Source: a virus
Lineage: Duplodnaviria; Heunggongvirae; Uroviricota; Caudoviricetes
DNA length: 23,876 nt
Direction: 5' to 3' (one strand)
Virus record (IMG/VR): IMGVR_UViG_2529292889_000002
The notes beneath the pieces were generated by a model that did not search any database, was not told where the DNA came from, and saw only the letters and a program-made list of their open reading frames with translations. Both the position numbers and the translations under genes were made by a program. Numbering within the stretch: position 1 is the stretch's first letter; each line of letters starts with the position of its first letter. This document shows, piece after piece, positions 1 to 23,876 of this stretch.

Positions 1-1
1 G

Positions 2-73
2 CGTGGTCAACAGTGGCTGACCAGAAAGCTGCTCGATAACGGAATGCTGAAAGTAACAGGGGAGGCTGCTTAA
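2..73 (+). CDS. 3' end of an upstream nin-region gene (C-terminal fragment only; identity not determinable, possibly NinG-like)
   Basis: Frame open from the window edge to TAA at 71-73; the stop overlaps the next start as TAATG, typical translational coupling in phage nin regions. Only 24 codons are visible. Confidence 0.3.
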   Translation, partial: RGQQWLTRKLLDNGMLKVTGEAA

Positions 74-363
74 TGGCTAACCTACGCAAAGAAGCACGCG
101 GCAGAGAATGCCAGGTACGTATTTACGGCATATGCAATGGCAATCCTGAAACTACAGTTCTGGCACATTACCGGATGGCTGGAATTTGCGGAACGGGAAT
201 GAAGCCTGACGACCTGATCGGCGCATGGGCTTGTAGTGACTGCCACGCGGAGATCGACCGACGCACCCGGATTCTCGACAACAAAGACGCCAGACTTTAC
301 CACCTCGAAGGCGTGATGAGGACGCAGGCGATACTGCTGAAGGAGGGGAAGATTAAGTCATGA
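73..363 (+). CDS. ybcO: DUF1364 / YbcO-like putative nuclease (Cys/His-rich, 96 aa)
   Basis: Translation (MANLRKEARGRECQVRIYGICNGNPET...CSDCHAEIDRRT) recalls DLP12 YbcO; ATG at 73; stop overlaps rusA start (ATGA). Confidence 0.75.
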   Translation: MANLRKEARGRECQVRIYGICNGNPETTVLAHYRMAGICGTGMKPDDLIGAWACSDCHAEIDRRTRILDNKDARLYHLEGVMRTQAILLKEGKIKS

Positions 364-722
364 ACGAATATCAGTTTGTGCTTCCATACCCGCCGTCGGT
401 GAACACCTACTGGCGAAGACGGGGAAGCCAATACTACATCAGCGATAAAGGCCTGAAATACCGAAAAGACGTTCAGCAAATCATCCGCCAACTCAAGTTA
501 GACATTTTCACCAAATCACGACTACGAATCAAAGTCATCGCAGACGTTCCAGACTCCCGCCGCCGCGACCTCGACAACATTCTTAAAGGTTTACTCGACT
601 CCCTTATCCACGCCGGATTTGCGGAAGACGACGAGCAATTCGATGACATTCGCGTAATTCGTGGCGTGAAAGTACCAGGCGGAAGGCTTGGAATAAAAAT
701 CACCGAACTGGAGAACGTATGA
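360..722 (+). CDS. rusA: Holliday junction resolvase RusA (crossover junction endodeoxyribonuclease)
   Basis: 120 aa; N-terminal motif FVLPYPPSVNTYW and acidic residues characteristic of RusA; position after ybcO as in DLP12-like nin regions. Confidence 0.9.
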   Translation: MNEYQFVLPYPPSVNTYWRRRGSQYYISDKGLKYRKDVQQIIRQLKLDIFTKSRLRIKVIADVPDSRRRDLDNILKGLLDSLIHAGFAEDDEQFDDIRVIRGVKVPGGRLGIKITELENV

Positions 723-907
723 ACGCCACAATTCAAACGATACCAGAGCTTCTTATCCAGACACGAGGAAATCAGACCGAAGTGGCGAGGATGCTTTCCT
801 GCGCAAGAGGAACAGCGCTCAAGTACAACCGAGACAGCAAAGGCGAGCGTCACGCAATAGTTAACGGCGTCCTGATGGTAACGCCAGGCAAAAAGGGAAG
901 ACGATGA
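719..907 (+). CDS. ninH: NinH-like small protein (62 aa)
   Basis: Translation (…QTIPELLIQTRGNQTEVARMLSCARGTALKY…HAIVNGVLMV) resembles lambda NinH; lies immediately upstream of Q as in lambda; overlapping start/stop codons with neighbours. Confidence 0.65.
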   Translation: MNATIQTIPELLIQTRGNQTEVARMLSCARGTALKYNRDSKGERHAIVNGVLMVTPGKKGRR

Positions 908-1527
908 GACTCGAAAGCGTAGCTAAATTTCATTCGCCAAAAAGCCCGATGATGAGCGACTCACCACGGGCCACGGCTTCTGACTCTCTTTCCGGTACTG
1001 ATGTGATGGCTGCTATGGGGATGGCGCAATCACAAGCCGGATTCGGAATGGCTGTATTCTGTGGTAAGCACGAACTCAGCCAGAACGACAAACAAAAGGC
1101 TATCAACTATCTGATGCAATTTGCACACAAGGTATCGGGGAAATACCGTGGCGTGGCAAAGCTTGAAGGAAATACTAAGGCAAAGGTACTGCAAGTGCTC
1201 GCAACATTCGCTTATGCGGATTATTGCCGTAGTGCCGCTACGCCGGGCGCAAGATGCAGAGATTGCCACGGTACAGGCCGTGCGGTTGATATAGCCAAAA
1301 CAGAGCAGTGGGGGATAGTTGCTGAGAAAGAGTGCGGAAGATGTAAAGGCGTCGGTTATTCAAGAATGCCAGCAAGCGCCGCATATCGCGCTGTGACGAT
1401 GCTAATCCCAAACCTTACCCAACCCACCTGGTCACGCACTGTTAAGCCGCTGTATGACGCTCTGGTTGTGCAATGCCACAAGGAAGAGTCAATCGCAGAC
1501 AACATTTTGAATGCGATCACACGTTAG
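904..1527 (+). CDS. Q: Late-gene antitermination protein Q (lambda type, 207 aa)
   Basis: Translation is near-identical along its length to lambda Q as recalled (MRLESVAKFHSPKSPMMSDSPRATASD...CRDCHGTGRAVD...CGRCKGVGYS zinc-finger region). Ends with TAG. Confidence 0.9.
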   Translation: MRLESVAKFHSPKSPMMSDSPRATASDSLSGTDVMAAMGMAQSQAGFGMAVFCGKHELSQNDKQKAINYLMQFAHKVSGKYRGVAKLEGNTKAKVLQVLATFAYADYCRSAATPGARCRDCHGTGRAVDIAKTEQWGIVAEKECGRCKGVGYSRMPASAAYRAVTMLIPNLTQPTWSRTVKPLYDALVVQCHKEESIADNILNAITR

Positions 1528-1565
1528 CGCCATGATTGCCACGGATGGCAACATATTAACGGCAT

Positions 1566-1625
1566 AATATTGACTTTTTGAATAACTTTGGGGAAACTTG
1601 ACACCAATAATGGGCGTTTTTTACA
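1566..1625 (+). promoter_or_regulatory. pR'-like late promoter with qut-like region
   Basis: AATATTGACTTTTTGAATAACTTTGGGGAAACTTGACACC aligns with the lambda pR'/qut sequence as recalled (AATATTGACTTATTGAATAAAATTGGGTAAATTTGACTCA): -35 TTGACT at 1570-1575, 17-nt spacer, -10 equivalent GAAACT at 1593-1598 (weaker than lambda TAAATT). Confidence 0.5.
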
Positions 1626-1739
1626 TGTCATTGATGAGTCTCAATAACCTGCCGCCGAGTAGTTTTTATGCTCTGAATTGTATTTGTGTAGTAAACATGC
1701 TGACTGCAATGTAATAGAGTTTTTTTAGCCTGTAACCTC

Positions 1740-1769
1740 TTGACGGCATTGAATTGCTTTTGTTATGAG
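1740..1769 (+). promoter_or_regulatory. Candidate sigma70 promoter for the cargo gene
   Basis: TTGACG (1740-1745), 18-nt spacer, TGn-TATGAG extended -10-like (1761-1769). The -10 is imperfect and overlaps the first ATG of the maximal ORF. Confidence 0.25.
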
Positions 1770-2523
1770 TTGTAAGCCAATGTTATCATCTTGTATTGGG
1801 GTGGTTATGAAGGATGGTGCACTGCTCAGGAGTTCTTCACTTTTTATTGCCTACATGGGATGCCTTGGATGGGGGAGTGCTTATTTCTATGGATGGGGTA
1901 CTTCTTTTTACTACGGCTTCCCATGGTGGATTGTAGGTGCAGGTGTTGATGATGTTGCCAGAAGTTTATTTTTTGCAGTTATCGTCATTGCTATATTTCT
2001 TATCGGTTGGGGTATTGGTGTTGTATTCTTTTTCGCAGTGAAAAGAAAACATTCTATGCAAGAGCTAAATGTATTTCGCCTTTATTTTGCTGTGGAATTA
2101 TTGTTTGTGCCGGCAATTATTGAGTTTTCTATATTGAGACAGAAGATTCAGGTACCTCTTTTGCTACTGTCAGCAGCGATTGCGCTGGCGGTTACAATTT
2201 CGATAAGATCTTATGGGCGATTTTTATCGGTATCATGCTTCTATGATAAGCCATTTATAAAAAAACATTTTTTTGAGATTGTGATGATTGCTTTTGTGGC
2301 ATATTTCTGGCTTTTTTCATTTCTGACAGGATATTACAAACCGCAGTTTAAGAAAGAATATGAAATGATTAATTATAATGATGGTTGGTATTATGTTCTT
2401 GCTCGTTATGATAATTGTCTGGTTTTGTCTACTTCTTTCAATGCAGGTAGTAAAAGGTTTGTCATTTATCAATCAGCACAAGATAAGAATCTTCAGGTTG
2501 ATATTGTAAGGACCAGAATTTAA
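1765..2523 (+). CDS. Hypothetical polytopic integral membrane protein (cargo/moron gene; function unknown)
   Basis: Open frame of about 250 codons in a markedly AT-rich segment, where chance ORFs of this length are unlikely. Translation shows several hydrophobic helix-like stretches rich in W/F/Y/G and a C-terminal soluble tail. Start uncertain: in-frame ATGs at 1765, 1780 and 1807 (1807 has a GGGGTGG SD-like sequence 5 nt upstream). I recognise no family. Confidence 0.55.
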   Translation: MSCKPMLSSCIGVVMKDGALLRSSSLFIAYMGCLGWGSAYFYGWGTSFYYGFPWWIVGAGVDDVARSLFFAVIVIAIFLIGWGIGVVFFFAVKRKHSMQELNVFRLYFAVELLFVPAIIEFSILRQKIQVPLLLLSAAIALAVTISIRSYGRFLSVSCFYDKPFIKKHFFEIVMIAFVAYFWLFSFLTGYYKPQFKKEYEMINYNDGWYYVLARYDNCLVLSTSFNAGSKRFVIYQSAQDKNLQVDIVRTRI

Positions 2524-2656
2524 TTGGCTGCATAAATAATATTTTAAGTTGCAAGTTGGCTATTCGTAGGAATAGAACCTTAGGCATGCTGAATGCGTTT
2601 TCTGAACATTGTTTTATAAACTGTGTCTGCTTGCTGTTGTGATCCTGCTTTTAGTG

Positions 2657-2767
2657 ATGGTGATGATGGATTTCACCAGCAGGATAATGTTGGTACTGAC
2701 TGATGGCGCTCTGGTCTGCGGCATTGTGGTATTGCTGTGGCCGATGATGAAAAAACAGAATGAATAA
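2657..2767 (+). CDS. Candidate small hydrophobic peptide (36 aa; MVMMDFTSRIMLVLTDGALVCGIVVLLWPMMKKQNE)
   Basis: ATG...TAA open frame; one predicted transmembrane helix followed by a KK-containing polar tail. No clear Shine-Dalgarno; below the ORF-track length cutoff. Confidence 0.2.
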   Translation: MVMMDFTSRIMLVLTDGALVCGIVVLLWPMMKKQNE

Positions 2768-2902
2768 TCCTTGACTTTTTTGTTTACTGTTTATTAAAAA
2801 ATCAACCGCATGGTGAATCCTCCTTGGAGGGGCTAAATGATCGAGTTTTAAGGGCACGTAGCGAGTTCTGTTTGATCATTGCAGAACTTAGCGGGAGGCG
2901 CC

Positions 2903-3013
2903 ATGCGTACATCACTAATGTTATTTCCTTCTATCATTTTCCTTGTGAGTTCTGGCTGCGCATGGCGCGGCCTTTTTTTTATGACCTGCCACTGGCAGAT
3001 GGTCATCCTGTGA
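2903..3013 (+). CDS. Candidate small ORF (36 aa; MRTSLMLFPSIIFLVSSGCAWRG...) with signal-peptide/lipobox-like N-terminus
   Basis: Strong SD (GGGAGG at 2893-2898) 4 nt before ATG 2903; hydrophobic stretch ending in SSGC. The ORF spans the intrinsic terminator at 2954-2980, so it may be a gene remnant or leader rather than a functional gene. Confidence 0.2.
   Translation: MRTSLMLFPSIIFLVSSGCAWRGLFFMTCHWQMVIL
2954..2980 (+). terminator. Rho-independent terminator (+ strand)
   Basis: GGCTGCGC-ATG-GCGCGGCC: 8-bp GC-rich stem (one G-U pair), 3-nt loop, followed by T8 (2973-2980). Confidence 0.6.
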
Positions 3014-3161
3014 TTTGATTCCGGTTCCGGCTTTTTAACTCTGTTCCTGTATACGGGAGAAATTCTATGTCGATTAATCGTTATGATATTGGTTACAAGA
3101 AGTACCACGTATTGTGTTGAGATAGAAAGCCTGGTGCCAGAGGTAAATGCAGCAGCATAAT

Positions 3162-3209
3162 AAAAAAGAGCCAGCGCAGAAGAGAACGGGTAAAAGAGTC
3201 TGCGCTGGC
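3162..3209 (-). terminator. Rho-independent terminator oriented for the minus strand
   Basis: Perfect 11-bp inverted repeat GCCAGCGCAGA (3170-3180) / TCTGCGCTGGC (3199-3209) with 18-nt loop. On the minus strand the hairpin is followed by UCUUUUUU (complement of 3162-3169); on the + strand there is no T-run after it. Confidence 0.5.
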
Positions 3210-3254
3210 GTGGGGATATTCCCCGTGGAGAAATGATATGTAACACACATCGGG
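3162..3254 (-). ncRNA. Candidate small RNA of about 90 nt on the minus strand (promoter plus terminator; no protein-coding potential)
   Basis: Minus-strand promoter-like elements: -35 TTGACA (complement of 3283-3288), 16-nt spacer, -10 TATAGA (complement of 3261-3266). Predicted transcript contains a GGGGA-AUA-UCCCC hairpin and ends at the 11-bp terminator. Purely sequence-based prediction. Confidence 0.3.
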
Positions 3255-3388
3255 AACCTTTCTATATAAACATTATCATTATTGTCAATCATAACAGTCA
3301 GGTATTATGACGTTTATGCATCAGGGCCATCAGGAATTAACTGGTGGCTTTTTATTGTTGTCAGCTTCCGGATAACGGGAGACGGGGT

Positions 3389-3604
3389 ATGTACCAGATG
3401 GAAAAAATCACAACAGGTGTGTCATACACCACGTCAGCGGTGGGGACGGGATACTGGCTACTGCAGTTGCTGGACAAAGTCTCCCCATCCCAGTGGGTGG
3501 CAATAGGCGTATTGGGTAGCCTGGTGTTTGGCTTGCTGACGTATCTGACAAACCTTTATTTCAAGATTAAAGAAGATAAGCGTAAGGCTGCGAGAGGTGA
3601 ATAA
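3389..3604 (+). CDS. S: Class II holin (phage 21 S-type pinholin), 71 aa with dual start (Met1/Met4)
   Basis: [71 protein letters not shown] closely matches S21 as recalled; two TMDs; 71/68 aa products; SD GGAGACGGGG upstream; stop overlaps the endolysin start (TAATG). Confidence 0.85.
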
Positions 3605-4101
3605 TGTCGCCATCATTACGCAAGGCTGTTGCTGCTGCTATTGGTGGTGGGGCTGTTGCCATAGCGTCTGTGCTCATCACTGGTCCGAGTGGTGACGATG
3701 GCCTGGAAGGTGTCAGCTACATACCATACGAAGATATCGTTGGCGTATGGACTGTATGTCACGGACACACCGGAAAAGACATCATTCCCGGTAAAACGTA
3801 TACCGAAGCAGAATGCAAAGCCCTCCTGAATAAAGACCTTGCCATGGTCGCCAGACAAATTAACCCGTACATCAAAGTCGATATACCGGAAACAACGCGC
3901 GGCGCTCTTTACTCGTTCGTTTACAACGTGGGCGCTGGTAATTTCAGAACATCGACGCTTCTTCGCAAAATAAACCAGGGTGATATCAAAGGCGCATGTG
4001 ACCAGCTACGTCGCTGGACATACGCTGGCGGTAAGCAATGGAAAGGGCTGATGACCCGTCGTGATATTGAGCGTGAAGTCTGTTTGTGGGGGCAGCAATG
4101 A
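3604..4101 (+). CDS. R: SAR endolysin (phage 21 R-type lysozyme, T4-lysozyme fold)
   Basis: 165 aa; N-terminal Gly/Ala-rich signal-arrest-release helix ([20 protein letters not shown]) followed by a lysozyme-like catalytic region; immediately downstream of the pinholin. Confidence 0.9.
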
Positions 4102-4565
4102 GCAGGGTAACCGCGATTATCTCCGCTCTGGTTATTTGCATCATCCTCTGCCTGTCATGGGCTGTTAATCATTACCGTGATAACGCCATCGCCTACAAAG
4201 AGCAGCGTGATAAAAAAGTCAGTGAGCTGAAGCAGGCGACCGCCACCATTACTGACATGCAGCAACGCCAGCGTGCTGCTGATGTACTCGATGCTAAATA
4301 CACGAAGGAGTTAGCCAATGCGAAAGCTGAAAATGATGCTCTTCGGCGTAAGCTTGATAATGGTGGTCGGGTGCTCGTCAAAGGAAAATGCCCTGTGCCA
4401 GCCTCAGCCAAAACCTCCAGCTCCTCCGGCATGGGCAATGATGCCACCGTCGAACTCTCTTCAGTTGCTGGACGAAACGTTCTCGGTATCCGGGACGGAA
4501 TTATCCGTGACCAAACAGCACTGAGAACGCTTCAGGAGTACATCAGGACGCAATGCCTGAAATAA
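4098..4565 (+). CDS. Rz: Rz inner-membrane spanin (i-spanin)
   Basis: [29 protein letters not shown]... N-terminal TMD and coiled-coil; N-terminal half closely matches lambda Rz as recalled; start overlaps the endolysin stop (ATGA). Confidence 0.85.
4318..4524 (+). CDS. Rz1: Rz1 outer-membrane lipoprotein spanin (o-spanin), embedded in the +1 frame of Rz
   Basis: [21 protein letters not shown]... lipobox (VVGC), proline-rich mature region; AAGGAG SD 9 nt upstream; entirely nested within Rz as in lambda. Confidence 0.8.
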
Positions 4566-4597
4566 TTTTTTTGCAAATCACAAAGTCAATTTAATGA

Positions 4598-4620
4598 GCC
4601 TCGCGATGCGGGGCTTTTTT
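4598..4620 (+). terminator. Rho-independent terminator after the lysis cassette
   Basis: GCCTCGC-GAT-GCGGGGC stem-loop (7 bp, one G-U) followed by T6 (4615-4620). Confidence 0.6.
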
Positions 4621-4763
4621 ATGTCCGCAGTAAACGCGCATCTCACGCGCATATTAACGAGAGCCTTTCAGTAAGCGAGCCTGAGAAATGCCGTTATAGG
4701 TGGCGACCTCTCTCGGGCGGCTTTTCTGTGAGACAGGCTCACTTTCTAAAAGGTAAAGACGCT

Positions 4764-5288
4764 ATGAATAATCATTCAGTTATTCCAGCCTTCGACTTCC
4801 GAGAAATGGTGCAAGCCAAAAACGGAGAGGTCGTTACCACATCCAGAAAAATTGCCAAGTACTTCGGCAAGCGACACGGTGATGTTCTCAGGAAAATCGA
4901 GCAGGTTAAGGCTGATTGCTCGCGTGAGTTTAGCCAACGCAATTTTGCGTAGGCTGATTATATCGATGAGCAGGGCAAGGTTCGCCCGATGTACAGCCTG
5001 ACGAAAGATGGCTGGATCATGGTTGTGATGGGGTTCACCGGGAAAGCTGCTGCGGCAATCAAGGAGAGCTATATCGCAGCATTCAACTGGATGGCAGAGC
5101 AACTGAGCCGCCGCATGGCAATTGGCGAAGAAATGCAGCACCGCTACGCCATCAAAGAAACACGCTCAAAGCTGAAAGGTACGATCGGCAGTCGGTTAAT
5201 GAACGAACGGAAGAAAGAGAAGCGTGTCCTGGCTGTCGAGCATGAATACATTTTGCAGGTGACACAGCCTGAACTGCTGATTAATTGA
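4764..5288 (+). pseudogene. rha: Rha-family phage regulatory protein interrupted by an in-frame amber codon (TAG at 4950-4952)
   Basis: ATG 4764 with AGGT SD. N-terminal part (MNNHSVIPAFDFREMVQ...GKRHGDVLRKIEQ) and the downstream same-frame ORF (…ADYIDEQGKVRPMYSLTKDGWIMVVMGFTGKAA…) together look like a single Rha-family protein as I recall the family; they are separated only by TAG. Confidence 0.65.
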
Positions 5289-5699
5289 AGATGTCATTAC
5301 AAAGCCTATCTACGGGTGGGCTTGATAATGGCTTATACCCTGCACGGGATAACTTAACTGATATCCCTTTTAACGGATAAAGGTATTCAAGCCTGACACA
5401 TCATGCGCTGTATCGTCGCTGTATTCCCGCATTAACCATGACCGTAGCCCGACGGGGAACTCCTTCTGCGCGAGTGTGCGGGAATAATCAAAAACGATGC
5501 ACACCGGGTTTTTACCGCGCTAATGATTCGCGGGTTTGTCCCTCATGCTCGCCAGTCCTGTGCGGGGGTGGAAGAAACAGGACACTCACACAGATTCTTG
5601 TGGGTCGATGCTATTCCTTTCTGGATTATCCCGATGCCATTCATGCAAGGGCTGTATCAGACGTTCGTCATGGCTTTCAGGCTGACGGGTCCTCCCGGT

Positions 5700-5810
5700 G
5701 GGGTGGCCTGCCACGGGGCGGGAGCGTCGCGGAAAAAGGCTAGTTTTTGAAATTTTATTCGTCATCACCACCACTGTAATTGATTGATATTACAGTGGTT
5801 TTATTTTCAT
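5700..5810. other. cos site (cosN with flanking cosB-like AT-rich region) upstream of the terminase small subunit
   Basis: ACGGGGCGGGAGCGTCGCGG (5713-5732) matches lambda cosN ACGGGGCGGCGACCTCGCGGG as recalled, followed by TTTTTGAAATTTTATTCGTCATCACC resembling lambda TTTATGAAAATTTT...TTCTTCGTCATAACT. Position just 5' of the Nu1-like gene is as expected. A 10-bp perfect hairpin (5771-5798) lies within the cosB-like part. Confidence 0.5.
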
Positions 5811-5901
5811 GGTGTCGATTCTGATTGTTTTTTGTTCATCACTAACACCGTTTGCCTAAAGTTGTTCGCAAGATGCATGTTTAAAACATTCTGGAGCGGG
5901 T

Positions 5902-6396
5902 ATGGATCGAGAGTTAAAAAATCTGACGCTGAATATCAGTCAACTGGCGGCATTGTCAGGTGTACATCGCCAGACTGCTGCGGCAAGGCTGCAAAATCTA
6001 CCCGTTGCAGGGGGGCATGAAAGCAACCTCAAGCTTTATCGGGTGGTTGATATTGTGTCGGCATTTCTGGCATTACCACCGCCGGTTGCAGAAGGCGAAA
6101 TGGACGCGCATGAGCGCAAAGCCTGGTATCAGTCTGAACGTGAGCGTCTTAAGTTCGAACAGGAAACGGCACAACTCATTCCGGCCAGTGATGTCAGACG
6201 GGAGTTTGCCATCTGGGCAAAAGCGGTCGTGCAGGTGCTGGAGACATTACCGGATATTCTTGAACGTGACTGCGGTCTGCAGCCTGCCGCTGTGAGCCGT
6301 GTTCAGTCCATTATTGATGATCTGCGCGATCAGATAGCCCTGCGGGTGACTGAAGCAGGTGCGGATGATGAGGAGGAATTACAGCAGGAGGAGTAA
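5902..6396 (+). CDS. Terminase small subunit (Nu1-like DNA-binding packaging protein)
   Basis: 164 aa; N-terminal HTH-like segment (ISQLAALSGVHRQTAAARL), acidic C-terminus; GGAG SD; directly precedes and overlaps the large terminase (TAATG). Confidence 0.8.
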   Translation: MDRELKNLTLNISQLAALSGVHRQTAAARLQNLPVAGGHESNLKLYRVVDIVSAFLALPPPVAEGEMDAHERKAWYQSERERLKFEQETAQLIPASDVRREFAIWAKAVVQVLETLPDILERDCGLQPAAVSRVQSIIDDLRDQIALRVTEAGADDEEELQQEE

Positions 6397-8498
6397 TGCT
6401 GAATCAGGAAACCGCAAAGGCAGCACGAACCGATTCAGGTTATATCCTTCGCGCACCGAGACGAATGCGGGTTGCTGATGCCGTTGCTCAGTATATGCGG
6501 GTGCCCATGGGGGCAGGGAACTCAGTCCCGTGGGATCCGCTGGTGGCACCGTATGTTATTGAGCCTATGAACTGCCTGGCCTCGCGTGAATACGACGCAG
6601 TGATATTTGTTGGCCCGGCACGAACCGGCAAGACTATCGGCCTGATTGACGGCTGGGTGATTTACAACGTGATTTGCGAGCCTGCTGATATGCTGATCAT
6701 TCAGATGACGGAGGAAAAAGCCCGCGAACACTCCAAAAAACGACTCGCCAGAACGTTTCGCGTCAGCCCGGAAGTGGTCAGTCGCCTGAGTCCGAACAAA
6801 AATGACAACAACGTTTATGACAGAACATTCCTTGCTGGCAACTACCTGAAAATCGGCTGGCCGTCAGTCAATATCATGTCTTCATCAGATTATAAATGCG
6901 TGGCGCTGACGGATTATGACCGTTTTCCGGAAGATATTGATGGTGAGGGGGATGCCTTCTCTCTTGCCTCAAAACGTACCACCACATTTATGTCCAGTGG
7001 TATGACGCTGGTGGAGAGTTCCCCCGGCAGGGATGTGAAGGATGTGAAATGGCGACGGACTTCACCGCATGAGGCTCCACCAACCACGGGGATCCTGTCG
7101 CTCTATAACCGTGGCGATCGCCGTCGCTGGTACTGGCCCTGTCCACACTGTGGTGAGTATTTTCAGCCCTGCGGCGATGTGGTTGCTGGTTTCCGTGATA
7201 TTGCCGATCCTGTGCTGGCAAGTGAGGCGGCTTATATTCAGTGTCCTTCCTGTTCAGGACGGATTTTGCCTGAACAAAAACGCGAGCTGAACGGACGTGG
7301 GGTCTGGTTACGGGATGGTGAATCCATCAATGCAGATGGCAGTCGTTATGGTGATCCCCGACGTTCACGTATTGCGTCATTCTGGATGGAGGGTCCGGCA
7401 GCTGCTTATCAGACACTCTCGCAACTCGTTTACAAACTGCTTACTGCAGAACAGGAATACGAGACAACCGGAAGTGAAGAGACACTCAAGACGGTTATCA
7501 ATACCGACTGGGGATTACCTTATCTTCCCCGCGCCAGCATGGAGCAACGAAAAAGTGAATTGCTTGAGCAGCGGGCAGAGCCAGTTCCTTCCCGCAGTGT
7601 GCCGGATGGCGTTAATTTCCTTGTGGCGACAGTGGATGTGCAGGCGGGACGTCATCGCCGTTTTGTGGTTCAGGTAACGGGCTATGGCAGCCGTGGCGAA
7701 CGCTGGATTATTGATCGTTACAACATCACGCAGTCATTGCGCGGTGACAGCGACGGGGAGAGCCAGCGAATTGATCCGGCCAGCTATCCGGAAGACTGGG
7801 ATGTCCTGCTGACGGATGTTTTTCATAAAAGCTGGCCGCTGGCCTCCGACCCTTCTCAACAAATGCGACTGATGGCAATGGCGGTGGACTCCGGCGGTGA
7901 AGACGGGGTCACTGATAATGCCTATAAATTCTGGCGTCGTTGCCGTCGTGATGGCCTTGGTAAACGTATTTACCTGTTTAAGGGCGACAGCATCCGGCGC
8001 GCAAAACTGATCACCCGTACATTCCCTGATAACACCGGACGAACGGGCCGACGGGCGCAGGCCGCAGGTGATGTGCCGCTCTGGCTTCTTCAGACGGATG
8101 CCCTGAAAGACCGGGTGAATAACGCGTTATGGCGTGACTCGCCAGGTCCCGGCTATGTGCATTTCCCTGACTGGCTGGGGAGCTGGTTTTACGACGAACT
8201 GACGTATGAAGAGCGGAGCAGTGACGGGAAATGGAGTAAGCCGGGTCGCGGTGCCAACGAAGCTTTTGACCTGATGGTGTATGCCGAGGCTCTGGTCATT
8301 CTGCATGGATACGAAAAGATCCGCTGGCCGGATGCACCGGAGTGGGCGAGCCGGGAAACCTGGCTGGAGTGTGTCCCGGACAGTACCGAACCGTCACCCT
8401 CACCGGAACCGGTATCCACGCCTGTTAAAAAACAAAAACGGAAGAAAACAGTAACTGACGATGTTAACCCCTGGCTGACTTCCGGAGGATGGTTATGA
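6396..8498 (+). CDS. Terminase large subunit (GpA-like ATPase/nuclease)
   Basis: 700 aa; Walker A-like VGPARTGKT near the N-terminus; GGAGGAG SD; canonical position. Confidence 0.9.
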   Translation: MLNQETAKAARTDSGYILRAPRRMRVADAVAQYMRVPMGAGNSVPWDPLVAPYVIEPMNCLASREYDAVIFVGPARTGKTIGLIDGWVIYNVICEPADMLIIQMTEEKAREHSKKRLARTFRVSPEVVSRLSPNKNDNNVYDRTFLAGNYLKIGWPSVNIMSSSDYKCVALTDYDRFPEDIDGEGDAFSLASKRTTTFMSSGMTLVESSPGRDVKDVKWRRTSPHEAPPTTGILSLYNRGDRRRWYWPCPHCGEYFQPCGDVVAGFRDIADPVLASEAAYIQCPSCSGRILPEQKRELNGRGVWLRDGESINADGSRYGDPRRSRIASFWMEGPAAAYQTLSQLVYKLLTAEQEYETTGSEETLKTVINTDWGLPYLPRASMEQRKSELLEQRAEPVPSRSVPDGVNFLVATVDVQAGRHRRFVVQVTGYGSRGERWIIDRYNITQSLRGDSDGESQRIDPASYPEDWDVLLTDVFHKSWPLASDPSQQMRLMAMAVDSGGEDGVTDNAYKFWRRCRRDGLGKRIYLFKGDSIRRAKLITRTFPDNTGRTGRRAQAAGDVPLWLLQTDALKDRVNNALWRDSPGPGYVHFPDWLGSWFYDELTYEERSSDGKWSKPGRGANEAFDLMVYAEALVILHGYEKIRWPDAPEWASRETWLECVPDSTEPSPSPEPVSTPVKKQKRKKTVTDDVNPWLTSGGWL

Positions 8499-8707
8499 AT
8501 CAGAATGATATTGAAGCCATGATTCAGCGTTATACGGAAGCTGAAATGGCGGTGCTTGACGGAAAATCCGTCACTTTTAATGGTCAGCAGATGACCATGG
8601 AAAACTTATCTGAGATCCGGCAGGGGCGGCAGGAGTGGGAGCGCCGCCTTGCGGCTCTGATTACACGACGACGTGGGCATCCCGGGTACCGGCTGGCGAG
8701 GTTCTGA
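8495..8707 (+). CDS. Head-tail joining protein (lambda gpW-like)
   Basis: About 70 aa (MNQNDIEAMIQRYTEAEMAVLDGKSVTFNGQQMTMENLSEIRQ...RRRGHPGY), similar in size and pattern to lambda W. Second ATG chosen because GGAGG abuts the first ATG at 8489. Confidence 0.7.
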   Translation: MNQNDIEAMIQRYTEAEMAVLDGKSVTFNGQQMTMENLSEIRQGRQEWERRLAALITRRRGHPGYRLARF

Positions 8708-10215
8708 TGGCAATTCTTGATGATGTGATTGGCGTTTTTTCACCAGGATGGAAAGCGGCAAGGCTGCGTTCCCGTGCGGTGATCCAGGCTTATGAGGCCG
8801 TAAAAACGACGCGGACACATAAAGCCCGGCGGGAAAACCGAACTGCCGACCAGTTAAGCCAGTACGGGGCCGTGTCGTTACGTGAGCAGGCCCGTTACCT
8901 TGATAACAACCACGATCTGGTCATTGGTGTATTTGACAAGCTGGAAGAACGGGTGGTGGGGAAAAACGGGATTATTGTCGAGCCACATCCGGTATTACGC
9001 AATGGGGCCATTGCCCGTGATCTGGCAGCGGAGATACGCACCCGATGGAGTGAATGGTCTGTCAGTCCGGAAGTCACCGGGCAGTTTACCCGTCCGATGC
9101 TGGAACGTCTGATGCTGCGTACCTGGCTGCGCGATGGTGAGGTGTTTGCCCAGATGGTTTCCGGGCGCATAAACAGCCTGACGCCTTCTGCCGGTGTTCA
9201 TTTCTGGCTGGAGGCGCTCGAGCCGGACTTTATTCCCATGACCAGTGATGAGAGCAACAGGCTGAATCAGGGCGTGTTTGTTGATGACTGGGGGCGTCCC
9301 GAAAAATATCTGGTGTATAAAAGTCGTCCCGTATCCGGGCGGCAGATGGAAACCAAAGAAGTGGATGCAGAGCGAATGCTGCATCTTAAATTTGTTCGCC
9401 GTCTGCACCAGATGCGCGGGACGTCTTTGTTGTCCGGTGTGCTGATCCGCCTCAGTGCCCTGAAAGAGTATGAAGATTCTGAGCTGACTGCAGCAAGGAT
9501 CGCCGCTGCTCTGGGGATGTACATCCGCAAAGGCGACGGACAGAGCTATGAACCGGATGGTAATGGCAGCAAGGAGAATGAACGCGAGCTTACCATTCAG
9601 CCAGGCATTATTTACGACGATCTGAAACCCGGCGAAGAAATCGGAATGGTGAAGTCGGATCGTCCCAATCCTAACCTTGAAACTTTTCGTAATGGTCAGT
9701 TGCGTGCCGTGGCGGCGGGCAGTCGTCTGAGTTTTTCCAGTACGGCACGCAACTATAACGGCACTTACAGCGCCCAGCGTCAGGAACTGGTTGAGTCTAC
9801 TGATGGCTACCTGATCCTGCAGGACTGGTTTATTGGTGCCGTCACCCGCCCGATGTATCGTGCCTGGCTGAAACAGGCTGTGGCATCCGGTGTTATCAGG
9901 CTACCCCGCGATCTTGACCGTTCTTCACTGTATACCGCGGTGTATTCCGGACCAGTGATGCCGTGGATTGACCCTGTTAAGGAGGCTGAGGCCTGGAAAA
10001 TCCAGATTCGTGGTGGAGCGGCGACAGAATCAGACTGGGTACGTGCAGGTGGTCGTAATCCGGATGATGTCAAACGTCGGCGCAAGGCCGAAATTGATGA
10101 AAACCGCAAGCTGGATCTGGTATTTGATACCGATCCGGCCAGTGATAAAGGAGGCAGCAGTGCCGCAACGAAACGACAGGAGCCGCAGCACACCGACGAC
10201 CAGTCCGAAGAATAA
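8707..10215 (+). CDS. Portal protein (lambda-family portal)
   Basis: 502 aa; start overlaps W-like stop (TGATG); position between W and the protease/capsid gene. Confidence 0.85.
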   Translation: MAILDDVIGVFSPGWKAARLRSRAVIQAYEAVKTTRTHKARRENRTADQLSQYGAVSLREQARYLDNNHDLVIGVFDKLEERVVGKNGIIVEPHPVLRNGAIARDLAAEIRTRWSEWSVSPEVTGQFTRPMLERLMLRTWLRDGEVFAQMVSGRINSLTPSAGVHFWLEALEPDFIPMTSDESNRLNQGVFVDDWGRPEKYLVYKSRPVSGRQMETKEVDAERMLHLKFVRRLHQMRGTSLLSGVLIRLSALKEYEDSELTAARIAAALGMYIRKGDGQSYEPDGNGSKENERELTIQPGIIYDDLKPGEEIGMVKSDRPNPNLETFRNGQLRAVAAGSRLSFSSTARNYNGTYSAQRQELVESTDGYLILQDWFIGAVTRPMYRAWLKQAVASGVIRLPRDLDRSSLYTAVYSGPVMPWIDPVKEAEAWKIQIRGGAATESDWVRAGGRNPDDVKRRRKAEIDENRKLDLVFDTDPASDKGGSSAATKRQEPQHTDDQSEE

Positions 10216-10228
10216 TTCCTGGTTCAGG

Positions 10229-12187
10229 ATGCAGGCTGGTCACCAGAGTGACGCGGATATTTATATTTATGACGAGATTGGTTTCTGGGGTGTTACAGCG
10301 AAGCAGTTTATCAGTGATCTGAATGCACTGGGCGATATCACCCACATTAATCTCCATATCAATTCACCGGGTGGCGATGTCTTTGAAGGCATCGCCATTT
10401 TTAATGCGCTGAAAACACATGGTGCGTCCATTACCGTTTATGTCGACGGTGTGGCGGCGTCAATGGCGTCGGTCATTGCGATGGTGGGAAACCCGGTCAT
10501 TATGCCGGAAAACACCTTCATGATGATTCATAAACCATTTGGCTTTACGGGCGGTGATGCGGAGGACATGCGCACCTATGCCGACCTGCTCGATAAGGTT
10601 GAGGCGGTTCTGTTACCCGCTTATGCACAGAAAACCGGGAAAACCACCGATGAAATTGCTGCCATGCTGGCGGATGAGACCTGGATGTCCGGTGCCGAAT
10701 GTCTGGCACAGGGATTTGCTGATCAGGTAACGCCAGCCGTTAAGGCAATGGCATGTATTCAGTCAAAACGTACAGAGGAATTTAAAAAGATGCCGGAATC
10801 CATTCGAAACATGATTACTCCGCCACGCAACAGTGCTCCACGCGTACAGGATAATGAACCTGCAGCTTCCCGGACGCCAGTGCAGGCAGCAGCACCCGTG
10901 GTGGATGAAAACAGTATCCGTGCGCAGGTACTGGCAGAGCAAAAAGCGCGTGTAAACGGTATTAATGATCTGTTTGCCATGTTTGGCGGGCGTTATCAGA
11001 CGCTGCAGGCTCAGTGTCTTGCCGATCCTGAATGTTCGCTGGAGCAGGCCCGCGAAAAGCTGTTGAACGAGATGGGGCGCGAGTCCACGCCATCCAATAA
11101 AAATACCCCGGCTCATATTTATGCCGGTAACGGTAATTTTGTGGGGGACGGGATCCGCCAGGCGCTGATGGCGCGTGCCGGATTTGAAAAAAACGAACGT
11201 GATAATGTCTACAACGGGATGACCCTGCGTGAATATGCCCGTATGTCACTGACTGAACGGGGTATTGGGGTTTCCAGTTATAACCCGATGCAGATGGTCG
11301 GTGCGGCGTTCACACACAGTACGTCTGACTTCGGTAATATTCTGCTGGATGTTGCGAACAAAGCCATTCTGCAGGGCTGGGAAGATGCCCCTGAAACCTA
11401 TGAACAGTGGACGCGGAAAGGTCAGTTGTCTGATTTTAAAATTGCCCATCGTGTGGGTATGGGGGGCTTCAGTGCTCTGCGTCAGGTGCGTGAAGGGGCG
11501 GAATATAAATACGTCACCACCGGAGATAAACAGGCCACTATTGCACTGGCGACCTATGGCGAGCTGTTCAGTATCACCCGTCAGGCCATTATCAATGATG
11601 ATCTGAATATGCTGACCGATGTCCCGATGAAACTGGGCCGTGCGGCGAAATCCACTATTGCCGATCTGGTTTATGCCATTCTGACGTCTAACCCGAAAAT
11701 CTCCACAGATAATGTAAGTCTGTTCGATAAAGCGAAACATGCAAACGTACTGGAGAGCGCTGCAATGGACGTGGCATCGCTGGATAAAGCCCGCCAGTTG
11801 ATGCGCGTTCAGAAAGAGGGGGAGCGTCATCTGAATATTCGTCCTGCGTTCGTACTGGTACCGACGGCGATGGAGTCTGTTGCTAACCAGGTCATTCGCT
11901 CCTCAAGTGTCAAGGGGGCTGACATTAACGCCGGTATTATTAACCCGGTGAAAGATTTTGCGACCGTTATTGCAGAGCCTCGTCTTGATGATAACAGCCA
12001 GACCACCTTCTACCTGGCTGCGTCAAAAGGCTCCGATACGATTGAAGTGGCTTATCTCAACGGTGTGGATACGCCATATATTGATCAGATGGAGGGCTTC
12101 AGTGTGGATGGCGTGACAACGAAAGTGCGTATTGACGCCGGTGTCGCGCCAGTTGATCACCGCGGTCTGGTGAAATGTACGGCGTAA
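10229..12187 (+). CDS. Prohead protease (ClpP/S49-like) fused to scaffold and major capsid protein
   Basis: 652 aa; N-terminal ClpP-like region (IYIYDEIGFWGV...INSPGGDVFEGIAIFNAL...SMASVIAM), central Ala/Gln-rich linker, C-terminal capsid-like domain; the fusion architecture is known from Gifsy-type and related enterobacterial prophages. First ATG after the portal stop. Confidence 0.8.
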   Translation: MQAGHQSDADIYIYDEIGFWGVTAKQFISDLNALGDITHINLHINSPGGDVFEGIAIFNALKTHGASITVYVDGVAASMASVIAMVGNPVIMPENTFMMIHKPFGFTGGDAEDMRTYADLLDKVEAVLLPAYAQKTGKTTDEIAAMLADETWMSGAECLAQGFADQVTPAVKAMACIQSKRTEEFKKMPESIRNMITPPRNSAPRVQDNEPAASRTPVQAAAPVVDENSIRAQVLAEQKARVNGINDLFAMFGGRYQTLQAQCLADPECSLEQAREKLLNEMGRESTPSNKNTPAHIYAGNGNFVGDGIRQALMARAGFEKNERDNVYNGMTLREYARMSLTERGIGVSSYNPMQMVGAAFTHSTSDFGNILLDVANKAILQGWEDAPETYEQWTRKGQLSDFKIAHRVGMGGFSALRQVREGAEYKYVTTGDKQATIALATYGELFSITRQAIINDDLNMLTDVPMKLGRAAKSTIADLVYAILTSNPKISTDNVSLFDKAKHANVLESAAMDVASLDKARQLMRVQKEGERHLNIRPAFVLVPTAMESVANQVIRSSSVKGADINAGIINPVKDFATVIAEPRLDDNSQTTFYLAASKGSDTIEVAYLNGVDTPYIDQMEGFSVDGVTTKVRIDAGVAPVDHRGLVKCTA

Positions 12188-12210
12188 ACGTCGCAGATAA
12201 CAACTCTGAT

Positions 12211-12230
12211 GGCCCGTAAGGGCTTTTTTT
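12211..12230 (+). terminator. Rho-independent terminator after the capsid gene
   Basis: GGCCC-GTAA-GGGC(T) short stem with tetraloop followed by T7. Confidence 0.45.
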
Positions 12231-12240
12231 GTACCTGAAA

Positions 12241-12259
12241 TCAGCCCCTGAACGGGGCT
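12241..12259 (+). other. Stable hairpin in the 5' leader of the next gene
   Basis: Perfect 7-bp stem CAGCCCC / GGGGCTG with 5-nt loop, not followed by a T-run, ending 5 nt before the GGAG SD. Confidence 0.3.
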
Positions 12260-12273
12260 GTGCGGAGACAGTT

Positions 12274-12597
12274 ATGGCAAAGAATTTTGTAGAAGAAGGA
12301 AAAACGGTGGCGATTGTTGCCAGTGCAGCCATCAGCAGCGGAGATCTGGTGCAGGTGGGTGATGTTTTTGCGGTGGCGCTGACCGATATTCCACAGGGTG
12401 AAACAGGCGACGGCATGACCGAAGGTGTGTTTATCCTGCCTAAGCTGAAAACGGATGACATGAAAACGGGTAAGAAGGTTTATCTGAAGTCCGGAAAAGT
12501 TCAGCTGACTAACAGCGGCTCTGATCCGCTGGTCGGGGTTGTCTGGGCAGATGCCGGAACCAGTGCAGAAGAAGTGCCGGTAAAACTCAATGTCTGA
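12274..12597 (+). CDS. Small head protein (putative decoration/cement protein)
   Basis: 107 aa; GGAG SD 6 nt upstream; position immediately after the major capsid gene; Gly/Val-rich, beta-rich composition. Family assignment (DUF2190-like) is tentative, from memory. Confidence 0.45.
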   Translation: MAKNFVEEGKTVAIVASAAISSGDLVQVGDVFAVALTDIPQGETGDGMTEGVFILPKLKTDDMKTGKKVYLKSGKVQLTNSGSDPLVGVVWADAGTSAEEVPVKLNV

Positions 12598-12865
12598 TCC
12601 CTTTTCCCGGCTGGCAGCGCGTATGGATGCGATCACGGTCAGAAAGATGGGAAAGACAGCCTCGATTAATGATGTCGATATGGCTGTGATCCCGGGCGAA
12701 ACACTGGCAGAGCTGAATGCTCTGTCCGGACCTGCTGTCTCTCTGGTGGTGTTTTCTTTGGGATACCGCCCACGGCGCGGGGATCGCGTTGTTTATGACG
12801 GACAACAATGGACGGTCACACGGCATGAACGTTTTAACGGTAAGCCAATGATCTTTATTGAGTAA
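12590..12865 (+). CDS. Head-tail connector / tail attachment protein (lambda FII-like)
   Basis: 91 aa; pattern FSRLAARMDAI...GKTASI...RRGDRVVYDGQQWTV resembles lambda FII motifs as recalled; location between head genes and Z. Confidence 0.5.
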   Translation: MSDPFSRLAARMDAITVRKMGKTASINDVDMAVIPGETLAELNALSGPAVSLVVFSLGYRPRRGDRVVYDGQQWTVTRHERFNGKPMIFIE

Positions 12866-12876
12866 AGAGGTGTGGG

Positions 12877-13455
12877 ATGAAGGGGCTTGAGAATGCCATC
12901 CGCAATCTGAACAGCCTTGATACCCGTATGGTGCCACAGGTCAGCGCATGGGCGATAAACCGTGTGGCACAGAAAGCGGTCTCGGTTGCCACCCGGCAGG
13001 TTGCCGGGAATACCGTTGCGGGAGATAACCAGGTGAAAGGGATCCCCCTGAAACTGGTACGTCAGCGTGTCCGGGTGTTTAAAGCCAGTCCGTCAGGAAA
13101 AATGACGGCCAGGATCCGCGTCAACCGGGGCAATCTGCCCGCCATTAAGCTGGGGACAGCCCGGGTCAGACTGGCCCGGCGTGGTGGAAAACTGCAGTAC
13201 CGTGGCAGTGTGCTGAAGGTGGGTAAATATCTTTTCCGGGATGCGTTTATTCAGCAACTGGCGAATGGTCGCTGGCATGTGATGCGGCGTATTGATGGCA
13301 AAAATCGTTACCCCATTGATGTGGTGAAAATCCCGTTGTCCGGACCGCTGACACAGGCATTTGAAGATGCCCGCGACCGCATCATTGCTGCGGAAATGCC
13401 GAAACAGTTGGGGTATGCACTGAAACAACAACTGAGGTTATGGCTGACCCGATGA
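12877..13455 (+). CDS. Z: Minor tail protein Z (tail completion)
   Basis: 192 aa, same length as lambda Z as recalled, with conserved blocks (KGLE.A..NL, INRVA, IKLG.ARV, GRWHVM.R..GKNRYPIDVVKIP). Confidence 0.8.
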   Translation: MKGLENAIRNLNSLDTRMVPQVSAWAINRVAQKAVSVATRQVAGNTVAGDNQVKGIPLKLVRQRVRVFKASPSGKMTARIRVNRGNLPAIKLGTARVRLARRGGKLQYRGSVLKVGKYLFRDAFIQQLANGRWHVMRRIDGKNRYPIDVVKIPLSGPLTQAFEDARDRIIAAEMPKQLGYALKQQLRLWLTR

Positions 13456-13853
13456 ACCGACATACACAAATCCGCCAGGTCGTACTGGCACGCCTTCGGG
13501 AACAGTGTGGAGACAGCGCCACGTTTTTTGACGGGCTTCCGGCATTTGTTGATGCGCAGGAACTGCCTGCCGTGGCGGTGTGGCTGAGTGATGCTCAGTA
13601 CACCGGAAAAATGACGGATGAAGATGACTGGCAGGCTGTTCTGCATATTGCTGTCTTCATCCGGGCACAAGCACCGGATTCAGAGCTGGATATGTGGATG
13701 GAGAGCACCATTTTCCCGGCCCTGAATGATGTACCGGCACTTTCCGGACTCATCGACACCCTGATCCCACTCGGTTTTAACTATCAACGTGATAATGAGA
13801 TGGCCACCTGGGCGATGGCGGAAATCACGTACCAGATCACGTACACGAATTAA
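13452..13853 (+). CDS. U: Tail terminator protein U
   Basis: Similar to lambda U as recalled (ATFFDG.PA..D...PAVAV.L..A.YTG, SELD.WMES). Start at 13452 overlaps the Z stop (ATGA); an alternative ATG lies at 13440. Confidence 0.8.
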   Translation: MNRHTQIRQVVLARLREQCGDSATFFDGLPAFVDAQELPAVAVWLSDAQYTGKMTDEDDWQAVLHIAVFIRAQAPDSELDMWMESTIFPALNDVPALSGLIDTLIPLGFNYQRDNEMATWAMAEITYQITYTN

Positions 13854-13863
13854 GGAGGTGGTA

Positions 13864-14607
13864 ATGACCACACCAAATCCACTGGCAAAAACGAAAGGTG
13901 CGGGAACGACGTTCTGGATGTATACCGGCAACGGCGACGCATTTGCGAACCCTTTGTCGGACACTGACTGGCTGCGTCTTGCGATGGTGAAGGATCTGCA
14001 ACCTGGCGAAATGACCGCTGATGCAGAAGATGACACTTATCTCGATGATGAAGATGCAGACTGGAAAACGACAACCCAGGGGCAGAAATCCGTTGGTGAT
14101 ACTTCGGCGACGCTGGCCTGGCGTCCGGGTGACAGCGGGCAGAAAAAACTGGTTCAGTTGTTCGACTCCGGTGAAGTCTGCGCGTTTCGTATCAAATATC
14201 CCAACGGCACTGTTGATGTTTTCCGTGGCTGGCTGAGCTCACTGGGTAAAACCATTGCCTCAAAAGACGTGATGACCCGCACAGTGAAAATCAGCGGTGT
14301 GGGGCGTCCGTATCTGGCAGAGGAAGGCACTGAAACCGTGGGCGTTACCGGGCTGACGGTGGCACCGGCATCTGCCAGTGTAAAAGTGGGAGCAACCACC
14401 ACGCTGACCTTTACAGTAAAACCTGACGGAGCCAGTGACAAAGCGATCAGTGTGCATTCGACAGATCCACAGACTGCCACGGTGACCCTGAACGGGCTTG
14501 TGGCCACGGTGAAAGGCGTGAAGCAGGGCAGTGTCAGCATTGTGGGCATGACTTCTGACGGCGATTTTGTGGCAGTGGCTACGGTGGCTGTCAGCGCCGC
14601 AGGTTAA
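13864..14607 (+). CDS. V: Major tail tube protein V with C-terminal Ig-like domain
   Basis: 247 aa; AAGGAGGT SD; conserved lambda V blocks (KGAGTT.W.Y.G.GD..ANPLSD.DW, YLDDEDADW, NGTVDVFRGW); C-terminal region resembles a Big_2 Ig-like domain. Confidence 0.9.
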   Translation: MTTPNPLAKTKGAGTTFWMYTGNGDAFANPLSDTDWLRLAMVKDLQPGEMTADAEDDTYLDDEDADWKTTTQGQKSVGDTSATLAWRPGDSGQKKLVQLFDSGEVCAFRIKYPNGTVDVFRGWLSSLGKTIASKDVMTRTVKISGVGRPYLAEEGTETVGVTGLTVAPASASVKVGATTTLTFTVKPDGASDKAISVHSTDPQTATVTLNGLVATVKGVKQGSVSIVGMTSDGDFVAVATVAVSAAG

Positions 14608-14627
14608 CAGGACGATACTCATCATTT

Positions 14628-14652
14628 GCCCCGGTTATCCGGGGCTTTTTTT
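14628..14652 (+). terminator. Rho-independent terminator/attenuator after V
   Basis: GCCCCGG-TTAT-CCGGGGC perfect 7-bp stem followed by T7. Confidence 0.55.
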
Positions 14653-14667
14653 CAGGTGGAGAACATG

Positions 14668-15054
14668 ATGTTTCTGAAACAGGGCACGTTTAATTATGAA
14701 AAGCAGTCCGTGGTGCTCAGTGAGCTGTCCGGGCTGCAGAGAATTGAATATCTGGCGTTTGTTCAGCAGCGAACGGCAAAGTTTGATGCCGAAGAGGGAG
14801 AACTGCCGGAGGCTGAACGACAGATTGCTTTTCTGCGGATGGGGATGGATATCAATGCCTGGCTGGTTTCCCGCTCACTGTGGAATGCGGATCAGTCTAA
14901 GGATGTAGAGACGCTTTGCGCATCCGTTATTACAACATGGTCGTATGATGCCCTGGGTGCGGGGGCGGAGATGGTTCTGTCGCTGAGCGGTATGGGGACC
15001 ATTGATAATGCCGGGGATGATGAGCATGAGGCGCTGACGCCGGAAAAGTCCTGA
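14668..15054 (+). CDS. G: Tail assembly chaperone G
   Basis: MFLKQG...VVLSELSGLQRIEYLA resembles lambda G as recalled; SD GGTGGAG; ends with TGA at 15052-15054, two codons after the slippery site. Confidence 0.8.
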   Translation: MFLKQGTFNYEKQSVVLSELSGLQRIEYLAFVQQRTAKFDAEEGELPEAERQIAFLRMGMDINAWLVSRSLWNADQSKDVETLCASVITTWSYDALGAGAEMVLSLSGMGTIDNAGDDEHEALTPEKS

Positions 15055-15392
15055 CGCGGGAAATGCAGTTTGTCATGCGGCTTGCCCGGGAGTTCCGGCG
15101 GGCAGACTGGCGGCGGATGCTGTCGGAAATGTCGGCCACTGAGCTTGGTGAGTGGGGCGATTATTTCCGGATGCAGAGCTTCAGTGATGTGTGGATGGAT
15201 GCGCAGTTTGCCTCGCTGAAGGCATTGATCGTGAGAATGGTGTCCGGCAGCAGTGATGCTGCGGTGGCTGATTTCAGCCTTTTACCGGAAGAGAACGGGA
15301 TACCGGAGCGAACGGACGAAGAACTGATGCATCTTGGGGAAGGTATTTCCGGAGGTGTGCGTTATGGACCAGATAGCCAACCTGGTCATTGA
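14668..15392 (+). CDS. Tail assembly chaperone G-T fusion produced by a programmed -1 frameshift
   Basis: Slippery heptamer G GAA AAG (15042-15048) sits two codons before the G stop, at the position of the lambda G GGA AAG site. The -1 frame is open from 15030 and continues through the T domain to 15392. Confidence 0.6.
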
Positions 15393-18369
15393 TTTGGGGA
15401 TTGATGCGGCAGAGTTTAAAAATGAAATCCCCCGTATCAAAAACCTTCTGAATGGTGCAGCCAGCGATGCAGAACGGTCTTCTGCCCGTATGCAGCGTTT
15501 TATGGAGCGTCAGACTCAGGCCGCCCGGCAGACAACGCAGGCGGCTTCTTCGGCTGCAACAGCCGCATCCGTCCATGCGCAGACGGTGGAGAAGAACGCA
15601 CAGGCTCATGAACGCATGGCCCGCGAGGTGGAGAAAACCCGCCAGCGCATGGAGGCGCTGAGCCAGAAAATGCGCGAGGAACAGGCGCAGGCCATGGCTC
15701 TGGCGGAGGCTCAGGATAAAGCGGCTGCTGCGTTTTATCGTCAGATTGACAGTGTGAAACAGGCCAGAAACAGTGGCGGGATTGGTCAGCAGGATTATCT
15801 GGCGCTGATTTCTGAGGTTACGGCGAAAACCCGTGTTCTTACACAGGCTGAGGAAGAGGCTACCCGACAGAAAGTGGCGTTTATCCGTCAGCTTAAAGAG
15901 CAGGCAACCCGCCAGAATCTTTCTTCTTCTGAGTTGCTTCGTGCTAAGGCTGCCCAACTGGGGGTAAGCAGTGCTGCAGAAGTGTATATCCGCAAAATGG
16001 AGCAGGCAGGAAAAGCCACGCATTCGCTGGGTCTGAAAAGTGCAGCGGCCCGCCAGGAGATAGGCGTTCTGATAGGTGAACTGGCCCGCGGCAATTTAGG
16101 TGCGCTGAGGGGATCCGGGATAACGCTGGCTAACCGTGCCGGGTGGATAGACACACTGATGTCACCGAAAGGCATGATGCCAGGCGGGGTTATTGGCGGT
16201 ATTGCCGCGGCTGTCTATGGTCTGGGTAAAGCCTGGTATGACGGTCAGAAGGAGGGGGAAGAATTTAACCGCCAGCTGTCGCTGACGGGGCATTATGCCG
16301 GAGTCACTGCCGGGCAGCTGTGGACGCTCAGTCGTGCTATTTCCGGGAATGGTATCACGCAACATGCTGCAGCCGGTGCGCTGGCTCAGGTGGTGGGGAG
16401 TGGTGCATTTCGTGGAAACGATATCGGTATGGTGGCGAGAGCTGCCGCACAGATGGAGCGATCTGTTGGCCAGTCGGTCAGCGATACCATAAATCAGTTT
16501 AAGCGGCTGAAGGATGATCCTGTAAATGCCGCGAAGGCTCTGGACAATGAGCTGCATTTTCTTACTGCCACTCAGCTTGAGCAGATACGTGTCCTTGGGG
16601 ATCAGGGACGGTCCAGTGATGCTGCACGGATAGCCATGTCTGCACTGGCAGAGGAAACCGGTCGGCGTACTGCGGATATTGATAATAACCTCAATGCGCT
16701 TGGTAGTACGCTGAAGTATCTGTCTGATTTGTGGAGTCGTTTCTGGGATGCGGCCATGAATATTGGTCGTGAAGACTCGCTGGATGAACAGATTGCCGCT
16801 TTACAGGAGAAAGTGTCGCGGGCGAAAAGACTCCCCTGGACGGCATCATCTTCTCAGGTTGAATACGATCAGCAGCGTCTTAACGATCTTCAGGAGAAAA
16901 AACGCCAGAAGGATTTGCAGGATGCAAAAGAGCAGGCAGAGCGGAATTATCAGGAGCAACAGAAACGCCGTAATGCTGAAAATGCTGCACTGAACCGGAT
17001 GAATGAAACGGAAGCAGCACGGCATCAGCGTGAAATTGCGCGTATTAATGCCATGCAGTACGCCGATCAGGCTGTCAGGGATGCGGCGATACAACGTGAA
17101 AATGAACGTTACGAGAAAGCCCTGGCATCCGGTAAGAAAAAAACACGCGCAACCCGTAATGATGAGGCCACCCGGTTATTGCTGCAGTACAGTCAGCAAC
17201 AGGCACAGGTGGAAGGGCAGATTGCTGCTGCAAGACAGTCAGCAGGCATTGCCACTGACAGGATGACAGAAGCGCATAAACAGCTTCTGGCTCTGCAGCA
17301 GCGCATCAGCGACCTGGACGGGAAAAAACTGACGGCAGATGAAAAGAGTGTGCTTGCCCGTAAAGATGAACTGATTCAGGCATTGACGCTGCTGGATGTA
17401 AAACAGCAGGAGCTTCAGAAACAGACGGCACTCAACGAGCTGAAGAAAAAAACAATTCAGCTGACCAGTCAACTGGCTGAAGAAGAGCGCGCTCAGCGTC
17501 AGCAACATGACCTGGATATCGCCACGGTGGGTATGGGTGATCAGCAGCGGCAGCGATATCAGGTACAACTGAGTCTTCGCCAGAAATACCAGCAACAGCT
17601 GGAGCAGTTGAGGCGGGATAGTGAGCAGAAAGGGACATATAACACGGATGACTACAGAAAGGCCGAGCAGGCGCTGACGGAGAGCCTGAACCGACAACTG
17701 AATGAGAATCGCCGTTACTGGCAACAGCTTGAAATTGCTCAGGGTGACTGGAAAAACGGAGTCCTGCGTGCACTCCAGAATGTCACTGAGAATGCGGATA
17801 ACACAGCCGGGACAGTGGAACAGTTGTTCACGTCTGCGTTCAGTAGCATGAGTGACTGGCTGGCGACATTCTGTACTACAGGCAAACTCAATTTCAAATC
17901 CTTCACCTCTTCTGTGCTGTCAGATATGTCCAGAATCATGGCTCAGATAGCTTTAATGAAAGCGGTAAAAGGCATTGCTTCCGCGCTGCCTTTTGATTTT
18001 GTAGCTAATGCTGATGGCGGTGTTTATCAGTCGGCTGATTTGAGTCGCTACAGTGGCACGGTGGTTAACCGTCCGACGTTTTTTGCTTTTGCAAAAGGCG
18101 CGGGTGTGATGGGGGAAGCTGGACCTGAAGCCATTCTGCCACTGCGTCGTGGTGCTGACGGTAAGCTGGGGGTTGTGGCGGATATTGGTGGTTCAGGTAT
18201 GGCGATGTTTGCCCCGCAGTACAACATCGAGATCAATAACGATGGCACGAACGGGCAGATAGGTCCGGCTGCCCTGAAGGTGGTTTATGACCTTGGGAAA
18301 AAAGCGGCAGCGGACTTTATGCAACAGCAGGCCCGTGATGGTGGTCGGTTAAGTGGAGCATATCGGTAA
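15364..18369 (+). CDS. H: Tail tape measure protein H
   Basis: 1001 aa, highly alpha-helical Q/A/R/E-rich coiled-coil composition; GGAGG SD 8 nt upstream; position between G-T and M. Confidence 0.9.
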   Translation: MDQIANLVIDLGIDAAEFKNEIPRIKNLLNGAASDAERSSARMQRFMERQTQAARQTTQAASSAATAASVHAQTVEKNAQAHERMAREVEKTRQRMEALSQKMREEQAQAMALAEAQDKAAAAFYRQIDSVKQARNSGGIGQQDYLALISEVTAKTRVLTQAEEEATRQKVAFIRQLKEQATRQNLSSSELLRAKAAQLGVSSAAEVYIRKMEQAGKATHSLGLKSAAARQEIGVLIGELARGNLGALRGSGITLANRAGWIDTLMSPKGMMPGGVIGGIAAAVYGLGKAWYDGQKEGEEFNRQLSLTGHYAGVTAGQLWTLSRAISGNGITQHAAAGALAQVVGSGAFRGNDIGMVARAAAQMERSVGQSVSDTINQFKRLKDDPVNAAKALDNELHFLTATQLEQIRVLGDQGRSSDAARIAMSALAEETGRRTADIDNNLNALGSTLKYLSDLWSRFWDAAMNIGREDSLDEQIAALQEKVSRAKRLPWTASSSQVEYDQQRLNDLQEKKRQKDLQDAKEQAERNYQEQQKRRNAENAALNRMNETEAARHQREIARINAMQYADQAVRDAAIQRENERYEKALASGKKKTRATRNDEATRLLLQYSQQQAQVEGQIAAARQSAGIATDRMTEAHKQLLALQQRISDLDGKKLTADEKSVLARKDELIQALTLLDVKQQELQKQTALNELKKKTIQLTSQLAEEERAQRQQHDLDIATVGMGDQQRQRYQVQLSLRQKYQQQLEQLRRDSEQKGTYNTDDYRKAEQALTESLNRQLNENRRYWQQLEIAQGDWKNGVLRALQNVTENADNTAGTVEQLFTSAFSSMSDWLATFCTTGKLNFKSFTSSVLSDMSRIMAQIALMKAVKGIASALPFDFVANADGGVYQSADLSRYSGTVVNRPTFFAFAKGAGVMGEAGPEAILPLRRGADGKLGVVADIGGSGMAMFAPQYNIEINNDGTNGQIGPAALKVVYDLGKKAAADFMQQQARDGGRLSGAYR

Positions 18370-18698
18370 TGGAGACGTTTCACTGGAAAGTGCGCCCGGA
18401 TATGAATGTGGTATCAGAGCCGAAAGTGGTGACAGTGAAGCTGGGCGATGGTTATGAACAGCGTCGTGCGGCGGGACTGAATAACCAGTTGTCGACTTAC
18501 AGCGTGACGATACGTGTTCGTAAATGTGAACACCCATCTTTAAAAGCCTTTCTGGAACGGCACGGTGGCGTCCGCGCATTTCAGTGGACGCCACCTTATG
18601 ACTGGAAGCCGATCAGGGTGGTTTGTCGTAAATGGTCGGCAAGCGTGGGGGCGCTGTGGGTAACCATAACGGCAGATTTTGAACAGGTCGTGGCATAG
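18369..18698 (+). CDS. M: Minor tail protein M (tail tip)
   Basis: 109 aa, strongly similar to lambda M as recalled (FHWKV.P.M.V.S.P.V..V.LGDGY.QR...GLN..L.TYSVT); start overlaps H stop; ends with TAG. Confidence 0.9.
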   Translation: METFHWKVRPDMNVVSEPKVVTVKLGDGYEQRRAAGLNNQLSTYSVTIRVRKCEHPSLKAFLERHGGVRAFQWTPPYDWKPIRVVCRKWSASVGALWVTITADFEQVVA

Positions 18699-18707
18699 GA
18701 GGCCCTG

Positions 18708-19406
18708 ATGCAGGATATTCCACAGGAAACACATCATGAGACGACACGCCTTACTCAGTCAGCCCAGGTGGTGCTCTGGGAAATCGATCTGACAGAGGTC
18801 GGTGGTGAACGTTATTTTTTCTGTAATGAGCAGAACGAAAAAGGTGAGCCGGTCACCTGGCAGGGGCGGCAGTATCAGGCATACCCCATTCAGGGGACGG
18901 GATTTGAACTGAACGGTAAGGGCAGTGCTGCCCGTCCGACACTGACGGTCTCTAACCTGCACGGCATGGTCACCGGGATGGTGGAAGATATGCAGAGTCT
19001 GGTCGGCGGAACGGTGGTCAGGCGTAAGGTTTACGCCCGTTTTCTGGATGCGGTGAACTTCGTCAACGGAAACAGTGACGCCGATCCGGAGCAGGAGGTG
19101 ATCAGCCGCTGGCGCATCGAGCAGTGTAGCGAACTGAGTGCGGTCAGTGCCTCCTTTGTGTTGTCCACACCGACGGAAACGGACGGCGCTGTTTTTCCGG
19201 GGCGCATCATGCTGGCCAACACCTGCACCTGGACCTATCGCGGTGATGAGTGCGGTTATAGCGGTCCGGCTGTCGCGGATGAATATGACCAGCCGACGTC
19301 CGATATCACGAAAGATAAATGCAGCAAATGCCTGAGTGGCTGTAAGTTTCGCAATAACGTCGGCAACTTTGGCGGCTTCCTTTCCATTAACAAACTTTCG
19401 CAGTAA
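18708..19406 (+). CDS. L: Minor tail protein L (tail tip, Cys cluster)
   Basis: 232 aa; C-terminal Cys cluster (DECGY...DKCSKCLSGC) as in lambda L. Confidence 0.9.
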   Translation: MQDIPQETHHETTRLTQSAQVVLWEIDLTEVGGERYFFCNEQNEKGEPVTWQGRQYQAYPIQGTGFELNGKGSAARPTLTVSNLHGMVTGMVEDMQSLVGGTVVRRKVYARFLDAVNFVNGNSDADPEQEVISRWRIEQCSELSAVSASFVLSTPTETDGAVFPGRIMLANTCTWTYRGDECGYSGPAVADEYDQPTSDITKDKCSKCLSGCKFRNNVGNFGGFLSINKLSQ

Positions 19407-19411
19407 ATCCC

Positions 19412-20155
19412 ATGACAGAGACAGAATCAGCGATTCTGGCGCACGCCCGGCGATGTGCGCCAGCGGAGTCGTGTGGCTTCGTGGTGAGAACGCCGGAAGG
19501 GGAAAGATATTTTCCCTGCGTGAATATCTCCGGTGAGCCGGAGGCGTATTTCCGGATGTCGCCGGATGACTGGCTGCAGGCAACACTGCACGGTGAGATT
19601 GTGGCGCTGGTCCACAGTCACCCCGGTGGTCTGCCCTGTCTGAGTGAAGCCGACCGGCGGCTGCAGGTGCAGAGTGATTTGCCGTGGTGGCTGGTCTGCC
19701 GGGGGGCGATTCACAAGTTCCGCTGTGTGCCGCATCTCACCGGGCGGCGCTTTGAGCACGGGGTGACGGACTGTTACACACTGTTCCGGGATGCTTACCA
19801 TCTGGCGGGAATTGAGATGCCTGATTTTCATCGTGAGGATGACTGGTGGCGTCACGGTCAGAATCTCTATCTGGATAATCTGGAGGCAACGGGGCTGTAT
19901 CAGGTTCCGTTGTCAGCGGCGCAGCCGGGCGATGTGCTGCTGTGCTGTTTTGGTTCATCGGTGCCGAATCATGCCGCCATTTACTGTGGTGACGGCGAGC
20001 TGCTGCACCATATTCCTGAACAACTGAGCAAACGAGAGAGGTATACCGACAAATGGCAGCGACGCACACACTCCCTCTGGCGTCACCGGGCATGGCACGC
20101 ATCTGCCTTTACGGGGATTTGCAACGATTTGGCCGCCGCATCGACCTTCGTGTGA
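19412..20155 (+). CDS. K: Tail tip assembly protein K (JAMM/MPN plus NlpC/P60-like domains)
   Basis: HSHPGG...SEAD metalloprotease-like motif and a downstream Cys/His region; overlaps I by about 100 nt, as I recall for lambda K/I. Confidence 0.85.
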   Translation: MTETESAILAHARRCAPAESCGFVVRTPEGERYFPCVNISGEPEAYFRMSPDDWLQATLHGEIVALVHSHPGGLPCLSEADRRLQVQSDLPWWLVCRGAIHKFRCVPHLTGRRFEHGVTDCYTLFRDAYHLAGIEMPDFHREDDWWRHGQNLYLDNLEATGLYQVPLSAAQPGDVLLCCFGSSVPNHAAIYCGDGELLHHIPEQLSKRERYTDKWQRRTHSLWRHRAWHASAFTGICNDLAAASTFV

Positions 20156-20694
20156 AAACGGGGGCTGAAGCCATCCGGGCACTGGCCACGCAGATCCCGG
20201 CGTTTCGTCAGAAACTGAGCGACGGCTGGTATCAGGTACGGATTGCCGGGCGTGATGCAGGCGAAAACGAATTATCATCCCGTCTTAATGAGCCGCTGGC
20301 AAATGGTGCAGTGATCCACATCGTACCGCGTCTGGCTGGTGCCAAAAGTAGCGGCGTGTTTCAGGCGGTGCTGGGGGCGGCGCTGATTGCTACGGCAATC
20401 TGGATGCCAGGAATCAGTATCGCTTTCAGTGACATTCTCTTTTCAATGGGCGCGGCGATGACACTTGGTGGTGTTGCACAGATGCTGGCACCGAAAGCCA
20501 GCACAGCAACAGCCAGTACCACGGATAACGGTAAGCAGAACACCTATTTCTCCTCTCTGGATAACATGGTTGCCCAGGGCAATGTTCTGCCTGTTCTGTA
20601 CGGTGAAATGCGCGTGGGGTCACGCGTGGTTTCTCAGGAGATCAGCACGGCAGACGAAGGGGATGGTGGTCAGGTTGTGGTGATTGGTCGCTGA
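20053..20694 (+). CDS. I: Tail tip assembly protein I
   Basis: 213 aa; N- and C-terminal thirds closely match lambda I as recalled (MAATHTLPLASPGMARICLYGDLQRFGRR...; ...NGKQNTYFSSLDNMVAQGNVLPVLYGEMRVGSRVVSQEIS); central segment divergent. Confidence 0.85.
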   Translation: MAATHTLPLASPGMARICLYGDLQRFGRRIDLRVKTGAEAIRALATQIPAFRQKLSDGWYQVRIAGRDAGENELSSRLNEPLANGAVIHIVPRLAGAKSSGVFQAVLGAALIATAIWMPGISIAFSDILFSMGAAMTLGGVAQMLAPKASTATASTTDNGKQNTYFSSLDNMVAQGNVLPVLYGEMRVGSRVVSQEISTADEGDGGQVVVIGR

Positions 20695-20715
20695 TGCAAA
20701 ATGTTTTATGTGATA

Positions 20716-20740
20716 CCGCCTGCGGGCGGTTTTGTCGTTT
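20716..20740 (+). terminator. Weak terminator-like hairpin between I and J
   Basis: CCGCC-TGCG-GGCGG 5-bp stem followed by TTTTGTCGTTT. Confidence 0.25.
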
Positions 20741-20754
20741 ATGGAGCGTGAGGA

Positions 20755-23700
20755 ATGGGTAAAGGCAGCAGTAAGGGGCATACCCCGCGCGAAGCGAAGG
20801 ACAACCTCAAATCCACGCAGTTGCTGAGTGTGATTGATGCCATCAGCGAAGGGCCGATTGAAGGTCCGGTGGATGGATTAAAAAGCGTGCTGCTGAACAG
20901 TACGCCGGTGCTGGACAGTGAAGGTAATACCAATATATCCGGCGTCACGGTGGTGTTCCGGGCCGGTGAGCAGGAGCAGTCACCGCCGGAGGGATTTGAA
21001 TCCTCCGGCTCTGAGACGGTGCTGGGTACGGAAGTGAAATACGACACGCCGATCACCCGGACCATCACGTCTGCAAACATCGACCGTCTGCGCTTTACCT
21101 TCGGTGTGCAGGCACTGGTGGAAACCACCTCAAAGGGGGACCGGAATCCGTCGGAAGTCCGCCTGCTGGTTTAGATACAGCGTAACGGTGGCTGGGTGAC
21201 GGAAAAAGACATCACCATTAAAGGCAAAACCACCTCACAGTATCTGGCATCGGTGGTGGTGGGTAACCTGCCGCCGCGCCCGTTCAATATCCGGATGCGC
21301 AGGATGACGCCGGACAGCACCACAGACCAGCTGCAGAACAAAACGCTCTGGTCGTCATACACCGAAATCATCGATGTGAAACAGTGCTACCCGAACACGG
21401 CACTGGTCGGCGTACAGGTGGATTCGGAGCAGTTCGGCAGCCAGCAGGTGAGCCGTAATTATCATCTGCGCGGGCGTATTCTGCAGGTGCCGTCGAACTA
21501 TAACCCGCAGACGCGGCAATACAGCGGTATCTGGGACGGAACGTTTAAGCCAGCATACAGCAATAACATGGCCTGGTGTCTGTGGGATATGCTGACCCAT
21601 CCACGCTACGGCATGGGGAAACGTCTTGGTGCGGCGGATGTGGACAAATGGGCGCTGTATGTCATCGGCCAGTACTGCGACCAGTCAGTGCCGGACGGCT
21701 TTGGCGGCACGGAGCCGCGCATCACCTGTAATGCGTACCTGACCACACAGCGCAAGGCGTGGGATGTGCTCAGTGATTTCTGCTCGGCGATGCGCTGTAT
21801 GCCGGTATGGAACGGGCAGACGCTGACGTTCGTGCAGGACCGACCGTCGGATAAGGTGTGGACCTATAACCGCAGTAATGTGGTGATGCCGGATGATGGC
21901 GCGCCGTTCCGCTACAGCTTCAGCGCCCTGAAAGACCGCCATAATGCCGTTGAGGTGAACTGGATTGACCCGAACAACGGCTGGGAGACGGCGACAGAGC
22001 TTGTGGAGGATACGCAGGCCATTGCCCGTTACGGTCGTAACGTCACGAAGATGGATGCTTTTGGCTGTACCAGCCGGGGGCAGGCACACCGCGCCGGGCT
22101 GTGGCTGATTAAAACAGAACTGCTGGAAACGCAGACCGTGGACTTCAGCGTGGGCGCAGAAGGGCTTCGCCATGTGCCGGGCGATGTCATTGAAATCTGT
22201 GATGATGACTATGCCGGTATCAGCATCGGCGGGCGCGTGCTGGCGGTAAACAGCCAGACCCGGACGCTGACGCTCGACCGTGAAATCACGCTGCCATCCT
22301 CCGGTACCACGCTGATAAGCCAGGTTGACGGAAGTGGCAATCCGGTCAGCGTGGAGGTCCAGTCCGTCACCGACGGCGTGAAGGTAAAAGTGAGCCGTGT
22401 TCCTGACGGCGTTGCCGGATACAGCGTGTGGGGGCTGAAGCTGCCGACGCTGCGCCAGCGCCTGTTCCGCTGCGTGAGTATCCGTGAGAACGACGACGGC
22501 ACGTATGCCATCACCGCCGTGCAGCATGTACCGGAAAAAGAAGCCATCGTGGATAACGGGGCGCACTTTGACGGCGACCAGAGCGGCACGGTGAATGGTG
22601 TCACGCCGCCAGCAGTGCAGCACCTGACTGCCGAAGTCACCGCAGACAGCGGGGAGTATCAGGTACTGGCCCGCTGGGATACGCCGAAGGTGGTGAAGGG
22701 CGTGAGTTTCATGCTTCGCCTGACCGTGGCAGCGGATGACGGCAGTGAGCGGCTGGTCAGCACAGCCCGGACGGCGGAAACCACATACCGCTTCACACAA
22801 CTGGCGCTGGGGAACTACAGGCTGACAGTCCGGGCAGTAAATGCGTGGGGGCAGCAGGGCGATCCGGCATCGGTATCGTTCCGGATTGCCGCACCGGCAG
22901 CGCCGTCGCAGATTGAGCTGACACCGGGGTATTTTCAGATAACCGCCACGCCGCATCTTGCGGTTTATGATCCGACGGTACAGTTTGAGTTCTGGTTCTC
23001 GGAAAAGCGGATTGCGGATATCAGGCAGGTTGAAACCAGCGCGCGCTATCTTGGCACGGGGATGTACTGGATAGCCGCCAGTATCAATATCAAACCGGGC
23101 CATGATTATTACTTTTATATCCGCAGTGTGAACACCGTTGGCAAATCGGCATTCGTGGAGGCTGTCGGTCAGGCGAGCGATGATGCGGAAGGTTACCTGG
23201 ATTTTTTCAAAGGCCAGATAACCGAATCCCATCTCGGCAAGGAGCTGCTGGAAAAAGTCGAGCTGACGGAGGATAACGCCAGCAAACTGGAGGAGTTTTC
23301 GAAAGAGTGGCAGGACGCTAACGATAAGTGGAATGCCATGTGGGGCGTCAAAATTGAGCAGACCAAAGACGGCAAACATTATGTCGCGGGTATTGGCCTC
23401 AGCATGGAGGACACGGAAGAAGGCAAGCTGAGCCAGTTTCTGGTTGCCGCTAACCGTATCGCGTTTATTGACCCGGCAAACGGGAATGAAACGCCGATGT
23501 TTGTGGCGCAGGGCAATCAGATATTTATGAACGACGTGTTCCTGAAGCGCCTGACGGCCCCGACCATTACCAGTGGTGGAAATCCACCGGCATTTTCCCT
23601 GACATCAGACGGAAAGCTGATCGCTAAAAATGCGGATATCAGTGGCAGTGTGAATGCGAACGCCGGGACGCTCAACAATGTCACGGTAAATGAAAACTGT

Positions 23701-23876
23701 ACGATTAAGGGCATGCTGGAGGCGACTCAGGTCAGAGGTGACTTCGTTAAAGCTGTATCCAAATCATTCCCGAAACAGGCTGGTACGTGGGGTAATACGG
23801 AAACACCAAACGGGACGGTTACAGTCACCATCAGCGATGATCATAACTTTGACCGTCAAATCATTATTCCGCCCAT
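20755..23876 (+). pseudogene. J: Host specificity / central tail fibre protein J, interrupted by an in-frame TAG at 21172-21174; 3' end beyond window
   Basis: N-terminal 139 codons and the following about 900 codons are in one frame and closely match lambda J as recalled; they are separated by a single TAG where I recall lambda having CAG (Gln). The frame then stays open to the last base of the window. Confidence 0.75.

Follow-up and report, generated by a model that had tools for sequence, protein, structure and literature searches.

On the basis of profile matches, the AT-rich cargo gene between Q and the lysis genes of the analysed viral DNA (23,876 nucleotides, in the following called the window) encodes a member of the named but uncharacterised TfpB/STM1630 family. 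Tentatively, we favour the reading that the gene and a conserved promoter-like element in front of it form a moron for a host-benefiting envelope protein of this family, which is probably expressed in the lysogen and does not serve phage defence specifically. A family member is present in about 22% of the complete E. coli genomes, i.e. in about one in five, pathogens included.

Gene call and protein architecture

The features of the region are as follows:

1570-1605, plus strand: lambda-type late promoter pR' and Q-binding region (near-identity to lambda 44482-44585)
1646-1673, plus strand: decayed remnant of a terminator preceding the cargo gene (comparison with phage 434 and the O157 prophage)
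1740-1769, plus strand: promoter-like element, TTGACG, 18-nt spacer, TG-n-TATGAG (layout kept across contexts)
1798-1804, plus strand: Shine-Dalgarno-like GGGGTGG (purine-rich GAGGG/GGGG conserved at this position across homologs)
1807-2523, plus strand: coding sequence of the predicted TfpB/STM1630-family inner-membrane protein, 238 aa (profiles, hydropathy, model, dN/dS)
2609-2767, plus strand: gene of a DUF3927/TciB-like small membrane protein, 52 aa (Pfam PF13064, E 1.4e-14; phrog_1470)
2954-2980, plus strand: first strong intrinsic terminator downstream of pR' and the cargo genes (-17 kcal/mol, z -2.85)
3323-3356, plus strand: second terminator-like hairpin, just upstream of the holin gene (11-bp stem, T-rich tail, z -2.75)

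The cargo ORF on the plus strand is intact and ends at 2523, as stated in the original prediction, but its length of about 240-250 aa had to be corrected to 238 aa with a start at ATG 1807. Since a GAGGG-type Shine-Dalgarno sequence and an ATG or GTG are kept at this position across the homologs, while the stretch upstream of 1807 shows no coding conservation among them, the start was assigned to this codon, where the newest PGAP records (NCBI) place it as well. A 252-aa reading from ATG 1765 was ruled out; this ATG, which lacks conservation, falls within the putative -10 element. With a GC content of 36.4% (GC3 30.7%) compared to approximately 0.50-0.54 in the flanking phage genes, the AT-richness noted before was reproduced. 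Between family alleles of different contexts a dN/dS of 0.12-0.18 was determined, with synonymous sites near saturation. Judged by this constraint and by a protein identical to the copy in phage 434, the ORF is a real, conserved gene under purifying selection, and a decayed remnant is improbable.

The hydropathy profile comprises four strongly hydrophobic segments (residues 52-78, 89-110, 116-135 and 155-176), besides which an N-terminal helix rich in aromatic residues and glycine was recognised. An AlphaFold model calculated from a 65-sequence alignment with distant subfamilies (pLDDT 76, pTM 0.69) showed an SH3-like C-terminal beta domain of about 55 aa, while an earlier model from 17 close homologs was too poor for use (pLDDT 56). 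In the same 65 sequences the K+R numbers, evaluated according to the positive-inside rule, were 1.8, 0.1, 2.8, 0.8 and 3.2 for the N-terminus and loops 1 to 4. Hydropathy, loop charges and the model jointly predict a cytoplasmic N-terminus, five helices and a periplasmic C-terminal beta domain, in agreement with the proposed polytopic membrane protein with a soluble tail of about 60 aa. The two best-conserved parts, the GWGSAYFYGWGxSFYYGFPWW stretch and the small SH3-like beta domain, would both face the periplasm.

The alignment of the 65 family members contained no invariant column. Near-invariant residues were A, Y, G, P, F and the initiator M, and no polar residue was conserved family-wide. 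The combination of conserved catalytic polar residues and fold that marks membrane enzymes (acyltransferases, glycosyltransferases and prophage O-antigen modifiers) was not found, and fold and profile searches yielded no characterised relative. Since no polar residue is conserved throughout the family, the protein probably binds or occludes an envelope component instead of catalysing a reaction.

Family membership and distribution

Scans of the ORF against Pfam-A and NCBIfam gave no match, PF27470 existing only in a newer Pfam release, and the original prediction recognised no family. This statement no longer holds, since three resources identify one. The precomputed annotation with Pfam PF27470.1, model name TfpB, covers all 108 homologs as well as the cluster that contains the identical protein. 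The product of 1807-2523 is identical to WP_001299184.1, which carries the PGAP name 'STM1630 family protein', and it matched phrog_1521 (PHROGs) over the full profile with an E of 2.1e-154. The family architecture of about 240 aa, with an aromatic/glycine N-terminal motif, four to five helices and a C-terminal beta domain, is common to the cargo protein. The expectation of an undescribed system was likewise abandoned, since phage 434 has an annotated protein of the same sequence and about 680 complete E. coli genomes contain an allele with a DNA identity of at least 99%. Instead of a new system, the cargo gene represents an orphan family that is already catalogued.

At least 80% of the gene length was covered in 767 complete E. 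coli genomes, and divergent alleles of 45-80% identity circulate within the species. The carriers include O157:H7, O26, O103, O111, EPEC E2348/69, phage 434, the Shigella virulence plasmid and ETEC toxin plasmids. Beyond E. coli, all members found come from animal-associated bacteria (Enterobacteriaceae, Pasteurellaceae, Moraxella and Neisseriaceae), frequently from loci outside prophages; the chromosomal copy of C. rodentium is 66% identical. A few database variants (P0094, P0095 and P0108) are frameshifted.

Location between Q and the lysis genes

The Q protein of the window (904-1527) is 98% identical to lambda Q. Lambda, with the same Q and pR', lacks the cargo gene, whose insertion into the slot between Q and the lysis genes was confirmed. 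The distance from Q to S amounts to 1861 bp in the window compared to 676 bp in lambda. Extra DNA is thus present as claimed, but the assumed distance of about 200 bp in lambda was too short and the excess is reduced to approximately 1.2 kb. Phage 434B, from which the region is absent, still forms plaques (PMC9119081), and the cargo gene is therefore dispensable for lytic growth. As is typical of a moron, the gene has an odd composition (36% GC) and is missing from relatives, here lambda and 434B; a terminator of its own directly after the gene was not detected.

The closest relative is gene 68 of phage 434 (CPT_434_68, UMO75332.1, 'putative membrane protein') with 100% protein and 99.6% DNA identity. 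Both phages share a block of 1.45 kb (window 1646-3091), in which the DUF3927 gene, annotated as TciB in phage 434, follows as the second gene and a terminator lies downstream. In phage 434 the block is preceded by a Q82-type antiterminator and an intact terminator, whereas the window comprises a lambda-type Q and pR' and a decayed terminator. Furthermore, phage 434 carries a SASA esterase before the holin, which is missing from the window, where an S21-type holin gene is located at 3389-3604. As further partners of the cargo gene, a minus-strand ORF at 2848-3246 and small ORFs around the terminator were considered and rejected, all of them being frameshifted in close relatives. Neither Rfam nor tRNA scans of the window gave a match.

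Transcription signals

The promoter pR' comprises a -35 hexamer TTGACT (1570-1575) and a -10 hexamer GAAACT (1593-1598), and by analogy with lambda we infer a transcription start near 1605. The homology to lambda runs to about this start site and then ends. On its left side, the block common to the window and phage 434 begins with the decayed terminator at 1646-1673. The intact version of this terminator in phage 434, AACCCGCTGCCGAGTGGG followed by T8, reaches -13.3 kcal/mol (z -3.6), while mutations in the stem, a 4-nt deletion and a tail of only T5 leave -5.1 kcal/mol (z -0.2) in the window. Since this terminator, intact in front of the gene in phage 434, has decayed in the window, the constitutive lambda-type pR' probably reads into the cargo gene. 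Two points speak against read-through: the -10 hexamer GAAACT is weaker than that of lambda, and Rho-dependent termination is possible.

For the proposed promoter of the gene itself, single promoter-like matches in the region were no more frequent than expected by chance (5 found, 5.7 expected). The same layout, however, travels with the gene in seven of nine unrelated contexts, with a TTGAC-type hexamer at -52 to -74, a spacing of 17-18 nt and a TA-starting hexamer, usually with TG before it; the usual final T of the -10 hexamers is missing. The case for an own promoter is accordingly based on this conservation across contexts and not on single matches. DNA homology with the copies on ETEC plasmids and in the iro island begins at 1728-1736. 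At the ETEC and Salmonella copies no flanking prophage DNA was found and the gene alone matches the window. As seen from these alignments, the comparison shows that the conserved promoter-like element and the gene form a portable unit, which moves among prophages, plasmids and chromosomal islands.

An intrinsic terminator right after the ORF, as previously described, was not found, since 2521-2615 folds no better than shuffled sequence. The first strong one follows only past the DUF3927 gene at 2954-2980; its stem of 8 bp contains 7 G-C pairs and precedes a T8 run. Terminators are annotated in phage 434 there and at the place equivalent to the hairpin at 3323-3356. In the lysogen, expression probably originates from two sources, the own promoter and read-through from pR', of which the former is likely under H-NS silencing as in Salmonella. 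The terminators at 2954 and 3323 would probably shield the lysis genes from this transcription until Q acts, and upon induction strong expression of the cargo gene together with the late operon is expected.

Genomic contexts of the family

The survey of genomic neighbourhoods confirmed the slot between Q and the lysis genes as a recurrent site, while the suspected link to defence was not borne out, as many stable copies lie outside phages. Other alleles occupy this slot in no fewer than four additional prophage backgrounds. Among these are the stx position, where tRNAs are located upstream and nanS-p downstream, and a site between LT-II and pertussis-like toxin operons. All prophage copies lie between Q and the lysis genes and are directed as the late operon. 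Outside prophages, LT-I adjoins the copies on the LT/ST plasmids of ETEC, 106 Shigella pINV plasmids carry the gene, and further copies are located within pap and iro islands. Among 34 loci of Pasteurellaceae, Moraxella and Neisseriaceae, no conserved neighbours were found beyond the pilin segments of Moraxella. As a lead, the gene may mark DNA that was moved between the prophage 'toxin slot' and toxin loci of plasmids and islands (LT-I, LT-II and pertussis-like).

Comparison with related proteins and other cargo

STM1630 of Salmonella Typhimurium (SL1344_1560) is the only family member with experimental data. It was recovered as database match P0074 (46% identical, 100% of length, E 1e-70, adjoining sseJ), and its identity was confirmed by a published knockout primer that encodes NSSMLLAYLGGLGWG. 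The identity to the cargo protein extends over the full 238 aa with the same architecture, and the gene is also AT-rich (37% GC) with its own mapped promoter. In contrast to the cargo gene, STM1630 is fixed in the chromosome, where steB and sseJ flank it, and is not part of a prophage, its sequence has diverged, and it is syntenic with the C. rodentium copy.

STM1630 is bound by H-NS, and its expression was observed both in SPI-2-inducing medium and inside macrophages. In calves and chicks the mutants are attenuated, with defects in colonisation, and deletion in strain 4/74 alters the replication inside macrophages, whereas no macrophage effect was observed in D23580. Hypermotility reported from one screen was not reproduced, and H-NS was given as the reason why the gene appeared essential in transposon screens. 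In Salmonella ST313 the promoter is naturally inactivated, and S. Typhi lacks the gene. Altogether, the phenotypes in Salmonella are modest and mixed, and their transfer to the cargo protein is based on the assumption that both proteins are functionally equivalent.

The profile search also reached loci of Moraxella bovis, M. lacunata and M. equi that are flanked by inverted pilin segments. TfpB of M. bovis and M. lacunata, an ORF inside the invertible segment of the type IV pilin gene, is the namesake of PF27470. At approximately 25-30% identity it matches the cargo protein in length, in the conserved N-terminal motif and in the C-terminal strands, while its setting in a pilin inversion region differs. 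In M. lacunata-type loci tfpB is frameshifted into truncated ORFs. A literature search yielded no paper on Moraxella tfpB, the acronym being ambiguous, and searches by accession numbers gave no result either.

Among lambdoid morons, bor, lom, lpxR, stx and LT-II are likewise AT-rich, non-essential cargo of the late region with their own expression signals, and stx and LT-II use the same slot as the TfpB/STM1630 family. These morons encode outer-membrane or secreted proteins of known function, whereas the cargo protein is predicted to reside in the inner membrane and has no characterised relative.

Possible function

Under the favoured reading, the benefit would most likely go to the bacterial host in animals, as envelope adaptation or colonisation, and not to phage growth. 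The animal-associated taxa, the virulence plasmids, the pap and iro islands and the colonisation phenotypes of STM1630 point to such a host-side role. The constant position and direction in the late operon of prophages could mean a role in lytic growth. Since STM1630 shows colonisation phenotypes and C. rodentium carries a copy of 66% identity, a test in a mouse model is straightforward.

The original prediction pointed to superinfection exclusion, abortive infection or virulence functions. A barrier in the envelope against phages or colicins, whose periplasmic face would block the entry of DNA or toxins, perhaps together with the DUF3927 protein, would fit a moron position with an own promoter-like element and predicted expression in the lysogen, a polytopic inner-membrane protein without catalytic signature, and the many divergent alleles (45-80% identity) within E. 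coli. The neighbouring DUF3927 protein belongs to phrog_1470, annotated as 'TciB-like inhibition of cell division or resistance to colicin', but this partner accompanies only the phage 434-type allele. T4 Imm, P22 SieA and HK97 gp15 are inner-membrane exclusion proteins of phages or prophages without enzymatic motifs. With these the cargo protein shares only the general idea, as no similarity in sequence, profile or fold was found, and unlike them the family comprises many stable copies outside phages, namely in Salmonella, C. rodentium, Pasteurellaceae, Moraxella and on Shigella pINV. With E values up to 1 allowed, none of the models in PADLOC-DB v2 matched the cargo ORF or either of the two neighbouring ORFs. 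Furthermore, the Salmonella copy shares its regulation with the SPI-2 virulence regulon, and the sole experimental data concern colonisation and macrophages. Finally, the periplasmic motifs are conserved and the membrane core is variable, although the interface of an arms race should vary where it contacts the phage. We therefore regard exclusion as unlikely, and abortive infection gained no support either. Of the same low probability is an unrecognised class of non-enzymatic lysogenic-conversion factor, in which the aromatic loop and the SH3-like domain, both exposed to the periplasm, would bind a conserved machine of the envelope, e.g. an import or secretion route of phages, colicins, pili or AB5 toxins. 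Such binding would explain the shuttling among the toxin slot, LT-I and pINV virulence plasmids and islands of mucosal pathogens, and the lost terminator between pR' and the gene would render the expression constitutive in the prophage of the window.

Less probable still is a partner of LpxR, an outer-membrane lipid A deacylase, and of PmrD in the remodelling of lipid A and LPS, e.g. by governing from the inner membrane the supply of substrate or the activity of LpxR. Three different arrangements (phage 434 and the O157 prophage, stx-slot prophages, and the C. rodentium chromosome) place lpxR at a distance of 0.2-1.4 kb, and pmrD is also present in one stx-slot prophage. The gene lpxR is missing, however, from the window and seven other context classes, the Pasteurellaceae loci show no conserved neighbour and conserved polar residues are absent; both genes being AT-rich morons, they could simply share insertion sites. 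A late-phase phage accessory from the Q-dependent transcript, acting in the timing of lysis or in the release of periplasmic cargo such as an AB5 toxin, would account for the invariable position and direction of the prophage copies, for the occupied stx slot and for the vicinity of LT-II, pertussis-like and LT-I operons. Yet toxins and cargo gene use the same slot, so that their co-location is expected anyway, no toxin genes lie beside the copies in the window, phage 434 or O157, many copies have neither phage nor toxin nearby, and 434B grows without the region, which makes this explanation slightly more doubtful than the preceding one. A functionless, hitch-hiking remnant is the least probable and already disfavoured, even though no phenotype in E. 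coli is known, the promoter is inactivated in ST313, the gene is absent from S. Typhi, and frameshifts occur in the M. lacunata-type loci and the three database variants. The low dN/dS across contexts and the coverage in 767 genomes speak against it, as does the protein, which remained unchanged between phage 434, isolated in the 1950s, and modern isolates, and the gene was kept on Shigella pINV.

Prophage context and gene layout

The lambdoid E. coli prophage in the window is 99.9% identical to that of EPEC E2348/69 and many further strains. The gene order in the left part is a DUF1364 gene, rusA, a small ORF, Q, the target ORF, a DUF3927 gene, an S21-type holin, a SAR (signal-anchor-release) endolysin, Rz, Rha and terminase, with the following features:

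904-1527: Q, 98% identical to lambda Q
1740-1745 and 1764-1769: promoter-like element, TTGACG and TG-n-TATGAG, 18 nt apart
1807-2523, plus strand: target ORF (cargo gene)
2609-2767: DUF3927 gene
2954-2980: first strong terminator, with an annotated counterpart in phage 434
3323-3356: second terminator, just upstream of the holin gene, with an annotated counterpart in phage 434
3389-3604: S21-type holin

The DNA 3' of Q matches the lambda late promoter pR' and Q-binding region almost base for base as far as approximately the transcription start near 1605, where the lambda homology ends. The distance from Q to the lysis genes is 1861 bp, compared to 676 bp between Q and S in lambda; the original prediction had assumed only about 200 bp for lambda.

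Start codon, composition and selection

The longest reading of the target ORF begins at ATG 1765 and comprises 252 aa. This start was rejected, since it is not conserved in homologs and falls within the putative -10 element. Among homologs from unrelated contexts, the only conserved start is an ATG or GTG that aligns with 1807 and follows a GAGGG-type ribosome-binding site, and the newest PGAP records start the ORF at this point. Accordingly, the protein comprises 238 aa. The ORF showed a GC content of 36.4% (GC3 30.7%) compared to about 50-54% in the flanks, as expected for the AT-rich gene amid phage genes that had been proposed. In comparisons with the alleles of a stx-slot prophage, the C. 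rodentium chromosome, an ETEC plasmid and Salmonella, synonymous sites were near saturation and dN/dS amounted to 0.12-0.18; the protein showed zero differences to that of phage 434. Judged from the sequence comparisons, the ORF is a real gene on which purifying selection acts. The original description of the ORF was largely correct, although its start codon, its terminator and the distance given for lambda need correction.

Family membership and predicted structure

Local copies of Pfam, NCBIfam and PADLOC gave no match to the ORF. The protein is matched by phrog_1521 (function not assigned) with an E-value of 2e-154, Pfam PF27470 "TfpB" is precomputed on every homolog, and PGAP names the identical protein "STM1630 family protein". 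The statement that no family is recognisable is therefore not supported, and the gene cannot be called an undescribed system, since it is already known in sequence and family terms. The family is small (70 representatives at 50% clustering among 1.84 billion proteins) and comprises an enterobacterial, STM1630-like subgroup, a subgroup of Klebsiella, Enterobacter and Mangrovibacter, and one of Moraxella, Pasteurellaceae and Neisseriaceae. All hosts are animal-associated. The Moraxella gene is flanked by inverted pilin gene segments and corresponds to the tfpB ORF classically described in the pilin inversion region; the Pasteurellaceae loci showed no conserved neighbour.

Based on hydropathy, the protein comprises four strong transmembrane segments (52-78, 89-110, 116-135 and 155-176). 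An aromatic and glycine-rich helix (about 10-31) precedes them, and the C-terminal region after them is hydrophilic. The AlphaFold model based on a 65-sequence alignment (pLDDT 76, pTM 0.69), which replaced an unusable one from an earlier shallow alignment, consists of five long helices plus, at 184-235, a beta domain of five strands. In the 65 sequences the loop charges obey the positive-inside rule, with K+R counts of 1.8 for the N-terminus and 0.1, 2.8, 0.8 and 3.2 for loops 1 to 4, which fits a cytoplasmic N-terminus and a periplasmic C-terminus. Altogether, these predictions agree with the multi-helix membrane protein with a soluble C-terminal tail that had been postulated.

The best-conserved parts are the motif GWGSAYFYGWGxSFYYGFPWW, followed by D..ARSL, and the start of the beta domain, YKPQxKKEY...WYYVLARY; on the predicted topology both would face the periplasm. 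No column of the 65-sequence alignment is invariant across the whole family. Residues A, Y, G, P, F and the initiator M come closest to invariance, and none of them is acidic, basic or histidine, which argues against an enzyme. The protein would then work through binding and not through catalysis.

Profile searches and Foldseek had both been proposed beforehand. Foldseek against the PDB gave a best E-value of 1.1, with weak, non-significant matches on SH3-like domains and MscS, and against BFVD a best E-value of 0.078 at a TM-score below 0.2, while a profile search of PDB sequences gave no match. Consequently, no characterised relative was found among these fold and sequence libraries.

Comparison with phage 434

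In phage 434 (OL657226) the gene is present as CPT_434_68 with 99.6% DNA identity, annotated "putative membrane protein", followed by "TciB" (DUF3927) and a terminator. The block common to both extends over 1646-3091 of the window with 97.7% identity. According to the genome announcement, the whole region of the gene is exchanged for DLP12 prophage DNA in 434B (PMC9119081), so that the gene is dispensable for plaque formation and not needed for lytic growth. With HHpred and TMHMM, the authors of that study assigned only "membrane protein" (PMC9119081).

The DUF3927/TciB-like gene encodes a 52-aa membrane protein (phrog_1470, annotated "inhibition of cell division or resistance to colicin"); it is co-transferred with the phage 434-type allele and absent beside other alleles. 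A 36-aa hydrophobic ORF at 2893-3003 (MRTSLMLFPSIIFLVSSGCAWRGLFFMTCHWQMVIL), with GGGAGG as ribosome-binding site, overlaps with the hairpin of the terminator. Due to a 1-nt deletion, its phage 434 counterpart lies in another frame and is annotated as a 62-aa membrane protein; the coding status of the window ORF is doubtful. On the minus strand, the 132-aa ORF at 2848-3246 (PGAP "hypothetical protein", no family match) is probably no gene, since its counterpart in O157:H7 86-24 carries a frameshift and it extends across the end of the phage 434 homology at 3091.

Expression signals

Single promoter-like matches are no more frequent in the region than in shuffled sequence. The layout of the element at 1740-1769 is found again, equally far from the start codon, in seven of nine unrelated contexts, and it is this recurrence that speaks for the gene's own promoter-like signal. 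At the DNA level, the ETEC-plasmid and iro-island copies become similar only 4-12 nt upstream of the -35 element, and the protein similarity reaches the stop codon. Therefore, promoter-like element and gene form a portable unit of approximately 800 bp. The reading as a moron, a phage cargo unit, was right. The Salmonella homolog has a mapped promoter and is bound by H-NS; in ST313, its expression is lost, along with two SNPs in the -10 element.

The terminator predicted after the ORF could not be confirmed: no significant hairpin follows directly, and the first strong one lies at 2954-2980. In phage 434 (L018, 3407-3434) and the O157:H7 prophage (L053, about 4835-4862), both with a Q82-type antiterminator, an intact terminator opens the cargo block (AACCCGCTGCCGAGTGGG followed by T7-8, -13.3 kcal/mol, z -3.6). 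Its counterpart at 1646-1673 carries mutations in the stem, has a deletion of 4 nt and retains only five T's; its folding is no better than that of shuffled sequence. This terminator has decayed in the prophage studied here, which in contrast to phage 434 possesses a lambda-type Q.

In lambda, pR' without Q yields only the 194-nt 6S RNA. Since the window contains no other terminator between pR' and the target gene, constitutive pR' would transcribe the cargo gene and the DUF3927 gene up to 2980, while the two terminators would shield the lysis genes. Expression in the lysogen would result from a combination of the gene's own promoter and pR' read-through. The read-through is a prediction, as the -10 sequence GAAACT is weaker than that of lambda and Rho-dependent termination is possible. 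The arrangement of pR' and cargo gene is common, with at least 80% of 1500-3400 covered in 586 complete genomes.

Distribution of the family

Of 5426 complete E. coli genomes, 1197 contain a family member; alleles with at least 99% DNA identity occur in 679 records. The proposed survey of neighbourhoods placed every prophage copy between Q and the lysis genes, always co-directional, and added plasmid and island copies.

Contexts of family genes
Prophage of the window: lambda-type Q
Phage 434 and O157 prophage: Q82-type Q, lpxR upstream
Stx-like prophages: after methyltransferase and tRNA genes, before lpxR (and pmrD in one), nanS-p and holin, i.e. the stx position
Prophage WY517-2 (L055): directly after another Q
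Lambdoid prophage L061 (contig labelled Cronobacter sp. EKM101R), 2070-9369: Q, LT-II A/B enterotoxin, Q fragment, family gene, pertussis-like toxin (S2S3 and S1), holins, endolysin
ETEC IncFII plasmids (L003-L008), 5987-8714: divergent from eltAB (LT-I), STb and IS elements nearby
Shigella/EIEC pINV (L056, pWR501), 6001-6717, 106 plasmids in all: 57%-identical copy between IS elements
pap island: non-prophage copy
iroBC/bor island: non-prophage copy, also in CFT073
Salmonella: adjoins sseJ
C. rodentium (L012): syntenic site, adjoins lpxR

The pINV copy is conserved in S. flexneri, S. sonnei, S. boydii and S. dysenteriae. The ETEC allele shares 75-80% identity with that of WY517-2, to which it is closest, and with that of the iro island. 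The sequences suggest that prophage cargo slots were the source of the plasmid and island copies, and they hint at a relic of such a slot in the LT-I locus. The Klebsiella-subgroup copies (L058-L060, about 5274-8517) lie in another mobile context than those of E. coli, between an SRAP (YedK-like) gene and a umuDC-like pair, adjoined by a reverse transcriptase and a resolvase.

Possible function

All experimental knowledge of the family originates from Salmonella STM1630, with which the homolog P0074 was identified by its neighbour sseJ and a published knockout primer sequence. STM1630 is one of a set of genes that are co-regulated with virulence regulators; its expression occurs in SPI-2-inducing medium and in macrophages. 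Mutants were reported to be attenuated in calves and chicks, while a 4/74 deletion showed more replication in macrophages; hypermotility from one screen was not reproduced. S. Typhi lacks the gene, and ST313 has an inactivated promoter in front of it.

The cargo gene is real and conserved, AT-rich and self-contained, and it belongs to a named, uncharacterised family, i.e. it is a widespread orphan with a tractable test system and not a new kind of system. Its best reading, tentatively, is an adaptation of the host or its envelope, whereby the benefit would go to the bacterial host in animals. A role in superinfection exclusion or defence, as phage cargo might suggest, appears unlikely: many copies are stable outside phages, on virulence plasmids and islands, the family is restricted to animal-associated bacteria, the Salmonella gene shows virulence-type regulation and colonisation phenotypes, and no defence signature was found. 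For these reasons host or envelope adaptation was ranked above defence.

Two minor alternatives are based on neighbours. In three gene orders, lpxR, which encodes a lipid A deacylase, is located no more than 0.2-1.4 kb from the family gene (L018 1237-2196, L053 2667-3626, the stx-slot prophages L009-L011 about 6970-7919, L012 4863-5823), with pmrD also present in L010; this proximity may reflect a functional link to LpxR or shared cargo traffic. Likewise, the repeated proximity to AB5 toxin operons would be in line with a toxin-linked role, and in L061 the family gene lies between two of them.

Follow-up and report, generated by a model that had tools for sequence, protein, structure and literature searches.

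The Hfq-bound small RNA EcOnc32 is encoded against late transcription upstream of the holin gene of a lambdoid prophage and is a diverged homologue of Esr41

The DNA analysed here (hereafter 'the window', meaning the whole 23,876-nucleotide stretch, IMG/VR record IMGVR_UViG_2529292889_000002) is the late region of a lambdoid prophage, 99.7–99.8% identical to prophage PP4 of EPEC E2348/69. The gene for the Q antiterminator (904–1527; PF03589, E = 4e-58) precedes a lambda-like pR' (1570–1598), and a membrane-protein moron and a DUF3927 gene lie between pR' and the plus-strand sRNA gene PasD1, also known as EcOnc13 (2808..2980; Table S6, NC_011601 1060260..1060432, plus strand). PasD1 is STnc100-like, with the Rfam STnc100 model scoring 37.7 bits over its region in a permissive scan, below the gathering score of 47. 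As judged by the annotation of identical and near-identical records, the first lysis gene downstream encodes a class II holin (3389..3604, plus strand), and endolysin and Rz come after it. Relative to the PasD2–esterase–PasA arrangement, the body of the esterase gene is missing from the window, with the junction at 3091/3092. A consensus scan places a terminator-like hairpin on the plus strand at 3323–3351, and a search of the window for tRNA and tmRNA genes gave no match.

For the interval between PasD1 and the holin gene, the sequence-only reading had proposed a minus-strand small RNA of about 90 nt, transcribed from a near-consensus promoter and ending at a perfect 11-bp stem with a U-run oriented for the minus strand only. 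The promoter elements are present: the −35 hexamer is an exact TTGACA (3288..3283, minus strand), followed by a 16-nt A/T-rich spacer and the −10 candidate TATAGA (3266..3261, minus strand; TATAAA in variants), which lacks the consensus T at position 6. The TTGACA of this promoter, P2, is invariant across all promoter-bearing variants and aligns with the TTGACA of the sRNA Esr41. A consensus scan offers an alternative, overlapping minus-strand promoter, P1, made up of CTGACT (3301..3296), 18 nt and GATAAT (3277..3272). Among the variants the −10 element of P1 reads GATAAT, TATCAT or TATAAT, with A2 and T6 kept in every one of them.

The terminator is a Rho-independent hairpin on the minus strand (3170..3209) with the perfect 11-bp stem, formed by GCCAGCGCAGA (3209..3199) pairing with TCTGCGCTGGC (3180..3170), and an 18-nt loop, CUCUUUUACCCGUUCUCU (3198..3181), that is a possible second seed. 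The U-rich tail UCUUUUUUAUU (3169..3159) completes the terminator and is the likely Hfq-binding 3' end. Read along the plus strand, what comes after the hairpin is GTGGGGATAT, GTGGGG being the letters next to it, so it can terminate minus-strand (leftward) transcription only. Apart from the terminator, the 23.9-kb window has only one perfect inverted repeat of the hairpin type with a stem of 11 bp or more. Our generic promoter/terminator consensus scan reported neither P2 nor the terminator, because the former has no T at −10 position 6 and the loop of the latter exceeds 8 nt; the promoter-like matches it did report were at chance level. The case that the unit is more than a chance combination rests on conservation and published expression data, not on the motifs alone.

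In its minimum free energy (MFE) structure the 94-nt RNA running from 3254 to 3161 folds into three hairpins, SL1, SL2 and the terminator, with an MFE of −34.9 kcal/mol and z = −6.8 against dinucleotide shuffles. SL1 (3235..3251, minus strand) is a 7-bp stem-loop, GAUGUGU-GUU-ACAUAUC; it is followed by a 10-nt anti-Shine-Dalgarno stretch, AUUUCUCCAC (3225..3234, minus strand), which is unpaired and which we refer to as seed 1. SL2 (3212..3224, minus strand; GGGGA-AUA-UCCCC, 5 bp), which is conserved in Esr41, is the second small hairpin that had been predicted, with its arms GGGGA and UCCCC. No minus-strand ORF fits between promoter and terminator: the three ORFs that overlap the region (132, 72 and 51 aa) all cross the terminator, and none is contained in the unit.

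This unit can be placed on the genome of EHEC O157:H7 Sakai. The Sakai gene ECs_0817 (901266..901664, minus strand) is the window ORF 2848..3246, which sets the window coordinate at the Sakai coordinate minus 898418. Tree et al. 2014 (Mol Cell 55:199, Table S2) list EcOnc32, an orphan Hfq-CRAC binding site, on the minus strand of prophage Sp3 at Sakai 901574..901662, and with this offset it maps to window 3156..3244 on the minus strand. In a cmsearch alignment the RNA shows no difference between the window and Sakai, the 151-nt unit (window 3150–3300) is present at 100% identity in many O157:H7 genomes among those listed, and sequence, strand and position all match the Sp3 RNA. Tree et al. 2014 recovered EcOnc32 in five of five Hfq-CRAC data sets, list a predicted Rho-independent terminator for it and obtained a Northern signal of ~112 nt. 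Its AUC in Table S2, 6.5e7, is second to that of AgvB1 within the part of the table consulted here. The minus-strand sRNA is EcOnc32, already on record since 2014, and the reading of raw sequence alone had located a genuine, highly expressed regulatory RNA. EvrS, described recently, is a different sRNA located in CP-933N.

The proposal that the RNA is antisense to the pR' transcript upstream of the holin gene is likewise borne out by the map: EcOnc32 runs against the late transcript, which has to pass through the region on its way from pR' to the holin gene, and is complementary to it over its whole length. Its gene follows pR' and the moron, precedes the lysis genes and faces late transcription, and the main text of Tree et al. 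2014 describes the same layout of convergent sRNA genes for prophages Sp3, 4, 5, 9, 10, 11, 15 and 17. Full-text searches for EcOnc32, ECs0817 and E2348C_1013 returned no main-text mention, and the published record consists of rows in supplementary tables; the literature searched yielded neither a mapped 5' end for EcOnc32 nor a named homologue or function.

The same RNA is found in the EPEC RIL-seq data of Pearl Mizrahi et al. 2021, where it is filed as a coding sequence, E2348C_1013 (the window coordinate is the NC_011601 coordinate minus 1057452). Under the activating condition ~808,000 of 18.2 million RIL-seq fragments (~4.4%) involve E2348C_1013, with lower counts for SroC (686,155), ArcZ (~146,000), Spot 42 (~129,000) and CyaR (~107,000) among the entries consulted in the same column. 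Its fraction as RNA2 is 1.0 in both growth conditions, RNA2 being the position that bona fide sRNAs occupy, and Table S5 gives it a U tract of 6 and eight partners. In RNA-seq (Table S2) it has a baseMean of 2064 and falls 7.5-fold in the hfq deletion (log2FC −2.9, padj 1e-23). The adjacent holin gene has a baseMean of 5, that is, the late operon is silent in the EPEC RIL-seq cultures. EcOnc32 is thus made in lysogens in which the late operon is silent, is an abundant Hfq ligand and needs Hfq to reach its normal level. Together with a promoter of its own, the Rho-independent terminator with its U tail and the RNA2 position in chimeras with mRNA 5' regions, these are the features of the general class of Hfq-dependent, trans-acting sRNAs; the experimental ones were taken from published tables, for DNA that is identical to the window or 99.7% identical to it, and the promoter is a prediction.

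E2348C_1013 missed the authors' sRNA list by a single criterion, that more than 67% of the partners be CDS or 5'UTR, because four of its eight partners are IGR or 3'UTR fragments. The filing as CDS follows from the annotation of a 132-aa protein across the locus, and in this way one of the RNAs found most abundantly on Hfq in the EPEC study was recorded as a coding sequence.

The 3' end of the transcript is the better defined of the two. The most 3' RIL-seq position in EPEC E2348/69, 1060613, corresponds to window 3161, at the intrinsic terminator; together with the CRAC and Northern data on identical DNA it supports the proposed small RNA of about 90 nt. For the 5' end, candidate positions lie at ~3253–3265, and we give the transcript as 3161..3254 (minus strand). 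Homology to the start of Esr41 and the invariant TTGACA favour a predicted start near 3253 and a 94-nt RNA. The Northern estimate of ~112 nt exceeds the 94 nt predicted from P2, fits P1 better and favours a start near 3265 and a 105-nt RNA, which implies CTGACT-18-GATAAT as the promoter. This more upstream start is also favoured by the size of ~187 nt given for EcOnc13 as compared to the 173 nt determined by RNA-seq for its EPEC homologue PasD1.

A search against Rfam covariance models had been suggested as a check of the proposed RNA, and its outcome depends on the threshold. At gathering thresholds nothing in the whole window matched, and the gathering score of Esr41, 102 bits, was not reached; in a permissive scan the Esr41 model (RF02676) matched minus-strand positions 3160..3249 along the entire model (1–74) with 32.3 bits and E = 6e-4. 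In the opposite direction, a model built from six variants of EcOnc32 only finds the true Esr41 locus with 31.7 bits and E = 5e-5. The similarity is therefore reciprocal, significant and full-length in both sequence and structure. The MFE folds of both RNAs consist of three hairpins, the first two of which are separated by the unpaired seed UUUCUCCA. Across nine distinct sequences 96% of the cells of the pair counts are paired, and four pairs change on both sides as compared to none in slid controls; three of the pairs of SL1 change on both sides between EcOnc32 and Esr41. This covariation is thin, with nearly all of it coming from a single split, Esr41 versus the rest. Computation shows EcOnc32 to be a diverged homologue of Esr41.

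The correspondence between the two RNAs runs along the whole unit. Esr41 (EcOnc14) has the same TTGACA with an A/T-rich TATAnA −10 element and likewise a 5' hairpin, followed by the single-stranded anti-Shine-Dalgarno seed UUUCUCCA(U/C), in which seed 1 of EcOnc32, AUUUCUCCAC, corresponds to UUUUCUCCAU of Esr41; a GGGG..CCC hairpin and a GCC(G/A)GC terminator with its U-run complete the shared architecture. Both have iron-related targets, entC for EcOnc32 (see below) and chuA, cirA and bfr for Esr41. The differences are one central base of the seed (CCAC in EcOnc32, CCAU in Esr41), an unlike SL1 sequence, a short terminator in Esr41 as compared to the 11-bp stem and 18-nt loop of EcOnc32, and overall length, 74 nt for Esr41 and 94–112 nt for EcOnc32. 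The genomic contexts also differ: whereas EcOnc32 sits between PasD1 and the holin gene of a lambdoid prophage, Esr41 adjoins iha, on its downstream side, on the island SpLE1 (O-island 43/48; PMC5286369). Esr41, which is Hfq-dependent, is a repressor of chuA, cirA and bfr with further effects on LEE and flagella; chuA, cirA, bfr and fliC/LEE are absent from the recorded partners of EcOnc32. The 'Homologues' column of Table S2 of Tree et al. 2014 is blank for EcOnc32, and we found no source that states the kinship. Frequent cmscan matches to 'Esr41' near PasD are noted by Zhu, Shabalina and Storz (bioRxiv 2026); these matches are probably the EcOnc32 element.

Two other sets of prophage sRNAs occupy a comparable position. 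PasA and PasC are EPEC prophage sRNAs (Pearl Mizrahi et al. 2021; Zhu, Shabalina and Storz 2026) that lie in the same slot as EcOnc32, on the minus strand between a moron (esterase or PasD) and the holin/lysozyme genes, and they resemble it in requiring Hfq and in being expressed in those same cultures. The terminator core GCCAGCG...CGCTGGC and the downstream flank TTTTTTATTATGCTGC.GGTGCATTTATCTCCAGCACCA are common to EcOnc32, PasC and the second PasA unit. Their bodies and seeds, in contrast, are unrelated to those of EcOnc32, and only the terminator and the 3' flank align: the model of EcOnc32 variants scores PasC and the second PasA unit at 16.5 and 16.2 bits (E ~0.09), a score that comes from the terminator. 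PasA differs further in that its proposed seed overlaps its own terminator stem, and EcOnc32 has never been named a Pas sRNA. AsxR and AgvB (EcOnc01–03) are, like EcOnc32, Hfq-bound sRNAs whose genes are convergent and occupy the moron insertion site downstream of pR'. In some Stx2 phages EcOnc32 is, as is AsxR, located directly 3' of stxB2 and antisense to it. Unlike EcOnc32 with its 94–112 nt, however, AsxR and AgvB are 51–60 nt long with a conserved ~42-nt 3' domain, and they act on other sRNAs. A permissive Rfam scan of the region gave no match to AgvB or AsxR, and no sRNA is found among the partners of E2348C_1013 in RIL-seq Table S5, which sets EcOnc32 apart from the anti-sRNA class.

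Ligation of EcOnc32 to the 5' region of entC has been seen in two pathotypes by two independent methods. In EPEC RIL-seq (Table S3) the entC 5'UTR forms 263 chimeras with E2348C_1013 (p = 4e-165), and in the RNase E-CLASH data of Waters et al. 2017 from EHEC (Table EV7) the pair ECs0632 (entC)::EcOnc32 is represented by four reads, in both orientations, with an FDR of 5e-6. In the CLASH read the entC Fur box, Shine-Dalgarno and ATGGATAC are joined to ATATCATTTCTCCACGGGGAAT of EcOnc32, a single-stranded stretch, and seed 1 is present in the EcOnc32 half of the hybrid. The local duplex predicted between seed 1 and the entC Shine-Dalgarno and AUG has −16.3 kcal/mol, p = 0.003 against shuffled targets.

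Other partners of E2348C_1013 in Table S3 are the rpoS start region (537 chimeras), an IE2 region (72) and the dnaK 5'UTR (28). The rpoS fragment GAGAACGG is complementary to CCGUUCUC of the terminator loop and the dnaK fragment GGGUAAAA to UUUUACCC, so that the loop has perfect 8-bp complements in both RIL-seq fragments; dnaK also contains GUGGAGA, complementary to the seed. The last of the three partners besides entC under the activating condition, the nleB pseudogene transcript, carries CAGAGACGGGAAAAA, so that all three have a perfect or near-perfect complement of the 18-nt loop. In shuffle tests these loop complements have p values of 0.04 (rpoS), 0.012 (dnaK) and 0.06 (nleB pseudogene). 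With three targets at p values from 0.01 to 0.06, the modelled pairing is no more than suggestive of the loop being a second pairing site. Full-length RNAduplex predictions against the RIL-seq partners gave long, loop-riddled duplexes no better than those with shuffled targets, and the pairing results retained here are those of the restricted seed and loop analyses. A reading of the RIL-seq RNA2 ranges as ligation junctions that separate the two pairing sites was dropped; according to the legend they are fragment 3' ends. The RIL-seq odds ratios of E2348C_1013 are modest, 2.8 to 14, and some of the chimeras could be proximity artefacts, given that the RNA is so abundant on Hfq. All recorded partners of EcOnc32 are trans targets, and the late operon is off in every data set.

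We consider it highly probable that the locus is the gene for EcOnc32 as an Hfq-dependent sRNA of lambdoid prophages that would act in trans. EcOnc32 would most likely act through Hfq-dependent base pairing, with the anti-Shine-Dalgarno seed pairing across the ribosome binding site and start codon of entC and thereby repressing enterobactin synthesis; the proposed repression parallels that of chuA, cirA and bfr by Esr41 through the equivalent seed. The unusually large terminator loop may serve as a second pairing site for rpoS, dnaK and the nleB pseudogene transcript. Kinship with Esr41 and the entC ligation in EHEC as well as EPEC point to paralogous sRNAs on lambdoid prophages and on SpLE1 that reshape iron acquisition. 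More speculatively, an Esr41 paralogue with two seeds, one for entC and an independent loop site for rpoS, dnaK and effector transcripts, could, being perfectly antisense to the late transcript upstream of the holin gene, couple the iron and stress status of the host to the timing of lysis, a proposal that we put forward as a rather doubtful one.

The convergent position of the gene invites another explanation, namely that EcOnc32 or transcription from its promoter works mainly in cis, damping or timing the lysis genes either through an RNA duplex and RNase III or through transcriptional interference. The geometry fits, with Q, pR' and the holin gene in line and EcOnc32 convergent between the last two; Tree et al. 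stress convergent sRNAs at the moron site of several Sp prophages; the RIL-seq 'targets' of the related PasA are its own antisense neighbours, E2348C_0688 and E2348C_1246; and EcOnc32 is very abundant in lysogens. The S-chimeras, however, contain no plus-strand partner from the locus, in cultures in which the late operon is silent, and the homologue Esr41 is not part of a late operon and has trans activity only. We regard a cis role as unlikely. A different argument can be made from the numbers: an RNA that takes up ~4.4% of the Hfq RIL-seq fragments and yet has only eight significant partners might be an Hfq sponge or competitor, or else, given that it shares the moron-site convergent position with AgvB and AsxR, an anti-sRNA like these, rather than a direct regulator of mRNAs. 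Against this speak the entC interaction, which is reproducible in two pathotypes and with two methods and covers the ribosome binding site, the lack of sRNA partners in Table S5, the lack of an AgvB/AsxR match in the Rfam scan of the region and the greater length of EcOnc32; we judge this explanation to be distinctly improbable.

It could finally be held that the transcript is nothing but the 5' part of an mRNA for the 132-aa hypothetical protein ECs_0817/E2348C_1013, for which a RefSeq CDS annotation exists in hundreds of genomes (~600 complete E. coli). In our view this is exceedingly unlikely, and the annotated protein (2848..3246, minus strand) is probably spurious and masks the sRNA. Between 40 and 85 nt from its start the ORF contains a strong intrinsic terminator, the site to which RNA 3' ends map, and the Northern signal of ~112 nt is to be compared with the at least 400 nt that an mRNA would require. 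The GTG start lies at most 8 nt from the likeliest transcription start and is not preceded by a Shine-Dalgarno sequence, and neither the 132-aa nor the 72-aa minus-strand ORF matches a Pfam family at threshold. In diverged copies the reading frame is broken (frameshifted or incomplete according to PGAP) while the RNA elements are kept, and the ORF is mostly antisense to PasD1.

The EcOnc32 family is found in 603 of 5,426 complete E. coli genomes, in 564 of them at 99% identity or more, as well as in 70 viral contigs and in one phage, Evi, of the phage collection searched. A degenerate-pattern scan of one genome per species gave Esr41-type matches in E. coli and Shigella flexneri only, two in all, and thus no evidence for the family outside Escherichia/Shigella. 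Its carriers include Sp3/CP-933K of O157:H7 and PP4 of EPEC E2348/69. Variants are located downstream of stxB2 in Stx2, Stx2g and Stx2i prophages, with the Stx2i copy being decayed, and others lie downstream of DUF3927/TerB, beside a DUF6645-annotated gene in one prophage, and in phage Evi. The decayed copy L004 has neither promoter nor SL1, and its stems are degraded; stem decay in a promoterless copy is what is expected if selection on the structure needs transcription.

EcOnc32, the Hfq-bound sRNA encoded on the minus strand at window positions 3161..3254, is overlaid by a 132-aa 'hypothetical protein', ECs_0817 / E2348C_1013 (2848-3246, minus strand), in RefSeq/PGAP and also in the original annotations of Sakai and E2348/69. 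This ORF runs antisense to the neighbouring sRNA PasD1 and contains the EcOnc32 terminator; it has no Pfam support. It is because of the 132-aa E2348C_1013 annotation that the EPEC RIL-seq study (PMC8550237) filed EcOnc32 as a CDS. Listed as E2348C_1013, the sRNA makes up approximately 4.4% of all fragments recovered with Hfq when EPEC was grown under virulence-activating conditions (Table S3 of PMC8550237, where the E2348C_1013 rows correspond to 3161-3220 on the minus strand), and yet, despite this share, it has only 8 significant RIL-seq partners (PMC8550237).

The convergent plus-strand sRNA, PasD1 / EcOnc13, occupies 2808-2980, an exact match to the published NC_011601 coordinates (1060260..1060432) after mapping. 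As judged by the sequence, it is preceded by a promoter-like signal (TTGACT at 2771-2776, a 17-nt spacer and TTAAAA) and ends in a strong terminator (2954-2972, followed by T8), both on the plus strand. Against Rfam STnc100, PasD1 / EcOnc13 scores 37.7 bits, which is under the threshold of 47.

A lambda-like pR' (TTGACT-TTTTGAATAACTTTGGG-GAAACT, 1570-1598, plus strand) is located immediately 3' of the late antiterminator gene Q (904-1527). This position puts the start of the late transcript approximately 1.6 kb upstream of EcOnc32, and makes the membrane-protein and DUF3927 genes morons inside that transcript. Further along the plus strand, approximately 40 nt upstream of the holin start codon, there is a terminator-like hairpin of 11 pairs followed by TTTTTATTGTT (3323-3351), which may act as a barrier to un-antiterminated transcription entering the lysis genes. 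The PasA locus of E2348/69 PP2 has a comparable hairpin, also upstream of holin, and the PasC locus carries a near-identical sequence at the corresponding position, although there the annotated downstream gene is an IS4-like transposase, not holin.

The PasA locus (L005) contains two minus-strand units in tandem. By position, the real counterpart of EcOnc32 and PasC is the second (L005 2265-2352, minus strand), which has its own TTGACA and GCCAGCG..CGCTGGC terminator and matches the 3' portion of the 'minor' 236-nt PasA species. A decayed EcOnc32 copy lies directly 3' of stxB2 in the Stx2i prophage (L004 1491-1575, NZ_CM143726.1); both the promoter and stem-loop 1 are missing from it, its stems contain several wobble pairs or mismatches, and it is likely a pseudogene.

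Finally, sequence comparison with E2348/69 PP2 shows 2980-3176 to be a scar left by deletion of a SASA-family (nanS-p-like) esterase gene, with the junction at 3091/3092: positions 2980-3091 share 93% identity with the stretch right after PasD2 plus the esterase start, and 3092-3176 share 82% identity with the final ~70 nt of the esterase gene together with the second PasA unit's terminator. An ORF of 17 codons (MSINRYDIGYKKYHVLC, 3067-3120, plus strand), with a GGGAG Shine-Dalgarno sequence ahead of it, crosses this junction.

Follow-up and report, generated by a model that had tools for sequence, protein, structure and literature searches.

A probable recent nonsense mutation in the tail-tip gene J of a lambdoid prophage in atypical enteropathogenic Escherichia coli 07798

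Introduction

In phage lambda, a trimer of gpJ serves as the core for assembly, first of the tail tip and then of the entire tail. Classical lambda genetics showed that mutants defective in J form no tails, since assembly of the tail initiator begins with gpJ. The lambda Jam mutants are known as laboratory conditional-lethal ambers, which block tail formation in a non-suppressing host. The hub domains of lambda gpJ form the last tail ring together with gpL and contact gpI, gpM and gpH; the C-terminal part of the protein bears the fibre and the receptor-binding domain (PMC10721106). For resident prophages of E. coli it has been described that defective prophages of the strain Sakai are packaged and transferred through inter-prophage complementation and recombination (PMC2669165).

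E. coli 07798 is an atypical enteropathogenic (EPEC) strain of serotype O157:H39, which was isolated from a patient with diarrhoea (PMC5728477). Here we characterize gene J of one of its prophages, which lies on a stretch of 23,876 nucleotides (the whole stretch analysed, in the following called the window). An initial annotation had noted two in-frame TAG codons in this window, one in J and one in rha, and had considered either the decay of a cryptic prophage or passage through an amber-suppressor host. Our data indicate that J was very probably inactivated by a recent spontaneous nonsense mutation and that the prophage, predicted from lambda to have lost its tails and infectivity and otherwise intact, is a case of ordinary decay.

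Results

The prophage comes from a wild clinical isolate of atypical EPEC, E. coli 07798. The last 13,122 bases of scaffold JH964311.1 (assembly GCA_000303655.2) are identical to the tail of the window, and the protein EKI45173.1 is recorded as 'host specificity protein J [Escherichia coli 07798]'. A scaffold gap of 150 N immediately precedes the window, which ends, inside J, at the end of the scaffold. It covers the late half of a lambdoid prophage, in which Q, cargo genes, the holin, lysozyme, Rz, Rha, terminase and portal genes follow in this order, then a ClpP-protease/capsid fusion and the tail genes Z, U, V, G, T, H, M, L, K, I and J. Among complete relatives, a prophage of EPEC E2348/69 is the nearest (98.0% identity over 98% of the window), and the nearest phages are mEp460 and cdtI (96–97% identity). 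The prophage is a lambdoid of the mEp460/cdtI type.

As confirmed by gene calls, Pfam labels and an ORF check, J is located at the end of the tail-tip operon M-L-K-I-J, as in lambda. The other genes called in the window, 26 in number, each consist of one uninterrupted ORF whose length agrees with that in the relatives. The lysis and head genes had been taken to be intact in the initial annotation, which agrees with the ORF check, and the same applies to the other tail genes of the window. The genuine stop codons show a normal pattern with 12 TGA, 12 TAA and 2 TAG; the latter terminate Q (904–1527) and M (18369–18698), both of which had been named correctly as examples of TAG used as a genuine stop. 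The coordinates of the relevant features are compiled in Table 1.

Table 1. Features of the J locus, of the rha gene and of the cargo region in the window
Feature	Position	Strand	Remarks
TfpB-like gene, 247 aa	1780–2523		cargo region
DUF3927 gene, 52 aa	2609–2767		cargo region
ORF, 132 aa	2848–3246	−	cargo region; hypothetical in the E2348/69 annotation
rha with second amber codon	4764–5288	+	TAG at 4950–4952, formerly TCG (Ser63), C>A at 4951; 524 of 525 nt as in E2348/69 rha
Tail-tip genes M, L, K and I, intact	18369–20694	+	uninterrupted ORFs, same lengths as in E2348/69 and mEp460
J, N-terminal fragment, codons 1–139	20755–21171	+	start of the hub region and first half of FNIII-A
In-frame amber TAG, J codon 140	21172–21174	+	formerly CAG (Gln), C>T at 21172
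Rest of J, codons 141–1040, open frame	21175–23876	+	expected J stop about 290 nt beyond the scaffold end

Some further observations were made outside the J locus. The scaffold gap falls inside an ANT/KilAC antirepressor gene (window 1–73; 4353–5085 in L022). A 170-aa antirepressor directly upstream of the window, which was considered as a third lesion, was rejected as an artefact of this gap. The cargo region between Q and the holin gene (1780–3246) occupies the place where Stx phages carry stx. The tape-measure protein H (15364–18369) consists of 1001 aa compared with 1021 aa in mEp460 (93.7% identity), with 20 gap columns in at least two places of the alignment; a shorter H would predict a slightly shorter tail than that of mEp460.

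The J ORF on the plus strand, which extends from the ATG at 20755 to 21174, codes for 139 aa. It is terminated by a TAG, codon 140 of J, in the sequence GTT TAG ATA at 21169–21177. One-frame translation of 20755–23875 gave 1040 codons, in which codon 140 is the sole stop: the frame remains open for 900 codons past the TAG up to the end of the window, with neither a second stop nor a frameshift, and about 97 last codons of J lie beyond the window. This open frame is not due to chance, since the J stretch is 97–98% identical to annotated, intact J genes. In the relatives, intact J has a length of 3414 nt, and across intact relatives the protein comprises 1131–1165 aa. A functional member of the family needs a single uninterrupted frame of approximately 1130–1160 codons, which is broken here at codon 140. 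The locus is thus to be regarded, from its reading frame, as a pseudogene and not as a functional J gene.

For the identification of the lesion, the region around the stop was aligned over 61 nt with J of E2348/69, E2865, DCE7 and phage mEp460. All four relatives have CAG at codon 140, and compared with E2865 and DCE7 the C/T exchange at 21172 is the only difference within these 61 nt. Furthermore, a residue-by-residue alignment placed Gln at residue 140 of lambda gpJ (PDB 9e7m), which reads ...EVRLLVQIQRNGGW... around this position. Because the relatives have CAG and lambda gpJ has Gln140, the lesion is assigned to a single C>T transition at 21172, which converted the Gln140 codon CAG into TAG. 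The initial annotation is therefore confirmed in its description and placement of a TAG in an otherwise continuous J, in the 139-aa fragment left by the stop, in the Gln that it gave for codon 140 of lambda J and in the origin by a single C-to-T change; it had also proposed a comparison with orthologous J genes of related prophages, and CAG was present in every relative examined. The C>T exchange is not attributable to deamination at a Dcm hotspot (CCWGG), since the surrounding sequence GGTTCAGAT does not form such a site.

After restoration of codon 140, the J protein matched the Pfam families PF24801, PF13550, PF24421, PF24489, PF09327 and PF12421 with E-values from 1e-43 to 6e-8. The order of the domains is that of lambda (hub/FNIII-A, Phage-tail_3, two Ig_J domains and tail-tip fibre), which identifies the repaired protein as a member of the gpJ/TipJ family. 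It matched the PDB chains of lambda gpJ with E = 0, and its first 488 residues are almost exactly those of lambda. The stop falls within FNIII-A_GpJ (PF24801), which spans residues 86–207 of the repaired protein. Phage-tail_3, Ig_J, Ig_J_second, Phage_Tail_Tip and the start of Ig_GpJ_C are situated downstream of it. For the C-terminal receptor-binding domain (PF12421), 41 of the 135 profile positions are covered before the scaffold ends.

The sequence derives from a draft assembly of 2012, in which the window is immediately preceded by a gap in the scaffold and J is cut by its end, and many E. coli genomes carry J as a repeat in several copies. Thus, the TAG might be a sequencing or assembly error, for example from collapsed copies of J, and the true codon might be CAG. 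However, this TAG recurs in three Logan assemblies (ERR1744010, SRR6321387 and SRR18259053), whose 1.6-kb contigs are 99.9–100% identical to the window, one of them differing at 1 of 1629 bases; these three read sets were assembled independently and may represent either separate isolates or re-sequencing of one strain. In addition, a second NCBI accession exists for the identical 139-aa protein. The TAG is therefore not an error private to one assembly, and the lesion is reproduced in independent data, as expected of a nonsense pseudogene. Moreover, it is a substitution and not a change in homopolymer length. Altogether, an error at this position is extremely improbable.

Five further contigs retrieved for the 139-aa protein (L003 and L007–L010) were rejected as additional carriers of the TAG: they end at codon 139/140, are only 89–95% identical to the window and represent an artefact of the exact-sequence look-up. 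The three Logan contigs with the TAG (L004–L006) share their start at window position 19750, and their ends, at 21372–21385, lie no more than 14 nt apart. Such common break points hint at further copies of the flanking K/I and J sequence in other lambdoid prophages of the same genomes; if so, other lambdoid prophages might supply gpJ.

The J stop is a rare, lineage-restricted allele and is not conserved. The 61-mer carrying the TAG was present at none of 4985 J places, which belong to 3329 of the 5426 complete E. coli genomes, every best match being one mismatch off, and in none of 68 matching phage records. A 26-nt pattern with the TAG gave no match in IMG/VR, JGI metagenomes and GTDB species representatives. 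When the variable base was replaced by N, 120 IMG/VR stretches were fetched with this pattern, and all 120 read C. Hence, compared with intact orthologues the locus differs by a single, unconserved substitution that creates a stop, which is the signature of a nonsense pseudogene. These frequencies also bear on programmed recoding, i.e. a regulated readthrough yielding two J products. An in-frame stop in an otherwise open frame would fit such a mechanism, but nothing further does: the stop is conserved in no relative (0 of 4985, 0 of 120 and 0 of 68), the RNA downstream of it folds no better than shuffled sequence (z = −0.86), and Rfam gave no match at the J stop that could represent a stimulatory element. 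The probability of programmed recoding is therefore considered to be negligible.

The second in-frame TAG noted in the initial annotation was found in rha as described (Table 1). It is the sole difference between rha of the window and that of E2348/69. At least 25 other assemblies share this TAG allele, mostly in prophages of the P22/Sf6 type without any J gene (rha loci L014, L015, L020–L029 and L150–L153; P22/Sf6 type assigned by terminase); it was found in none of 232 places of complete E. coli genomes. Elsewhere, indels of 1–2 nt have caused frameshifts in copies of this rha gene. The Rha module, located between the lysis and the terminase genes, seems to undergo repeated inactivation and transfer from one phage type to another, and the loss of Rha is apparently tolerated. 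The lesions in J and rha arose separately, because the rha TAG is shared with prophages lacking J and the two mutations are of different types (C>A in rha, C>T in J). A 99-aa C-terminal remnant of Rha is indexed in 199 blocks of the collection.

Discussion

Taken together, the decay of the prophage, one of the two possibilities raised by the initial annotation, provides the best explanation for the J stop, which is a single base off intact orthologues, is a rare allele and has intact neighbours. A recent spontaneous nonsense mutation would have struck J, the gene for the tail tip and host specificity. The lesion is probably young, because no other stop is present in the 900 downstream codons and the 26 other genes are intact. 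Translation would end after 139 residues in the middle of FNIII-A, and the truncated protein would lack the hub domains HDIII and HDIV, FNIII-1 and FNIII-2, the central fibre and the receptor-binding domain. By analogy with lambda, induction of the prophage should result in cell lysis and DNA-filled heads, without functional tails of its own. Such a prophage, made defective by a single hit, would be inherited vertically in a small bacterial lineage.

The second possibility, passage through an amber-suppressor host, was not supported. It assumes a host lineage with an amber suppressor tRNA (supE/supF-like), or passage through one, in which both J and Rha stay functional. Insertion of Gln by supE would restore exactly the wild-type J, but the same suppressor would put Gln at codon 63 of rha, where the wild type has Ser. 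Two in-frame TAGs are found within 24 kb, both as alleles absent from the 5426 complete E. coli genomes. However, TAG accounts for 52–62% of the single-base nonsense routes in J and for 46–48% in rha (range by transition weighting), so that the chance of both lesions being TAG is approximately 0.25–0.3. Amber-suppressing coliforms were reportedly found in nature by Marshall and Levy in 1980, but 07798 is a clinical isolate, with neither a laboratory ancestry nor a joint origin of the two TAGs in one host to connect it with suppression. The rha TAG, being another type of mutation with a wide distribution of its own, was not created together with that of J, and the frameshifts in other rha copies are beyond rescue by a suppressor and argue for a tolerated loss. 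Finally, TAG remains the genuine stop of Q and M. For these reasons, we regard a suppressor host as very unlikely.

A suppressor tRNA encoded by the prophage itself was rejected, since no tRNA gene is present in the window or in 5 kb of upstream flank (approximately 29 kb of scaffold). There is likewise only a very slight chance that the O157:H39 atypical EPEC lineage possesses a natural amber suppressor tRNA or an unusually high UAG readthrough. If this were true, the ambers in J and rha would be phenotypically silent and the infectivity of the prophage would depend on the suppressor status of its host. The pattern of two ambers is a coincidence. Among the nonsense codons that can arise in these genes, TAG is the most frequent owing to CAG-to-TAG and similar routes, so that two in-frame TAGs in one prophage are no evidence for a suppressor host.

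J might still be partly functional, either through readthrough of the UAG-A sequence by near-cognate tRNA-Gln or through gpJ supplied in trans or repair by recombination, and the prophage could then spread at reduced efficiency. A UAG followed by A is known from the classical literature as a comparatively leaky, suppressible context, and a single gpJ trimer (three copies) suffices per virion. Misreading of the J UAG by tRNA-Gln would restore the wild-type Gln140, so that some residual activity is possible. Natural readthrough in E. coli, however, is typically well below 1%, and neither the RNA fold nor Rfam revealed anything in the sequence that specially favours it. For a supply in trans or a repair speaks that E. 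coli genomes having a J-like gene contain a median of 3 and up to 14 J-like places, that everything else in the late region of the prophage is intact, and that the defective Sakai prophages are transferred by complementation and recombination (PMC2669165). On balance, we consider partial function of J unlikely. Residual function would soften the phenotype without changing what the feature is.

Disruption of J is common in resident prophages. Among 70 evaluable genes in IMG/VR contigs with this J family, 8 were truncated, mostly by frameshifts, and in the prophage of E2348/69, the closest complete relative, the annotation gives frameshifts for both H and J. Pseudogenization of J by a nonsense mutation is no new biological mechanism. 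The J lesion described here, most probably the product of recent decay, has little consequence beyond annotation, for which we recommend the label of a J pseudogene containing an internal stop. The prophage of 07798 would belong to the class of tail-defective, otherwise complete prophages, which are possibly still mobilizable via sibling prophages.

The prophage resembles lambda (gpJ structures PDB 8iyk, 8xcg and 9e7m) in the first 488 residues of J, in the order of the J domains and in the gene order M-L-K-I-J. It differs from lambda in its head genes, which are of the mEp460/cdtI type with the ClpP-protease/capsid fusion. With the lambda Jam mutants it shares the kind of lesion, a CAG-to-TAG amber; in contrast to these, the lesion in 07798 arose naturally, without selection in a suppressor strain, in the resident prophage of a clinical isolate. 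The functional relatives mEp460 and cdtI have the same gene order and 96–97% nucleotide identity from terminase to J, but carry an intact J of 1137 aa with CAG at codon 140. Compared with the disrupted J genes sampled from IMG/VR, which mostly contain frameshifts, the presumably lethal lesion is here a single nonsense substitution. The defective prophage pool of Sakai O157 and the prophage of E2348/69 are similar in having one or a few point lesions in morphogenesis genes within an otherwise complete gene set, and complementation by sibling prophages is possible in such cases (PMC2669165). Unlike these defective prophages, the prophage of 07798 is hit in only one essential gene within its visible 24 kb.
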